DNA of 64,000 nt from positions 128,001-192,000 of the forward strand of contig CAWDPO010000003.1 in the NCBI GenBank assembly GCA_963804165.1, in the 5' to 3' direction. Of the stretch, positions 1-64,000 are shown one piece after another. The notes under the pieces were generated by a model. That model was not told where the DNA came from. It made no database searches and saw nothing but the letters and a program-made list of their open reading frames with translations. The stretch is from an uncultured delta proteobacterium (GTDB lineage Bacteria; Desulfobacterota; Binatia; UBA9968). Made by a program: the position numbers and the translations under genes. Each line of letters starts with the position of its first letter. The first letter of the stretch is position 1.

Positions 1-1348
1 GGCGGACTACGCCGACCTCTATTTTGAGTATCGCCAAAACGAAGGCGTCAGTCTGGAAGAGGGGCTGGTGAAAAACTGCTCCCAGTCCACCGCCAATGGC
101 GTGGGGGTTCGCGTCCTCGCCGACACTAAAACCGGATACGCTTACACCGACGATATCACCATTGAAAATTTAGAGCTTGCCGCGCGCACGGCACATTACA
201 TCGCGCAAAACCGGCCGTCGGCGACCCCGGTGCCGGTCGGGCGGCAGCGCGGCGAGGCTCACGACCTCTATCCGATCAAAACACCGGTGAACGATGTCGC
301 GCTGGAGAAAAAAGTCGAGTTGCTTTACGACATCGATAAATATGCACGAGGCTTGGATACGCGCGTTAAAAACGTCTTCGTGTCTCTTGGCAGTGAATAT
401 AAAGTGATCCTCGTCGCTTCGTCCCAGGGTTTGGTCGTCGGTGATCTCCAGCCGCTAACGCGTCTCAACGTCACCTGTATCGTCGAGGAGGGCGGCAATC
501 GGCAGATCGGCAGCTTTGGCGGCGGCGGGCGAGTCGAGTTCGGCTTTTTTGTCGACAACCGGGATTGGCAGCGTTACGCGGGTGAAGCGGTGCGCCAAGC
601 GATCTTGAATTTGACCGCCATTGACGCGCCCGCTGGCACGATGGACGTAGTCCTCGGTTCGGGCTGGCCAGGCATATTGCTTCACGAAGCTATCGGCCAT
701 GGCCTGGAAGGCGATTTTAACCGCAAAAAGACTTCGGCGTTTTCTGATCGCATCGGCCAGAAAGTGGCGTCCGAATTATGCACCGTGGTCGATGACGGCA
801 CGATCCCGTCCCGCCGTGGCTCGATCAACGTCGACGACGAGGGCACGCCGACGCATCGGACCGTGCTGATCGAAAATGGCATCCTCAAAGGCTACTTGCA
901 GGACAAACTCAACGCCGGCCTGATGAAGATGCCGCTGACCGGCAACGGCCGGCGCGAAAGCTACGCGCACATTCCCATGCCGCGCATGACCAACACGTTT
1001 ATGCTCGCCGGCCAGTCGGCGCCGGAAGACATCGTCGGTTCGGTGAAAAAGGGACTCTACGCGGTTTCCTTCGGCGGCGGGCAAGTCGACATCACGAGCG
1101 GCAAGTTCGTTTTCTCAGCGAGCGAAGCGTATCTCATCGAAGACGGCAAGGTCACTCAGCCGGTGAAGGGCGCGACGCTGATCGGCAACGGTCCGGACGT
1201 CCTCACGCGCGTATCGATGGTTGGCTCGGATCTAAAACTGGACGAGGGCGTAGGCACCTGCGGCAAGGACGGACAATCGGTGCCGGTCGGCGTAGGCATG
1301 CCGACGATCAAGATCGACGGATTAACCGTGGGGGGGACGCGGGCGTAA
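1..1348 (+). CDS. tldD: TldD metalloprotease (5' end outside the window)
   Basis: Frame is open from position 2 (ADYADLYFEY...). Contains the HEAIGH zinc motif, GNGRRESY-PMPRMTNT and the C-terminal CGKDGQSVPVGVG; followed by pmbA. Confidence 0.95.
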   Translation, partial: ADYADLYFEYRQNEGVSLEEGLVKNCSQSTANGVGVRVLADTKTGYAYTDDITIENLELAARTAHYIAQNRPSATPVPVGRQRGEAHDLYPIKTPVNDVALEKKVELLYDIDKYARGLDTRVKNVFVSLGSEYKVILVASSQGLVVGDLQPLTRLNVTCIVEEGGNRQIGSFGGGGRVEFGFFVDNRDWQRYAGEAVRQAILNLTAIDAPAGTMDVVLGSGWPGILLHEAIGHGLEGDFNRKKTSAFSDRIGQKVASELCTVVDDGTIPSRRGSINVDDEGTPTHRTVLIENGILKGYLQDKLNAGLMKMPLTGNGRRESYAHIPMPRMTNTFMLAGQSAPEDIVGSVKKGLYAVSFGGGQVDITSGKFVFSASEAYLIEDGKVTQPVKGATLIGNGPDVLTRVSMVGSDLKLDEGVGTCGKDGQSVPVGVGMPTIKIDGLTVGGTRA

Positions 1349-1356
1349 CGGCTAAA

Positions 1357-1452
1357 GTTCCAATCGTTCCAAATGTTTCAATCGTTCCAATAGTTCATGA
1401 ATTGAAAATCCGAAACGATTGGAACCGCTGGAACGAATGGAACGTCTGGAAC
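1357..1452. repeat. Inverted pair of 9-mer tandem repeats (GTTCCAATC-like / GATTGGAAC-like)
   Basis: Left arm GTTCCAATC GTTCCAAAT GTTTCAATC GTTCCAA (1357-1390); complementary right arm GATTGGAAC CGCTGGAAC GAATGGAAC GTCTGGAAC (1417-1452). Confidence 0.85.
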
Positions 1453-1464
1453 GCGGGTGAAAAC

Positions 1465-2820
1465 ATGGAACGACTGGAACTAAGCCAACAATTGGGCCGG
1501 GATATTTTATCGATGGCCAAAGCCAAAGGCGCGTCGCAGGGCGACGTCGTGATGGCGGAGAGCGAATCGTTCTTCGTCACCGTGCGCATGGGCGAGGTCG
1601 AGAAGATCAGCCAGGCGGGCGAAAAGCGCTTGGGGTTACGGCTATTCTTCGCCAATAGTTCAGCTTCGGCATCGACATCGGATATTTCGCAGAAATCGAT
1701 TGAGAAGCTGGTCGACGATACCGCGCGAATGGCTAAAGTGACGGCGCAAGATCCGCATGGCGGTTTACCGGACGCGGCGGATCTCGCGCGCGAGGTGCCG
1801 CAGCTGGATTTGCTCGATGATTCGGCACGCGCGGTTTCCGTCGACGAGAAGATTCAGATCGCGCTCGATGCCGAGAAAACCGCTCTGAGTTACGATCCGC
1901 GCATTACGAATTCCGAGGGCGCGGAGTTTTCTAACCAATTCGGCCGGGTGATTTACGCGAGCAGCCACGGCTTTTCCGGCGAGTACTCCGGCTCGACATT
2001 CGGCCACTCCGTCTCACCCATCGCCGCGCAGAATGGATCCATGCAGCGCGACTATTGGTACTCGTCGAACCGAAAATTTGCCAAGCTGGATTCGCCAAAG
2101 ACCGTCGGCGACCGGGCCGCGCAGCGTGTGCTGCGAAGACTCGGCGCGCGCAAGGTAAAAACCTGCGAAGTCCCGATCGTCTTCGATCCGGAAATGGCGG
2201 CGTCGCTGATTCGCAATCTATCGTCCGCCTTATCCGGTTACGCACTGTATAAGGGCGCGTCGTTTTTGATCGGGAAGCTAGGAACTAGCATAGGCTCGGA
2301 ATTTCTTACAGTGATCGATGACGCGACAATTCCGGGCGCACTCGGCTCGCGGCCGTTCGACGCCGAGGGACTGCCGACGCGGAAAAAATCGGTTGTGGAG
2401 CGGGGTGAGCTCAAGAGTTACTTGCTCGATACCTATAGCGGTAAGAAACTCGGGATGAAATCCACCGGCAATGCTTCTCGTTCCGTGGGCGAACCGCCCG
2501 GAGTTTCCCCTGCCAATTTTCATCTCGTTCCCGGCAAAGATTCACCGGAGCGTATCGTCAAGTCCGTGAAGGCCGGTTTGTACGTGACTGAGATGATCGG
2601 CTTCGGCGTCAACATGGTCACGGGCGACTACTCCCGCGGCGCCGCCGGCCAGTGGATCGAAAACGGCGAGTTCGCTTATCCCGTCGAAGAGATCACGATT
2701 GCCGGCAACCTCAAAGAGATGTTTCAGAACATTGAGATGGTCGGCAACGATCTCGAAATGCGCGGGCGGATAGCGTCGCCGACGATCAAGATCTCGCAGA
2801 TGACGGTAGCGGGGGACTGA
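1465..2820 (+). CDS. pmbA: PmbA/TldE protein
   Basis: MQRDYWYS, SRPFDAEG, YLLDTYSGKKLG..STGNA, GVNMVTGDYSRGAAG, PVEEITIAGNL. Start set at ATG 1465 because the ORF-track extension is translated repeat. Confidence 0.95.
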   Translation: MERLELSQQLGRDILSMAKAKGASQGDVVMAESESFFVTVRMGEVEKISQAGEKRLGLRLFFANSSASASTSDISQKSIEKLVDDTARMAKVTAQDPHGGLPDAADLAREVPQLDLLDDSARAVSVDEKIQIALDAEKTALSYDPRITNSEGAEFSNQFGRVIYASSHGFSGEYSGSTFGHSVSPIAAQNGSMQRDYWYSSNRKFAKLDSPKTVGDRAAQRVLRRLGARKVKTCEVPIVFDPEMAASLIRNLSSALSGYALYKGASFLIGKLGTSIGSEFLTVIDDATIPGALGSRPFDAEGLPTRKKSVVERGELKSYLLDTYSGKKLGMKSTGNASRSVGEPPGVSPANFHLVPGKDSPERIVKSVKAGLYVTEMIGFGVNMVTGDYSRGAAGQWIENGEFAYPVEEITIAGNLKEMFQNIEMVGNDLEMRGRIASPTIKISQMTVAGD

Positions 2821-2826
2821 AAGCTC

Positions 2827-2867
2827 GGTTCAAGGTTCCACGTTCAAGGTTCAAGGTTAAAGGTTAA
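2827..2867. repeat. Heptamer tandem repeat (GGTTCAA)n, single arm
   Basis: GGTTCAA GGTTCCA CGTTCAA GGTTCAA GGTTAAA GGTTAA directly after the pmbA stop. Confidence 0.85.
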
Positions 2868-2878
2868 CCCGTGAAGTT

Positions 2879-3085
2879 CTACAGCACCTGAAATCCCGCC
2901 TTCAACGCGGCGCGCAAAAAATCGTCGATGTGAGATTGGCTTGGATCGAATTCGATCACGGCGACGCTCCGCTCTAAACTAAAATCAATCTTCGTTACGC
3001 CCGGTAACTCAAAAGCGGCGCGCAGGCGCGGTGTATCCTCCGTTTTTAAATTCGCGATTGAGAGTATGGCCGTTTTTGTGCTCAT
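2879..3085 (-). CDS. HMA/CopZ-like small protein lacking CxxC
   Basis: 68 aa with an HMA-like pattern (LPGVTKIDFSLERSVAVIEFDP...ALKAGFQV) and no cysteines. Confidence 0.6.
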   Translation of the reverse strand: MSTKTAILSIANLKTEDTPRLRAAFELPGVTKIDFSLERSVAVIEFDPSQSHIDDFLRAALKAGFQVL

Positions 3086-3300
3086 CTTGCCTTGCTTGTT
3101 TTTGAATTTGACAAAACTTTCCTGGATTCGCAACCGATCGCGCTCTTAGTGGATCAGTTAAATCGCTAAAAGTCACCGTTTGCTGCGTAATTTTCTTGAC
3201 GTTCGCCGCCTGGATATGTGACATTAAGCGCGCTGATACTGCTTCAGGCGCAACGTTTCGATTCAAAAGATTTGCGACAATCTAAAAAGGAGGGGCGAAC

Positions 3301-3732
3301 ATGGCGTACGATGTGGCCAAGCTTTTGACCATGACCCAGGCTGAGCTCGACACTCTTTTCACCAACAGTCTCGTCGGCGATATCCCGGATGGAGAGGCAG
3401 ACGGCACCGCGATCGTCGCGCCCGGGACTCATTTCAGTCCGACCATCGCCAAATTCATAAGTTTCTTCGCATGGCAGGGAAAAGTTTTTGACGCGAAAAA
3501 GGGTGTTCTGAAAAACCGAATATCTCCTTTCGGGCTGAACGCGATCATCGCCAAGGTCTACAAGGGACCGAGCTGGCTCGACGGGAAGGAATGCATCGTT
3601 TTGGATTATTCCGACACATCGACCGTGGCGCAGTGGATCAGGGATGAGATCCGTCAAATTGAGCCTGGGTTGTATTTGGGAAAAGTCTACTGGGACAAGA
3701 GCCGGTTGATCGATTTCGCGTTGAAGTTTTGA
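3301..3732 (+). CDS. Conserved hypothetical protein, first gene of the di-haem/GMC cluster
   Basis: Strong RBS (AAGGAGG). Trp/Gly-rich, beta-strand-like motifs WQGKVF, SWLDGKECIVLDYS, IRDEIRQIEPGLYLG. Confidence 0.85.
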   Translation: MAYDVAKLLTMTQAELDTLFTNSLVGDIPDGEADGTAIVAPGTHFSPTIAKFISFFAWQGKVFDAKKGVLKNRISPFGLNAIIAKVYKGPSWLDGKECIVLDYSDTSTVAQWIRDEIRQIEPGLYLGKVYWDKSRLIDFALKF

Positions 3733-3985
3733 GGGGCTGAGAGGCGGCGATTAGAAATCAATCATTCGCCACGCGAGCGACACCCGGAGACGCTTCGTGC
3801 GGATAACTCGCCGCCACTTTCCCGAACCACTTAAATCACGCGTCAAAAGTATTTTTCTGCCGTTCAACAGTGAAACCTTGGGTTTTGTTCGATCAAAGAT
3901 TAACAACGCTTGAAGCATTGGCTTCCTGGCGCGGGCGCCTGGGCGATGTGAATTCGCTCGAGACGGTCGTGGCGGATGACGGCTT

Positions 3986-5509
3986 ATGGACGAAAGAACC
4001 TCTATGTCGCCCACCCAACGTTTTCTAAACCTAATCGGATTGTTTACGGTTGCTGCGTTGGTTGTCGCGCTTTTGGCAGGCGCGTGGCTGTTGGGCCGCT
4101 TCGGTGCCGATAGGCCTGTCGTTTACAAAGACGATCTCGATCACTTCAAATATGGATCGCTCGGCAGCGAGCATGAGTTCGGCGTGCCTTATTGGATTTG
4201 GCGCGCCTTGCCGGAACTTTTTGCCGACAAGCTTCCCGGCAAAGGATTGGAGTCCCTCGGTTTCGTTTTCGAGAAGGGCAAAGTATTGCCCGCCGGCATG
4301 TCACAGCGGCGCTATCTCGGATTCGATTTAGTCTGGTTGAACTGCGCTATCTGTCACACCGGCACGGTGCGCGAGTCACCACAGAGCGCGCCGAAGGTCT
4401 ACGCGGCCATGCCTGCCAATACTTTTGATTTTCGTGCTTTCACGCGATTTCTCTTCGCCGCGGGCGAAGACCGACGCTTTACTCCGCGCGACATCATACG
4501 CCAGATCAACGTCATTCGGCGCCGTGAGGGGCTGAGGGATCTGCCGCTGATCGAGCGGTTGGTGTTTCGCTTCTACGCCATTTACTACATGCGCGAGCGG
4601 TTGCTTACACTGCGGGATCGATTGAATTTTATCAAAGAAGAGCCGGAATGGGGCCCGGGGCGGGTGGATACTTTCAATCCGCTGAAGGCCTATTTCAATT
4701 TTCCGCCCGAGAAGTTGTCTAAGGAAGAACGCATCGGTACGACGGATTTCCCGTCGATTTGGTACCAAGGTCAGCGTGAGACACTGAAGATGAATCTCCA
4801 CTGGGACGGCAACAATGTTTCTCTCGAGGAGCGCAACCGTAGCGCCGCCATGGGCACCGGCATTACACCGCCTACAGGGGATCGGCCGAGCTTAAAACGC
4901 GTCGCCGATTGGCTGCGCGACCTCGCCTCGCCGCCCTATCCATTCAAAATCGACAAGGATATCGCTGCGCAGGGCGCACCGATTTACAAGAAATACTGCG
5001 CCGAGTGCCATGGCGCCGACGGCAAGGATTTCCGCGGCGAATACGCCGGCAAAGTCGTGCCGATCGACGAAATCGGTACGGACCGGCATCGATTGGATTC
5101 TTACACTTACGACGTCGCGGTCAACCAAAACATGATTTTTGCCGGCTACGGCGACGAGCGCTTCAGCCACTTCCGCAAGACCTTCGGATATGCCAACAGC
5201 CCGCTGGATGGCTTGTGGCTGCGGGCGCCGTATTTGCACAACGGCTCCGTACCCACGCTGCGGGATTTGCTCGAACCTAGCGCTAAGCGGCCGAAAACTT
5301 TTTATCGCGGCTACGACGTCTATGATCAGAAAAGAGTCGGTTTCGTCGGCGATGTTGCGGAGGAGAAGGGCAAGAAGTTTTTTCTTTTCGATACCGATGA
5401 GACCAAGCAGCCGGGCAATTCCAACAAAGGGCACGAGGGAAAGCGCTTTGGCACCGAGCTGTCTACTGCCGAGAAAGACACTCTGGTTGAATATCTCAAG
5501 ACTTTCTAG
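3986..5509 (+). CDS. Membrane-anchored di-haem cytochrome c, RoxA/MauG-like
   Basis: N-terminal TM helix; CAICH and CAECH haem motifs; RAPYLHNGSVPTL motif; HFKYGSLG. Confidence 0.85.
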   Translation: MDERTSMSPTQRFLNLIGLFTVAALVVALLAGAWLLGRFGADRPVVYKDDLDHFKYGSLGSEHEFGVPYWIWRALPELFADKLPGKGLESLGFVFEKGKVLPAGMSQRRYLGFDLVWLNCAICHTGTVRESPQSAPKVYAAMPANTFDFRAFTRFLFAAGEDRRFTPRDIIRQINVIRRREGLRDLPLIERLVFRFYAIYYMRERLLTLRDRLNFIKEEPEWGPGRVDTFNPLKAYFNFPPEKLSKEERIGTTDFPSIWYQGQRETLKMNLHWDGNNVSLEERNRSAAMGTGITPPTGDRPSLKRVADWLRDLASPPYPFKIDKDIAAQGAPIYKKYCAECHGADGKDFRGEYAGKVVPIDEIGTDRHRLDSYTYDVAVNQNMIFAGYGDERFSHFRKTFGYANSPLDGLWLRAPYLHNGSVPTLRDLLEPSAKRPKTFYRGYDVYDQKRVGFVGDVAEEKGKKFFLFDTDETKQPGNSNKGHEGKRFGTELSTAEKDTLVEYLKTF

Positions 5510-5560
5510 ATCGCCGATTCGTGCTGCGGAATAGCGGAATAATGGACGGAGGTAGGAAGG

Positions 5561-7024
5561 ATGGCTGACGCGCAGAAAAAGAAATCGTGGTGGAAAATTT
5601 GTTTGCTGCTTGTTGTTGTCCTGGCGGCAGTCGGCGGGGCCATCGGCTGGTACAAGTTCTTTCGCGAGGAGCCGCAGCCGGATTGGGTAACGGCGACACC
5701 GGACATGCGCTTCAAGTACGGCTCCATTGGCGCCGAGCACGACGCCGGCATCCCATACTGGATTTTCTTCGTGATGCCCCGCATGTTTCCGGAAAAATTG
5801 CCCGGCCCGGGCGGATACGCCTCGTTGGGCGTCGCATGGGAACAGGGACAAGAACTACCGGTTGGTTTCACCAAGAAAGTCATAGGGTTTCCGCGCGTAG
5901 CGAATAATTGCGCGTCCTGCCACGTGGCGAGCTATCGCAAGAGCGCCAGTGACAGTCCGGTATTCGTACCGACCGGACCGAACCATACGCTCAACCTTCA
6001 GGCGTTCTTTCGCTTCGTCGTTGATTGCGCCAAGGATCCACGCTTTAACGCAGACGAGATCATGAGTGAGATCGCGCTTGTTTACAAAATGCCCGTGCTC
6101 GATAAATTGATCTATCGCTACCTGTTGATCCCGATCACCAAAAAGCGCTTGCTCGAGCGCGAGAAGCAATTTCAATGGGTCTATCACAAGGAGTTTCCGC
6201 TGTGGGGCCGCGGGCGCGACGATGCCATGAATCTCACCAAATATTTTTTACTCAACTGGCCGATGGACGACAGTATCGGCCCCACCGATATGCCGTCGGT
6301 ATGGAATCTCAACAAGTACAAGCCGGAGAAGGGTATGCTGATGAATCTCGCCGGCGACAGCCACGACGCGCGCTCGGTGATTATCGACTCGGCGCTCGGA
6401 TTGCTCAGCGCCGCGCCGCACAACCGCGAGGAATTTCTGGAGCAAATCGATTGGCTGGTAAAATATCTGGGCGAAAAGCAAGCTCCTAAATTCCCGTTTC
6501 CGATCAATCCGGCGCAAGCCGATGCCGGCAAGGCCGTTTTCGACAGCAATTGCGCTCGTTGTCACGCCAGCGAGCGCACCGGCACGCGCGTGCCGGCGGA
6601 GGAGATCGGCACGGATCGCGAGCGGCTCAAAACTTGGAGCAAGCAGGCTGCGATCGAATCGAACAAGGTGGTGCGCAATTTCGGCATCGAGCGACGCGGT
6701 CTCGTGGAGATCGAACCGAGCGGCTACATCGCGGCGTTTCTCGACGGCATTTGGCTGCGGGCGCCGTATCTACACAACGGTTCGGTGCCCACGCTGCGCG
6801 ACATGCTCAAACCGGTCGCCGAGCGACCGAAAGTATTTTATCGCGGCTATGATGTTTATGATCCGGTCGATGTCGGGTTTGTGACGCAAGGCGCCGAAGC
6901 CGAGCGGGTGGGGACGAAGTACGATGTGAGCCAGCGTGCCAGCGGCAACCAAGGGCACGAATTCGGCATCAGCTTGTCCGCCAAGGAAAAGGACGCGCTG
7001 ATCGAGTATTTGAAGACGCTGTGA
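5561..7024 (+). CDS. Membrane-anchored di-haem cytochrome c, RoxA/MauG-like (paralog)
   Basis: N-terminal TM helix; CASCH and CARCH; RAPYLHNGSVPTL; RFKYGSIG; collinear with the preceding gene. Confidence 0.85.
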   Translation: MADAQKKKSWWKICLLLVVVLAAVGGAIGWYKFFREEPQPDWVTATPDMRFKYGSIGAEHDAGIPYWIFFVMPRMFPEKLPGPGGYASLGVAWEQGQELPVGFTKKVIGFPRVANNCASCHVASYRKSASDSPVFVPTGPNHTLNLQAFFRFVVDCAKDPRFNADEIMSEIALVYKMPVLDKLIYRYLLIPITKKRLLEREKQFQWVYHKEFPLWGRGRDDAMNLTKYFLLNWPMDDSIGPTDMPSVWNLNKYKPEKGMLMNLAGDSHDARSVIIDSALGLLSAAPHNREEFLEQIDWLVKYLGEKQAPKFPFPINPAQADAGKAVFDSNCARCHASERTGTRVPAEEIGTDRERLKTWSKQAAIESNKVVRNFGIERRGLVEIEPSGYIAAFLDGIWLRAPYLHNGSVPTLRDMLKPVAERPKVFYRGYDVYDPVDVGFVTQGAEAERVGTKYDVSQRASGNQGHEFGISLSAKEKDALIEYLKTL

Positions 7025-7113
7025 CGGCTCGGGGTCTATTGGGACAGATCGGTCCGCTGAAAGCGGAGTGGACTTTTGCTTGCGCGGTAACGCCGATGTT
7101 GAGGGGAGTAAGA

Positions 7114-9510
7114 ATGATTAGCTTACGATCGGTCAACTTAATGTTGATTTGGTTTGTCGTGTTCATCACTTGGGGGTGTGGCAAGAAATCGCCCGAGCCC
7201 GGCACGGTCAAAGACGAGGCGCTGATGGTGGGGCGCATGGCGGAGAGCTTCCCGGCGGCTGATGAGGATTATTTCAAAGAAATGGACGCTGCGTTGGAGC
7301 TCACCGCGAACGAAATCAAAGGACGGAACAACTGGATCGTCTGGACCGGCGGCAACGATCGCTTTTGGGACCACCTCGCCAACAACAGCTTTGGCGCCTT
7401 GGATTTCCTAAAAACTCTTTCATCTCACGCAAGCATCAAACACTTCAGCCGCGACAATCGCTGGCGCTATCTGGGTTTAGTCAACGAGCCCTGCTTCGAA
7501 AAAGCCAAGGGACCGCGCGCCGATCGTTTCGGCCTATGGCTCGACACGCGCGGCAAGGATTGCCCCGCAGACCCGTTTGAAAACGAGCAGAAATATCCCG
7601 GCGTCAAGATCGGCGCGCGGGGTAAAAATATCCCCGTGGGCTCTTACTATGGTTATGCAACCGGTGTCGTCGGATTGCGCCTCTTTCCCAATCCGGAATT
7701 CGACGAAGCGGCGGCGAAAAAATGGGACGCGGAGAAATTTTATACCGATCCCAATTATTACAACGACAAGAATTTGATTCGGCCCTATCGGGTCGGCATG
7801 TCGTGCGGTTTCTGCCACGTTGGGCCGAGCCCGGTGAAGCCACCCGCCGATCCGGAAAATCCCCAATGGGCCAACCTGAACTCCAATCCCGGCGCGCAAT
7901 ATTTTTGGGTGGACCGGGTCTTTTTCTGGGATAAGGACGACGCGAGTTTCGCTTTTCAACTGTTTCATACCTCGTTGCCAGGGACGCTCGACACTTCTTT
8001 TATTTCCACCGACTACATCAACAATCCGCGGACGATGAACGCGGTCTATAATGTGCTGCCGCGGTTGGGGCCGGCTTTGCGCTGGGGCAGAGAAAAACTC
8101 ACCGGCGGCGGTCTCAAGAACAAGCAGTTTCAGGACTTCAAGCAGACCGCTGCGTTATCGCAGTTTTACAAAGCGCCGGACACGGTGATGACGCCGCGAG
8201 TACTCAAGGACGGCGCCGACTCGGTGGGCATTCTGGGAGCGCTCAATCGTGTCTTCATCAACATCGGGCTATTCAGCGAGGAGTGGTTGTTGCATTTCAA
8301 TCCGCTGGTCGGCGGTAAGGAGATTACGCCGATCAGGATCGAAGACGCGGAGAAAAACTCCAGCTATTGGAACGCCACGGTGAATCAGACCGCCGACGTG
8401 GCGTTATTCTTTCTCAAGACGGCAAAACCCGATCTGCTCAAGGATGCGCCGGGCGGCAGCGACTATTTAACCGCCGATAGAGCCACGCTGGACCGCGGCA
8501 AGCTTGCCTTCGCGACTTACTGCGCGCGGTGTCATTCGAGCAAGATTCCCGAGGCGCCGGCAAACGTCGATGAGTCCAAGTGGGACCAATATTGGGCCTG
8601 GACCAAGACCGACGATTTCAAAGAAAAGATGAAAGCCATAGCCTTGGCCGAAGATTTTCTCACCGATAATTATCTCTCCACCGAACGGCGCATCCCCGTG
8701 ACCTTGCTGCAGACCAACGCGTGCAGTCCGCTGGCGACCAACGCCCTCGGCGGCAACATCTGGGATAATTTTTCATCGCAAACTTATAAAGACTTACCGT
8801 CGGCGGGAAAGATGACGCTCTACAATCCGATCGACGGCACGCCATTCGAATACGAATTACCGGCCGGCGGGCGCGGCTATACGCGCGTGCCGTCGCTGAT
8901 CAGTTTGTGGTCGACGGCGCCGTTCTTGTTGAACAACTCCGTGGGCAAGTTCAACTGGAATCCCTCCGTCGAGTCGCGCATGGATTCGTTCAACGATGCC
9001 ATCGAAAAAATGCTCTGGCCGGAAAAGCGCGACAAGGATCCGATTCTCGGCGATAAGGTGCCCGGTTACGTTTATCGCACGACGACGACCAGCTACATCA
9101 AAGCTCCCGCGGGTTATTTGCCGGACAAGTTGGGTAAGTTGCTCAGCTGGGGCGATTGGCTGCATAATCTGTTCCCGTGGCTCTTCAGTGAGGGGATGAT
9201 CAAAATCGGACCGATCCCCAAAGGCACACCGGTCAGTTTGCTTACCAACGTCGATCTGGAATCGGACAAACTCGATCTCGTCAAGCTCTTACTCAAGATG
9301 AAGGCCGACTTGAAACAGGTCGAAGGCAAGAGCGAGGAGGAAGCGGCGCAAGTCTTTAAAAATCTCGTGCCAGATCTGATCAAAGCCAGCAAATGTCCGG
9401 ACTACGTCGTGAACAAAGGCCACTATTTCGGGACGAGCTTTTTGAAGGAAGAGCCGCCGATGAGCGACGATGATAAGCGCGCGCTGGTTCACTTCCTAAA
9501 AACCTTCTAG
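7114..9510 (+). CDS. Large di-haem cytochrome c lipoprotein
   Basis: RBS GAGGGGAG before ATG 7114; lipobox-like FITWGC; CGFCH and CARCH; degenerate MauG-like motif TAPFLLNNSVG; C-terminal VNKGHYFG...FLKTF resembling the two paralogs. Confidence 0.8.
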   Translation: MISLRSVNLMLIWFVVFITWGCGKKSPEPGTVKDEALMVGRMAESFPAADEDYFKEMDAALELTANEIKGRNNWIVWTGGNDRFWDHLANNSFGALDFLKTLSSHASIKHFSRDNRWRYLGLVNEPCFEKAKGPRADRFGLWLDTRGKDCPADPFENEQKYPGVKIGARGKNIPVGSYYGYATGVVGLRLFPNPEFDEAAAKKWDAEKFYTDPNYYNDKNLIRPYRVGMSCGFCHVGPSPVKPPADPENPQWANLNSNPGAQYFWVDRVFFWDKDDASFAFQLFHTSLPGTLDTSFISTDYINNPRTMNAVYNVLPRLGPALRWGREKLTGGGLKNKQFQDFKQTAALSQFYKAPDTVMTPRVLKDGADSVGILGALNRVFINIGLFSEEWLLHFNPLVGGKEITPIRIEDAEKNSSYWNATVNQTADVALFFLKTAKPDLLKDAPGGSDYLTADRATLDRGKLAFATYCARCHSSKIPEAPANVDESKWDQYWAWTKTDDFKEKMKAIALAEDFLTDNYLSTERRIPVTLLQTNACSPLATNALGGNIWDNFSSQTYKDLPSAGKMTLYNPIDGTPFEYELPAGGRGYTRVPSLISLWSTAPFLLNNSVGKFNWNPSVESRMDSFNDAIEKMLWPEKRDKDPILGDKVPGYVYRTTTTSYIKAPAGYLPDKLGKLLSWGDWLHNLFPWLFSEGMIKIGPIPKGTPVSLLTNVDLESDKLDLVKLLLKMKADLKQVEGKSEEEAAQVFKNLVPDLIKASKCPDYVVNKGHYFGTSFLKEEPPMSDDDKRALVHFLKTF

Positions 9511-9536
9511 TTGCAATCGCGTAAGATTACATTCGA

Positions 9537-11390
9537 ATGGCTCAAGCCGTTGCCCGCGCTGCCGAATACGAATATATCGTCGTAGGTTCAGGCGCGGGCG
9601 GCGGCACGCTTGCCGCGCGGCTGGCCGAGAGCGGTTGTTCCGTCTTGCTGCTCGAGGCCGGCGGCGATCCTCTGCAGACGAGCGGCGAGAGGCTACCCGA
9701 AGACTACCAAGTTCCGGCCTTCCACGCCTTCGCGTCGGAAAATCCCGCGTTGAGGTGGGATTTTTTCGTGCGCCATTACACGGACGAGGGCAGACAAAAA
9801 AGCGATTACAAGTACACGCCGGAACGAGGCGGCGTGCTTTATCCCAGAGCGGGCGCGCTCGGCGGCTGCACCGCGCACAACGCGATGATCCTGATTTACC
9901 CGAACAACATGGACTGGGACTACATCGCGGAGCTCACGGGCGACGAGTCGTGGCGCGGGGCCAAAATGCGCCGCTATTTTGAGCGTCTCGAAAATTGCCG
10001 CCATCGGCCAATCTATCGATGGCTGCGAAAGCTCACCGGCATCAACCTTACGCGGCACGGCTTTGACGGTTGGTTGTCGACCGAGCGGACCCGTCCGCCG
10101 CGAGAAGCGCTCCGCGATCGCGATATGATGAACGTGATCGAACGCTCGGCATTCGGCGCCATGGCGGCGCTGGAACATCCACTCCGGCGGCTCCTCTGGT
10201 TCTTTCGCGCCAAGGGCGATCCCAACGACTGGCGGCTCGTGCGGCGCAACGCGTTCGGCATCCGCTACGTGCCCCTGACGACCGCAGCTCACGCGCGCAT
10301 GGGTAGCCGGGAACGGCTGTTGGAAGTTGCGCGCGCATGTCCCCACAAATTACACATCGAACTCGACGCGCTGGCGAGCCGAGTTATCTTTGATGGTCAT
10401 CGCGCCGTCGGCGTCGAGTATCTCAAGGGCGGAAATCTCTATCGCGCACACGCCCAACCGAGCGAAAGTGCGGGTGAGCTACGCGAAGCGCGAGCGTCCA
10501 GGGAAGTGATCCTTTGCGGTGGCGCGTTCAACACGCCGCAATTGCTGATGCTTTCGGGTATCGGTCCCAAGAGCGAGCTCGCGCGACACGGCATCGAAGC
10601 ACGCATCGATTTGCCGGGGGTTGGCACGAATCTCCAGGATCGCTACGAAGTGAGCGTCGTCAACCGCATGAAAGATGACTGGGAGTTTATGGCAGGCGCG
10701 GAGTTCGAAAAAGGCGATAGGCAATTCGATCAATGGGCGAGCTCTCGCCAGGGCGTCTACGCGACCAACGGCGGCATGTTCGCCGTCGTAAAAAAGTCTC
10801 AAAAGGATCGTCCCGTGCCCGATCTGTTTTTGCTAAGCTTGCTGACGCGGTTCGAAGGCTACTTTCCGGGCTACTCAAATCTGATTTCCGGCCACCGCGA
10901 TTACCTTAGCTGGATAGTTTTGAAGGCGCACACGCGCAACGTCGCCGGCACGGTGCGCCTGAAATCCGCCGATCCGCGCGATCCGCCGGAGATCAATTTC
11001 CGCTACTTCGAAGAAGGAAGCGATCGGGAAGATGACGATCTAAACGCGGTGGTCGACGGCATCAAATTCATACGCGCCATCAGCGCGGACCTCAAAAATG
11101 AAAAATTGATCGTCAAGGAAGAACTGCCGGGAGATCTTTTTCAAACCGACGAACAGTTGAAAAACTTCGTGCGCGATAACGCGTGGGGGCATCACGCGTC
11201 GTGCTCCTGTCCGATCGGTCCTAAAGAAAAGGGGGGAGTCTTGGGCGGCGATTTTCGCGTCCACGGAACACAAGGGTTGCGAGTCGTCGACGCGTCGGTG
11301 TTCCCGCGGATTCCAGGTTACTTCATCGTCAGCGCGGTTTACATGATCGGTGAAAAAGCCGCGGACGTGATCCTCGCCGATGCCAGGTAA
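9537..11390 (+). CDS. GMC family FAD oxidoreductase
   Basis: VVGSGAGGG FAD motif, PRAGALGGCTAHNAMI, GGAFNTPQLLMLSGIG, WGHHASC, GLRVVDASVFP. Confidence 0.92.
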   Translation: MAQAVARAAEYEYIVVGSGAGGGTLAARLAESGCSVLLLEAGGDPLQTSGERLPEDYQVPAFHAFASENPALRWDFFVRHYTDEGRQKSDYKYTPERGGVLYPRAGALGGCTAHNAMILIYPNNMDWDYIAELTGDESWRGAKMRRYFERLENCRHRPIYRWLRKLTGINLTRHGFDGWLSTERTRPPREALRDRDMMNVIERSAFGAMAALEHPLRRLLWFFRAKGDPNDWRLVRRNAFGIRYVPLTTAAHARMGSRERLLEVARACPHKLHIELDALASRVIFDGHRAVGVEYLKGGNLYRAHAQPSESAGELREARASREVILCGGAFNTPQLLMLSGIGPKSELARHGIEARIDLPGVGTNLQDRYEVSVVNRMKDDWEFMAGAEFEKGDRQFDQWASSRQGVYATNGGMFAVVKKSQKDRPVPDLFLLSLLTRFEGYFPGYSNLISGHRDYLSWIVLKAHTRNVAGTVRLKSADPRDPPEINFRYFEEGSDREDDDLNAVVDGIKFIRAISADLKNEKLIVKEELPGDLFQTDEQLKNFVRDNAWGHHASCSCPIGPKEKGGVLGGDFRVHGTQGLRVVDASVFPRIPGYFIVSAVYMIGEKAADVILADAR

Positions 11391-11424
11391 TTGAAGCAAC
11401 AAGAGGGTCGCTTAGTCCAAGGGG

Positions 11425-14238
11425 CTACTTTGTGGATCTACCAGCCTTGAATGTCGGGTCGCTTTCGGCGCCCGGGCGTGGTTGCCATTGCAGCGAATAG
11501 TATTCGCCCCGGTCGCGCGCCCAGGGATCGAAAACGTTGACCACAGAATCAAGCTCGGCGCGCAGCTCCGGCATGGTTCGTAAGAGCACTCGCTTCAACG
11601 GCGACACTTCGATTTCGTGACCATTGGATTTCACTTTCTCCATGACCTTACCGTTGGGACCGTTGTCGTTGACCCACTTCACGCCAAAATCGGTATAAAA
11701 CGCCGGCCGAAAGCTCGAGGTTAGGAAACGGTCGCTAAACAGCCGTCGGGAAGCGTTGAGAATGAAAACCTGAAATTGCGTTTCCGAGATAGCAAAACCA
11801 TGGGGCCGCACGAACTCGGCGAGCCAACCGACGACCGCGTCCACATCTTCGATATTATCGACGATGCTGCCATCGGGCCGGCCCAGACAATCGTTGATCG
11901 CCTTGCCGTCGTCGTTTTTCTGCGACGTGGTAATTATCTTTGCGGCGTCGCACCGATGTTGCCCGTAGATCTCCCGCAGCAGCGCGACAACTCTCTGTTC
12001 CTCGACGCGCTCGGGTGAATTTAACGGCAGCCGCGAGTCGACGAAGTCGTCGAAACCGGTTAGTTGTTTGAGGCCGTATTGGCGGCGATATTCGTTGTAG
12101 CGCGGGATGCCGCGCTCCCGGTCACGAATGATATCCAAAGCCAAGACGTCGACTTTGCCCGTCGTGGTTTTTAGGCGCGGTAAACTTAGATTCTGCAAAA
12201 ACAGCGGATGGTTTTGCAACGACAGCTTACCGGCGCGCTGGCGTCCCATGGACAGCGCCCAATTGGCGATCCCGTGGCGGCGCATCGCCTGGGTCGCCTT
12301 GCCGAATACGGTGTTGACGACCGGAACTTTCCCCCTGATTGAGTTCGGATCGCCGTCCAGCTCGCGCAACTCGATCAAATCCGGAACCATCGGATGCAGC
12401 CGATAGGCGTTGACAAATTCCTCGGGGAAACTAAATGGCACACCGAAATGATTGACGCCGCCAGCGATGTCAGGCCTATCGCTGCCGAGAGCGAAAATCC
12501 CCGGGCCGGCGGCAAACGCCGAATACCAGTCGGTCGATCGTTTGCCGTGTGCCGATGCGGCAAATCGTTGAATCACTTTTGCCAGGGCGGCGCTGACGAG
12601 CGGATGATTTTGCAAAAGGCCGGACCAGTTGGCGTTCATCGCTAGATAAAGCGGCTCGTTGTACAGCAGCTGCGTTGTCCACTCGATCGTGTGAATCTTG
12701 GCGATCTCGGCGGAGACCACAAGGCGCGCGATTCCAAACAATTCATCAGAGCGGATGTCTTTGTATTTGATCGCCCGGTCGGGTGCATCGGGGTTTCGTA
12801 AACCGGAGTCCGATTCCGGATCGAAAGCGGCTTTGCGGCGAAATGCGTCGACAAAGAGATTATGCTCGCGGGCAAAGACATTATGAAAAAAACTCAAGCC
12901 GATGTTCCAATTATCCGGAAACGCCACGGTTTCTTGACCGGCCCATTGGGGGTTATGCGGATCAGACTTTCGCAAAACCGGCAGGTAGCCAGGTTGTTTC
13001 GGCGTGTCGGCGCCATTCGCTTCGAGCAGAAGCTTTGCCGGGTCGCGAGGATCGCGTTTGACGCGGCGGCGCGAAGTCTCGTCATACCCGTATACCTGCG
13101 AGGCGTCCCACCAGGCGGTAACTTTATTCAGCGTCGTTTTGGGAGCGCGGGATAAGTGCCGCTTACTACCGATTGTGAATGTCGGGGCGGGCGCATCCCC
13201 GCCGGTAAGACTTCGATCAATTCGATCCTCCGGCCGGCAGCCGACCTGTTTAGTGTCGTTTGCGCTCGACGCTCTTGTGCCGCCGTCGAGAAGTTGCGCG
13301 CCGCATCCCGTTGCGATCATCACTGCGTCGTTCTGTCCTTCCTGGAGATGGGAAAACCAGTCATGAGTCATGAATTGAATCCAAAAGGCGGCCAAGACGT
13401 TTAAATGCGTCGCCTTCTGGTAGTCGCAGTTGGTTTGTTGGGTTGAACCGTCCGTTACGCCTATACCGTCATTGCAGTTCGCTGAGGGCGACTGTGCGCG
13501 CGTGAAGAGTTTTCGACTGATCACCTGGGGATCAGGCCGCAACAAGCCGAGACGATCGCCGTGGCGGTTTTTTACGATTTCGTCCTCGCCCAGCTCCGGG
13601 AAAGTCGCTTCGAATTCGGTGTTGCGGCTGAAGGGTTGATCCACCGAGCCCATGAGAGGATTGACGATATCGTTACAGATGCCGGTCAGCGTGCGGAAAC
13701 GGATGAATTCGCCGGCGCACTTTTGCGCGCCTTCGCCGCCGACGGCGGCGAAATCTGGATGGTCCTTCGGGAGTCGCAGTTGCGGCCAGCTCTTTTGAAG
13801 ATCGCCTGCGGCGGTCTCTTGGCTCCGGACATAGTTCTCGTAGGTACCGCTGTTGTCGAAAAGATTGAACTTGAGCAGCTCGATGCGCTGGTATTCGATA
13901 TCGAGCAGCGCGCCGTTGATGCCGCGCCGGTTGGGGCTAAGAAAGCCGAACTTAGCAGTTAAGCCAACAGCCCGGCTGGGATCGGCGCCTGCCGCCCAAT
14001 ATCGCGGCCAGTCGAGCCACGGCGTTTCGCGCCAAGAAACCGCGGCTTCACCGCCGCGACAGCGGGCTGTGTCTTCGGAAACCTTTCCTAGAAATCGACC
14101 CGAATGATCCGCGGCGACAACGCGGAAACCGCCGAACGCATAGGCGATGCAGCTGCCGATTCGCGAATGGCGGAGGATCGGATAGGCGCCTAGCAGAACC
14201 GTGATGCTCGCTAAAAGATAGAGTGCAATTTTCTTCAT
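11425..14238 (-). CDS. Peroxidase-cyclooxygenase superfamily haem protein, alpha-dioxygenase-like, probably exported
   Basis: WIQFMTHDW (distal His), WWDASQVYG, REHN, AKIHTIEWT, EEFVNAYRLHP (Tyr plus proximal His), RDRERGIPRYNEYRR; N-terminal signal or TM segment. Confidence 0.88.
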   Translation of the reverse strand: MKKIALYLLASITVLLGAYPILRHSRIGSCIAYAFGGFRVVAADHSGRFLGKVSEDTARCRGGEAAVSWRETPWLDWPRYWAAGADPSRAVGLTAKFGFLSPNRRGINGALLDIEYQRIELLKFNLFDNSGTYENYVRSQETAAGDLQKSWPQLRLPKDHPDFAAVGGEGAQKCAGEFIRFRTLTGICNDIVNPLMGSVDQPFSRNTEFEATFPELGEDEIVKNRHGDRLGLLRPDPQVISRKLFTRAQSPSANCNDGIGVTDGSTQQTNCDYQKATHLNVLAAFWIQFMTHDWFSHLQEGQNDAVMIATGCGAQLLDGGTRASSANDTKQVGCRPEDRIDRSLTGGDAPAPTFTIGSKRHLSRAPKTTLNKVTAWWDASQVYGYDETSRRRVKRDPRDPAKLLLEANGADTPKQPGYLPVLRKSDPHNPQWAGQETVAFPDNWNIGLSFFHNVFAREHNLFVDAFRRKAAFDPESDSGLRNPDAPDRAIKYKDIRSDELFGIARLVVSAEIAKIHTIEWTTQLLYNEPLYLAMNANWSGLLQNHPLVSAALAKVIQRFAASAHGKRSTDWYSAFAAGPGIFALGSDRPDIAGGVNHFGVPFSFPEEFVNAYRLHPMVPDLIELRELDGDPNSIRGKVPVVNTVFGKATQAMRRHGIANWALSMGRQRAGKLSLQNHPLFLQNLSLPRLKTTTGKVDVLALDIIRDRERGIPRYNEYRRQYGLKQLTGFDDFVDSRLPLNSPERVEEQRVVALLREIYGQHRCDAAKIITTSQKNDDGKAINDCLGRPDGSIVDNIEDVDAVVGWLAEFVRPHGFAISETQFQVFILNASRRLFSDRFLTSSFRPAFYTDFGVKWVNDNGPNGKVMEKVKSNGHEIEVSPLKRVLLRTMPELRAELDSVVNVFDPWARDRGEYYSLQWQPRPGAESDPTFKAGRSTK

Positions 14239-14489
14239 GAATGTTCTACGAAGAGGCCCCATCCCGTCGAAGTACGGTCGTTACGCGACGACTTTCGTCT
14301 CGAATTGACGATGCAGTATGCGGGGAAAAGTAGCAATTAGTCAATTTGACTGTAGACAATGCGCACTCTGACTCAGCGATCTTGGAAAATCGCGCGATCT
14401 CGAATTGCCCTTCAGAGCCAAACTCTGTATAGCTCAACTGATCAATTCAGCGATCAGCTCTGTAACGACGAAATCATTACTCTTCACAG

Positions 14490-15368
14490 ATGACTTCCAT
14501 TCCGGCTGAGTTTTACGCGCTGGCCAACGCGTTTCTTTTCGCGTTACACAACATGTTCACGAAAAAGGCGCTGCGCTACTCTAATCCCGCGACCGCGGTG
14601 ATCAGCAGCCTGTTAATCAACATCATTTTCCTTTGGAGCGTATCGATTTTGTTCGTGCCGTTGTCGTCGCTGACCAGCGCTTCGATCCTTATTTTCGTCG
14701 TCGTCGGATTTTTTCAGCCGGGGCTGACCCGTTTGCTCAGCTACAAGGGCATCGATGCGCTCGGCGTGGCGATCACCGATCCGATCCGCGCCACGACACC
14801 GCTGTTCAGCGCGGCGATGGCAATAATTTTTCTTGGCGAGAAAATCACCATAGCGATCGTCGTCGCCACCTTGATGATCATCGCCGGTATCACGCTCTTA
14901 TCGTGGCGCAGCGGGTCGATGAGACTCGCCGGCTCCGCAGTCTTTCTCTGGTACCCGATCGTCGCCTCGGCGCTCGCCGGCGCGACACAAGTCGTGCGCA
15001 AGTTCGGCTTGGCCGCGGTGCCGCACCCACTTCTCGCCGCCGCGGTGACTGCGACTTCATCGTTCATAGTTTCAATCCTCACGCTTTGGTACGTCGAGAA
15101 GAGCCAACAAACCTGGAAGATGAACCGGCAGTGTTTTTGGTGGTTTCTCGCGGCCGGAGTGACGATCAGTCTCGGCATGACCTGCATCTACTACGCCCTC
15201 GATCTCGGGCAAGTCTCCGTCGTGATTCCCATCAGTAGCACCGGCCCGTTCTTCTCGTTAATCTTGGCCGCGATCTTCTTGCGTGACGTCGAACGGGTCA
15301 CGTTGAGAATTGTGATCAGCGCGGCGATGATTGTCGGCGGAGTCGTGCTGTTAACGCTTTGGAAGTAA
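14490..15368 (+). CDS. DMT/EamA family transporter
   Basis: About 10 TM helices in two repeats (IIFLGEKIT; AIFLRDVERVT). Confidence 0.88.
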   Translation: MTSIPAEFYALANAFLFALHNMFTKKALRYSNPATAVISSLLINIIFLWSVSILFVPLSSLTSASILIFVVVGFFQPGLTRLLSYKGIDALGVAITDPIRATTPLFSAAMAIIFLGEKITIAIVVATLMIIAGITLLSWRSGSMRLAGSAVFLWYPIVASALAGATQVVRKFGLAAVPHPLLAAAVTATSSFIVSILTLWYVEKSQQTWKMNRQCFWWFLAAGVTISLGMTCIYYALDLGQVSVVIPISSTGPFFSLILAAIFLRDVERVTLRIVISAAMIVGGVVLLTLWK

Positions 15369-15472
15369 GCGAGACGCGATCTAATTCGGAGAACCGAGGG
15401 CTCTGCGGCAATTCTTTCCAAAGCCGGCAAAACGCGCTATGAGAAGGCGATGAAAACGGACGAGGTATTGTG

Positions 15473-17809
15473 ATGTCTGACTATTCCGTCGTCGGGCAAT
15501 CGGTCTATCGAACCGACGCCAATCCGAAAGTCACGGGGCGGGCGCTCCATGTCGGCAACATCGAGATGCCGAGCATGCTGCATGTCGCGGTTTTACGCAG
15601 CCCGTATGCGCATGCGCGCATTACGCACATTGAGAAATCCAAGGCTGAAGCGCTGGACGGCGTCGCGGTTGTGCTGACCGGCGCGGAGATCGCGAAGATG
15701 CCGGGAATAGATCCACACTTCGGGCCGGCGTTTCGCGATCAGCCGATTCTCGCCGTGGAAAGAGCTTGCTATATCGGCGACCCGGTGGTGGCCGTCGCGG
15801 CTATCGATCGGCGCACCGCCGAAGACGCACTTCAGCTTATCGAAATCGATTACGAGCCGTTGCCGGGCGTGCATGACGTACTGGAAGCAGCAAATCCGGG
15901 ATCGCCGCTTGTGCATGAACAGCACCGGCCGGCTAAGGCGTTCGCCGATCTCGCGCATGTCAAAGCCGGTCAGCAATCGAACATATGCTATCACTTCAAA
16001 CTCCGCACCGGCGACGTCGACAAGGCCTTTGGCGAAGCGGACCGGATTTTCGAGGATACCTTCAGCTCGCCACCGGCGCAGCACATGCCGATGGAGCCGC
16101 ACGTAACATTAGCTTACGTCGACGAGCATGAGCGCTTGAACATCTGGACGGCGAGCCAATCGCCGTCTTACGTTCGCACGGAAATTTCCACCACCTTCGG
16201 TATTCCCATGAATCGCATTCGTGTACGCGTACCGTACATCGGCGGCGGTTACGGCGCCAAGCTCTACGCCAAGCTCGAACCGCTGGTGACGGTACTGGCG
16301 CTGATCACAAAAAAGCCGGTGCGTTACGCGCTCACGCGCGAAGAAGAATTTCTGACGATCACCAAGCATAAAGTCGTTACGAAAATCAAAACCGCGATCA
16401 AAGACGGCGCGATCACGGCGCGCAAGTGCGAAGTCTACTGGGACACCGGAGCCTACGCCGAAATCGGTCCGCGCATCGGACACAAATCCGGCTACACGTC
16501 AGCCGGGCCCTATCGGATTCCCAATGTGTGGATCGATTCCTATTGCGTGTACACAAACAAAGTCCCGGCGGGCGCCTTCCGCGGTTTCGGCGTGCCGCAA
16601 GTTATTTGGGCTTATGATTCGCAAACCGATTTAATCGCCCGCGCGCTCGGCGTGGACCCGGTGGAGTTTCGTCTTAAGCCGGCGCTGGACGAGGGCGAAC
16701 GCTTCGCTACCGGTACGGTCGTGCGATCTTTCGGAATCAAAGAGGCGATCCGACAGGCCGCGCGGGCGATCGAGTGGAACAAGGCGATGCCGGTGCAAAC
16801 TGGAACAAAGCGTCGCGGCAAAGGCATCGGCGCAGGCGTAAAAGCGGTACTCACGCCGTCTATTTCCGGCGCTATTGTGATACTCAATGCCGACGGCTCG
16901 GCGAACGTGTTGAGCAGCACCGTCGAAATGGGGCAGGGATCGGAGACGACGATGGGACAGATCGTCGCCGAGGAATTGGGCATCGCGCCCGATCGCGTGC
17001 ACATCGTTCAGCCCGACACCGATGTCACGCCTTATGACACGATAACTGCGGGAAGCCGTTCGACCTACCATATGGGAAACGCGGTGCGCATGGCCGCGGG
17101 GAAGATCAAAACGGAGCTATGCGAAGTCGTGGCATCGAAACTCGAAGTCGATCCCGATGATTTGCTACTGCGCAACAGCCGGGTGGTCGTGCGCGGCAAT
17201 GAAGAGCGCGGCATGGCGATCGGCGAAATATTTCTCGCCAAGTTCGGCAGTCTCGGAACAACCCTTGCCGCGGAAGCCGTTTGCCAACCGACGGCGGCGC
17301 ACATGGACCCGGAAACCGGTCAGTCGGAAAAATGCACGGAGTATTGGTTTCCTTCTGCCACCAGCGCGGAAGTCGAGGTCGACACCGAAACAGGGCGGGT
17401 AAAAGTTCTCCAGCTCTTCAGCGTCGGCGACACCGGCACGGCGATCAATCCGCGCCACTGCGAACAGCAACTGCAGGGCGCTGCGATTATGCATCTCGGT
17501 CTCACGATGTTCGAGGAAATGATCTTCGACGAGGGTCAGCTCACCAACGGATCGCTGCTCGACTACCAGGTCGCGTCGATCAAAGACATGCCGGAGTCGA
17601 TACAGTCAATCGTCGTCGAAGTACCGCACGAAGACGGGCCGTTCGGCGCAAAAGGAGTGGGCGAGACGGGCGCCCTAACAGTCGCCCCGGCGATCGCCAA
17701 CGCGATTCACGAAGCCGTCGGCGTGCGCATCCGCGATCTGCCGATCACACCGGAAAAAGTGTTGCGGGCGTTGGTAGAGCGAGAAGAAAATGCGAATGTA
17801 GGCCGTTGA
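15473..17809 (+). CDS. Xanthine dehydrogenase family molybdopterin-binding large subunit
   Basis: LRSPYAHARI, GGGYGAK, AFRGFGVPQ, EMGQGS, GAKGVGE, DLPITPEKV. Confidence 0.92.
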   Translation: MSDYSVVGQSVYRTDANPKVTGRALHVGNIEMPSMLHVAVLRSPYAHARITHIEKSKAEALDGVAVVLTGAEIAKMPGIDPHFGPAFRDQPILAVERACYIGDPVVAVAAIDRRTAEDALQLIEIDYEPLPGVHDVLEAANPGSPLVHEQHRPAKAFADLAHVKAGQQSNICYHFKLRTGDVDKAFGEADRIFEDTFSSPPAQHMPMEPHVTLAYVDEHERLNIWTASQSPSYVRTEISTTFGIPMNRIRVRVPYIGGGYGAKLYAKLEPLVTVLALITKKPVRYALTREEEFLTITKHKVVTKIKTAIKDGAITARKCEVYWDTGAYAEIGPRIGHKSGYTSAGPYRIPNVWIDSYCVYTNKVPAGAFRGFGVPQVIWAYDSQTDLIARALGVDPVEFRLKPALDEGERFATGTVVRSFGIKEAIRQAARAIEWNKAMPVQTGTKRRGKGIGAGVKAVLTPSISGAIVILNADGSANVLSSTVEMGQGSETTMGQIVAEELGIAPDRVHIVQPDTDVTPYDTITAGSRSTYHMGNAVRMAAGKIKTELCEVVASKLEVDPDDLLLRNSRVVVRGNEERGMAIGEIFLAKFGSLGTTLAAEAVCQPTAAHMDPETGQSEKCTEYWFPSATSAEVEVDTETGRVKVLQLFSVGDTGTAINPRHCEQQLQGAAIMHLGLTMFEEMIFDEGQLTNGSLLDYQVASIKDMPESIQSIVVEVPHEDGPFGAKGVGETGALTVAPAIANAIHEAVGVRIRDLPITPEKVLRALVEREENANVGR

Positions 17810-17851
17810 CGGCCATCCGCGGTTGTCTGGAAACCATGGATCAAGTTCTAC

Positions 17852-18361
17852 TTATGGCCCCTTTAAGGCGCGCTTTTTCATCTCGTCAATATTGATGTTC
17901 GGCATACCGGGCATTACGATATCACCCGGTTTCTGTCCCGCTTTGCACGGACCTAGCCATTTTGCTTCGATCACCGATGAGGACTCCTTCATCCCCGATA
18001 CCGGCGGCTCATAGGTGCTCTTTATGTCGCCCTTATACGCGGAGTCGAACCGGCCCGTGAAGACGGCGCGGGTCGTCGCCGTGCTGTTTTCCACTTTGCA
18101 CACTGATTCGGCGATGACTTTATCTCCTTCTTTGCGCATCTCATTTTTAGTGCACTGGGGTTTTTGATTGTCGCCGAGGTCTTTTTTCATGAGGTCGTCG
18201 GTCTTCTCGTCGATACACTGTTGCATCGCATGACTGCCTTTGGTTTGGCCGCTCGAAATCTTGATCTCCCACAGGCCGGACTTGCGCTTGGGCGGATCGA
18301 AGGATGCGGCGGCAGCAGCGTTGGCGGCAAAAAGGACGAGGAGCAGGGCAAAATATCTCAT
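17852..18361 (-). CDS. DUF3617-like exported protein
   Basis: Signal peptide, RKSGLWEI, conserved cysteines, AKWLGPCKAGQKPGD. Confidence 0.8.
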   Translation of the reverse strand: MRYFALLLVLFAANAAAAASFDPPKRKSGLWEIKISSGQTKGSHAMQQCIDEKTDDLMKKDLGDNQKPQCTKNEMRKEGDKVIAESVCKVENSTATTRAVFTGRFDSAYKGDIKSTYEPPVSGMKESSSVIEAKWLGPCKAGQKPGDIVMPGMPNINIDEMKKRALKGP

Positions 18362-18405
18362 CTGGATCTCCTTTAGAGAATTTTTCAATCGGTTCCGGAC
18401 GCGAT

Positions 18406-19386
18406 TTAGATCGCCGCCGGCGAATCGAGTTCGAAGCCGAGGTCCGCAATCATTTGATGCGCATCGGAGGCTTCTTGTCCCGGCGTAGTTAAGTAGCCGT
18501 TCACGAAGATCGAATTTGCCGGGTAGAGGCTCATCGGTTGGAGCGAACGCAGATTCACTTCTCTGCCGCCGGCGACGCGGATCTCCTTATTCGGATTCAC
18601 GAAGCGAAAGAGACAGAGCGTTTTTAGACACCGTTGCGGCGTAAGTTCTCGCTTGCTTTCGAAAGGCGTCGTCGGAATTGAATTCAAAAAGTTCACCGGG
18701 ATCGAGTCGATGTCCATGGCGCGGAGCGTCAACGCGAGATCGATGATGTCCTCGTCGCTTTCGCCCATGCCGATGATGCCGCCGGAGCAGGTGCCGATGC
18801 CGGCGTGTTTGACGTTCTCGATGGTCGCGACGCGGTCGTCATAGGTGTGCGTCGTGACGATTTCCGGGTGGTGAGCGCGGCTGGTATTCAAATTATGATT
18901 CACTCGGCCGACTCCGGCAGCTTTAAGTTTCTCGGTCTTGTCTTGGTTCATGAGACCGAGCGAGCAGCAAACGTTCATGCCGGTTTCTTTGCGGATCTCG
19001 CGTACGGCGTCGGCGATTTCGTCGATCTCTTTGTTCGTCGGGCCGCGGCCGCTGTTGACGATGCAGTATCGCACTGCGCCTGCGGCCTTTGCCGCTTTCG
19101 CGCCCTCAATGAGTTTTTCCTTGGACATGAACGGATAGCGGTCAATCGGCGCTTCGGAAACGGAGGATTGGGAGCAATAGTGACAGTCTTCCGGACAGAG
19201 GCCGCTTTTGGCGTTCTGCAGGACGTGGATTTGCACGCGCTTACCGTAGTAGTGGCGGCGCACTTTGAATGCTGCGCTCACCAACTCCGGCAGCTCGTCG
19301 TCCGTCGCGTCCAATACTGCTCTTAATTCATCTCGTTCAGGAATAATGCCTTGAAGCGCTTTGTTGGCCAACTGGTAAAAATCCAT
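18406..19386 (-). CDS. bioB: Biotin synthase (radical SAM)
   Basis: CPEDCHYCSQS, CCSLG, NHNLNTS, CSGGIIGMGE, SIPVNFL, RVAGGRE, YLTT; RBS GGAGG before ATG 19386. Confidence 0.95.
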   Translation of the reverse strand: MDFYQLANKALQGIIPERDELRAVLDATDDELPELVSAAFKVRRHYYGKRVQIHVLQNAKSGLCPEDCHYCSQSSVSEAPIDRYPFMSKEKLIEGAKAAKAAGAVRYCIVNSGRGPTNKEIDEIADAVREIRKETGMNVCCSLGLMNQDKTEKLKAAGVGRVNHNLNTSRAHHPEIVTTHTYDDRVATIENVKHAGIGTCSGGIIGMGESDEDIIDLALTLRAMDIDSIPVNFLNSIPTTPFESKRELTPQRCLKTLCLFRFVNPNKEIRVAGGREVNLRSLQPMSLYPANSIFVNGYLTTPGQEASDAHQMIADLGFELDSPAAI

Positions 19387-19411
19387 TCCATCCTCCGAAG
19401 TCAGACCGGTT

Positions 19412-19879
19412 TTAGCATGCGCTGTCCGGCCTTGCAAATAACGCTTCGCGCGCGTGGAAATTTCCCCACGTGTACAAGAACGCGGCCAACACGAAATGGA
19501 AAAAGATTGGTATCGTGCCGCCGTACCAGCGCATCTCGGGGCGCAAGATCATAGTTATAACGTAGCGCAGCACCATGGTGGTGGCGTAAATCGCGCTGAA
19601 GCCGACGAGAAAACGCGCAAAGCGGAGTCGTTTCTGCGCAAAAAACCCTTTGCCCCGCCACACGTCGGAGACGACCTCAACCATAACGATTAACATGACC
19701 ACCTGAATCGCCAGCAGAATGGGATACGGAACCAGACCTGATGCCCACTGTTCAGCAGAAGGTAACCAGCGAACCGAAAAAAATACGACAAGACCTTGGC
19801 CCAGGACGCGAAAAAAGAATAACAGAGTGAGAAACGCGAGAACGGGCCCGTATGCGCTCGACTTCAATCTCGCTTTCAC
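19412..19879 (-). CDS. Four-TM membrane protein of unknown function
   Basis: Hydrophobic helices with W.SGLVPYP and GGTIPIFFHFVLA; overlaps the GH3 stop by 4 bp. Confidence 0.75.
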   Translation of the reverse strand: MKARLKSSAYGPVLAFLTLLFFFRVLGQGLVVFFSVRWLPSAEQWASGLVPYPILLAIQVVMLIVMVEVVSDVWRGKGFFAQKRLRFARFLVGFSAIYATTMVLRYVITMILRPEMRWYGGTIPIFFHFVLAAFLYTWGNFHAREALFARPDSAC

Positions 19880-21549
19880 GAGAGCAATTTGCCGGCCGTC
19901 TTCACGACAAATTCGATTTCGCTCGTCTCCTCCGGAGTAGCGCTCAGAAGCCGGGCTTTGAATTGCGCGTCGCGTGTCCCGGAGCGGAGAGCGTCATTGG
20001 CGCTGCGCTGGAACCAGCCCGGTTTCATCACGCACAACAGCGGCGCGCCGAGCCGCCGAGACTCACGTTTCTGCGCATACTCGATATTGAGCTCGCACAG
20101 GGACGCGTCCAGTTCCCCCAGCAATTGAACGAGCCGCTCTTGAGTTGCCATGACACCGTCCAATTCCACGAAGAACACATAAAGAGATTTTTCTACATCG
20201 GCACAGGCGCGATAGTGTTGAACCGCCATTGCCGCGGCGTTTTGCGCCTGTGCCATCGCCTGGATCACCTGGTTGACGTGAAGTTTTTCGCCGGTGATGT
20301 TGGTGACGTCGCGACCTTTGCGGACAAATTCGATCAGCGGCGTCTGGTTGTAATAGCCGGCGACGCGAACGACGTCGTTAATGTCGTAGCGGTAAAGGCC
20401 GGCGGGCGTGGTGAGAACCAGATAGTAGTTCGATCCTGCTTCGAGCTCAGTGCAGGTAAGGATCGTGGGCACCGGGCTGTCAACGTCCGATTCGGGAATG
20501 AACTCATAGAAATTTTCATCGATCGCAAGAATCCCGGCCGAGCCTGAGTCGGAAATGGGCAGGGTCATCTGCGCTTCGCTCGCCATGTAACCGAGATCGC
20601 GTGCCGGTGTTGTCTGGCCAAACCAGCGGGCAAATTCCTTGAGACGGAGGCCAACGGTGCCACCTTTCCAACAACCGATGAGTTGCAATCGCGGCCAATA
20701 CTCTTTGGGGCGGAGGGTCCCGTCGTTCTTAATTAAAGATTCTAGTCTCCTAGCGCGCGCCGGGTTTTTCCCAAGTCGGCTTCCGAGCACCGCTCGTACT
20801 TTGGGCGGCAGATTACAACGCTGGGCGATGGTGCCATCGCGAATGTCTTTGATGATTTCGTCCTTATGCCGGTCGGCGCTTTCAACGAGCTTCAGTATTG
20901 TGCTCGGGTTGGGTGTGCCCAAAAACGTGATGTTGTGTTCCAGCGCCAAGCGCATCGTAAGATAGTATTTCGATTCGAAGTCGTTGACTTCAGCAATTTC
21001 GTAGGGCACCGCGTAAGCATTTTTGATCCAGCTTGGACTGCTCTGATAGATCAATCCGGAAGCCGCGCCGAAAGCGACGTTGCCCGCGGTGTGGCCCTCG
21101 ATGGCGGGACTCACGACACCGAGCAGCTTGCCGCTAAACAGATCGGGATGGTCCACGAGAGCGCGGTAATACCAAAATCTGGTGAGTTGACGATGATTCC
21201 GGCGCGTGGTCTCTGTGACGGGGATCAGTTTGGGCTGACCGGTGCTGCCGCTGGTCATCGTGAACATCAATGCCGGCTCCGCGGTCAAGACGTTCGACTC
21301 GCCATTTTGCGCACGCTCGACGTAAGAGCGCAGGTGCTCGTAGTCGCCGATGTCAACCTGTTTGCGGTATTCGCTGAGAGAATGAATCGTGTCGAAATGA
21401 TGATCGCGACCGAAGCGCGCGCCGCGATTTCGACTTACAATATCGAGAAGCAAGCGATTCTGAATTCGTTCTGGATTCGTCGTGAGGCTCTCCCAGCGTG
21501 TCCACTGGCGGCGTGTAAGGAACGTAGCGGTTTTGAGAAGGATACCCAT
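19876..21549 (-). CDS. GH3 family acyl-acid amido synthetase
   Basis: GH3 motifs MTSGSTGQPKLIP, GYMASE, GLYRYDINDVVRV; also LNIEYAQKR. Confidence 0.9.
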   Translation of the reverse strand: MGILLKTATFLTRRQWTRWESLTTNPERIQNRLLLDIVSRNRGARFGRDHHFDTIHSLSEYRKQVDIGDYEHLRSYVERAQNGESNVLTAEPALMFTMTSGSTGQPKLIPVTETTRRNHRQLTRFWYYRALVDHPDLFSGKLLGVVSPAIEGHTAGNVAFGAASGLIYQSSPSWIKNAYAVPYEIAEVNDFESKYYLTMRLALEHNITFLGTPNPSTILKLVESADRHKDEIIKDIRDGTIAQRCNLPPKVRAVLGSRLGKNPARARRLESLIKNDGTLRPKEYWPRLQLIGCWKGGTVGLRLKEFARWFGQTTPARDLGYMASEAQMTLPISDSGSAGILAIDENFYEFIPESDVDSPVPTILTCTELEAGSNYYLVLTTPAGLYRYDINDVVRVAGYYNQTPLIEFVRKGRDVTNITGEKLHVNQVIQAMAQAQNAAAMAVQHYRACADVEKSLYVFFVELDGVMATQERLVQLLGELDASLCELNIEYAQKRESRRLGAPLLCVMKPGWFQRSANDALRSGTRDAQFKARLLSATPEETSEIEFVVKTAGKLLS

Positions 21550-21555
21550 TTCACT

Positions 21556-23427
21556 CTATCGGCGCACTTCGTGCTTGGTGATTGCGAGGCGTTCCAAAAC
21601 GTCTTCACTGACCGTAACGCTGAGGCCGCGTGTTTTGAGGAGAGGCGCGCGCCCGGCGAAACCGAAAGCGACGTTTTCGAACGTGACATCCTCGGCGAGG
21701 AGCCAGGTGCCGAAGGAGCCTTCGGCGAATTCGAGCGCCGGCAAATGTGCCGCAAAGGTTCGGCCTGCGGCCGAAAGAATGCCGGTTTCGCCCACTTGCG
21801 CGCCGACTTGGATCTTGATGCCCGCGTCATGCGTGAGCTTGGCGATGGCCAAGCTGCCGGAGATGCCGGCGTTTTTCGACAAGCGAATGTTGAAGTAATC
21901 ACAGGCGCCACGCTCGATGAGGCGGCGCGCCTGTTCGAGCGTGACGAGGGATTCGTCGGCCATGACGGCGAGTCCACTTTCGGAACGCACGTGTTTCATT
22001 CCTTCGAGATCGTCGGCCGGCACCGGCTGCTCGATCACTGATAATTTAAATTGCCCGAGTCGCCTTAGTTGTTCCACGGCTTCATCGGCATTCCAAGCGC
22101 CGTTGGCATCCGCGCGCAATTCAACCTGGTCACCGACGGCTTTACGCACGGCCTCGAGGCGCGCCGCGTCGTTGGACGTGCCGACTTTCACCTTGATCTG
22201 ACGCAATCCCAAGCGCGCCATACGTTTGGCCAGAGCGGCGGCGTCTTTCGGTTCATCGGCGGAGATCACACCGCTATAGACGACTTCGAAACGCGCGGGG
22301 GCAAGCAGATCCGCCAGCGCGCAATGGCCGCCGCGCAGGCTCCAATCGAGAAGCGCCAATTCCACCGCGCAAAATGCCGCATTCCAAGCGGTGACAGCGG
22401 TTTCTCCGTAGCCGCTGCGCGTCCAGTCCGGCATCAGCGCTTGCAGGTGTTCAAGAGCTTCCCATCCAGGAATAAAGGTTTCACCAAAAATGTTTGGTGT
22501 CAGATGATCGCGAATGCGCGCAACCATGGTTTCCGTCGTTTCTCCACTGACATAGGAACGAGGCAAGCTCTCGCCGAAACCGCTGCGTCCGTCGTCGCCG
22601 GTGACTTTGATGATCACCGTGTCGCTCTCTTCGCGGCTCTGCAGCGCGTGGCGAAAAGTCTGTTTAAACGGGATACCTAACTGGTAGATGGTTACGGACT
22701 CGATGTGCCGCGCCTTTGCCGCAGTTGATTTCATTCGAGTACGTTGTTTCGAGCTGGGCGGAAAATAATGACGCACGAAGAGGTTGTCGTCGAGAGTTAA
22801 ACGCGCGATCCGGTCGAATAGTGTGTCTGAGATTTGGTGAAAGTCCGAATAGTCCTGGATCACCGTCACGCCTTCCTCGGCGTGGCGGACATCGACCTCG
22901 GAATGAAGCGCAAACCAGTGCAGTGCCGGTTTGGGGATTGCGTAGCGGTTCGTCAAGGCTTCGGCGATTTCGCTCGAACAGCGCGACAGCATGAACTCGA
23001 AGCTCATGGTTTCGAGCAGGACGGACAGGCAAAGCTCACGCAGGGTCGCCACCGGCACGCGGGTGGCGCAGAAGATCGCGACGCGTTTGCGCGCGTCGGC
23101 GACCAGATCGTCGATTTCACTGTCAGTAAAACCCACGCCGCGGGCCAATTCCAAAAGCAGCGCCGAGTGCGGCTTCTCGTGCTCCGAGCAGCCCATTTCT
23201 TCCATGAGGTTCTCTTTTAATGACTCTGCGCCGCTCGACGGCAGAGAAGCGAAACACAGCGCGACGATATGCGACGACAGAAAGTGGGTGCGAAAAACGT
23301 TGCGGAGAAACTCGAGCGCGGCGTCGCGCGTAGCATATCCCGATACTAGGTCGCGGTACTCGGGAGATTCCTTGAACTCGCGAGTAGCGCTTTCAAAGAA
23401 TTCGATTATCGTCTTCGCGGCGACCAT
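21556..23427 (-). CDS. Fusion of an N-terminal haem-oxygenase-like diiron (CADD/PqqC-like) domain and a C-terminal enolase-superfamily (MLE/epimerase-like) domain
   Basis: RBS GAGGTG before ATG 23427. N-domain: NLMEEMG...PH, LLETMSFE, HSEVDVRH. C-domain: GFGESLPRSYVSGET, KVKVG, ADANG, IEQP, ADES, NIRLSK, GAQVGET. Confidence 0.85.
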   Translation of the reverse strand: MVAAKTIIEFFESATREFKESPEYRDLVSGYATRDAALEFLRNVFRTHFLSSHIVALCFASLPSSGAESLKENLMEEMGCSEHEKPHSALLLELARGVGFTDSEIDDLVADARKRVAIFCATRVPVATLRELCLSVLLETMSFEFMLSRCSSEIAEALTNRYAIPKPALHWFALHSEVDVRHAEEGVTVIQDYSDFHQISDTLFDRIARLTLDDNLFVRHYFPPSSKQRTRMKSTAAKARHIESVTIYQLGIPFKQTFRHALQSREESDTVIIKVTGDDGRSGFGESLPRSYVSGETTETMVARIRDHLTPNIFGETFIPGWEALEHLQALMPDWTRSGYGETAVTAWNAAFCAVELALLDWSLRGGHCALADLLAPARFEVVYSGVISADEPKDAAALAKRMARLGLRQIKVKVGTSNDAARLEAVRKAVGDQVELRADANGAWNADEAVEQLRRLGQFKLSVIEQPVPADDLEGMKHVRSESGLAVMADESLVTLEQARRLIERGACDYFNIRLSKNAGISGSLAIAKLTHDAGIKIQVGAQVGETGILSAAGRTFAAHLPALEFAEGSFGTWLLAEDVTFENVAFGFAGRAPLLKTRGLSVTVSEDVLERLAITKHEVRR

Positions 23428-23474
23428 GATCACCTCATTCAACAAACGGCGAAGCGGTGCGTTTAACCAGTCGG

Positions 23475-26400
23475 TCAGCTTCGCTCCAGAGCCAGCGCTT
23501 TTACTTTTTTGAGGTCCGCTTTGCCTGATCCGAGCACAGGAATGGCATCGATGGGATGGAGATTCTCGCGTTTCGGGACCCAGAGCTTGGGCAACTCGGA
23601 CTGATTGAGCTTGCTCCATAACTCGTCGCGCGTGACACCGTTGTGCGCGTAGAAGGCGACAAGCTTCTCGCCGCGTTGCTCGTCTGGAATCGCGGTGACG
23701 ACGGAGGCCACGTGACCCAGTACTTCGTTGATCACTTCCTCGACTTTCATATGTGGCACCATCTCGCCGCCGATTTTACTGAAGCGCGAGACCCGATCGG
23801 TGATGCGAATGAACCCGTCTTCGTCGATCGCCCCAACATCGCCGGTAACATACCAGCCGCGACGCATCGCTTGTTCGGTTAGATTAGGTTGGTTGAGATA
23901 ACCGAGCATGACGTTGGGACCTTTGATCAGCAATAACCCTTCTTCGCCGGGACCGAGAGGTTGCTCGGTATCCGGATCAATGATCTTCGCCGCGACGCCG
24001 GGGATCGGGTGGCCGACAGTGCCGGGTTTGTGGCTGATCTGGTTTTCCTTGCCATCGACGACGTCCGGGGTATTAACCGCGACCACCGGCGCCAGCTCCG
24101 TGCAGCCGTAACCTTCGAGGATCGTCAAGCCAAATTTCTCTTGAAAGCCTTTGGCAATCTGTTCGCGCAATTTTTCAGCGCCGGCGATGATGTAGCGCAG
24201 GCTGGCAAATTCCTCCTTGCTGCAGCGGCGCCAGTAGCTGACATAGAAAGTCGGCGTGCTGATCAAAAGCGTGGCTTGGTATTTTTGGACAGTCTCGCCG
24301 ATGGTTTTGGCGTCGGTGGGATTGGGATGGTAAACCGCGCCGAACCTTTCGAGCACCGGCAGCCACAGCGTTGCAGTGAAACCGAAGGAATGAAACAGCG
24401 GCAGCACTCCCATGATACGATCGGTCGGTGTAAACCGGATGACTTGGGCGATCCCTTCGACGTTCGACAAGATGTTATGATGCGACAGCATGACGCCCTT
24501 GGGTGTGCCGGTACTGCCGCTGGAAAAAATCACCGTCGCGAGATCATTGGGCCGCTGTTGCTTGAGATAGCGGCGGTTCAACCAGCCTGCCGGTGTAGGA
24601 AAAGTTCTGACCGCCGTCGCGGCCTTGCGCAAGCCGGTGAAGGTTTCCCGAATATCTTCGACGAAAACCATTCCTTCCATCTCGCCTATGTTCGCCTTCG
24701 ATAAAAATGCCTGGGACGTGACGATGGTTTCTATCCCGCACTGCGCGACCGCCGCGCTCATCGTCTCCGCCCCTGAAGTGAAATTTAGGTTTACGGGCAC
24801 TTTCCCAGCTAATAAGATTGAAATATTCACCAGCGATCCGCCCACCGACGGCGGTAGAATAACGCCTACCATCGTCTGATTGACGCAATGGTTTCTGACC
24901 CAGCGTGCGAACAGCAAAGCGCCGATCAATGTTTTTCCGTAGGTCAACTCCACGCCTGTAGTGTCGGCCATACAGAAGGAAAACCAATTGCGCTTTGCTA
25001 TTCTAATGAATTTGGCGTGAAGGAGATCGGCAGTGCTTTCGCGGCAGTCGAACGCGTTGCTCTCGAGTTCGAGGACGGCATTGCGAACTTGATGGACGCT
25101 GGCAGTGGACGGCAGCGGTGACCCAAAAGAGACCGTGACGGGATAGGAGAACTTTTTCGGCCACTTCCAGAAAAAACGCCCATCCGCAAAGCTGAAGATA
25201 CTGCCCCAGAGTTGGTCGATGTGAACCGGTATGATCGGTATATTTGTGCCTTCGACGATCTTCTCGAAGCCGCGTTTGAATGGCAGCAAATGGCCCACGC
25301 GGCTAATCGCGCCTTCCGCGAAGATGCAGACCATGTGGCCGTTGTCCAATTCGTTGCGTGCGCGTTTGAGCGACTGGACGATATCGCGCCGGTTGGTCGC
25401 CGATACCGGTATGGAGCGCATCAGTCGGAAAAACCAATTGAGCCACTTGAGGTCGTAATAGTCGCGGTGCAGCATAAAGCGCACGAAGCGGGGCGTGCCG
25501 CCGCCGATCATGAGCGCGTCGACGAAAGAAACGTGATTCGAAACGAGTAATGCCGGACCGTGCGCTGGCAGGTTTTCGGCGCCAACGATTTTGATCCGAT
25601 AGATCGTGTGAGTGAAGAGCCACAGAATGAAGCGGACGAAATAATCGGGCAGGAAATAAAGAATCACTCCCGTGCCGGCCAAGGTGACAAGTCCGGTTAG
25701 AAGAATGATCGAATCGGGAGAAAATGCGAGCGGCGCTTTGAGAATCCAGTGAATGCCAGCGGCAAGAAAAATTCCGATGGTATTCATAAAATTGTTGGTT
25801 GCGATCAGTTGGCCCTTCTCCTCTTTACCGCTGCGCTGCTGCAGTAACGCGTTCAGCGGCACGGCGAACAGTCCGGCGGAGAATCCGAGCAGCGTCAGCG
25901 AAGCGCATGTGTAAGGATAGGACGGAGCGGAAAGTGCCACCAAACCGAGGCAAACACCCATTGCTACCGACCCCAGTGGCACCAAGCCCAGCTCGATATG
26001 ATCGCCCGAGAGCCGGCCCGCAGCGAGGCTCCCCGCGCCGATGCCGATCGCCAAAAACGTTCCAAGCAGGCCGATGTGGAACTCATCCAATTGCAAAAGC
26101 TCTTTGCCAAAAAATAGGAGATTGATCTGAACGAGGGCGCCGAGAAACCAAAAGTAGGAAATCCCGATCACCGTTAGCCAGAGCACTCTCTCGGCGCGCA
26201 AGCGGCCGAGGCCTTCGAAGACTTCGCGCAGCGGATTGAGCCGCAGAAGTTTTGCGGCGCCTGAGGCGGGAACCCGAGTGATGCCGAGACTCGTAAACAT
26301 GCCCAGGCCGGCAATGGCGATCATTAAAATGCCGATCAGAGGCAGCTTGTCTTTCCACACGGCAAAGATCGCGCCTCCTACGGAAGTGCCGAGAATGATC

Positions 26401-26867
26401 GCCATAAAAGTGCTCATCTCGAGCAGGCCATTGCCCCGCGACAGCTCTCTTTCGGGAAGCATCTCCGGCAAAATGCCGTATTTGGCCGGGCTGAAGAAAG
26501 CGGCGTGGAGTCCCATGAGAAAGACTATGGCGAGCATGGACTGAATATGACCGGTGAAGAATGCCGCGAGCGCCAACAGCATGATCCCGATTTCGCATAC
26601 CTTAACCGCGACTAAGATGGTTCTCTTACTGTAGACATCGGCCAGATAACCCGCATAGCCTGAAAACAGCGCTCCCGGCAGTATGAACAGAAAAGCGATC
26701 AGCTCGACGTAACTATCGGCGCCTTGCGTTGCCAAATCCAAGGCGATGAACGACACCACAATCTTCAAAAAGTTGTCGTTAAACGCGCCGAGAAATTGCG
26801 TGCAGAAAAAAGCAAAAAAGCCCGGCTGCCTGAGCGTGTCGGTGTATTTGCCGTCGGTCATTGCCAT
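23475..26867 (-). CDS. aas: Aas-like trifunctional MFS / acyltransferase / acyl-ACP synthetase
   Basis: TQFLGAFNDN MFS domain; NHVSFVD and FAEG acyltransferase motifs; FSSGSTGTPKGV and EGYGCTE AMP-binding motifs. Confidence 0.9.
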   Translation of the reverse strand: MAMTDGKYTDTLRQPGFFAFFCTQFLGAFNDNFLKIVVSFIALDLATQGADSYVELIAFLFILPGALFSGYAGYLADVYSKRTILVAVKVCEIGIMLLALAAFFTGHIQSMLAIVFLMGLHAAFFSPAKYGILPEMLPERELSRGNGLLEMSTFMAIILGTSVGGAIFAVWKDKLPLIGILMIAIAGLGMFTSLGITRVPASGAAKLLRLNPLREVFEGLGRLRAERVLWLTVIGISYFWFLGALVQINLLFFGKELLQLDEFHIGLLGTFLAIGIGAGSLAAGRLSGDHIELGLVPLGSVAMGVCLGLVALSAPSYPYTCASLTLLGFSAGLFAVPLNALLQQRSGKEEKGQLIATNNFMNTIGIFLAAGIHWILKAPLAFSPDSIILLTGLVTLAGTGVILYFLPDYFVRFILWLFTHTIYRIKIVGAENLPAHGPALLVSNHVSFVDALMIGGGTPRFVRFMLHRDYYDLKWLNWFFRLMRSIPVSATNRRDIVQSLKRARNELDNGHMVCIFAEGAISRVGHLLPFKRGFEKIVEGTNIPIIPVHIDQLWGSIFSFADGRFFWKWPKKFSYPVTVSFGSPLPSTASVHQVRNAVLELESNAFDCRESTADLLHAKFIRIAKRNWFSFCMADTTGVELTYGKTLIGALLFARWVRNHCVNQTMVGVILPPSVGGSLVNISILLAGKVPVNLNFTSGAETMSAAVAQCGIETIVTSQAFLSKANIGEMEGMVFVEDIRETFTGLRKAATAVRTFPTPAGWLNRRYLKQQRPNDLATVIFSSGSTGTPKGVMLSHHNILSNVEGIAQVIRFTPTDRIMGVLPLFHSFGFTATLWLPVLERFGAVYHPNPTDAKTIGETVQKYQATLLISTPTFYVSYWRRCSKEEFASLRYIIAGAEKLREQIAKGFQEKFGLTILEGYGCTELAPVVAVNTPDVVDGKENQISHKPGTVGHPIPGVAAKIIDPDTEQPLGPGEEGLLLIKGPNVMLGYLNQPNLTEQAMRRGWYVTGDVGAIDEDGFIRITDRVSRFSKIGGEMVPHMKVEEVINEVLGHVASVVTAIPDEQRGEKLVAFYAHNGVTRDELWSKLNQSELPKLWVPKRENLHPIDAIPVLGSGKADLKKVKALALERS

Positions 26868-27058
26868 CTCAGATTACTAGCGTCTATTTTTTTCGGCAAG
26901 TTCAAAACCCAAAACAAAATTGCGGTCCGTCACCGTGAAGCGGCCGCGATCGCGAAGACAGAAAACTCAAGGAAGATTTCAAATGAATACCCTAAACGCA
27001 ACAATCACGGAACCGCATAAACTATTGCACACATTCAAGCAACCGACCATAATCGGGC

Positions 27059-27832
27059 ATGGAAATCAGCCGGTTTAGTGTTCCCCAGTGGGAGAATCAT
27101 GTCGGCTTGCTGCACGGCTTCATGGGCCGGCGCGGTGGCAAGAGCATCGGGCCGTATGCCGCGCTGAATGTCTCTTACCGCGTCGGCGACGATCCGAAAG
27201 TTGTCAGTCAGAACATCTGCGATATGAAGCTCGCCGTCGGCATTCACGACGGGCGAATCGTCACCTTGCGGCAAGTGCACGGTGATCACGTCGTCGAAGT
27301 CCAAGACAAAACTCTCAAAGAGGCGGGCGAAGCGGATGGAATGATCACGAGGGAACCGGATGTTTATCTCGGGGTGTTAACCGCCGACTGCGTGCCGATT
27401 CTCTTCGTCGCGCCCAAGCAGAAGTTGGTTGCTGCCGTCCACGCCGGCTGGCGCGGCACGTTGGCCGGGATCGCGGAAAAGACTGCACGCTTATTCAGGA
27501 GCCGATACGATGTTCAACCAAGTGATTTGGAGGTCGCGCTGGGTCCTTCCATCGGGCCGTGTTGTTATGAAGTGAAGGACGATGTCGTCGTTCCGCTAAT
27601 GAAAAAATGGGGGAAGTTGACGACTCCCAGCGTCTTGGTCAAGCAAGGCAAGTCGTTTGTCAATTTGCGCCGGCTCAACCGAGATATTCTCCGCGCCGCC
27701 GGAGTGCCCGGAAAGCAACTCTTTCAAGTCGGACCCTGCACCAGTTGCGTCACGGAAGAGTTTTTCTCCTACCGGCGCGAGCGCAGTGAAACCGGCCGGC
27801 AAATGAGCGTGATTGGCTGGTCGCCCGCCTAG
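27059..27832 (+). CDS. pgeF: PgeF/YfiH peptidoglycan editing factor
   Basis: QVHG, TADCVPIL, HAGWRG, GPSIGPCCYEV, FFSYRR. Confidence 0.93.
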   Translation: MEISRFSVPQWENHVGLLHGFMGRRGGKSIGPYAALNVSYRVGDDPKVVSQNICDMKLAVGIHDGRIVTLRQVHGDHVVEVQDKTLKEAGEADGMITREPDVYLGVLTADCVPILFVAPKQKLVAAVHAGWRGTLAGIAEKTARLFRSRYDVQPSDLEVALGPSIGPCCYEVKDDVVVPLMKKWGKLTTPSVLVKQGKSFVNLRRLNRDILRAAGVPGKQLFQVGPCTSCVTEEFFSYRRERSETGRQMSVIGWSPA

Positions 27833-27857
27833 TGCCCCAGCCATCGGCAAATTTCTG

Positions 27858-27886
27858 TTGACGTCTTGCGGCTAAGTAGCTAGTTT
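27858..27886 (+). promoter_or_regulatory. Putative sigma70 promoter of the ABC operon
   Basis: TTGACG-17 bp-TAGTTT upstream of 27931. Confidence 0.4.
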
Positions 27887-27930
27887 TACCAGGCTCTCGT
27901 GGCGATTTTCTTATTCTGGCGGAGGAATCT

Positions 27931-28893
27931 ATGGGGATTACGCGACGACAATTTCTAGCCACGCTAACGGTAGGTGTGACGAGTTTGGGGGTGACGCGCG
28001 ATTTCAGTTGGGCGCAGGCGAAGGGCAAGCTCGGCTACATGAAGATCGTCGATAACGCGGCGATGTTCGTGGCGATGGAAAAAGGTTTCTTCAAAGCCGA
28101 AGGGCTCGAGTTGGAGACCGTGCCGATGGCGGGCGGAGCGGTGATCGTGCAAGGGGTGACCTCGGGCGACCTGCAGTTCGGCTGGACCAACGTCATTTCT
28201 TTGTATCAGGCTTACGTCGAAGGGTTCGACTTCAAACTGATCGCCGGCGGCGCGACCAACGTCAGAGGCAGCAACGAAACGCACGCGATCGTCGTCGGGA
28301 AAGATTCCTCTATCAAGAGCGCCAAAGATCTCGAAGGGAAAACCGTTGCGGTTAACACGTTGAACAACATCGTCCATTTGATGGCGATGGCGTGGGTCGA
28401 CAAGAACGGCGGCATCTCAAGTAAAATAAAGTTCGTGGAGATTCCATTTCCGCAAATGGAGCCCGCGCTCGTGGCGGGTAAAGTAGACGCCATCAGCGTG
28501 CAGGAGCCCTTTGCCGCGGTGGCCGCGCGAAAGCCAGAGACTCGGGTGTTATCGAATCCCTGGGGCGATGTCGCGCCGAAATTCTTGATCGCCAGCTGGT
28601 TCGCCTCGGAAAAGTGGATTCAAAAAAATAAGAGTACAGCCCAGGCATTCGTGCGCGCGATCAATCGCGGCATCGACGCGATTCATGCGGATAAGGATGG
28701 CGCCCGTGCCGCGATGATCAAGTGGGCGGGGCTCAATCCAGAAATGGTCGGCAAGATCGGTTTGCCGCTTTTTGAAAAGGCCGTCAATGAGAAAGACGTT
28801 CAAGCGACCATCGATTTGACGGTAAAATACAAATTTATAACCCGAGCCCTCAAAGCGAGAGAAGTGATCAGCGACATCACGCCGAAGGCATGA
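27931..28893 (+). CDS. NMT1/SsuA-type ABC substrate-binding protein with Tat signal
   Basis: Twin-arginine TRRQFL; EKGFFKAEGLELE; DLEGKTVAV. Confidence 0.9.
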   Translation: MGITRRQFLATLTVGVTSLGVTRDFSWAQAKGKLGYMKIVDNAAMFVAMEKGFFKAEGLELETVPMAGGAVIVQGVTSGDLQFGWTNVISLYQAYVEGFDFKLIAGGATNVRGSNETHAIVVGKDSSIKSAKDLEGKTVAVNTLNNIVHLMAMAWVDKNGGISSKIKFVEIPFPQMEPALVAGKVDAISVQEPFAAVAARKPETRVLSNPWGDVAPKFLIASWFASEKWIQKNKSTAQAFVRAINRGIDAIHADKDGARAAMIKWAGLNPEMVGKIGLPLFEKAVNEKDVQATIDLTVKYKFITRALKAREVISDITPKA

Positions 28894-28902
28894 CAAGGAT
28901 GC

Positions 28903-28990
28903 TGGAGTGATGGAGTATTGGAGTGTTGGAATAATGGGCTTTTGATCCCACCAATATTCCAGTACTCCATCATTCGAATACTCCAATTCC
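28903..28990. repeat. Inverted pair of octamer tandem repeats (TGGAGTAT-like / ATACTCCA-like)
   Basis: TGGAGTGA TGGAGTAT TGGAGTGT TGGAATAA TGGG ... CCAATATTCC AGTACTCC ATCATTCG AATACTCC. Confidence 0.9.
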
Positions 28991-29001
28991 TCTACTCTCT
29001 C

Positions 29002-29766
29002 GTGTCCATCCTCGAAGTCCAAGGTCTGTCGAAGAGTTACCGTCAAGCGGGTGGGGAAACCACCGCCGCCATCGGCAATATCACGTGCCAAGTCGAAGCC
29101 GGCGAGTTTGTTTCCTTCGTCGGGCCATCCGGCTGCGGTAAGACCACGCTGCTCATGTCGATCGCCGGGCTGTTGCCGCCCAGCTCGGGTCGCGTCGTGG
29201 TGAGCGGCAAGGAAGTCGCCGGTCCGCCCAAGGATTTGGTCCTGCTCTTTCAAGAATATAACAAATCCCTTTTCGCCTGGCGGACGGTTCTCGGCAACGT
29301 TCGCTTCGGCCTCGACGCGCGTCGCAACGCTTCTCAGGACGCTGACGGTAAGGCGAGATCGCTGATCGAGCTCGTTGGACTGCAGGGATTCGAGGATCAT
29401 TACCCTTGGGAGCTTTCCGGCGGCATGCAGCAGCGCGTGGCGATCGCCCGCGCGCTCGCTTACGAGCCAAAAGTGTTGTTGATGGATGAGCCGTTCGGTT
29501 CGCTCGACGCGCTGACCCGTTTGGAGCTCGAGGACGCGCTGCTGACGCTCTGGGCGGAGCTTAAGACAACGATCCTTTTCATCACCCACGACATCGAAGA
29601 GGCGATTTATCTCTCCGACCGCATCTGGGTATTGAGCCCGCGGCCGTCGCAAATTATCGATGAAATTGAAATTGCTTTTCCCCGCCCGCGCAATCAGGTG
29701 ACAACCCGCGCCGAGGGACGATTCATGGAAATCCGCAACGATATCTACCGCCAGATCCGCAAATGA
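29002..29766 (+). CDS. ABC ATP-binding protein (NitT/TauT type)
   Basis: GPSGCGKT, LSGGMQQR, LLMDEPF, FITHD. GTG start chosen because the upstream extension is repeat. Confidence 0.93.
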   Translation: MSILEVQGLSKSYRQAGGETTAAIGNITCQVEAGEFVSFVGPSGCGKTTLLMSIAGLLPPSSGRVVVSGKEVAGPPKDLVLLFQEYNKSLFAWRTVLGNVRFGLDARRNASQDADGKARSLIELVGLQGFEDHYPWELSGGMQQRVAIARALAYEPKVLLMDEPFGSLDALTRLELEDALLTLWAELKTTILFITHDIEEAIYLSDRIWVLSPRPSQIIDEIEIAFPRPRNQVTTRAEGRFMEIRNDIYRQIRK

Positions 29767-29774
29767 ACTGAAGC

Positions 29775-30554
29775 GTGAAAGAACGGAAACAATTTAATTG
29801 GTCGGGTTGGTTGAGCTTTGGCTTTCTGTTGTGCCTGTGGGAGATCGGCGCGCGCGCGGCTCCCAAGCTCCAGCTCTATATGCCGCCCATCAGCCAGGTT
29901 CTTGCAGCCCTCGGCCAAAGTGCGATTTCAGGTGCGCTGACTGGGCACTTGATCATTACCGTTAGCCGGTTCTTACAAGGATATTTGTTATCGGCGGCGC
30001 TGGGGGTTTCACTTGGGATCTTGCTCGGTTATTTCCGGTTTTTTCACAGCCTCTTGGCAACGCTGATCGAATTTCTCCGGCCGATGCCGTCGGTGGCGAT
30101 CATCCCGGTGGCTATTTTGATGCTCGGCATCGGCGACTCGATGATCGTGGCCGTCACGGTCTACGCCAGCGTGTGGCCGATTTTGATCAATTGCATCGAC
30201 GGCGTCCGACACATCGAAAACATTCTCATCGACACCGGCCGAACCTTTGGCCTCAGCCGCCGGCAGATCTTATGGCAGATCATTTTGCCGGGCGCGTCGC
30301 CCTATATCGTGACCGGATTGCGCGTCGGCTTGTCGATCGCGCTTATCTTGGTCACCACCGCCGAGATGATTGCCGGCAGCAAAGGCTTGGGGTTTTTTAT
30401 CCTCGATGAAGAGCGCTCGATGAACAGCGCCCCGATGTACGCCGGCATCCTGCTCGTGGCCGTGCTCGGCTATTTGCTCAACCGGGTTTTTCTCTTGGTG
30501 GAAGCGAAAACGATGAAATGGCGCCACGGCATGATGGCCCGGGAGTCGGCGTAA
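29775..30554 (+). CDS. ABC permease (NitT/TauT type)
   Basis: LRPMPSVAIIP; ILPGASPYIVTGLR; AEMIAGSKGLG. Confidence 0.92.
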   Translation: MKERKQFNWSGWLSFGFLLCLWEIGARAAPKLQLYMPPISQVLAALGQSAISGALTGHLIITVSRFLQGYLLSAALGVSLGILLGYFRFFHSLLATLIEFLRPMPSVAIIPVAILMLGIGDSMIVAVTVYASVWPILINCIDGVRHIENILIDTGRTFGLSRRQILWQIILPGASPYIVTGLRVGLSIALILVTTAEMIAGSKGLGFFILDEERSMNSAPMYAGILLVAVLGYLLNRVFLLVEAKTMKWRHGMMARESA

Positions 30555-30555
30555 G

Positions 30556-31323
30556 ATGAGACCGAAGAAGGTGGCGGGTATATTGTGCTTTTGCGGACTG
30601 CTCGTCCTTTGGGAAATCTTCGCGCGGGCGGAGTTGATCAATGTGCTGATCGTGCCGGCGCCCAGCCGGATTCTCGGCATCTTCTGGCAGTTGGTCGCGT
30701 CGGGCCAGATCCCGATGCAGATTCTATTGAGCATGAAGCGCGCGTTGGCCGGTTATTTTCTCGCCGCGGCGATTTTTATTCCGCTGGGTATCGTTATGGG
30801 ATTGAACCGATCGGTCTATCGCTTGTTGGAAGTCATCATTGAAATGTTGCGGCCGGTGCCGCCGCCGGTGATCATTCCCGCCGCAATGCTCATCTTCGGG
30901 CTCGAAGACGAGATGAAAATCTTCGTGATCTTGTTTTCCTGTGCCTGGCCGATTTTGCTCAACACCATCGACGGCGTGCGCAATCTAGATTGGGTTTTGT
31001 TGAATACCGCACGAACCTTCGGTCTGTCCCGCGCCAAAACAATTTGGCAAATCGTCCTTCCAGCGGCGTCGCCGCAGATCATCACCGGCATGCGGGTGAG
31101 CTTGCCAATCATGCTGATCCTGGTGGTGATCTCGGAAATGGTCGGCAGCACCGACGGTATCGGTTACTTTATTCTCGACTCGCAGAGGAGATTCAAAGTC
31201 GCGCAGATGTATGCCGGGATGTTGTCTTTGGCGATGCTTGGCTACGCACTCAATCAATTATTCGATTTACTGCACCGCAAGTTGCTCTCGTGGCATTGGG
31301 GAATGATGAGAAGAGGGGAGTGA
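30556..31323 (+). CDS. ABC permease (NitT/TauT type)
   Basis: LRPVPPPVIIP; LPAASPQIITGMR; SEMVGSTDGIG. Confidence 0.92.
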   Translation: MRPKKVAGILCFCGLLVLWEIFARAELINVLIVPAPSRILGIFWQLVASGQIPMQILLSMKRALAGYFLAAAIFIPLGIVMGLNRSVYRLLEVIIEMLRPVPPPVIIPAAMLIFGLEDEMKIFVILFSCAWPILLNTIDGVRNLDWVLLNTARTFGLSRAKTIWQIVLPAASPQIITGMRVSLPIMLILVVISEMVGSTDGIGYFILDSQRRFKVAQMYAGMLSLAMLGYALNQLFDLLHRKLLSWHWGMMRRGE

Positions 31324-31397
31324 TGGAGTGCTGGAGCAATGGAGCGATGGTTCGCTGAATCACAATACTCCAATACTCCATCACTCCAATGCTCCAA
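31317..31397. repeat. Inverted octamer tandem repeats between convergent genes
   Basis: GGAGTGAT GGAGTGCT GGAGCAAT GGAGCGAT GG ... CAATACTC CAATACTC CATCACTC CAATGCTC CAA; the first unit contains the permease TGA stop. Confidence 0.9.
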
Positions 31398-31404
31398 CGT
31401 TTCG

Positions 31405-32316
31405 TTAGACGATATGGATGCCGCCGCCGGGAGGCGGGGTCGGCTGATTCTTGCCGGGGAGCCATTCCACTTCTTTGCGCGGCGTGTTGCCTTTGACGTT
31501 GAATTTCGCGCGGCCCAAATTGTCAAACTCTATTTCGATCGTGTCGCCGGGATTCACCGGCATCAACCCTTCGTGAAAAGTTCCCGTCGCGACGACGTCG
31601 CCTGGACTGAGGCGTAGAAACTTCGTCAACCACGCGATCTGATTGGGAATCTTATGCGCCATGGCGCCGGTGTTGTAATTTTGCCGTGGCTGGCCATTGT
31701 TCCACGATTTTACAACTACGTTGTGCGGATCGGGGATTTCATCTTTGGTGATGATCCATGGCCCGCAGCAGCCGTGCGAGCCTTGGCCTTTGCCGATAAA
31801 CTGCGTGCGCCGGAGAAGGCCGCGCGTAGAGATATCGAAGACCGGCACATAGCCGAAAACGTAGTCGAGCGCTTTGTTCTCCGCAACGTTCTCCGCGGTC
31901 TTGCCCATGACAAAGGCAAACTCGGCTTCCGGCTGATAGACGACGCAGGCCGGAATGTCACGCAGCTCGACGGATTCGCCCGGACCGACCAGGTCCGGCG
32001 ACTTGTAGAAATATTCATTGGGAAAATTATCCGCCGTACGGCCCGGACGATCGATATAATTACTGAACGCCGCGAGAAACTTTCCCGGGCGGGCCAGCGG
32101 AGAACGCAGTTGCACGCTATCCAACGGTACGCCGCTCTGTTGTGCCATGATTTTTTCGAAACGGCGCCGATACTTGCGCCAGCCTTCGATGATTTCTTCG
32201 ATTACGCGCTGCGGCCCCTTGGCCTTGCGCGCACTCACGCTGTCGCTCACATCGACGACCATGTTATTGTCTTTGACGACGCCGATTCTGTCATCGTTGA
32301 ATCGTAGGATTTTCAA
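31405..32316 (-). CDS. Fumarylacetoacetate hydrolase family protein
   Basis: QPEAEFAFVMGK, YVFGY..DIS.R, GPWIITKDE, LSPGDVVATGT. Confidence 0.88.
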   Translation of the reverse strand: MKILRFNDDRIGVVKDNNMVVDVSDSVSARKAKGPQRVIEEIIEGWRKYRRRFEKIMAQQSGVPLDSVQLRSPLARPGKFLAAFSNYIDRPGRTADNFPNEYFYKSPDLVGPGESVELRDIPACVVYQPEAEFAFVMGKTAENVAENKALDYVFGYVPVFDISTRGLLRRTQFIGKGQGSHGCCGPWIITKDEIPDPHNVVVKSWNNGQPRQNYNTGAMAHKIPNQIAWLTKFLRLSPGDVVATGTFHEGLMPVNPGDTIEIEFDNLGRAKFNVKGNTPRKEVEWLPGKNQPTPPPGGGIHIV

Positions 32317-32468
32317 TGCAATCTCCTCTCGTGGGAATTTTCGGCTTATAATTGCGACAATGACCGGGAGTTGTCAAACCAAAATCCCACGCCATTGTAC
32401 CCCCAAGATCGCGGGGCTTGCCTTTTCAAATCGTCGGGTTTGTTGTAATCCAATGCCAGGAGGACGCC

Positions 32469-33557
32469 ATGCTGCTGATCAACAACCAGGAAGTCGAAAA
32501 GCTGTTCACGATGAAAGATTGCCTCGCTGCATTGGAAGACGGATATGACGATTTGCTTAAGGGCGACGCGGTGTATCGGCCGCGCTTAGACTTATGGATG
32601 CCCTGTGACCGGCCGGACGGCTATTATCGCTGGGGTACGATGGAAGGCGCGAGCCGGAAGATCGGCGTGTTCGCGATTCGCATGAAATCAGATGTCGTCT
32701 ATTGGCCCAACGGCGAGACGGAAGAGAAGTACTGCATGCAGCCGGGCACGTGGTGCGGATTGGTGATGGTCTTCAGCGTGCGTAACGGCGAACCGCTCGC
32801 GATTATTAATGATGGACTGATCCAACATATGCGCGTCGGTGGCTGCGCGGGTTTGGGCGCAAAATATTTGTCTCGCGAAGACGCCTGCGATATCGGCATC
32901 TTCGGATCCGGCGGCATGGCGCGCAGTTATTTGGAAGCGTTCTATGAGGTGCGCAAGCTCCGCCGCGTCAAAGTCTACAGCCCGACGATAGCAAACCGCG
33001 AGCGGTTTGCCAGAGAGATGACGGGAAAATTAGATATCGAAGTCGTGGCCGTCGACACGCCGGAAAAAGTCGTGCGCGATGCCGATATCGTGGCCACCTG
33101 TACGGACTCGACACAGACGGTCTTCGACGAGCCGGACTGGCTGAAAGAGGGCGCGCACATTACCTCTGTCCGCGCCTGTGAGATCGGCCCGCGCGTGATC
33201 CAGACCTGCGATCTCTCGGTGAAGCTGGGCAAGAATACGATTGAAGCGATGGACGAGGGCATGGTTCGCTTGCACGGCAACGTCGGTTACATCGCTGGCC
33301 AGCCTGAGGAACGCGCGCGCATCCCGAATCCGAAGGTGGATAATTATAAAGGCGACTACTTCAAATATTTCATGGATGTCCGGGCGGGAAAGGTTCCCGG
33401 GAGGACGAATAACAAACAGGTGACTTACTTCATCAACGCAGGCACCCAGGGTCTGCAGTTCGCCGCCTGCGCGGGCAAGGTCGTCGAATTGGCGAAGCAG
33501 AGAAAAGTCGGCCGCGAGCTGCCGACGGAATGGTTTTTACAAGATATCAGGGATTGA
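32469..33557 (+). CDS. Ornithine cyclodeaminase / mu-crystallin family protein
   Basis: RBS AGGAGG; GEPLAII.DG..QHMRVG, GIFGSGGMA, DIVATCTDS, GLQFAA. Confidence 0.88.
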   Translation: MLLINNQEVEKLFTMKDCLAALEDGYDDLLKGDAVYRPRLDLWMPCDRPDGYYRWGTMEGASRKIGVFAIRMKSDVVYWPNGETEEKYCMQPGTWCGLVMVFSVRNGEPLAIINDGLIQHMRVGGCAGLGAKYLSREDACDIGIFGSGGMARSYLEAFYEVRKLRRVKVYSPTIANRERFAREMTGKLDIEVVAVDTPEKVVRDADIVATCTDSTQTVFDEPDWLKEGAHITSVRACEIGPRVIQTCDLSVKLGKNTIEAMDEGMVRLHGNVGYIAGQPEERARIPNPKVDNYKGDYFKYFMDVRAGKVPGRTNNKQVTYFINAGTQGLQFAACAGKVVELAKQRKVGRELPTEWFLQDIRD

Positions 33558-33561
33558 ATTC

Positions 33562-33625
33562 GTTTAAGGTTTCGTGTTTCGGGTTTAGTGTTGTCCGGAA
33601 AGACGCTGAACTCGGAATTCGCAAT
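33562..33625. repeat. Degenerate inverted heptamer repeats (GTTTCGG-like / GAACTCG-like)
   Basis: GTTTAAG GTTTCGT GTTTCGG GTTTAGT ... CTGAACTCGGAATTCGCAA between convergent genes. Confidence 0.55.
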
Positions 33626-33628
33626 GGC

Positions 33629-34000
33629 TCAGTATCCCAAATCTTCGATCTCCTCTTCGTCCATACCGAAATAGTGGGCGATTTCGTGCAAAACCGTCAG
33701 GCGGATTTCTTCCTGGAGCTCCTCGGGATCGGGAAAATCTTCGAGCAGCGGTGCAGCGAATATGGTAATCTTGTCCGGCAGGAGCGGCGGATCGAGACTG
33801 GAACGATCGGGTAACGGCACGCCTTGATAGATACCGTAAAGGGTATCGTGGCGCGGATCCAGTCCTTCGGCGCGCAGGAGTTCGCGAGACGGTCGTTGTT
33901 CCACGACAAATTCGACATTGCGCAACTGCTCGCGAAAGTGGCGCGGCAACCGATCGACGACGCGGGCGACTTCTTTCCTGATTGCCTGGTAATCCAACAC
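33629..34000 (-). CDS. Zincin-like metallopeptidase family protein
   Basis: LYGIYQGVPL, PDKITIF, TVLHEIAHYFG. Confidence 0.88.
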   Translation of the reverse strand: MLDYQAIRKEVARVVDRLPRHFREQLRNVEFVVEQRPSRELLRAEGLDPRHDTLYGIYQGVPLPDRSSLDPPLLPDKITIFAAPLLEDFPDPEELQEEIRLTVLHEIAHYFGMDEEEIEDLGY

Positions 34001-34017
34001 GCGTAAGTGTCTCGCAA

Positions 34018-35232
34018 ATGTTTTCTCGCTTCAAGCTTTTCAGCCTGTGCGCTCTAGTGCTCACGGCTTCGGTTCTTTCGGGTTGTGTTTCGCCGCTGAC
34101 GCCCGGTGGTAAAAAAGCTCCATCAAAACCGGCCGCCTTCGGCGACGATCTCGATGTCGATTCATTGCGCAACGCCCTTCGACACAGCATCGGTTACTTG
34201 CAAAAGCTACCGCCGGAGCGCGTCGTCGGTGAACAGCCGCGCCGGTTAACCGCCAAGGAGATTTTAGATTCGCTCACGGTTTTCGAGAAGGCGCTCGATC
34301 ATTGGCATTGCGCCGAGTGCTTTGCGCGTGAAATCAACGGGCGTTTCGACGTGGTGCCATCGAGTTCCAACACCGAGCTGTCGCAGGTCTTGTTCACCGG
34401 CTATTATCAGCCGGTCATCGATGGCAGCCCCGTGCGCACAGATAAATTTCGCTATCCGCTTTACGGCAGGCCGCCTGATCTTATGAGCGCCGAAAAGGTG
34501 ACCCTGACGCCGCAAGTGAGCGTCGAAAAGATTGTCGGCCGAGCTCAAGGCGAGCAATTCTTGCCGTATTTTACACGCCGGCAAATCGACGAGGAGGGTG
34601 CGTTGCGCGGGCGCGGCCTCGAGATCGCTTGGGTTGCGGATCCGGTGGAGCTTTTTTTCCTGCATATCCAAGGTTCCGGTATTATCCGTCTGCCGGACGG
34701 CGCTGAATTGAGCGCGGGCTACGCCGCGCAGAACGGCTGGCCCTATCGCAGCATTGGCCGGTTGCTCATCGATAGCGGCAAGCTTGCCAAAGAGGAAATG
34801 TCGATGCAACGCTTGCGCCGCTATCTCAATGACAATCCCGGCGAGCAAAGTGAGATCCTGACATACAACGAAAGCTACGTTTTTTTTCGTGTGAACCCGG
34901 TGGGACCGCTGGGCAGCCTGGAAGTGCCGGTCACGGCGGGGCGGTCGATTGCTACCGACTCGCGGCTGTTTCCCAAAGGGGCGCTCGCCTTGATTCAAAC
35001 GGAAATCCCGATCATTGATAGCGCCGGAGGATTGACCGGCTGGCGTCCGGTAACGCGCTTCGTGCTCAATCAAGATACCGGCGGCGCGATCCGTGGTTTG
35101 CAGCGGGCCGACCTCTTTTTTGGCACCGGGAGCGTCGCGGAAGGATTGGGAGGTTACATGAATCGCGCGGGAAAAATATTCTTTCTGATCTTGAAGCAGG
35201 ACCGGCGGAACTCCGATAAGGATGGCAATTAA
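34018..35232 (+). CDS. mltA: Membrane-bound lytic murein transglycosylase A
   Basis: Lipobox LSGC; FTGYYQP, FFLHIQGSG, NESYVFF, QDTGGAIRG..RADLFFG. Confidence 0.92.
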   Translation: MFSRFKLFSLCALVLTASVLSGCVSPLTPGGKKAPSKPAAFGDDLDVDSLRNALRHSIGYLQKLPPERVVGEQPRRLTAKEILDSLTVFEKALDHWHCAECFAREINGRFDVVPSSSNTELSQVLFTGYYQPVIDGSPVRTDKFRYPLYGRPPDLMSAEKVTLTPQVSVEKIVGRAQGEQFLPYFTRRQIDEEGALRGRGLEIAWVADPVELFFLHIQGSGIIRLPDGAELSAGYAAQNGWPYRSIGRLLIDSGKLAKEEMSMQRLRRYLNDNPGEQSEILTYNESYVFFRVNPVGPLGSLEVPVTAGRSIATDSRLFPKGALALIQTEIPIIDSAGGLTGWRPVTRFVLNQDTGGAIRGLQRADLFFGTGSVAEGLGGYMNRAGKIFFLILKQDRRNSDKDGN

Positions 35233-35367
35233 CGGAGGCGGAAACGGGGCGCGCGGGCCGTCGCATCGGCCGCGGAATGCGCGATGCCCGCCGCTCTGAA
35301 ATTTATTCCGCGGCGCGCTTGAGCGATAATTTTCTGAAGAGTAACCTAGACATCACGCGATAGGGAA

Positions 35368-36240
35368 ATGGAACGCCATACTGAAACGCGACGACTGCAG
35401 TGGGCACTGGCCATCAGCTCCATGTATTTTTTCGCCGAGTTGATCGCCGGCTTTCTCACCAACAGCTTGGCGTTGTTATCGGACGCCGGCCATATGCTGT
35501 CCGATATCGGCGCGTTGACTTTGAGCCTGTTCGCGTTCCGCATGGCGCGGCGGCCGGCGACGATGCATCGGACCTACGGCTATCATCGCATCGAAATCCT
35601 GGCGGCGTTGTTTAACGGTCTCACATTATGGTTGATCGTGGGGATCATTTTTGCCGCGGCTTACGGTCGTTTGTCTCATCCACCGGAGGTCGAAAGCTAT
35701 GGCATGATGATCGTCGCCATCCTTGGCCTGGCCGTGAATTTGACCGCCGCGGCGATCTTGCATGGAGGACATCGTCACAATTTGAATCTGCGCGGGGCTT
35801 TCTTGCACGTTCTGAGCGACGCCTTGGGCTCGGTGGGGGCGATCGTCGCAGGGATCGTGATGTTAACGACGGGCTGGTATCTCGCCGACCCGGTCATCAG
35901 TATTTTTATCGGTGTGTTGATTCTCTTTTCTTCGTGGAGCTTGGTGAAGGACTCTCTCAGCGTGCTGATGCAGACGGTCCCCAAAGGCATCCAACTCGAA
36001 GAAGTCCGCCGCACCATCGAAGCGGTCGATGGCGTCAGCGCCGTTCACGACCTGCACATCTGGGCAGTCACGTCCGATATCTTCACGCTGAGCGCGCATG
36101 CGGTCGTGGTAAACGGCGGGGATTTTCATCTCGTCCTAAACGGCATCGAAGATACGCTTAGAGAGCAATTCAATATCGAGCACACCACGATCCAGCTGGA
36201 GACCGAGAGCCGGGAGGACAAGGAGTTCAAGCCGTTTTAG
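35368..36240 (+). CDS. CDF family Zn/Co/Cd efflux transporter (CzcD/ZitB-like)
   Basis: SLALLSDAGHMLSD, NLRGAFLHVLSD, VHDLHIW, HTTIQLE. Confidence 0.92.
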   Translation: MERHTETRRLQWALAISSMYFFAELIAGFLTNSLALLSDAGHMLSDIGALTLSLFAFRMARRPATMHRTYGYHRIEILAALFNGLTLWLIVGIIFAAAYGRLSHPPEVESYGMMIVAILGLAVNLTAAAILHGGHRHNLNLRGAFLHVLSDALGSVGAIVAGIVMLTTGWYLADPVISIFIGVLILFSSWSLVKDSLSVLMQTVPKGIQLEEVRRTIEAVDGVSAVHDLHIWAVTSDIFTLSAHAVVVNGGDFHLVLNGIEDTLREQFNIEHTTIQLETESREDKEFKPF

Positions 36241-36278
36241 CCGCTTCACGAAACCTTGCGCGCTTTGGAAGCTAGTTG

Positions 36279-37418
36279 ATGAAACGAAGCACGGTCATTA
36301 CCGGGATCCTTGTTGCGGCCTTTGTTCTGGGCACCGGCTATTCACTGTGGAATTACGCCGGCAACAGGGAATCGGTTGTCATTTCGGGCAATATCGAAGC
36401 GGATGACGTTCACGTCGGATCAAAAATCGGCGGACGAGTGATCAAAGTGGTGGCTCGTGAAGGCGAGACGGTCAAGGCCGGAGAAACCCTGTTACTTCTA
36501 GAGCCTAGGGAGCTCGATGCGTCCCTGGCTGAAGCCCAGGCGAACCTGCGGCAAGCGGAAGCCAAATATTCGCTTCTCCGCGCTGGATATCGCAGCGAAG
36601 AGATCGACCAGGCCGAAGCAGCGCTGAAGCAAGCGCAGGCCGAGCTGGCCCATTTAACGTCCGAACCGCGATATTGGCAGATCGAGCAGGCCATGGCGGA
36701 CTGGGTGGAAGCGAAAGCCCAGGCAGAGAACGCGCGCAAGTCCTTGAAGCGCGTGGAAGAGCTCAGCAAACGCGATCTTATTGCCAGGCAAGAGTTGGAC
36801 GACGCTGCCGTGAGAACGGCCGAAGTCGAGCAAAAAGTGAAGGCGACGGGCCAGCGCTATGATTTGCTGGTGGCAGAGACGGGTCAGGAGGACCTGGAAC
36901 GTCCATGGCAGCGCGTGGTCGAAGCAAATGCCAAGCTTCGCCAGCTCCGCGCCGGCTACCGCAAGGAAGAAATCGCTCAGGCAAAATCCGGGCTCGAAGC
37001 GGCGCAAGCGAAGGCACATTGGATCCGCACCCAGTTGGATGAAACCGTAATCAAGTCGCCTGTGGATGCTTTGGTGGAAACCCTGGATCTACAAACCGGC
37101 GATCTCGTGGGCGCGGGCAAACCGGCGGTCACATTGCTGCGCACGGGGAGCCTATGGGTGCGAGCTTACCTCCCGGAGGCGCAATTGCGGTTCGTGCACC
37201 CGGGCGATAAAGCATCGATTCGCGTCGACTCTTTTCCCGACAGAATTTTTGGCGGCGTCGTACGCCGTATTCATCGCCAAGGCGAATTTGCCCCGCGCAA
37301 CGCAAGGACTGATGAAACGCGCGTGTTGCAAGTGTTTGAGACTGAAGTCAGGATCGACGACCCCGATCATGTGTTGAGGCCGGGAATGAGCGCCGCAGTC
37401 GCGATCCTAAAAGGCTAG
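36279..37418 (+). CDS. HlyD-family membrane fusion protein
   Basis: N-terminal TM, SGNIEA..VGSKIGGRV, long coiled coils, IKSPVDA, LRPGMSA. Confidence 0.85.
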   Translation: MKRSTVITGILVAAFVLGTGYSLWNYAGNRESVVISGNIEADDVHVGSKIGGRVIKVVAREGETVKAGETLLLLEPRELDASLAEAQANLRQAEAKYSLLRAGYRSEEIDQAEAALKQAQAELAHLTSEPRYWQIEQAMADWVEAKAQAENARKSLKRVEELSKRDLIARQELDDAAVRTAEVEQKVKATGQRYDLLVAETGQEDLERPWQRVVEANAKLRQLRAGYRKEEIAQAKSGLEAAQAKAHWIRTQLDETVIKSPVDALVETLDLQTGDLVGAGKPAVTLLRTGSLWVRAYLPEAQLRFVHPGDKASIRVDSFPDRIFGGVVRRIHRQGEFAPRNARTDETRVLQVFETEVRIDDPDHVLRPGMSAAVAILKG

Positions 37419-37477
37419 TGTCGGCGGCGGGCAACGGATCCCACGGGCAATCGCGCCGCCGTCGCCCGTAGCGCGGT

Positions 37478-38698
37478 TTAAGTCGCGCTTGCGCTCGAAA
37501 CTACGCGCTGCGAGCGCGGCAATAAACAAGCCATTAAAGCGACGCTGACGATCGAAAGAATCCCAAGCATCCAGAAAATCGTCGGCAGCTCGGCGCTGAT
37601 CAGGAGCAAGCCGACGATCGATGTCGACGCGGTCTTGGAGACTTGTTGAATCAATCGGTCGAAGGAAACAATCCCGCCGCGCAACTCCGCCGGAGCGTTT
37701 TGGGTGAGCAGGCTTTTCTGCATGGGTGAGATAACGCCGTTGGCGAGGCCGTAGAAAAAAAGTGCACCGCCGACCAGCCACGCCCCATGGACAAAAGGGA
37801 CGGCGAGCACGGCGGCGCCGCTGACGACGAAAGCGAGGAACAAAATATTGGCCTTGTCGTGGCCGGCAGCGATGCGCCCCGCCTGGCTTGATGTCACCAT
37901 CGCACCGACGGAAAAAAAGATATACAGGAACCCCGCCGTCGCCATTGAGATGCCCTGCGTGCGCACGAGAAAAAGCGGAAAATAAGTAAGAAAGCCGTAG
38001 TCAAGAAAGAAGCGCAAAAAACCCGCGCAAAACGCGATCACCAGCCGCGGATGGCGCGTGAGCCGCAACATGTCGCCGAGATAAGTCAGGGGCTTCTCGC
38101 CGGTCTTGCCTTTGGTTTCGGGCATCCAGAACAATGCGATCAAGCCCACGGGTACCGCGATCACGTAACAGGCGAAAGGCCAAAACCATGCGATGGTGGC
38201 GAGTAAGCCGCCGAGGGGTGGAAATACGAAGTAACCGATGCGGTCGAGAAAGACTTTGAGGCCTTGGCCGCTGATTTCGTTGTCGCCTTCCAAAAGATCA
38301 CCGATCAGGACGATGGTGAGCGGGATGACGGCGCTGAAGCCGATGCCTTGAAGAGCTCTAAAGGCGAGCAGCCAGCCGAAAGTGGGCGCGAACGCCATCG
38401 CCACGCCGAAAATTCCGAAGACGATCAATCCGAAGCCAAGCAACAGGCGCCGCCCGTGTAAGTCAGCGATCACGCCGAAGATCGGCGACAGCACGATCGC
38501 CGGCGCGGTAAATAACGTCATCACCCACGAGAGCTGTGCGTCGGTGACGCCGAACGTTTGGGAAAGCGCCGGTAAGGCCGGCTGGATGAAATTGACGCCC
38601 ATCATCAGGGTGATGCTCGAGGCGTACACGATGCTCAACGCGCGCGCCTTTGCTGGCGCCATCTTGTCCATGCCGAACAATGCTGTGATTGACGTCAT
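37478..38698 (-). CDS. MFS transporter
   Basis: GVIADLHGRR motif A; about 12 TM helices. Confidence 0.9.
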   Translation of the reverse strand: MTSITALFGMDKMAPAKARALSIVYASSITLMMGVNFIQPALPALSQTFGVTDAQLSWVMTLFTAPAIVLSPIFGVIADLHGRRLLLGFGLIVFGIFGVAMAFAPTFGWLLAFRALQGIGFSAVIPLTIVLIGDLLEGDNEISGQGLKVFLDRIGYFVFPPLGGLLATIAWFWPFACYVIAVPVGLIALFWMPETKGKTGEKPLTYLGDMLRLTRHPRLVIAFCAGFLRFFLDYGFLTYFPLFLVRTQGISMATAGFLYIFFSVGAMVTSSQAGRIAAGHDKANILFLAFVVSGAAVLAVPFVHGAWLVGGALFFYGLANGVISPMQKSLLTQNAPAELRGGIVSFDRLIQQVSKTASTSIVGLLLISAELPTIFWMLGILSIVSVALMACLLPRSQRVVSSASAT

Positions 38699-38750
38699 GG
38701 ATCGACGGTAAGAGAAGTGGTGGTAGCAGTCAAGCGCGGAAGGGGCGGTG

Positions 38751-38826
38751 TAATGGAGGAATTGGAGTACTGGAGTATTGGGTTATAAATCCCAACACTC
38801 CAGTACTCCAATACTCCATCACCCCA
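38751..38826. repeat. Inverted octamer tandem repeats between divergent genes
   Basis: TTGGAGTAC TGGAGTAT TGGG ... CCCAACAC TCCAGTAC TCCAATAC TCCATCAC CCCA. Confidence 0.88.
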
Positions 38827-38894
38827 GGTTCCGATTGCGCTTGTGCCGTGATATGCATGTTCGCGACTTATTGTTTGACTCGGAGGAACCGCCC

Positions 38895-40325
38895 ATGCCC
38901 CAAGACATGCGCACGTGGATCACTCAACTGGAAAAAGCCGGTTTGTTGGCGCGCATCAGTAAGCCGGTCGATCCGCGCACGCAAATGGGCGCGCTGCTGT
39001 GGCAGGCGCGCGACCGCGGATTGCTGTTCGAAAATCTTCCCGGCTATCCCGGTTGGCGCTGCTTGGGCCAAGCACCGGGTGACGTGTCGCTGGCGCCGGT
39101 GGCCTTTGGCACGCCTCGTGACGAGATGATTCCGGAGTTCGTGCGTCGAACCGAGAAGCTCGGGACGACCCGTTTGGTCGAAACCGGGCCGGTGCAACAA
39201 AAAGTCGTCGTTGGCGATGACGTCGATATCACCCAGATGCCGATCCATCAGGCGGGCATTCGTGACGGCGGACCGTTTATCGGCTCCGGATTGATGATCA
39301 CAAAAAACCCGGAAACCGGGCGTCGCAACTTGAGCTTTCATCGTCTGCAAATGAAGGGTCCGAAGAAGACTGGCATTCTATTGTATCCGCGCCACGCCTG
39401 GAGCAATTACCAAATGTACGAAGCCCAGGACAAGCCGATGCCGGTGGCGATCATGATCGGCCATCATCCGATGTATTACTTCGCGGCCGCGACGACGACG
39501 CAGTATGGTGTCGACGAGTTGGAGATTGCTTCCGCTCTCCTCCAGGAGGAAGTGGAGCTGGTGAAGTGCCGAACCGTCGATTTGGCAGTGCCGGCGTTCG
39601 CGGAGATCATACTCGAAGGGGAGATCCCGCCAAAAGTGAGAGAGCCAGAAGGCCCGTTCAGCGAGTTTCAAGATTACTATCTCACTGGTTCCGGCATGAA
39701 TCCCATCGTCAATATCAAGGCCATCACGATGCGCGGCGACGCGATTTTTAAAAACGTCCAGAATGGCACCGAAGTCGAGGGCTGCGTGTACCACAAAGTG
39801 CCGATGTCGGCACAGATTCTGCGCCGCGCGCGCACCGTCGGCGGCTCGGCCGATGTCAGAAACGTTTTAGTGATGCCGGGGATTTTCGGTGTGGTCGTGC
39901 AGATGAAGCCACGCTATTACGGCGAAGCGAAAAACGTTTTGATGTCGGTGCTGTCGAGCGAGTATCAGCATCCCAAAATCGCCATTGCCGTCGACGTCGA
40001 CGTCGATATCTTTAACTATGCGGAAGTGCTCTGGTCGATCAACACGCGGGTCAACCCGGCAGAGGACATCACGGTTATTCCGGGGTCAAAAATTCATGCG
40101 ATGGATCCGTCCTGTCCGGAGTTCGGTCATCCCGGAGCGCCAGGGTGGCACCGCATCGGCGGTAAGATGATCATCGACGCAACGAAACCGCCCGAGTGCG
40201 ATGCCAAACGGCGCGAGGAATTCGAACGGTTGCGTCCGATGGGCTGGGAAACGGTAAATTTGGAAGATTATCTGCCGGCCGGGTCCGCGCCGCTGCGCTT
40301 TAAGCCGAAGATCCCGGGAAGCTGA
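38895..40325 (+). CDS. UbiD family prFMN-dependent (de)carboxylase
   Basis: RBS GGAGG; DGGPFI, RNLSFHRLQ, EIILEGEI, EPEGPFSEF..YY, VD.DVDI, KMIIDATKP. Confidence 0.9.
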   Translation: MPQDMRTWITQLEKAGLLARISKPVDPRTQMGALLWQARDRGLLFENLPGYPGWRCLGQAPGDVSLAPVAFGTPRDEMIPEFVRRTEKLGTTRLVETGPVQQKVVVGDDVDITQMPIHQAGIRDGGPFIGSGLMITKNPETGRRNLSFHRLQMKGPKKTGILLYPRHAWSNYQMYEAQDKPMPVAIMIGHHPMYYFAAATTTQYGVDELEIASALLQEEVELVKCRTVDLAVPAFAEIILEGEIPPKVREPEGPFSEFQDYYLTGSGMNPIVNIKAITMRGDAIFKNVQNGTEVEGCVYHKVPMSAQILRRARTVGGSADVRNVLVMPGIFGVVVQMKPRYYGEAKNVLMSVLSSEYQHPKIAIAVDVDVDIFNYAEVLWSINTRVNPAEDITVIPGSKIHAMDPSCPEFGHPGAPGWHRIGGKMIIDATKPPECDAKRREEFERLRPMGWETVNLEDYLPAGSAPLRFKPKIPGS

Positions 40326-40332
40326 AAGATTC

Positions 40333-40410
40333 GTTCAAGGTTCAATGGTTAAAGGCGAGGGATAGGCCTGAAAAAAATATCTTGAACTTTTGAACCTTGA
40401 ACGTTTGAAC
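40333..40410. repeat. Inverted (GTTCAAG)/(CTTGAAC) repeats between convergent genes
   Basis: GTTCAAG GTTCAATG GTTAAAG ... CTTGAAC TTTTGAAC CTTGAAC GTTTGAAC. Confidence 0.85.
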
Positions 40411-40430
40411 GGTCGCGCATCAAGCGCGGG

Positions 40431-40676
40431 TTATTCTTCGGATTCGCCGAAGTAATCTCTTACGATCCTTTCCTTTATGTACTCCAAGGCGCCTAGATCT
40501 TGAATGATATCGCCGCCGGTATCGTAGAAGAAAATGTCGCCCTGGTGATTTCTACCGATGGCGACCAGCCACTCCAATTCATCGCGGTCTTCCAACATGA
40601 AATTAATCGCTTGATTAGCGCCCTTGCTGGCAATGATGGTGACTTTCGGTTTGGCGTTTTTTCTTGCTTCGGTCAT
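40431..40676 (-). CDS. Small hypothetical protein (81 aa)
   Basis: RBS AGGAGG upstream; plausible globular composition. Confidence 0.7.
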   Translation of the reverse strand: MTEARKNAKPKVTIIASKGANQAINFMLEDRDELEWLVAIGRNHQGDIFFYDTGGDIIQDLGALEYIKERIVRDYFGESEE

Positions 40677-40850
40677 GGACGATCCTCCTGAGTGCAGAGT
40701 GAGTCTATATCAGAAGCCCAAACGCTACAACTTGAGGAAAAGCACCTCAGAAATTCCTTGGCTCGTTGCTGTATACGACTGAAGAAAGTTCTATGGTTGC
40801 GCATTGTTTTGGAGAGCCGACGCTGCGTTGCTCGATCGGCCAGAAGATAC

Positions 40851-41037
40851 AATCTAACCACGAAGGTCACGAAGTACGAAGCTTCAAGAGTCTCGATATC
40901 CGATGCCTTGTCGTTCTTTTGTTACTGTCCGTCAAGGTTTTCCCGGCTTGGGCAAATTCGGAATCGGTTTTCCTGACGCTCTTTGCGCGAGATACTCAGA
41001 TTCGGTTGTGCCTCGCTGGACATTTCGTGGTTAGATT
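40851..41037. mobile_element. MITE-like non-coding element with 14-bp perfect terminal inverted repeats
   Basis: AATCTAACCACGAA (40851-40864) and TTCGTGGTTAGATT (41024-41037); internal ACGAAG repeats; no clear target duplication. Confidence 0.5.
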
Positions 41038-41092
41038 CCTTTTTCCGCATCGAGTTTTGGTTTTGCCGCGCGGCGTTCGGCGTCACTGAGAC

Positions 41093-44000
41093 CTATTTCA
41101 TCGTAAAATCGACGCGGTTGGGTTTGCCTTTGAGCTTGGTCCGTTCTTCCCCCGAAAGGGGTTTAGCGGCGACAACGAATAGGCGCTCAGCGGCGACTTG
41201 GCCGTTGGTGAGCAGCGCGTCGCGTACGACTTGCGCGCGCTGGCTGCCGAGTTGACGCAGATCGTCGTCGCTCACCTTGGCATGCTGCATCATCAATTTC
41301 TCCATCTCCGGAACCGGCAAGTCTTGCGCTAAACCGACTAGGTTGCGCGGTTTGGGAAAACTTTCATCACCGTAGGCGTCTTTGAGATAGCGCGCATACT
41401 CGCCCTTATCGACTTGGACATCGTCGACCGATCGCGGTGCCTGGCCTTTGCGGGCGAGATCTTTCAGCTTCTGAGCCTTGGCCTTGCGTTCGATGCCAAC
41501 TCGTTTGAGCCCATCGGCATCGCTGACCGGATCGACGCGTCCGGTGAGCTCCAAATTTAGCGCGGGACGATTGTTCAATGCTTTTGCCAGGGTCGCGATC
41601 TTTTCCCGCTGCGGCGGATCGAGGGTCGCGCGGCCATCGGCAAATTCAATATAGCTCAGCTCGTCGCCGCTGCCACCGCCGCCGAACGCCGAGGCGATGA
41701 GTGAAAACGGCGCGGTGACTGCTTTCGTGATAATGTTGATGATGATCCGTAATACGATCCCGCCGACGCTAAACTGCGGATCGTCAAGGGAACCGCTGAT
41801 CGGCAAATCGACGTCAATGACGCCATTGCGGTCTTTCAACAAGGCGACGGCGAGCAACACGGGCAGCTTTGTCGCCGTCGGGCTTTCAATTTTCTCGCCG
41901 AAGGTCAGCTGGTTAAGAATGATCTTGTTTTCCGCACTGAGCTTGCGGTTTTCCAGTTTGTACTTGACGTTAAATGAGAGCTTTCCCTTCTCGATGCCAT
42001 AGCCGACGTATTTGGCGGAATAGGGCGTCATCGGACTCAGCTCGATTTCCCGCGCGTCGGCGATGATATCGAGAAAAAGATCTTTGGAAAGCGGATTGAT
42101 CTTGCCTTTGATGTCCACCGGCGCTGATTCGTCGAGCTTGGCTTTGAGGTCGATGTCTCCCGCAGTCTCCGGTTTCAGTTCAGAAATTACCCCTTGGACG
42201 CTGGTGAGGTTGGCTGAATAATTCGGCTTGACAAAGAAATCGCTGAAGTTGATGTTGCCGCTCTGAAGATTGATTTTGCCGATGCTGATCGCCTTGGGGC
42301 TCGTCGCACTATCGGGAGGCGGAGGAGCGGGTTTTTCGGCGGGCTGCGCTTGCGCCGCGGGCTCTTCCTTTTTCTCCTCGGGCTGGACCGTCAATTTTTG
42401 TAAGTTCATTTTGCCATCGGCGCCGAGGATCAGCCGGGAATAGAAATCCGCCAGCGTGATCTCGCCGATGCGTAGTTGAAACGGCTCCAAGTCGAACTGA
42501 ATGGCGTCGAGCGCCAGCGACTTCCACTTGAGCAGGTCCTGAGCGCCATCCTTTTCGACGCTGCCAAAGTCGGCGACGCGGACGCTGCCTTGATAATTGA
42601 ACTTCTTCCCGCCATCCGCAACGGTCTCAAGAGCCAGCTCACCCTTGGTGCCGATTTGACCGCCGGTGAGGAGGAAATTTACTTTGTCGGTCATGTAATT
42701 CTGAAAAGGCACCAACTCGATGTCCTGGCCATCGACGGCAAACTTGGCATTAACGGGATTGACGGTCGCTGCGCCGGCAAGACGCAAGACGCCTTTGTTA
42801 TTGATCCGGGTTCTGATCGTCGCTTTGCCGCGCTGGTTTTTCGCCGTAGAAAAATTCTCCGCGCGCAGCGAAATATCGGAGAGAGCTGTTTTTGCGCCCG
42901 TGGGCGTCCCGCGATCGTCGACGTCGATCTTGAAGCGGTCGAGGGCGATTTGTTTGGCGTCGATGCGCCAGTCGCCGTCGGTCCTTTTCGCCGGTTGTGC
43001 GGGCGCAGCACCCGCAGGCTGAGACTTTGCAATGCGGACGAGATTGACGGCGCCGTCTTTATCGCGTTGGATATAGCCGTTGCCGTCTTTCCCTTCGAGC
43101 GCGCCGATGACAATCGTTTTTTTAGCGACATCGACGGCAACGTCCTTCAGCGCGAGCGACGCGATGCGCCAAAGCGGCTCGGGTTGCCCGGCGAGCTCAA
43201 GCCGCAAAGCGCGCAGGTTTGTGCTCAAACTCGTCAAATTGATTTCAGATTGCTCGCCTTTTTCCTCGAACCGGTATTGCGTCGATAGATCGAGAAGACC
43301 TTCTTTGATCTCCGCCGCCAGCGCGTTGTCATAGTAGGGACGAAGCGCGCCGATTTTCAGAGCTTCGAGGTCGAGCTTGCCCTCGGCGAGCAGCGGCGTC
43401 ATTTGCAGCGTGCCGCTGTGGCTGAACTTTTCTTTGCCCTCGGATTCAAACGATAACTCAACGTTGGCTGTTTTTCCTGGCTCGTTCGTGAGACCGGTAA
43501 TTTTGACATTGACGTCGTTCAGGCGGTTCTTGTAGGGCAGCTGCGGTTGCTCGTCATCGATGTGAATCCTGGCCGATTCGAGCGCGATCTCGCCGATCGA
43601 ATAACCGAACGGTTTGCTCTCCTTCTTCGGTTCCGGCGCGGCGGGCTTTGTCGGCGCTTCGACGAGGTTTGCCAAATTCAATTTGCCGTCGCGACCGCGA
43701 TTCAAATGAAGCTCGAGACCTTGGGATTTAATGGATTTTACCGCGATCTTGTTGGCGAATACTTCGAGGGCGTCGATTAGAACTTCAAAGCTGGGCAGTT
43801 TGACCAATGGCGCGCCGCCGGTTTGCTGCATATCAAGATCCGTCAAGCCGAGATTGCCGCCGATCGAAAGCACCGACGGATTATTTTTGGATGCTTTGAA
43901 ATTGGCTGTTATCTTGCCGTGCAGTGGCCGGACGGCACTGTGAAATTCAATGTTACGGGCGAGTATTCGAGATACTTGGCGATTTCCAGTTTATCGATAT

Positions 44001-44701
44001 TGATCGCGAGCGTGCTCTCGCGAGACTCCTTGAACGGTTTGCTATCGCCGCCGAGATGCAAAGGCGCGCCGTTGATCACCGCTGAGAACTCAGGTTTGAC
44101 TGTGATATCGACGTACGACGGCAAGCTCGAAATAAACGGCACGCCGATCCTTACGCGATCGATCAGGTGTTTGGTTTTTTCCGGCCGGTCGTCGAAATCG
44201 ATCTTCCCATCGACGACTTGAATATTGTTTAGTGCGAAACGCGGCGTCGGCCCGGGCGGACCGGAGGTAAATTCATCGACAATATCTTGAAAGTTGTACT
44301 TGAGATCTTCGTTGCGGACCAAGTTGACGTAGGGCTTAACGAGCCGCAGCTCTTTGACTACTGGGGCCAGACGGAACAGCGATTGCAGCTCGAGGTTGAC
44401 GAAAAGCTCGTCGAATGACACGGCGGGCGGTTTGGCTCTCGCGCTCTTTCATCAAAAAGCCGCGAATCGCCAACGTCATCGTGTAAGGGTTGATTCTCAG
44501 TTGTTCGATGGAAACTTGGCGGTGCAGCTTGGCGGACAGCCCGCTGGCGATCTTGCTACGGATCAGCGACGGCGCAACCAATCCTAACAAGACTCCGATC
44601 GCGACAAAGATCGCAACCGCCCAAATCGCAATCTTTCGCGTGCGCGGATGGCGCGCAATGCCTTTCGCTCGATCACGGATCTCGGCGATCTTTGGGGCCA
44701 T
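41093..44701 (-). CDS. DUF748 / AsmA-like large envelope protein, interrupted by two frameshifts (~44425 and ~43925)
   Basis: ORFs 44336-44701, 43909-44421 and 41093-43873 join into one DUF748-type protein (INPYTMTL; LAVALLKDRNGVIDVDLPISGSLDDPQFS; C-terminal NRVDF). Confidence 0.8.
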
Positions 44702-44816
44702 GGGGAAACTGCGAAATTGGATTCATGCGAATCTTAGCGCAGGGATGCGTGTATGTCTATGTTACATCGCTTGCCGGATTGAAATCTTCCGAAAGCGCGT
44801 TTGGAGCGAGCGGTTG

Positions 44817-45272
44817 TTATTGATCGTCGGCGGTTTGAATGGCTTCAAGCGCCGACTGGTGAATGGCGGGAAGATTCCAATGTTTAGCGCCTTCGAGGAT
44901 GAGCCTTTTATATTCGGCACTGGCGGGTGGAACGTTCGTTTCGATTTCGGCGACGTAGACTAAAACCTCCAGCGGATGGGTTCCGTCGCCGAGTGCATAA
45001 ACCGGGATCATTTCGCGACGATAACCATCCTCAAAACCATCAAGTGTTACAAGATCGCTATCACTAACTTCGTAGACGATACCCCAAACCTCTTTCCCGG
45101 CTGCCGGAAAAACATTGGCGGTGCCGCAATCGCGCAGACGTGAATGGCGCGTGATGCCGAACTGGTAATTGCGCAGTCGCGCGACGCAAACGAATCTAGA
45201 CGACACACAGCGGCGCTGCATTTGTTGCCAGTTCATGTTGGAGCCGTACGCGAAATAAAGCACTTCGATCAT
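44817..45272 (-). CDS. Gamma-glutamylcyclotransferase family protein
   Basis: LYFAYGSNM, VWGIVYEV, LDGFE. Confidence 0.88.
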   Translation of the reverse strand: MIEVLYFAYGSNMNWQQMQRRCVSSRFVCVARLRNYQFGITRHSRLRDCGTANVFPAAGKEVWGIVYEVSDSDLVTLDGFEDGYRREMIPVYALGDGTHPLEVLVYVAEIETNVPPASAEYKRLILEGAKHWNLPAIHQSALEAIQTADDQ

Positions 45273-45436
45273 TTCTCCGGTTTTTCAGGCATAGTCAAGC
45301 ATTGCAACTATCAGTCACAAGCAACTTCTTGTTGAAGCACCTCCGCAGCCTTCAACCAGGTGAACCCTCTTTCGGTTTGCGTGCGTCTAAAATAACAGTT
45401 AAGACCTTAACGATTATTCTTGAGAGCTGAATCAAA

Positions 45437-46025
45437 ATGAAACATTTCAATAAGTTAGCTGCGGTATTGCTATTTTCTACTTTCCTTTTAGCGCCACCCG
45501 ACTCGTCTGCTGGAGAGGCCACCATGCAGCTCAGCACAACGATCAATGAATTCGTCAAAATCCTGGTCAATACTCCGGTGGCCCAACTGCGCGCGTCCGG
45601 ATTGCCCGAACGGGCGATGGCGCTGATCTATAGTCGATTCGATTTTTCCGAGATGACAAGGCGATCTTGGGTCGCCATTGGCAGGCTCTCGACCAAAGCG
45701 AGCAACGGGAGTTTGTCGAGGCGTACACTCAGCGACTGCTGCGCGCTTATGGCCGCTCGGTACGGGCGTCGGGCGATGAAAAAATTCAATACGAATGTGA
45801 AGTTCTTGACGGTAAGAATGCGAGCGTGGAAACCAAGTCGTCAGCAGCGGCGATGAACTTCCCATCGATTACCAGCTTCACGACATCGATGGCCAATGGA
45901 AAGTCTACGACATGGTCATCGACAAGGTCAGCATTGTTAACAACTATCGAGCCCAGTTCGAAAGGGTGATCGCCAAGTCATCGGTGAAAGAATTGCTGCA
46001 AAAGATGAAGCAGCAGGATTCTTAA
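45437..46025 (+). CDS. mlaC: MlaC/Ttg2D-like phospholipid-binding protein, two frameshifts (~45666 and ~45836)
   Basis: FDFSEMTRRSLGRHW...EFV; third frame reads PIDYQLH...WKVYDMVIDKVSIVNNYRAQFERVI, ending at TAA 46025. Confidence 0.75.
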
Positions 46026-46061
46026 GTTCAGCATTGCCATAAATTGCATTTGGCCGCGCGG

Positions 46062-46999
46062 TTATCGAACGAAACTGAAATCGAAGGCGCTCGCAGGATC
46101 GGGCGCGGTCTCCAGGTTGAACTCAGCACGAATCTCTTCCATCGCGACTTGTAATCCTTCAGCGCTGGGCCTACCTGTTGCGGACCAGCTCGATGTGGCC
46201 ATTGCGTAACTGCCCTCAGCCAATCCCTGATCCATATCCGTCCATTTCATTATCGAGCGGACGCTCTCCTGCCGGTTCGTTTTGGCATATTGAATTCCCC
46301 GCAGCGTTGCCCGCACCAGCCTTTGGATCTCTTCCGGCTGCTTCTGGATCTTTTCCAATCGCGTCCCGAACCCGGCTAATGGCGACGGAATCAAATCGCC
46401 GACGAAGAGAATCTTGCGAAAGCCTTTTCGCTCCAGCATGACGTTGTAGGGCGCTTCGATGAGCGCGGCGTCGATGGCGCCGCTTTCCATCGCCGCGATG
46501 CGATTCATGCCGCCGCCGAGAGCGAGGATTTTACTTCCTGATTCGGCGCGAGCTGGTAGCGGCGCAGCAGCGCCCGCGCGTAGGTATCGGTGCTCGCGCC
46601 GAACGAGGATATGCCCAGCAATTTCCCTCTGAGCTCGCTTACGGAATTGATTCCCGGCCGCGCGATCAACGCGAACAGCGGTTTGTCAGCGATGGTCATG
46701 ACAACCCGCAACGGCGCGTTGCGCAGGGCCGCGCGAATCGTCGAGCCGAGCGCCGTCGTGTAGGCCACGTCGCCGGCAATCAGCGCCTGCATCGCGACCT
46801 GCGGCTTCATGATGACGTAATCGACGTCGAGGCCTTCGCTCCGGTAAAATCCCCTTTCGCGAGCGAGGTGAATGGGAAACCACGAGAGTGACTTGGAGGG
46901 TGCGGAAATATGAATTTTGCCGGACTGCCCGATGGCCATTCGCTGACCGATGAGCGAGATCAAACCCAAAAACACGATTTGGGTAATTAATTTAGTCAT
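46062..46999 (-). CDS. NMT1-type ABC substrate-binding protein, one frameshift (~46530)
   Basis: ERGFYRSEGLDV... continues as ILALGGGMNRIAAMESGAIDAA if one A is added to the run GTAAAATC. Confidence 0.8.
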
Positions 47000-47157
47000 A
47001 TCGCGGTCATAGCCAGTTCGGCATTTGCTTACAAGCTGCGTTACTGGTCATCCAGTCGATTGCGAGTCAGATGAGGGGGACCGGCGACTTTGAGCAGCAG
47101 AATTATTTGCCGGATTGGCGGTAGCTTTGTCGCACGGTTTCGAGGCGTTCTGCTCGG

Positions 47158-48464
47158 TCACGCGGACGGTCGTCGCGGCGGAGTCGCCAGCAGGATCAAC
47201 ACCGCCGAAGTAAAAAGCGCGCAAGAAAAAAGCGTAAACGATAAGTTGTAGCTGCCCGTGCGGTCGTGCAGAAAACCGAAAAAGGGCGCGCCGCTGGCGG
47301 CGAACAAGTGCGAGAAGAAGAGCGAAAGACCGCGCACGGTGCCAAGCGATGTTCTGCCAAAGAAGTTGGCCCAGATGACTTCGCGCAACACGAAACTTCC
47401 GGCCAGGCCGTGCCATAGAGAAAGAAACCCAAGTAAGCGATATGGATTTGACCGGTTGAAATCGCCGTTACCAGTCCTATTCCCTGGATCAGAAACTGCA
47501 CGCAGGAAACTTTTCTTATTTCGAATCTATCGGCGAGCATTCCCCATACGAGGGTGGAGCCGAGCTGGGTGAACGCAATCGTGCTCATGAACGACGCGGC
47601 GACGAGCGGCGAGTAGCCGATGTCGGTGACGTAAGAAAAGATGTGCAGATTGAGGCCTGCGATGCCGATGCCGGCGATGCCGAACGTGACGACGAGGAGC
47701 CAGAAGGTCGGAAGGCGCAGCGCCTCCGCTCGGCTCCATACGGTTTCCGCCGGCGGGCCTTCGCGTTGCGCGGTGGACAGTGCCTCGCCGGTCGCGGGTA
47801 GCGTATCAGGTCGTTGAAGTGGCGGATCGCCGTCCGGTCTAAGTCCCATCTCTTCCGGATTCCGGCGTATGAAGATGAGCGCTGGTGCGACGACGAGGAG
47901 CGGCGCGACGATGCCGAAAATCGCCCAGGTGCTACGCCAGCCGACCAGCACGAACAATGATGCGGCGCACAAGGGAATACTCAGCTTGGCAATGCCCGTG
48001 CCTAGGTTGGCGATGCCCATGGCGCGGCCGCGTTTGCGCACGAACCATTGCGCGATGGTGACGTTGATGACTAGGGAGCCGAGCAATGCTTCGCCGGCGA
48101 TCACCAAAGAACAGCGGACCAGGGCAAACTGCCAGAAACTTTGCACCAGGCTTGAGAGCACCAAGCCGGCGCCTTCCATGAGCACGCCGAGGACCAGCAC
48201 GCCGCGCCCGCCGTGGCGATCAATCCATGGGCCGAGGATCGGCACGATCATTGCCGCGACGCCGATCTCGAAGCTGCGAATCAGCGAGAAAGCCCCGCGC
48301 GACACGCCGAGTTCTTCTGTGATCGGTTTGAGGAAAATACTCAGCGTGCTGGAGAAGGCAAAAGTGCCGGCGATATTGACGAGGATGCCGACGGCGACGA
48401 TATACCAGCCGTAGAAAAAACGCGATTCTTTGGTACCAACGCGTAGATGGTTTGATTTGGTCAT
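47158..48464 (-). CDS. MFS transporter, one frameshift (~47409)
   Basis: FFYGWYIV, GPWIDRHGGR, WFVRKRGRAMG; C-terminus GLAGSFVLREVIWANFFGR...HDRTGSY lies in another frame. Confidence 0.8.
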
Positions 48465-48525
48465 GGATCAAATCGCCGACGCGATGCCAGGGTATGCTGA
48501 TTCTGCGTCCGCTAGCGGAATTGAC

Positions 48526-49365
48526 TCAGGAGGGGATGGTGCCGATTTCCCACCAGTTGCCGTTCAAGTCGGCAAGCAGAAATGATGCGCCCTCGTCTGC
48601 ATCGATTACTTCTTCGAGGGCGCGCAGTTGCCCGTTATGCCGGTTCGCCGCAAACGCGCGGTGGGCATCGTGCACCGCGGCCGCGGAATCCAGCGCGACG
48701 GTGAAGCGTTGAAAGCGCGATAGCCGGGGGCGATTGGGATTTTGCGCCTGGATGCAGACGACGTACCAGGGCGTATTCGGATGTTTTACATAGCAGGAGC
48801 TGGGCCAGAGCTTGACCACCTCTAACCCGAGGGCCTCACGGTAAAACTGTTCGGATGTTGCCAAATCATCGTTTTCCAGCGTACCGTGAGTTAGCGCTTG
48901 GGGAATGTAGCCACGCCCGGGAAATTCTCCTTCGGTGATCGCTTTCGTCCAGTGTGGATTGGTGGTCTTGCCCATGCCGTGCTCGACCGCGTGTTCGTAG
49001 GACTCGATCTCCCAATAATTGCCGCCTGGCTCATAAAAGTGAACCGAATAGGCGTTGTGATTCTCGCGAGGGTTGATGACCTTGATGCCGTATTCACCCT
49101 TCTTGCTCTCCAGATATTCAGTGGCCCGATCGACTTCAGCGTTGGTGGCGACGCGCACGCCGTAGTGGTTGCGCATGGACTTGATCGGCGCCTCGGCGCC
49201 GTTCGCATGGACAACCAATTGCCAATCGGTGTTCGGATGCTTGACGATTTTATCTCGGTTGCGCTCCTGGACAACCTCAAGCGCGAGAAACTCTTTTAGG
49301 ATGGGCAGAGATTCTTCGAAAGAGCGGCATTCGTAGTGACCGTTAATCAGGTCCGTCGGTTTCAA
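48526..49365 (-). CDS. Tandem VOC/glyoxalase-domain protein
   Basis: RBS GGAGG with TTG start; NHYGVRV, FYEPGGNYWEIE, LTHGTLE, DLNGNWWEI. Confidence 0.8.
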   Translation of the reverse strand: MKPTDLINGHYECRSFEESLPILKEFLALEVVQERNRDKIVKHPNTDWQLVVHANGAEAPIKSMRNHYGVRVATNAEVDRATEYLESKKGEYGIKVINPRENHNAYSVHFYEPGGNYWEIESYEHAVEHGMGKTTNPHWTKAITEGEFPGRGYIPQALTHGTLENDDLATSEQFYREALGLEVVKLWPSSCYVKHPNTPWYVVCIQAQNPNRPRLSRFQRFTVALDSAAAVHDAHRAFAANRHNGQLRALEEVIDADEGASFLLADLNGNWWEIGTIPS

Positions 49366-49385
49366 CTTACGATACCTCCTGCGAG

Positions 49386-50444
49386 TTAGTTGGGCACCTT
49401 ACCGCCCCAAAGCTCCTTTAGAAATCCGGTTTTCTCCAGGCTCTCGGCGAAGCTGTTGTCGACGATCTGGCTGGTATTCTTCACGATCTTGGTTCCGGCG
49501 TCGCGCGCCACGTCAATCGATTCGGTGACGGCGTTGAGCGGCACGACCAGACGCCGGTTCACGTGCTTTTTGGCGTAGGCGTCGTACGATGACTGTAAAA
49601 CATCCTCATCCTGTACTCTCAAAATTTTCGCCACCGCCGCTTTCGCTTTCTCGGGATTGTCTTCGACAAACTTTACAGATTCCGCCAGGGCGGCAACCAT
49701 ACGCTGCACGGTTTGGCGGCGTTCGCGTAATGTTCTGGCATTCGTATGCAGCGAGCTATAGATCGCGGGCAGGCCCAAGTCGTTGAGATGGTAAACGAGG
49801 TTGAAGCCATCTTTCCTGCCGCGAGCGTCCATCGGTGGAGTGAACGGTCCGGAATCAATGACTCCCTGAACGATCGCGTTGTAGCGTTCCGGCTGGCTGC
49901 CGCCCACCGGGCGAATCTGCGTATCCACCAACCCGAACTTTTTCACGAAGACTCGCAACAACCGATACGGTAAACCGCCAACCGATCCAACGCCGATGCT
50001 TTTTCCTCTGAGATCTTGAATGGTCTTGATTTCTTTCCGGGCAATGATCACGTAGGGCAGTCCCACCAAAGGCGACGCGACGAGCATTGCGTCGCTCCCC
50101 GCGGCCATGCCTGGAATCGTTGAGTCGCCGGCGCAGTAGAGAAACTGGATCTCGTCGGTCGCCAGCGCTGTCAGATTGATGTTGGTGCCGGTTCGGATCA
50201 CGACATGTTTGACCAACAGGCCATACTTGGCGAAAAGGTTTTGATCCAGCGCCGTGTACATATGAATGAATCCGCCGCTGGTGGCGCAGGTGGCGACGTA
50301 AACCGTAACCGGCGTTTCTCCCGCCTTCGCGAAATACCCGCCGGTCTGCGAGCGTGCCGGACCGGGCGATGTGAGAAGGATCAGCCAGGTGACAACCGCA
50401 CAAGTCGTGAGTTGCGACGCGTATGGACCAAAAAATCGCTTCAT
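49386..50444 (-). CDS. NMT1-type ABC substrate-binding protein
   Basis: Signal peptide, LFAKYGL, DLRGKSIGVG, VDNSFAESLEKTGFLKELWG. Confidence 0.85.
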   Translation of the reverse strand: MKRFFGPYASQLTTCAVVTWLILLTSPGPARSQTGGYFAKAGETPVTVYVATCATSGGFIHMYTALDQNLFAKYGLLVKHVVIRTGTNINLTALATDEIQFLYCAGDSTIPGMAAGSDAMLVASPLVGLPYVIIARKEIKTIQDLRGKSIGVGSVGGLPYRLLRVFVKKFGLVDTQIRPVGGSQPERYNAIVQGVIDSGPFTPPMDARGRKDGFNLVYHLNDLGLPAIYSSLHTNARTLRERRQTVQRMVAALAESVKFVEDNPEKAKAAVAKILRVQDEDVLQSSYDAYAKKHVNRRLVVPLNAVTESIDVARDAGTKIVKNTSQIVDNSFAESLEKTGFLKELWGGKVPN

Positions 50445-50586
50445 GGGTTTGACTGGGCCCGATAAAACAATACTTGGTTGTGTTCTGTCAACCGATCTGC
50501 CGTGCAGATTGCCAATGCGCGGCTTGAAAAATCGTCGCGGCGGCACTAACAATCGGTGGCTGCACCCATTGCACAGGAGGTTGGCC

Positions 50587-51663
50587 GTGCTGATTCTCTC
50601 CAATGATGACATCGAGAAAATTTTACCCGTCGGCGCTTGCCTCGACGTGCTCGAAGAGGCTTATCGCGATCTCGGCAACGGCATGGCCGCGACCGTGCCG
50701 CGCTACGATGTTTTCAGCCCGACCAAGCCGAACGAGTTCTACGAGTACAAAACCATGAGCGGTGTATTGCCGAATCGCAACATCGCAGCACTGCGCCTCA
50801 ATTCCAGCGTCGTCAAATGGTACGAGAAAGCCGGCGGCATTCGCAAAGACAAGTTGCCGGTCGCGGGCGGCGACAAATTTGTCGGCTTGGTGATGCTGTT
50901 CAGCACCGAAACCGGCGAGCCGCTGGCGATATTTCCTGACGGTTACGTGCAAAAACTGCGCGTCGCGGGCGCCAGCGCGATCGCGGCGCGCTACCTCGCG
51001 CGCAAAGATTCACGCGTCATGGCGTTGCTCGGCACGGGCTGGCAGGCAAGTGCTCACCTGGTGACGCTGTCGATGATTCGCGATTTAACGCAGGTGAAAG
51101 TTTTCAGTCCGACGCCCGAGTCGCGGCGACGTTTTGTCGAAGAATGGTCGGGAAAGGTCCCGGCACAATTGATCGAGACCGGCAGCGCGGCGGAAGCGAT
51201 CGCCGACGCCGATATGGTGATTTGCACGACCAATTCGATATCGGCCTTGTTTTCCGGCGAAATATTGCAAGCCGGCATGCATGTTTCCTGTGTCAAGCCT
51301 TGCGAGCTCGACGTCACGACTTACAGAAGGTCCGATCCGCTGGTCATTCACTGGCGTGAAGCCAAGCCGTTCCAGATCGCCATCGGCGTCGACCGTCAGA
51401 TGATCCCAGACATCGCGGAAGGTTGGCAACATCCGCTCACGCGCGAAGACTGCGCGATCTGGGATTTTCCGACATTATCTGAATTGGTCAACGGCCAGCA
51501 TCCCGGCCGCGTGAAAGACGATGCGATCAGCTGTTTTTGCAACAACGTCGGTCTCGGCTTACAGTTCGCCGCAGTCGGTAGCGAAGTAGTGGCGCGCGCG
51601 CGGGAAGCGCGAGTGGGGCGGGAAATTCCGACGGATTGGTTTTTGCAGGATGTGCATCCCTAG
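50587..51663 (+). CDS. Ornithine cyclodeaminase / mu-crystallin family protein (second paralog)
   Basis: RBS AGGAGG before GTG; TGEPLAIFPDG, ALLGTGWQA, GLGLQFAAVG, IPTDWFLQDVHP. Confidence 0.88.
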   Translation: MLILSNDDIEKILPVGACLDVLEEAYRDLGNGMAATVPRYDVFSPTKPNEFYEYKTMSGVLPNRNIAALRLNSSVVKWYEKAGGIRKDKLPVAGGDKFVGLVMLFSTETGEPLAIFPDGYVQKLRVAGASAIAARYLARKDSRVMALLGTGWQASAHLVTLSMIRDLTQVKVFSPTPESRRRFVEEWSGKVPAQLIETGSAAEAIADADMVICTTNSISALFSGEILQAGMHVSCVKPCELDVTTYRRSDPLVIHWREAKPFQIAIGVDRQMIPDIAEGWQHPLTREDCAIWDFPTLSELVNGQHPGRVKDDAISCFCNNVGLGLQFAAVGSEVVARAREARVGREIPTDWFLQDVHP

Positions 51664-51668
51664 GGGCT

Positions 51669-51696
51669 GTTCAAGGTTCAAAGTTCAAGGTTCAAA
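51669..51696. repeat. Heptamer tandem repeat (GTTCAAR)4
   Basis: GTTCAAG GTTCAAA GTTCAAG GTTCAAA just after the stop codon. Confidence 0.85.
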
Positions 51697-51705
51697 GCTA
51701 CAAGA

Positions 51706-52050
51706 ATGAACACATTCTGCATCATCCTTTTGTTTTTGCTCTCTGTGTTCGTTTGATCGATACAGGCGCAGATTGAAGGCAGAGTCACTTATCCGACTAC
51801 CGTCGGTTCGACAAGAATTTCGCCGTAAGTAAGAGTGATCCGCAAATACTCGCGCATCGCGGACCAAGAAGCCCTCGAAGAAATTTACCAGCACTACGCC
51901 GTCAAGATCATGCCTAGAGTTCCCTATCCGAAGGGAATTCAAATGGTGCTCGCCGAAGGCCAAGAGCCTCGCCCTGGTAAGTTTATCGACAGCAGCTATG
52001 TGAAAGAGCTGGAGCAGGCGGGATTTATCAAGAAGCTTTACGGCGAGTAG
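51706..52050 (+). pseudogene. Remnant of an NMT1-type substrate-binding protein gene
   Basis: Signal-peptide-like MNTFCIILLFLLSVFV* at 51706, then only the family C-terminus (...FIDSSYVKELEQAGFIKKLYGE), which resembles the end of 49386-50444. Confidence 0.6.
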
Positions 52051-52201
52051 CCGGTCACATTTTCGCGCGATGGATCTTCGACGATCGATTTTATCCCGCT
52101 CGTCGATGACGATACTCTTCCGGCAATTTTGAATATTCGGTTAGAAAAGTTTTTTTCAGCGAGCGGCAACAAGCGGGATACAAAATTTTCACGGATTTTT
52201 A

Positions 52202-52230
52202 TTGACAGTTTGAAACCACTTTCGTAAACT
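52202..52230 (+). promoter_or_regulatory. Strong sigma70-type promoter with AT-rich upstream element
   Basis: TTGACA (52202-07), 17 bp spacer, TAAACT (52225-30); AT-rich AAAATTTT...ATTTTTA upstream; GCGTTC immediately downstream. Confidence 0.75.
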
Positions 52231-52236
52231 GCGTTC

Positions 52237-52387
52237 AGCAGGGAAAGGAGGTGGTCCAGACATGATTGATAAATGTACTGTCTGCGAGGTGGCTGAGACC
52301 TAGGCTCTAGGCGGAATCTTTGACGGGGATTCGGGCCTGGAGCCTGGGAATCCCCCTCAGTCCACCTAGGGGTCCGCTTCGGCGGGA
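52237..52387 (+). ncRNA. Candidate small structured transcript carrying an extended 16S-complementary SD and a micro-ORF
   Basis: Own promoter; AAAGGAGGTGGTCCAG (52244-59); long hairpin 52305-52371; CCGC-UUCG-GCGG hairpin 52374-85. Transcript ends are inferred. Confidence 0.55.
52262..52303 (+). CDS. 13-aa micro-ORF MIDKCTVCEVAET
   Basis: ATG follows AAAGGAGGTGGTCCAGAC; TAG at 52301-03; too short for the ORF track. Confidence 0.55.
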   Translation: MIDKCTVCEVAET

Positions 52388-53116
52388 TTAGTTTTCCGCT
52401 GGAGCGGACCTTCTTTTCTTCAACAACTCGAGAGCCGCGGCGGCGGTTTTTCTGGATTGATCGTCGTTACTTTCGCTGGCGGCGTGCAGAGCGATTAAAA
52501 ACTCGTCCGACGGCGATCCTATATTCGCCAGCACGATCGCCGCAACATTGCGCACCCGCAGATCCGAGTCTTCCACGTAAGCTTTCAATAAGAGTGTCTT
52601 CCCGGTTTCTTTGACATCCGGTCTCGGCTTCAGACAGATCACGGCAGCCACTCTGACGGTTGGATCGGCATCGCTCAGAGCGTTGACCAACGCGGTCAAA
52701 CTCGCGGCGTCGTTTAAAATCAGGTCGCGAATACAGTACAAAGCCATCCTTTTTTGATTGGCCGTTCCGCATGCACTGAGATCGATCAGGCGGCTGACGA
52801 CATTGGGATCTTGCCTAGCGATGCGAATCAGCAGCAACGCCATCGCCCAGCGGATGTCCGGTTCGCGGTGATCGAGCGCGTCGAGCAAAGTTTGCACGAC
52901 AGTACCGGTTGGAAAGGGAAGTTGCCCTAGTAGATAGGCGACCGGCCAATAATTTTTGTGTCCAGATTGAGTCAGCCGTTCGTTCAGCAACGCGCGCAGA
53001 TTGGGAGATCGCTCGGCTAGTGGAATGAGCGCATCGACGGCGGCGCGAATCGTCGGCTTGTCGTGATGATCCAAGTCGGCGATCAGCGCGGCGATCTCGT
53101 TATCGTCCATAGTCAT
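52388..53116 (-). CDS. HEAT-repeat protein
   Basis: Repeated LD/SD..P.IR/VR.AA units. Confidence 0.8.
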   Translation of the reverse strand: MTMDDNEIAALIADLDHHDKPTIRAAVDALIPLAERSPNLRALLNERLTQSGHKNYWPVAYLLGQLPFPTGTVVQTLLDALDHREPDIRWAMALLLIRIARQDPNVVSRLIDLSACGTANQKRMALYCIRDLILNDAASLTALVNALSDADPTVRVAAVICLKPRPDVKETGKTLLLKAYVEDSDLRVRNVAAIVLANIGSPSDEFLIALHAASESNDDQSRKTAAAALELLKKRRSAPAEN

Positions 53117-53174
53117 GAGCGGTCACTGAGTAAAGCCAGCGCTTTCGTGCCGATCTGCAGATGGACGGGACCGA

Positions 53175-54374
53175 TCAAATTTCGAGAAACTGCGGACAGT
53201 CGGTCAAATTGCGGTTGCCTTTGGCGTTGACAACGACAACGTCCTCCAGACGCACACCCCCGACGCCAAGATAATACAGCCCGGGCTCCACTGTCACGAC
53301 ATGACCGGTGCGCAGAATTGCGTCTACGGGCGCGATGCGCGGCGGTTCATGAATATCCAGACCCAAACCATGGCCCGTGCCATGAAAAAAGCCTTGCATG
53401 CGGCCGTTGATTCTACCGGTTGGGAAACCGCGTGCGGCGAAGAGATTCAAAATATTCTGATGAACCTCTTTGCCGTTAATGCCGTCGCGAATCTGCTCGA
53501 AGCCGATCCGTTGCCCCGCTTGTACCGTGGCGTAGATTTCCTTGAGCTTGTCGGAGGCGCGCCCGCGCACGACCGTCCGGCTCAGATCGCCGAAATAGCC
53601 GTTGCGTTGCGAGCGCGGAAAGATATCGAAGATGATCGAAGTGTTCGCTTTGATCGGTCCGCTGCCTTCGTGGTGCGGATCGACGCATTGATTGCCCGAC
53701 GAAATAATCGTGTGGCTCGGCAACCAACCCTGCGCCATGATCGTGGTGTTGACCGCGGTCTTCAGCATTTCGGACGTTAATCGCGTTCCATTCAAGTAAA
53801 GGTAACCGTCGCGTTTGGATTGAGTTCGCTTGAGCATGCGGATGCCGGCTTCGAGCCCAAGCCGCGCCACGCGCAAAGATTCGGCAATCTGCTGAACCTC
53901 AGCGCGGTTCTTGGCCTCGCGTTCGGCCCAAAACGGATCGCGCTTGATCTGCACGCTATAGCCTTTGGCTCTGAGTTGATCGGCCAGCAAAGCGGAAAAG
54001 TTTGCCGGCACGATCAGGGAGCGAATGCCTCTTTCGCGAAACAATAAATCGAGAATGTCGATCATGCCCGCCGGCGCCTTGCCGAGCTTGCGCAATTTGC
54101 GCTGGTAAGACGAAAGGGACAGAACGCGATCGACATGGGCCTGTTTTTTTGCTCGGTCGATCTCCAAGTCGCTCATCACGACAAACTTGATATTCTTGTG
54201 CTCAAAAAAAATGAACGGATCGGGCACGAAGAAGCCGACAGCGTAGAGCATATTGGCGTCGCCTTCGCTTGCGGTGACCAACAAGCGCGCCTGGTCGGCA
54301 CGCGGCTTCGCGACGCGTTGATCGTTCTTGAAATCAGTTTTTGCTCGGGAGCGTTGGGGTTTTGTTTCGACCAT
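53175..54374 (-). CDS. Xaa-Pro aminopeptidase (M24)
   Basis: DIFPR..GYFGDLSRT, HGTGHGLGLDIHE, TVEPGLY, GVRLED; start position uncertain. Confidence 0.9.
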   Translation of the reverse strand: MVETKPQRSRAKTDFKNDQRVAKPRADQARLLVTASEGDANMLYAVGFFVPDPFIFFEHKNIKFVVMSDLEIDRAKKQAHVDRVLSLSSYQRKLRKLGKAPAGMIDILDLLFRERGIRSLIVPANFSALLADQLRAKGYSVQIKRDPFWAEREAKNRAEVQQIAESLRVARLGLEAGIRMLKRTQSKRDGYLYLNGTRLTSEMLKTAVNTTIMAQGWLPSHTIISSGNQCVDPHHEGSGPIKANTSIIFDIFPRSQRNGYFGDLSRTVVRGRASDKLKEIYATVQAGQRIGFEQIRDGINGKEVHQNILNLFAARGFPTGRINGRMQGFFHGTGHGLGLDIHEPPRIAPVDAILRTGHVVTVEPGLYYLGVGGVRLEDVVVVNAKGNRNLTDCPQFLEI

Positions 54375-54486
54375 GTTTTGTTTAGCTCGTGAAAATTGAG
54401 CGTCGATTCGCTCGATGGAATAGTAACGCGAGCCCATCGCCAAGCGCAACTTCGCGGTGTTGCGACGCCTCTACGGCGCAATTCTG

Positions 54487-54514
54487 TTGACACACTAAGG
54501 CCGTTTGTTATGAT
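54487..54514 (+). promoter_or_regulatory. Putative sigma70 promoter of the carboxylase operon
   Basis: TTGACA-16 bp-TATGAT with a TGn extended -10. Confidence 0.55.
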
Positions 54515-54573
54515 GCCGCCACTCGCTGGCAGGAAAACTTTGATCTCGCGTCTAAGGATTTGTTTTCATGGTC

Positions 54574-56118
54574 ATGACGAATAACTTCGACAAGCTGCGT
54601 GAGCTTAATCAAAAGGCCGACGCCGGGGGCGGAGAGGAGCGCGCGCGCCGCCAGCATGAACAGGGAAAACTGCTAGCGCGCGAACGACTCGACATCCTGC
54701 TCGATAGCGGCAGCTTCGTGGAGCTCGATCGTTTGCGTCTGCACGACTGCACCGAATTCGGCATGGAAAAACAAAAGTTTTTCGGCGATGCGGTGGTGAC
54801 GGGTTTCGGCGCGATCGATGGCCGCTTAGTTTACGTTTACTCCCAGGACTTCACCGTCTTTGGCGGCAGCCTGAGCCGCGTCGTTGCAGACAAAATATGC
54901 AAAGTGATGGACATGGCGATCAAGAACGGCGCGCCGCTCATCGGCATCAACGATTCCGGCGGCGCGCGTATTCAAGAAGGCGTCGATAGTCTCGCCGGAT
55001 ACGGTGAAATCTTTCAGCGTAACGTCATGGCGTCGGGTGTCGTGCCGCAAATCACGGCGATCATGGGGCCGTGCGCCGGGGGCGCGGTTTATTCGCCGGC
55101 GATCACCGATTTTATTTTCATGTTGAAGACCAACAGTTACATGTTCATCACCGGTCCCGACGTCATCAAAACCGTGACACACGAAGAAGTCACCAAGGAG
55201 GCTCTGGGCGGCGCCGAGACCCACGCGGGCGCGAGCGGTGTGGCGCATTTCACCGCCAACACGGAAAAAGATTGTCTGCTGATGATCCGCGACTTGATCG
55301 GCTTTTTGCCGAGCAATAACCAGGAAGATCCGCCGTTTCGTCCAAACACCGACGATCCGTTGCGGCGCGACCGCCGGCTCAAGGATCTAGTTCCGGATAA
55401 TCCCAACCGTCCTTACGACATGAAGGACCTAATTACGGCCGTCGTCGACGAAGGATATTTCTACGAGGTGCAATCGGAGTTCGCCTGCAACATTCTCATC
55501 GGATTCGCTCGTCTCGGCGGGCGTTCGGTCGGCATCGTCGCCAATCAGCCCGCCCACCTGGCAGGCTGTTTAGACATCAACGCGTCGGTGAAGGCGGCTC
55601 GCTTCATTCGATTTTGCGATTGTTTCAATATTCCCGTGGTGACGTTCGTCGACGTGCCGGGTTTTTTGCCGGGTACGGATCAGGAGTATCACGGTATCAT
55701 CCGCCATGGCGCGAAATTGCTCTATGCCTACGCCGAAGCGACGGTGCCGAAAATTACCATTGTGACGCGCAAGGCTTATGGCGGTGGTTACATCGTGATG
55801 TCGAGCAAACATTTGCGCGGTGATATCAACTTGGCGTATCCGACCGGCGAGATCGCCGTGATGGGGCCAGAAGGCGCGATCAATATCGTTTTTCGCGACG
55901 CCCTGCAGAAGGCTGCCGATCCGGCCAAGGCGCGCGACGAGATGGTCGCCACCTATCGGCAAACTTTCGCCAACCCTTTCAAAGCCGCGGAAGCGGGTTA
56001 TGTCGACGCGGTGATTTATCCCGAAGAAACGCGTCCGACATTGATCCGCGCGCTGGAAATGCTGAAAAATAAACAAGACCACAATCCGCCGAAGAAGCAT
56101 GGGAATATTCCACTCTGA
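54574..56118 (+). CDS. pccB: Acyl-CoA (propionyl-CoA-type) carboxylase, carboxyltransferase subunit
   Basis: QDFTVFGGSL, DSGGARIQEG, GPCAGGAVYSPA, VDVPGFLPG, KKHGNIPL. Confidence 0.9.
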   Translation: MTNNFDKLRELNQKADAGGGEERARRQHEQGKLLARERLDILLDSGSFVELDRLRLHDCTEFGMEKQKFFGDAVVTGFGAIDGRLVYVYSQDFTVFGGSLSRVVADKICKVMDMAIKNGAPLIGINDSGGARIQEGVDSLAGYGEIFQRNVMASGVVPQITAIMGPCAGGAVYSPAITDFIFMLKTNSYMFITGPDVIKTVTHEEVTKEALGGAETHAGASGVAHFTANTEKDCLLMIRDLIGFLPSNNQEDPPFRPNTDDPLRRDRRLKDLVPDNPNRPYDMKDLITAVVDEGYFYEVQSEFACNILIGFARLGGRSVGIVANQPAHLAGCLDINASVKAARFIRFCDCFNIPVVTFVDVPGFLPGTDQEYHGIIRHGAKLLYAYAEATVPKITIVTRKAYGGGYIVMSSKHLRGDINLAYPTGEIAVMGPEGAINIVFRDALQKAADPAKARDEMVATYRQTFANPFKAAEAGYVDAVIYPEETRPTLIRALEMLKNKQDHNPPKKHGNIPL

Positions 56119-56148
56119 AGAAGAGGCGTTGGGCAACCGTTTATCGTT

Positions 56149-56176
56149 GTAGGGGCGCAGCATGCTGCGTCCCTAC
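56149..56176. repeat. GTAG-type REP-like palindrome
   Basis: GTAGGGGCGCAGCATGCTGCGTCCCTAC, a near-perfect palindrome between pccB and accC. Confidence 0.75.
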
Positions 56177-56209
56177 GCCTATGGCCTATCGCTTGTCGCC
56201 TCTCCCAGT

Positions 56210-57751
56210 ATGTTTAAGCGCATCCTCATCGCCAACCGCGGCGAGATCGCGGTGCGCATCGCGCGCGCTTGCCGCGAGCTCGATATCGAAACGGTTGCGG
56301 TCTATTCCGCAGCCGACCGCGAATCGCTCCACGTAAAATACGCCGATTACGCCTACCCGATCGGACCGGCGCCGTCGACGCAAAGTTACCTATCGATCGA
56401 CCGCATAATCGAAGTCTGCAAAAAGAGCGGGGCGGAAGCGGTGCACCCGGGTTACGGATTTTTAGCGGAGAACGCGAAGTTTGCTCAGCGGTGCAAGGAC
56501 GAAGGCATCGTGTTCATCGGTCCGTCGCCGCAAGTGATCGATCAGATGGGCGACAAAGTGAAGGCGCGCCAAATCATGAAGGGCGCCGGCGTGCCCGTGG
56601 TCCCCGGGTCGGACGGCATTCTCACCTCCGAAGAAGAGGTCCTGAAGACGATTGAGTCCATCGGTTATCCATGTATGTTAAAAGCGGTCGCCGGCGGTGG
56701 CGGCAAGGGTCTGCGGCTGGTTCGCCAGCGACGCGAAGTGTCATCCGCGTTTCGTGCCGTTGGGTCTGAAGCGGCTTCTTCGTTCGGCGACGCCAGGCTT
56801 TACGTCGAGAAATTCATCGAAAAACCACGTCACGTGGAAATTCAGATCCTCGCCGATAGTTACGGCCACGTGATCCATCTCTATGACCGCGAATGTTCGA
56901 TCCAACGGCGCCATCAGAAGGTCCTCGAGGAGTCGCCGGCCCCTGGGTTAGAAGATCGCACGCGCCGACGCATCGGCAGGATCGCCATCCAGGGCGCGCG
57001 CGCGGTCCGATACGTCGGCGCCGGAACGTTGGAGTTTCTGCTCGACCAGGAGCAAAATTTTTATTTTCTTGAAATGAATACGCGCCTCCAAGTCGAGCAC
57101 GCTGTGACCGAGCGGGTGGTCGGCATCGATTTGGTCAAAGCCCAGATCGAGATCGCGGCGGGCGGCTATTTGCCGTGGCGCCAGCGCCATATCACACAGA
57201 CCGGTCACGCCATCGAATGCCGCATTTACGCCGAGGACCCGGAACGAGATTTCATGCCTTGTCCCGGCAAGATCGAGGGGCTGCGGCTGCCGGAAGGACT
57301 CGGTTTGAGAAATGACTGCGGTGTTTACGAAGGCGCAGAAGTGCCGATCTACTATGATCCGATGATCGCCAAGTTGATTACCTGGGGCGAAAATCGCGTC
57401 GAGGCGATTCTCCGCATGCGCCGCGCACTCCGTGAATACCAGGTGCGCGGCATCAAGACCAACATTTCATTCAATCAATGGATCTTGCGCCACCCGCGGT
57501 TCATGTCCGGAGACGTCAATACCGGTTTCATCGACCAAGAGTATCGGGCATCGAACAGCGAAGAAGTGCTGCCGCACAAGGAAATCGCGCTGGCATCCGC
57601 AGCGATCGCGGCGCTGCACCGCGAACAGGAGCAGACTCTGGGGCTTTTAGCGAGAGGAGCCGCCGAGCCGTCAAAGTGGCGCGAACAAGGAAAGCGTAAT
57701 TCGTTGCGCCGCCACGAAACGTTCCTGGGGCGCGGCTGGCGCCGCTCGTAA
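56210..57751 (+). CDS. accC: Biotin carboxylase subunit
   Basis: ILIANRGEIA, HPGYGFLAEN, GGGGKG, RECSIQRRHQK, EMNTRLQVEH, YDPMIAKLI. Confidence 0.93.
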   Translation: MFKRILIANRGEIAVRIARACRELDIETVAVYSAADRESLHVKYADYAYPIGPAPSTQSYLSIDRIIEVCKKSGAEAVHPGYGFLAENAKFAQRCKDEGIVFIGPSPQVIDQMGDKVKARQIMKGAGVPVVPGSDGILTSEEEVLKTIESIGYPCMLKAVAGGGGKGLRLVRQRREVSSAFRAVGSEAASSFGDARLYVEKFIEKPRHVEIQILADSYGHVIHLYDRECSIQRRHQKVLEESPAPGLEDRTRRRIGRIAIQGARAVRYVGAGTLEFLLDQEQNFYFLEMNTRLQVEHAVTERVVGIDLVKAQIEIAAGGYLPWRQRHITQTGHAIECRIYAEDPERDFMPCPGKIEGLRLPEGLGLRNDCGVYEGAEVPIYYDPMIAKLITWGENRVEAILRMRRALREYQVRGIKTNISFNQWILRHPRFMSGDVNTGFIDQEYRASNSEEVLPHKEIALASAAIAALHREQEQTLGLLARGAAEPSKWREQGKRNSLRRHETFLGRGWRRS

Positions 57752-57762
57752 CGGCTGTTGCC

Positions 57763-58266
57763 ATGGCTTTCATCGGCAAACTGGGGGAGCAGAGTTATAC
57801 CGTCGAGATCGAAGAGACGGGCAAGTCCGTCTATCGGGTATCGGTGGATGGCAATGAATTTCTCGTCGACGGAAAAAAGACCGGCCGAACCAATTACTCG
57901 TTGATTGTCGATGACCGGTCGTTTGAAATCGAGGTCGATAATACCGACGATGAGTATCGCGTGCTCGTCGATGGGCGCACTTATCGCATCCAGCTGGTCG
58001 ACGAGCGGCGGATGCGAGTCGGCGGCACGCAATCCGGCGTCGAGTTGGCGGGCCGCCAATTGGTCTCCGTGCCGATGCCCGGCAAGATCATCGCCATTTT
58101 AGTGGCGGAGGGTGACTCCGTCGAGAAAGGGCAGGGCTTGGTTATTGTCGAGGCCATGAAGATGGAAAACGAGGTCCGCAGTCCAATTGCCGGTGAGATC
58201 AAAGAGATCAAAGTAAAACCCGGCGACACTGTAGAGGGCGGCTCGGTGCTCGTTATCGTCGAGTAA
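57763..58266 (+). CDS. Biotin carboxyl carrier protein
   Basis: PMPGKI...EAMKMENE biotinylation motif. Confidence 0.93.
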   Translation: MAFIGKLGEQSYTVEIEETGKSVYRVSVDGNEFLVDGKKTGRTNYSLIVDDRSFEIEVDNTDDEYRVLVDGRTYRIQLVDERRMRVGGTQSGVELAGRQLVSVPMPGKIIAILVAEGDSVEKGQGLVIVEAMKMENEVRSPIAGEIKEIKVKPGDTVEGGSVLVIVE

Positions 58267-58335
58267 CGAGTTTTTAACCAATTTCTTGAGTCTTATTGTT
58301 GTCACTTAGATTCATTCGTGTTATAGCAGCCAAAA

Positions 58336-58887
58336 ATGATTCCCAAAAAATGTTTTTTTACCAAAGGAGTCGGCGTCCACAAGGAAAAGTTGGCATCTTT
58401 TGAGTTGGCGTTGCGCTCGGCCGGCCTGGCCTTCTGCAATCTAGTCTTGGTGTCGAGCATCTACCCGCCGGGTTGCAAACGAATCTCCAAGGAAGAGGGG
58501 ACCAAGCTCCTACGGCCCGGTGAGATCGTCTTTTGTGTATATGACCGCGAGAGCACCAATGAGCCGAATCGTTTAGTCGCTGCGTCAGTCGGCGTCGCCA
58601 TACCCGCGGACCAGGAGCAACATGGCTATCTCTCGGAACACCATTCGTTCGGCGAGACCGAAGAAAAAGCCGGCGAGTACGCCGAAGACTTGGCCGCCAG
58701 CATGTTAGCCACCACCCTCGGCATTGAGTTCGACCCGGATATTGCTTGGGACGAGAGAGAAAATCTGTTCAAAATGTCCGGCAAAATTGTGCGCACGACG
58801 AACATCACCCAGTCCGCGATCGGCAACAAGGACGGGCTCTGGACGACGGTATTTGCCGCGTGTGCCTTCGTCAACGAAGACAGCTAG
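58336..58887 (+). CDS. Pyruvoyl-dependent arginine decarboxylase
   Basis: [21 protein letters not shown] (SS self-cleavage site), [16 protein letters not shown]. Confidence 0.88.
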
Positions 58888-58949
58888 CGACCACAATACC
58901 GCTCCGTGGGTCTTGTCGCCGCCCAAGCATCCCACTTCGGAGTAAAATT

Positions 58950-59047
58950 TGGAGTGATGGAGTATTGGAGTAATGGGTTCAGAAAACCCAATGCCCCACT
59001 ATAAATCCAGTATCTCGTTCGCCCAACGCTCCCATTCTCCTCACTCC
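58950..59047. repeat. Inverted octamer tandem repeats between convergent genes
   Basis: TGGAGTGA TGGAGTAT TGGAGTAA TGGGTT ... AACCCAATGCCCC... degenerate right arm ending in TCACTCC, which contains the tatC stop. Confidence 0.8.
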
Positions 59048-59814
59048 GCGGCCCGCTCCAATCGATTCATTCTCCAACGCGCGACATAGGCGGCGGCGAT
59101 GCTGACGCCGTAAAGCAGCATCAGCGGCGCCATCAAGAGCACTTGCGAGATCAAGTCCGGCGGCGTCAACACAGCGGACATTAGAGCCATCGCGATAACC
59201 GCATAGCGGCTGTGGCGAATCAAAAACCGGTGGTCGATCAGCCCGACGCGCGCGAGAAAAAACGCCAGTACCGGCAGCTCGAACATCACGCCGGATACGA
59301 GCACGAGGCGCGAGACCAAGGAGAGATAATCGCCGATCTGCAGCAGGGGTTGAACATCGATGACTTCATAGCGCTGCAGCAGGAAGCTCAACCCTTGGTG
59401 AATGACGATTTCATAACAGAACGCCGCGCCGCCGATGAAGAAAAACGACCCAAAAAAAACGAAGCTCCGGGTGTAGCGTTTTTCGTGTTCGTAGAGGCCC
59501 GGCGCGACGAACTGCCACACCTGCCAGAGCCATACCGGCGACGTGATGATGATCGCCGCGACGAAGGCGACTTTCATTTTGGTAAAAAACGCTTCGGTTA
59601 CCGTCGTCCCGATCAACGCCAGGCCGCGAATTTGCAGGCGCCGCACGGGAGCCGCGAGGATGGCAACTAGGTCATCGACGATTGCGTAACAAGCGGAAAA
59701 ACCAACGGCAATGGCCAATACGCTCTTGACCAGGCGCGAGCGCAGCTCTGCCAGATGAGAGGTAAAGGGCATCTGGACATCGGAGGACTGCCCGCTACCT
59801 TCACTCGTGCTCAC
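59041..59814 (-). CDS. tatC: Twin-arginine translocase subunit TatC
   Basis: [38 protein letters not shown]. Confidence 0.95.
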
Positions 59815-60086
59815 GTTTTTTCTGGAGTGGATTCGGGATTAGCGGCGATCGAATCAGGCGGCTTTTCCGGTACGGGATCGTCGTCTTTGGCGGTGGCGCT
59901 AGCGGATGCGTCTTCGACTTCGCGTTCCATCTGGCGGAACTCGTCTTTCAATTCATCGGTAGCGCGGCGAAACTCGGCTATTCCCTTGCCCAGTGCGCGT
60001 GCCAATTCCGGCAGTTTTTTGGGGCCGAGGACGATCAACGCCAAGCCGAGAATCAAAAGCAATTCTGGCATGCCGATACCGAACAT
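59811..60086 (-). CDS. TatA/TatB family subunit
   Basis: [35 protein letters not shown]; directly upstream of tatC. Confidence 0.9.
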
Positions 60087-60171
60087 GGTTGTAAACTATG
60101 CGATTTCGTCGACGTTGGCAAGAATAGTCCGCTGCTTTGCAGGACGATAACTTAGATGTTAGGTTATTTAG

Positions 60172-61200
60172 ATGGCAAAAACCGCGGTGGTCATCGATCA
60201 AGAATACTTGAAGCACCTGCCGGGCGATTCTCATCCGGAGCGACCCGAGCGGATTCAAGTTCTGCTCGACTTGGCTAACGACCTTGATAAACGGAAATTC
60301 CAGCTCACGCCTCCCAAGGCGGCGACCCGCACCGACATCGAAAAAACTCACGGGGCAGATCATGTACGCCTCGTCGAGTCGACTTCGGCCGTCAATCGAT
60401 ATGCCTTGGATGGCGACACGATCACGTGTCGCGATTCTTTCGGCGTCAGTTTATTAGCGGCGGGCGGCTTTTTAACCTTATTGGATGGGATCGCGGCGAA
60501 GGAAAGCCCGAACGGCTTCGCGTTGGTTCGACCTCCCGGCCATCATGCCTTGCGCAACCGGGCGATGGGGTTTTGCTTATTTAACAGCATGGCGATCGGC
60601 GCTGAATATCTCAAGCGCGCCTTCGGCGCGAAGAAAATTTTGATCATGGATTGGGACGTGCATCACGGTAACGGTACCCAAGATGCGTTCTATGACGATC
60701 CCACCGTAATGTTTATTTCGACGCATCAGTTTCCCTTCTATCCGGGAAGCGGCGCCGTGAATGAGGTGGGCGCCGCAGCCGGTGCGGGCTTCACGATCAA
60801 CGTGCCGCTGCCGGCGGGCTGCGCCGACGCGGAGTATTTGCAAGTCTTCCAGGATATCGTTGTTCCCGCCGCGACAAAATTTCAACCCGAATGGATTTTG
60901 GTTTCCGCGGGTTTCGATCCACACCGCCGTGACCCGCTGGGCGGCATGGGCGTCACGGAGCAGGGGTTCGGCGCGATGGCTCGATCGCTACTCGCACTTG
61001 CCAATCAGTTTGCCGATGGCCGGATCGCCTTCCTGCTCGAAGGCGGTTATGACCTTGCGGGTTTGCGCGACTCCGTGGCGGCGGTGTTAACGGAGATGCA
61101 AGATTCAGAACCGCGTCCGGTCAGTCATTTGCCGTTGGCTGAAAGCAAAATCGCGCCGCTGATTGGCCGCGTACGGCAAGTACAGGAAAACTATCGATAA
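60172..61200 (+). CDS. Histone deacetylase family amidohydrolase
   Basis: HPERPER, RPPGHHA, GFCLFN, DWDVHHGNGTQ, SAGFD, LEGGY. Confidence 0.93.
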   Translation: MAKTAVVIDQEYLKHLPGDSHPERPERIQVLLDLANDLDKRKFQLTPPKAATRTDIEKTHGADHVRLVESTSAVNRYALDGDTITCRDSFGVSLLAAGGFLTLLDGIAAKESPNGFALVRPPGHHALRNRAMGFCLFNSMAIGAEYLKRAFGAKKILIMDWDVHHGNGTQDAFYDDPTVMFISTHQFPFYPGSGAVNEVGAAAGAGFTINVPLPAGCADAEYLQVFQDIVVPAATKFQPEWILVSAGFDPHRRDPLGGMGVTEQGFGAMARSLLALANQFADGRIAFLLEGGYDLAGLRDSVAAVLTEMQDSEPRPVSHLPLAESKIAPLIGRVRQVQENYR

Positions 61201-61276
61201 AGTAAATTCCTATTGACCCTCTTAGCCGACTCATCTATTTTACAGTTTCAAATTTATTACAGATTGGTTACGAAAC

Positions 61277-62527
61277 GTGAATACCACTGAACAACGCAGG
61301 GTTGTCGTGACCGGCCTCGGCGTCGTTTCTCCCTTGGGCACCGGCGTCGAAAAAAATTGGCACGCCTTGATGGAAGGTCGATCGGGCATCCGGCGGATCA
61401 CGCGTTTTGACACCGACGGATTCGCATCGCGCATCGCCGGTGAAGTGCCGGATTTTAAGGTCGAGGACTTTATCGAGCCAAGAGAGATCAAGAAGATGGA
61501 TTTTTTTATCCATTATGCCCTGGGCGCGGCAGCGATGGCGATGGCAGACAGCGGTCTCAAGATCGAGGGTGAGTTCGCCGAATCAGTGGGTGTCATCATC
61601 GGCGTCGGTTTATGCGGTCTCGATACAATTGAAACGACCAAAGAGGCGCTATTGAGCGGCGGCCCGCGGAAAATATCGCCATTTTTTATTCCGAAAGTGA
61701 TTTCGAATCTAGCCCCAGGACATGTTGCGATTCGCTTCGGCGCTAAAGGAGTCAATTGGACGCCGACATCGGCTTGCGCCTCGGGGACCCACGCCATCGG
61801 TGAAGCCTTTCACTTGATCCAGCGCGGGGTGCAGGATGCCGTCATTGCCGGCGGCGCGGAATCCACGATCACGCCCTTGGCCGTGGGCGGCTTTGCCGCG
61901 ATGAAAGCGCTCTCCACACGCAACGATGAGCCGGAAAGAGCAAGCCGGCCATTCGATAAGGAGCGCGACGGATTCGTGGTTGGCGAAGGTTCCGGGATCA
62001 TCATCCTGGAAGAACGCGAACACGCGATCCGGCGCGGCGCGAAGATTTACGCCGAGGTCATCGGTTACGCCGCTACCGGCGACGCGTATCATATGACCGC
62101 GCCCGCGCCCGAGGGCGAGGGCGCGGCGCGCTGCATGCGCCTGGCGCTCAAGGACGCCGGACTCGCGCCAACGGAGGTGGATTACATCAATGCCCACGGA
62201 ACCTCGACGGAGTACAACGACGCCGCCGAAACGACGGCAATCAAAAGCGTCTTCGGCGAACAAGCGGCGAAACTCGCAGTGAGCTCGACAAAGTCGATGA
62301 CGGGCCACTTGCTCGGCGCCGCAGGCGCAGTCGAAGGTGTGTATTCGGTTCTCACGCTTCATAACGGCATGCTGCCACCGACGATCAATTACGAAAATCC
62401 GGACCCCGCGTGCGATCTTGACTATGTGCCTAACAAAGCGCGCAAGGCGGAGGTCCGAGTGGCCTTATCGAACTCTTTTGGATTTGGCGGTACCAACGCC
62501 TGCGTTATTTTTCGGAGAGCGGAATGA
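61277..62527 (+). CDS. fabF: 3-oxoacyl-ACP synthase II
   Basis: [37 protein letters not shown]. Confidence 0.95.
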
Positions 62528-63516
62528 GCGCGGGGCAACGACGCAGCATCATTCTAGGGACCGGTTCCGAGCTGCCGGCCAAAATTGTCAGCAACCATGA
62601 CCTGGAGAAAATGGTTGAGACCAGCGACGAATGGATCACAGTTCGAACGGGCATCAAAGAGCGCAGAGTGCTCGAGGAGGGAAAAGGAAATGCCGACATG
62701 GCCCTGCGCGCGGCGCAGCGGGCGCTCGCCGATGCCGGCATGGCGGCGAGCGCGCTCGATGCCATCATCATGGGCACGGTGACGCCCGACTACCTATTTC
62801 CCAGCTCCGCCTGCGTCCTCGAAGATCTGCTCGGAGCGCGCAACGTTTTTTCTTTCGACGTCGGCGCGGCGTGTTCCGGCTTTCTCAATGCGCTGGCGGT
62901 CGCGGATTCATTCATCCGCACCGGCCAGATTAACAACGCGCTGGTCGTCGGCTCCGATGCCCTCAGCCGCCTGCTGAACTGGCAAGACCGGGGCACCTGT
63001 ATTCTATTCGGCGACGGCGCCGGCGCGGTGGTGCTCGGCGCCTCGGAGAACGGATCCGGCATTTTGAGCACCAAACTTCGCACCGACGGCTCCTACGTCA
63101 AGCAGCTTTATGTTCCGGCGGGCGGCTCGCTTAAACCGGCGACGCCCGCCACCGTACAGCGGAACGAACACACGATTACGATGAACGGCAAAGAGGTGTT
63201 TAAAATTGCCGTGCGTTCGATGGAGGAAATCAGCCGTCAGGCCTTGACTGAAGCCGGTGTCGCCGTCGAGCAGGTTTCACTCGTGATCCCGCATCAAGCC
63301 AATCGCAGAATTATCGTCGCGCTTGCCGAACGACTCGGTGTGCCGATGGAAAGAGTCATGGTGAATCTCGAAAAATACGGTAATACCTCCGCGGCGTCGA
63401 TTCCCGTTGCCTTGGACGAAGCTAAACGTCAAGGCCGGATCAAACCGGGAGACATAGTATTGCTCAACGCCTTCGGCGCCGGATTTGCCTGGGGGGCTGC
63501 GGTTGTCAAATTCTAG
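62524..63516 (+). CDS. fabH: 3-oxoacyl-ACP synthase III
   Basis: [29 protein letters not shown]. Confidence 0.95.
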
Positions 63517-63524
63517 CCAGCGCG

Positions 63525-64000
63525 TTACGCCGGTCCCTTGCCGGTCTCGCCGCGCGTGATTTTTTGCGTGGCCGCTTCACTTAGCGCTTTTAGCCGCGCG
63601 CTGAACTCAAGCGGATACGCATTTGGGTTTCGAATTGATTTCACGCGATCGGGAAGCGCCGCGAAATCCGCCGCAAAGACGCTTCGGATCTCTGCCAGGG
63701 ACGGATAGGTCGCCGTCATTACGCCGTCGCGCATGAATTCTTTCAGCAACGGCTCTCCCGGCAATTGATCATCGCGCAAGCCGATGACGTCGCGCGCTGG
63801 TCGGCCACCGTCATCGCTCATTCGAAACACTTGTTTCTTCCCCGGCCACGATACTTTACCGTGGCTGAGCTTCAGTACCGGACGGCCATCGTACTCGACG
63901 AGTTTGTAGGCAATATCGGACCACGGCGCGTCGGCAGACACGCCCATCTTGGTTCCCACGCCATAACTGTCGTACGGAATGTTGTGCTTGGAAAAATGAT
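63525..64000 (-). CDS. pncB: Nicotinate phosphoribosyltransferase, C-terminal part (start outside the window)
   Basis: DSYGVGTKMGVSADAP..DIAYKLVEY.GRPVLKLS.GK.SWPGKKQVFR. Confidence 0.8.
   Translation of the reverse strand, partial: HFSKHNIPYDSYGVGTKMGVSADAPWSDIAYKLVEYDGRPVLKLSHGKVSWPGKKQVFRMSDDGGRPARDVIGLRDDQLPGEPLLKEFMRDGVMTATYPSLAEIRSVFAADFAALPDRVKSIRNPNAYPLEFSARLKALSEAATQKITRGETGKGPA

Follow-up and report, generated by a model that had tools for sequence, protein, structure and literature searches.

A sub-threshold homolog of Ms_IGR-5 in an uncultured Binatia bacterium: a conserved small transcript gene with an extended Shine-Dalgarno sequence and a 13-codon reading frame

In a 64,000-nucleotide stretch of DNA from an uncultured delta proteobacterium of the Binatia (the window; contig CAWDPO010000003.1, positions 128,001 to 192,000), we find a conserved small transcript gene of a known class, here outside the bacterial groups in which the class was described. 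Sequence comparison shows it to be a member of the Ms_IGR-5 family (Rfam RF02471), as a sub-threshold homolog. The best explanation, to which we give a probability of about 0.7, is that the locus is a gene standing by itself, whose small transcript of about 180 nt works like the alpha-proteobacterial RNAs rreB and rreR, namely as a structure-gated, ribosome-engaging micro-mRNA. As part of that explanation, what is selected would probably be the act of ribosome binding and translation rather than the peptide. The family relationship, the conservation, the kept frame and stop, and the covariation that underlie this reading were observed directly.

Results and discussion

The locus and its transcript

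The promoter claimed in a preliminary description of this DNA was read directly from the sequence: a sigma-70-type site (52202–52230, plus strand) composed of TTGACA (52202–52207), a 17-nt spacer, and TAAACT (52225–52230), with AT-rich DNA upstream. It is the sole promoter-like site between 51800 and 52800, where shuffled sequences gave a mean of 0.4, and relatives have TTGACA and a TAnnnT −10 element spaced identically from the small-RNA element. Transcription is predicted to start near 52237. At the other end lies an intrinsic terminator (52369–52422, plus strand), consisting of a hairpin of 19 pairs (52369–52412) and then CUUUUCUUC, with CTTTTCTT as the sequence directly 3′ of the hairpin; an equivalent long hairpin and T-run occur in relatives, and the terminator is present in every lineage examined. 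The CCGC-UUCG-GCGG hairpin that had been described is there, not as a separate hairpin but within this longer, conserved terminator hairpin, so that a transcript of about 180 nt is likelier than the ~150 nt first proposed. Soil RNA libraries contain contigs of 164–264 nt from relatives that are 90–95% identical, although such contigs cannot show transcript ends or levels; the contig of one relative stops at 52414, which is weak evidence for the transcript end. A contig from library X1, which is only guessed to be RNA, extends 106 nt upstream of the predicted start, and that part is unlike the window; run X6 yielded no aligned contig.

The terminator overlaps the 3′ end of a HEAT-repeat protein gene (52388–53116, minus strand) that converges on the element, and inspection of the locus found no plus-strand gene downstream, the convergence and the lack of such a gene being as previously stated. 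Clustering of flanking ORFs together with a Pfam scan returned different neighbors in each clade (HEAT and M24 peptidase here; Cu-oxidase_4, gyrA, aminotransferase IV or THAP4-like elsewhere), and the element therefore has no operon partner. With its short ORF, the alternative hairpins P3 and P4 (below) after it, and a terminator, the element looks like a ribosome-dependent attenuator, and a cis-acting leader or attenuator controlling a neighbor gene, or the remnant of one, was considered for that reason; with the next gene convergent, the neighbors varying by clade, and the terminator kept in each lineage examined, this explanation is very unlikely. Three specific candidates, a RiPP precursor, a type I toxin, and an attenuator, were rejected, since the element has neither adjoining modifying enzymes nor a downstream gene, and its peptide is not hydrophobic.

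An extended Shine-Dalgarno sequence complementary to the 16S rRNA tail

Soon after the predicted start comes an extended Shine-Dalgarno sequence, SD1 (52244–52259, plus strand), AAAGGAGGTGGTCCAG. The claim that it pairs over 16 nt with the 16S tail, with one G:U, holds against the organism's own rRNA: its 16S gene ends ...GGCTGGATCACCTCCTTTCT, so the 16 pairs are real, and there would be up to 18 if the mature tail retains ...UUUCU. Two nucleotides lie between the last complementary position, 52259, and the ATG at 52262. The whole 7.5-Mb genome has only three sites with at least 15 contiguous Watson-Crick or G:U pairs including the core, namely the antisense of the 16S gene, the small-RNA element, and a G:U-rich site within a coding region. 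In all copies of the family compared, a start codon follows SD1, at a GGAGG-to-start distance of 10–12 nt. The extension, GGTG[AG]TC, was found in 20/20 divergent Actinomycetota matches that had not been chosen by pattern, and it is conserved across phyla.

Distribution and relationship to Ms_IGR-5

The element is single-copy in its own 7.5-Mb genome, where a search for repeats gave only chance matches of 15–22 nt. It was found, one copy each, in 35 of 41 relatives (34/40 without G005, flagged unpublished) and in 73 of 151 sampled Actinomycetota (67/145 without G196, G213, G243, G277, G283, and G315, likewise flagged); the sequence alignments exclude genomes so flagged. A pattern scan returned at least 119 stretches, by record title at least 106 from Actinomycetota and at least 8 from Acidobacteriota, and among the matches listed were 5 from Syntrophobacter, Binatia, or ‘delta proteobacterium’ records. 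Under stricter filters, with 22 candidates scored per genome, 0/150 other genomes of the window's phylum had the element. As model R1 undercounts divergent branches (it matched 4/5 genomes tested and missed a Bryobacterales copy known from the pattern scan), this result is to be read as ‘not found’ rather than ‘absent’. A blastn search in distant mode of a plasmid collection with 52237–52370 gave no match.

The 16-nt match is, with one change, the reverse complement of the 16S 3′ end, and this would also be seen if the sequence were SD-rich by chance or had decayed from an antisense piece of an rRNA operon. There is, however, no further rRNA similarity, and the element has its own promoter and terminator in the 35/41 relatives, also across phyla, and covaries; its conservation refutes this account, to which we attach a negligible probability.

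Ms_IGR-5 is an actinobacterial sRNA reportedly first described from Mycobacterium smegmatis in the journal RNA in 2013. The Rfam model (positions 1–184) aligns full-length and colinearly to 52237–52417 with 33.8 bits (E = 3e-6), short of the 45-bit cut-off, and a search of the whole window in Rfam gathering mode accordingly gave no match; a relative in the same genus scores 46.2 bits and exceeds the cut-off. The RNA does match an already described Rfam family, an outcome that the preliminary description had named as refuting its reading, and this applies in part, as the match is below the cut-off. With model R2, which was built from 58 Actinomycetota sequences alone, the element is the sole match in its own 7.5-Mb genome (38.7 bits, model positions 1–125, E = 8e-5, the E-values being rough owing to a short calibration). 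Shared by Ms_IGR-5 and the element are the GGAAGGAGGUGGUCC 5′ end, the GAAUYCC...CAGUCACC 3′ strand, the terminator, single-copy and stand-alone occurrence, and the micro-ORF layout, in which three codons and then the stop come after GAGGUG; LIDLWTCEVAAR-stop is what the Rfam consensus itself gives. The micro-ORF and helix architecture of Ms_IGR-5 is found here, from SD1 through a frame of 12–14 codons and GAGGUG-9 nt-stop to a helix, P2, formed with an N5-CACC strand. The element differs in belonging to another phylum, and in its ATG start, its CxxC-type peptide, its lineage-specific alternative hairpins P3 and P4, and its longer 16S match (16 nt, through CCAG).

Ms_IGR-5 has been confirmed by RNA-seq in S. 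lividans (PMC8079986), corresponds to an sRNA transcription unit of S. avermitilis (PMC8780764), and shows ribosome footprints in both M. abscessus and M. smegmatis (PMC4974804). The accessible literature on Ms_IGR-5/RF02471 gives no function and describes no ORF architecture, and the strings of the micro-ORF peptide were absent from the literature searched; in both cases subscription journals and supplements may hold more.

Selection on translation of the micro-ORF

The ATG at 52262 opens a micro-ORF of 13 sense codons, MIDKCTVCEVAET (52262–52303, plus strand), with a TAG stop at 52301–52303. Within it lies a second SD-like sequence, GAGGTGG (SD2, 52286–52292, plus strand), which codes for Glu-Val and ends 8 nt ahead of the stop; both features were read directly, as had been claimed. 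Across the family, ORF length is 12–14 codons. Most family counts concern copies picked by a pattern that forces SD1, TGANTGA, and GAGGTG, and copies related to one another lack independence; with that proviso, gap lengths of only 13, 16, 19, and 22 (that is, 1 modulo 3) were seen in 140/140 copies, so that the frame is kept, and the stop comes exactly 9 nt after GAGGTG in 139/140 (TAG 116, TGA 20, TAA 3). Among the 20 divergent matches that were not pattern-chosen, 17 have GAGGTG-9 nt-stop, one has GAGGGG in place of the hexamer at the same 9-nt distance, and the remaining 2 are spaced by 8 nt. The last three codons also covary with a 3′ RNA strand ending in CACC. Because the frame and stop position are kept while these codons follow the 3′ strand, translation appears from the alignments to be selected and the peptide not. 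That the peptide may be secondary had been suggested before, and the covariation of its last codons fits this.

The kept frame and stop would also be expected of an ordinary small-protein gene, in which a functional 13-residue CxxC peptide (e.g., metal-binding or regulatory) is highly expressed from a strong SD. Within the order the peptide is indeed well conserved (M-[ISN]-D..C..CEV[AT]ET), and its Asp, Cys, and Thr codons show third-position changes. Family-wide, however, the only residues kept are those encoded by RNA motifs, namely GAGGTG and the TGANTGA close to the start; Cys is restricted to this lineage; divergent members have unrelated N-termini (e.g., LHKP..., LSEP...); and the three C-terminal codons covary with a strand that is non-coding. 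In rreB, a GGAGG-to-start gap of 10–12 nt and a long SD depress translation, and the RreB and RreR peptides are unstructured (PMC5711450). With no modifying enzyme adjoining the gene either, we consider a small-protein gene unlikely.

RNA structure

The full-length element folds at −101 kcal/mol (z = −8.1), and its conserved helices link the leader, the micro-ORF, and the 3′ half. P0 joins the leader GCAG (52238–52241, plus strand) to CUGC (52282–52285), immediately before the internal GAGGUG. Its columns were paired by RNAalifold on 21 relatives and it covaries family-wide (e.g., CG 31 / AU 25 at one pair), with a register offset by one base in the window's order. P1 (GUCC/GGAC) is 90% paired family-wide yet almost invariant, and its register also differs in the window's order; for P0 and P1 together, 79.4% of cells are paired and covariation is 0.269 vs 0.121.

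The long-range helix P2 pairs GGUGGCUGAG (52288–52297, plus strand), which covers part of SD2 and extends into the last three codons, with CUCAG-U-CCACCU (52356–52367, plus strand), a CCACC-containing strand that resembles an anti-SD. In the window itself it pairs with one bulged U, and it is contained in the minimum free energy fold of the full-length element, in which SD2 is predicted to be masked by P0 and P2. Paired cells make up 84.7%, with a covariation of 0.309 against 0.109 in shuffles (0/500 reach it) and at most 0.059 in slid controls. Cognate P2 duplexes were also more stable than non-cognate ones, weakly so when unanchored (−18.99 vs −17.25 kcal/mol, median rank 0.238, 6/43 below 0.05) and at −15.44 vs −10.89 kcal/mol (median rank 0.111, 18/70 below 0.05) when anchored on the GAAUCC...CACC motif, which is present in 112/132 sequences. 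As a negative control, SD1 was compared with the CACC strand; past the invariant GGUG/CACC, the extension is poorly paired (3–53/67 cells per pair).

Between the P2 strands lies a central hairpin, P3 (52299–52348, plus strand), in which CCUAGGCUCUAGGC (52299–52312), with the stop codon inside it, pairs with GCCUGGAGCCUGGG (52335–52348). In 13 same-genus rows 178/182 cells are paired, with compensatory changes, and RNAalifold predicts it as well. An alternative hairpin, P4 (52325–52355, plus strand), of GGGGAUUC (52325–52332) and GAAUCCCC (52348–52355), is mutually exclusive with full P3; 99/104 of its cells are paired in the 13 rows, some through double changes from G-C to A-U, and the sister genus has CGGAAUUGA/UCAAUUCCG at the matching position. 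Of the nested hairpin in the preliminary description, the inner stem, GGGGATTC/GAATCCCC, is P4 and stands, and the outer stem, CTCTAGGCGGA/TCCACCTAGGG, is poorly conserved (102/143 cells), two other helices fitting that region better. The junction between P3 and the P2 3′ strand, GGAAUCC (52347–52353, plus strand), varies little or not at all in its columns of alignments A1 and A3 and recurs in the Rfam Ms_IGR-5 consensus.

Downstream of the ORF, a few Actinomycetota members carry a striking internal copy of the 16S tail. It was not enriched family-wide relative to shuffles, and was therefore dropped as a general feature.

Similarity to rreB/rreR and CC2171

The rreB and rreR RNAs are small alpha-proteobacterial mRNAs with an extended Shine-Dalgarno (Hahn et al., 2016; PMC5711450). 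In experiments, rreB co-sediments with 30S subunits, its translation is depressed by its long SD, and changing its start codon to a stop raises its half-life from 10 to 37 min; the RreB and RreR peptides are without similarity to each other (PMC5711450). The likeness to our element, drawn from the described layout, includes a stand-alone transcript of ~165–180 nt with an RpoD-type promoter and a terminator, 16–17 nt complementary to the entire single-stranded 16S tail directly followed by an ORF of 13–18 codons, and a genomic context that varies between orders. An SD whose 5′ part is free and whose remainder, with the start codon, lies in a conserved hairpin is predicted for rreB/rreR and may be a further likeness, given P0 and P1 as described above. 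With at least 16 nt complementary to its own 16S 3′ end upstream of a short ORF, the element has the hallmark of the rre type, although the complementarity of rreB/rreR takes in the first base of a GTG start and that of the element is followed by 2 nt and then ATG. 30S binding, weak translation, and start-codon-dependent decay are experimental results on this alpha-proteobacterial analog. The class has been reported from Caulobacterales, Rhizobiales, Rhodobacterales, and Rhodospirillales only, and the accessible text of that report mentions neither Rfam, nor Actinobacteria, nor an internal GAGGUG with constant spacing to the stop (PMC5711450); the paper has been cited in work on trpL leader peptides and RNAs of Sinorhizobium meliloti.

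The preliminary description had seen in this DNA a small RNA or micro-mRNA that captures ribosomes. That much gains support, as the element is conserved, single-copy, and stand-alone and its analog rreB binds 30S subunits. The roles then put forward, hibernation, 16S 3′-end protection, or translational titration, remain unsupported: in B. japonicum, growth was unchanged by rreB overproduction, and the authors argue against simple titration (PMC5711450), so that ribosome binding as such has no demonstrated consequence.

The sRNA CC2171 (RF01867) occurs in Caulobacter and Methylorubrum, and in the latter it has been detected by Northern blotting (bioRxiv 10.1101/2022.01.24.477521). Its model gave 21.3 bits against the window, far below the 75-bit cut-off. 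The CC2171 consensus starts GAAAGGAGGUGAUCCAGUG, a complement of the 16S tail running into GUG, and a helix connects the ORF region to the segment directly before the terminator, as in the element; unlike the element, it is without the GAGGUG-9 nt-stop layout and without common ORF sequence. We infer that CC2171 is the Caulobacter rre gene.

Both Ms_IGR-5 and CC2171 are filed as sRNAs in Rfam, and the element might likewise be a non-translated base-pairing sRNA, its SD-like and CCACC motifs serving as seeds or structure and its ORF incidental. The strong structure and covariation would suit such an RNA, and base pairing between the C-rich CCACC strand and SD sequences elsewhere in the mRNA pool is conceivable. 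What it leaves unexplained is a frame kept in every copy over four ORF lengths, a stop of any of three kinds at one fixed position, a start codon always placed after SD1, ribosome footprints on homologs (PMC4974804), and the start-codon-dependent decay of rreB (PMC5711450). We think it distinctly improbable.

Proposed mechanism and significance

For a ribosome-engaging micro-mRNA, we infer the following order of mechanistic events. The 5′ part of SD1, which is rich in purines, would be displayed between P0 and P1 as a docking site for free 30S subunits, and a duplex of 13–18 bp with the whole single-stranded 16S tail would then zip up, melting P1 and freeing the start codon. As this duplex stops only 2 nt short of the AUG, initiation would be slow and the RNA would be retained on the 30S subunit. 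Reading of the 12–14-codon frame would bring a ribosome to unzip P0, P2, and P3, which otherwise may mask the internal GAGGUG, with the CCACC strand held by P2. Termination would fall exactly 9 nt past GAGGUG, where the anti-SD of the terminating ribosome could re-pair with that hexamer, and afterwards the 3′ half could refold from P3 to P4.

A bolder and rather doubtful extension is that the family forms a cross-phylum, translation-gated ribosome gauge, in which the hyper-SD samples free 30S subunits with an intact mature 16S tail, the 12–14-codon frame serves as a run of fixed length that ends with anti-SD:GAGGUG pairing, and the strand so unmasked, GGAAUCC...CCACC, has ribosomes or the SD sites of further mRNAs as its target. 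If this were true, the RNA would serve 30S subunits as a substrate for quality control or a ‘test-drive’, or would be a regulator reporting the level of free ribosomes.

The comparisons made here link three separately named entities, Ms_IGR-5, rreB/rreR, and CC2171. About half of the genomes in an even sample of Actinomycetota have, once each, an RNA predicted to pair with the entire single-stranded 16S tail, and similar RNAs are found in alpha-proteobacteria, Acidobacteriota, and the delta-type lineage studied here. Its reading frame, the exact GAGGUG-stop distance, and the helices masking that hexamer are apparently selected. If such an RNA reports or controls the state of the 30S subunit, it would represent a widespread, overlooked layer of translational control.

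The element and its pairing with the 16S tail

The small transcript, predicted to begin near 52237, is preceded by a promoter that can be read directly (TTGACA at 52202-52207 and TAAACT at 52225-52230, 17 nt apart, forward strand), the only promoter-like site in 51800-52800. On the same strand follow an extended Shine-Dalgarno sequence (SD1), AAAGGAGGTGGTCCAG, at 52244-52259, a micro-ORF at 52262-52303 encoding MIDKCTVCEVAET and ending in TAG, an internal GAGGTGG at 52286-52292 with the stop 8 nt further on, and, 3' of the ORF, G+C-rich hairpins. Direct reading of the sequence thus recovered the promoter, 16-nt site, 13-codon ORF and GAGGTGG of the preliminary description as it had given them, and the next gene, a HEAT-repeat gene (52388-53116, minus strand), does converge on the element, as had been stated. 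Upstream, on the forward strand, a 71-codon ORF without a Pfam match ends at 52050; it is itself preceded by an ornithine cyclodeaminase-family gene.

The single assembled 16S gene of the organism ends ...GGCTGGATCACCTCCTTTCT, and because this 3' end matches, the claimed 16-nt pairing with one G:U is real. Just three sites in the whole 7.5-Mb genome offer at least 15 contiguous pairs including the core: the antisense of the 16S gene, the element, and a G:U-rich site within a gene. Outside the window, on contig C6 of the same genome (~192.1 kb, minus strand), AAAGGAGGTGATCC lies ahead of an ordinary protein gene; it forms 14 perfect pairs with the 16S tail and is followed by CGTG, so long Shine-Dalgarno sequences are rare here and not unique to the micro-mRNA.

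Membership in a catalogued family

At curated thresholds, Rfam gave no match. In E-value mode, Ms_IGR-5 (RF02471) aligned end to end, yet below its curated cut-off (33.8 bits vs 45, E = 3e-6), so that the Rfam comparison proposed earlier returned a family only at this lower level; CC2171 (RF01867) aligned weakly (21.3 bits vs 75), and the consensus sequences of both sRNA families start GAAAGGAGGUG[GA]UCC. When RF02471 was searched against 41 genomes belonging to the genus and order of the window, 35 had one copy each (one of the 35 flagged unpublished), among them the organism's own, where the element is single-copy; one match among the 41 genomes exceeded the cut-off. Membership was tested independently with R2, a covariance model built from 58 Actinomycetota copies only, for which the window element was the sole match in its own genome, over the full model length (38.7 bits, E = 8e-5). 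The element is real, beyond chance, and is a new member, representing a new lineage, of the already catalogued Ms_IGR-5 family.

A scan of species genomes with the pattern AAGGAGGTGRTC-N4-9-TGANTGA-N8-24-GAGGTG returned at least 119 stretches. Among the matches listed, and with taxa as labelled in the records, 106 were from Actinomycetota (Mycobacterium, Rhodococcus, Streptomyces, Propionibacteriales, Solirubrobacterales, Thermoleophilia and Acidimicrobiia), 8 from Acidobacteriota (Bryobacterales and Terriglobia), and 5 from Syntrophobacter, Syntrophobacterales, Candidatus Binatia or 'delta proteobacterium' MAGs; these five closely resemble elements of the window's order, four being of the window's own type. 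The family search model R1, which misses the Bryobacterales form, detected the element in 73 of the 151 genomes sampled in the phylum to which a Mycolicibacterium carrier belongs (6 of the 73 flagged unpublished), single-copy in 72; with the same model, an even draw of 150 other genomes in the window's phylum yielded none. This patchy spread, over about half of an even Actinomycetota sample and some Acidobacteriota, suggests old horizontal transfer or massive loss.

With regard to expression, two soil RNA-library contigs cover 52242-52439 (264 nt, 16 differences) and 52255-52414 (164 nt, entirely within the element); being 90-95% identical, they derive from relatives. A third, from a library whose RNA origin is only a guess, is 100% identical over 52235-52380 and continues upstream in sequence unlike the window. 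These contigs are a weak hint of expression of the element rather than proof.

Conserved and alternative helices

Helices P0-P2 were counted in A1, a MAFFT alignment of 67 distinct copies built without reference to structure. In the long-range helix P2, GGUG of the internal GAGGUG and the 5-6 nt after it, which are the last codons, pair with a strand further downstream that ends in CACC. Its cells are 84.7% paired vs 72.7% in shuffles, its covariation score is 0.309 vs 0.109 (reached by 0 of 500 shuffles), and six pairs carry two-sided changes, as in GGCUGAG/CUCAG-CC, GGCUGCG/CGCAGUC, GGCUCG/CGAGCC, GUCCGG/CCGGAC and GACUGCG/CGCGGUC; slid controls gave 30-47% paired and covariation of at most 0.059. 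P0, in which 4 nt upstream of the purine run pair with 4 nt running into GAGGUG, covaries as well (CG 31 / AU 25 at one pair, AU 31 / CG 26 at another), and P1 (GUCC/GGAC) is 90% paired and almost invariant. By this layout the SD1 core would be left single-stranded between P0 and P1, with the start codon in the loop of P1 and the internal GAGGUG enclosed by the P0-P2 stack.

In the window's order, P3 (52299-52312 with 52335-52348), which contains the stop codon, is paired in 178 of 182 cells and P4 (52325-52332 with 52348-52355) in 99 of 104, with compensatory changes in both; as the two overlap in the order a-b-a'-b' without a linker, they are mutually exclusive alternatives. P4 is the inner stem of the nested hairpin proposed earlier, the outer stem of which is paired in just 102 of 143 cells. 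A long forward-strand terminator hairpin at 52369-52412 with a U-run has an equivalent in relatives, and the folding energy of the full RNA (52237-52422) is -101 kcal/mol (z = -8.1). This hairpin overlaps the last codons and stop (52388-52390) of the HEAT-repeat gene, and is probably shared two-way by the small RNA and that gene.

The Actinomycetota copies L156, L169 and L163-L168 have a hairpin ~40-60 nt past the ORF stop, the loop or 3' arm of which resembles the 16S 3' tail (GGATCACCTCC or TGGATCACC). In these copies it would amount to an anti-SD mimic inside the RNA, capable of pairing with their own extended SD; family-wide, such tail-like hairpins showed no enrichment vs shuffles.

A fixed frame and stop

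Family anatomy was read from 139 pattern-selected copies and the window (140). The TGANTGA-GAGGTG distance takes only the values 13, 16, 19 or 22 nt (65, 17, 57 and 1 copies), so every copy keeps the frame between its start codon and GAG-GTG. In 139 of 140 the first stop in frame falls exactly 9 nt past GAGGTG, the lone exception running off the locus end. In the 139, the ORF has 12-15 sense codons, starting with TTG (66), ATG (64), GTG (8) or CTG (1), the GGAGG-to-start gap is 10-12 nt in 137, and the wobble G of GGUG-G-UCC is kept in 129.

Since the pattern forced three motifs, 20 low-scoring Actinomycetota matches of R1, chosen without it, were also read individually. All 20 keep the extended SD, and 17 have GAGGTG-9 nt-stop in frame with the start, behind unrelated N-termini (LHKP..., LSEP..., MSSD...); of the others, one has GAGGGG-9 nt-stop, and in two the spacing is 8 nt and the frame is off by one. 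The residues that the family as a whole conserves are specified by RNA motifs, namely M-x-D/E (TGANTGA), G-T or W-T (the P1 strand) and E-V (GAGGUG); the last three codons track the 3' strand of P2, and the CxxC of the peptide is confined to the window's order. As frame and stop are kept, yet the kept residues are coded by RNA motifs, selection appears to act on reading of the frame and not on peptide chemistry, which agrees with the earlier suggestion that the peptide may be secondary.

The start region in most copies reads xTGAnTGA (52263-52269 in the window), which puts a TGA stop in both other frames at the start codon; divergent Actinomycetota members lack the motif. The stops of the 139 copies are TAG (116), TGA (20) and TAA (3), although most carriers are labelled Actinomycetota, whose genomes are G+C-rich and usually use TGA. 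TAG is read by RF1 only, and the bias could be explained by this or by the stop's place inside a helix.

Relation to rreB and a model

Hahn et al. describe rreB of Bradyrhizobiaceae as a 165-nt stand-alone mRNA that carries 17 nt complementary to the 16S tail and a 14-codon ORF; it is found in the ribosome pellet and co-sediments with 30S subunits. Translation of rreB is kept weak by its long SD and its GTG start, a start-to-stop change lengthened its half-life from 10 to 37 min, and overproduction had no growth effect. Its analogues (rreR and others) are given for four alpha-proteobacterial orders only (Hahn et al. 2016, PMC5711450), and that paper does not mention Rfam, CC2171 or Actinobacteria. 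Other sources report RNA-seq validation of Ms_IGR-5 in S. lividans (PMC8079986), its match to an sRNA transcription unit in S. avermitilis (PMC8780764), ribosome footprints on it in M. abscessus and M. smegmatis (PMC4974804), and Northern bands of CC2171 in Methylorubrum (bioRxiv 10.1101/2022.01.24.477521). In a search of openly accessible main texts other than the original 2013 report of Ms_IGR-5, we found no work linking Ms_IGR-5, rreB/rreR and CC2171, and no published description of the fixed GAGGUG-stop spacing. By analogy, we take the element to work like rreB; the idea of a ribosome-directed element is borne out.

We suggest a mechanism that combines shown and inferred steps. A 30S subunit would nucleate on SD1 at its free, purine-rich 5' part, and completion of the duplex with the 16S tail would displace P1. 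Because the duplex extends to 2 nt before the AUG, placement of the start codon would be strained and initiation slow, resembling the 'parking' seen for rreB. Elongation across 12-14 codons would then open P0, P2 and P3. With the stop in the A site, the P-site codon would follow GAGGUG at a distance of 6 nt, similar to the spacing at initiation; the anti-SD could then re-pair with GAGGUG, and the 3' half could switch from P3 to P4, exposing GGAAUCC...CCACC. The outcome may be self-limited decay, a readout of free 30S subunits, or the freeing of a regulatory strand. For a catalogued family, this architecture supplies further details that can be put to the test.
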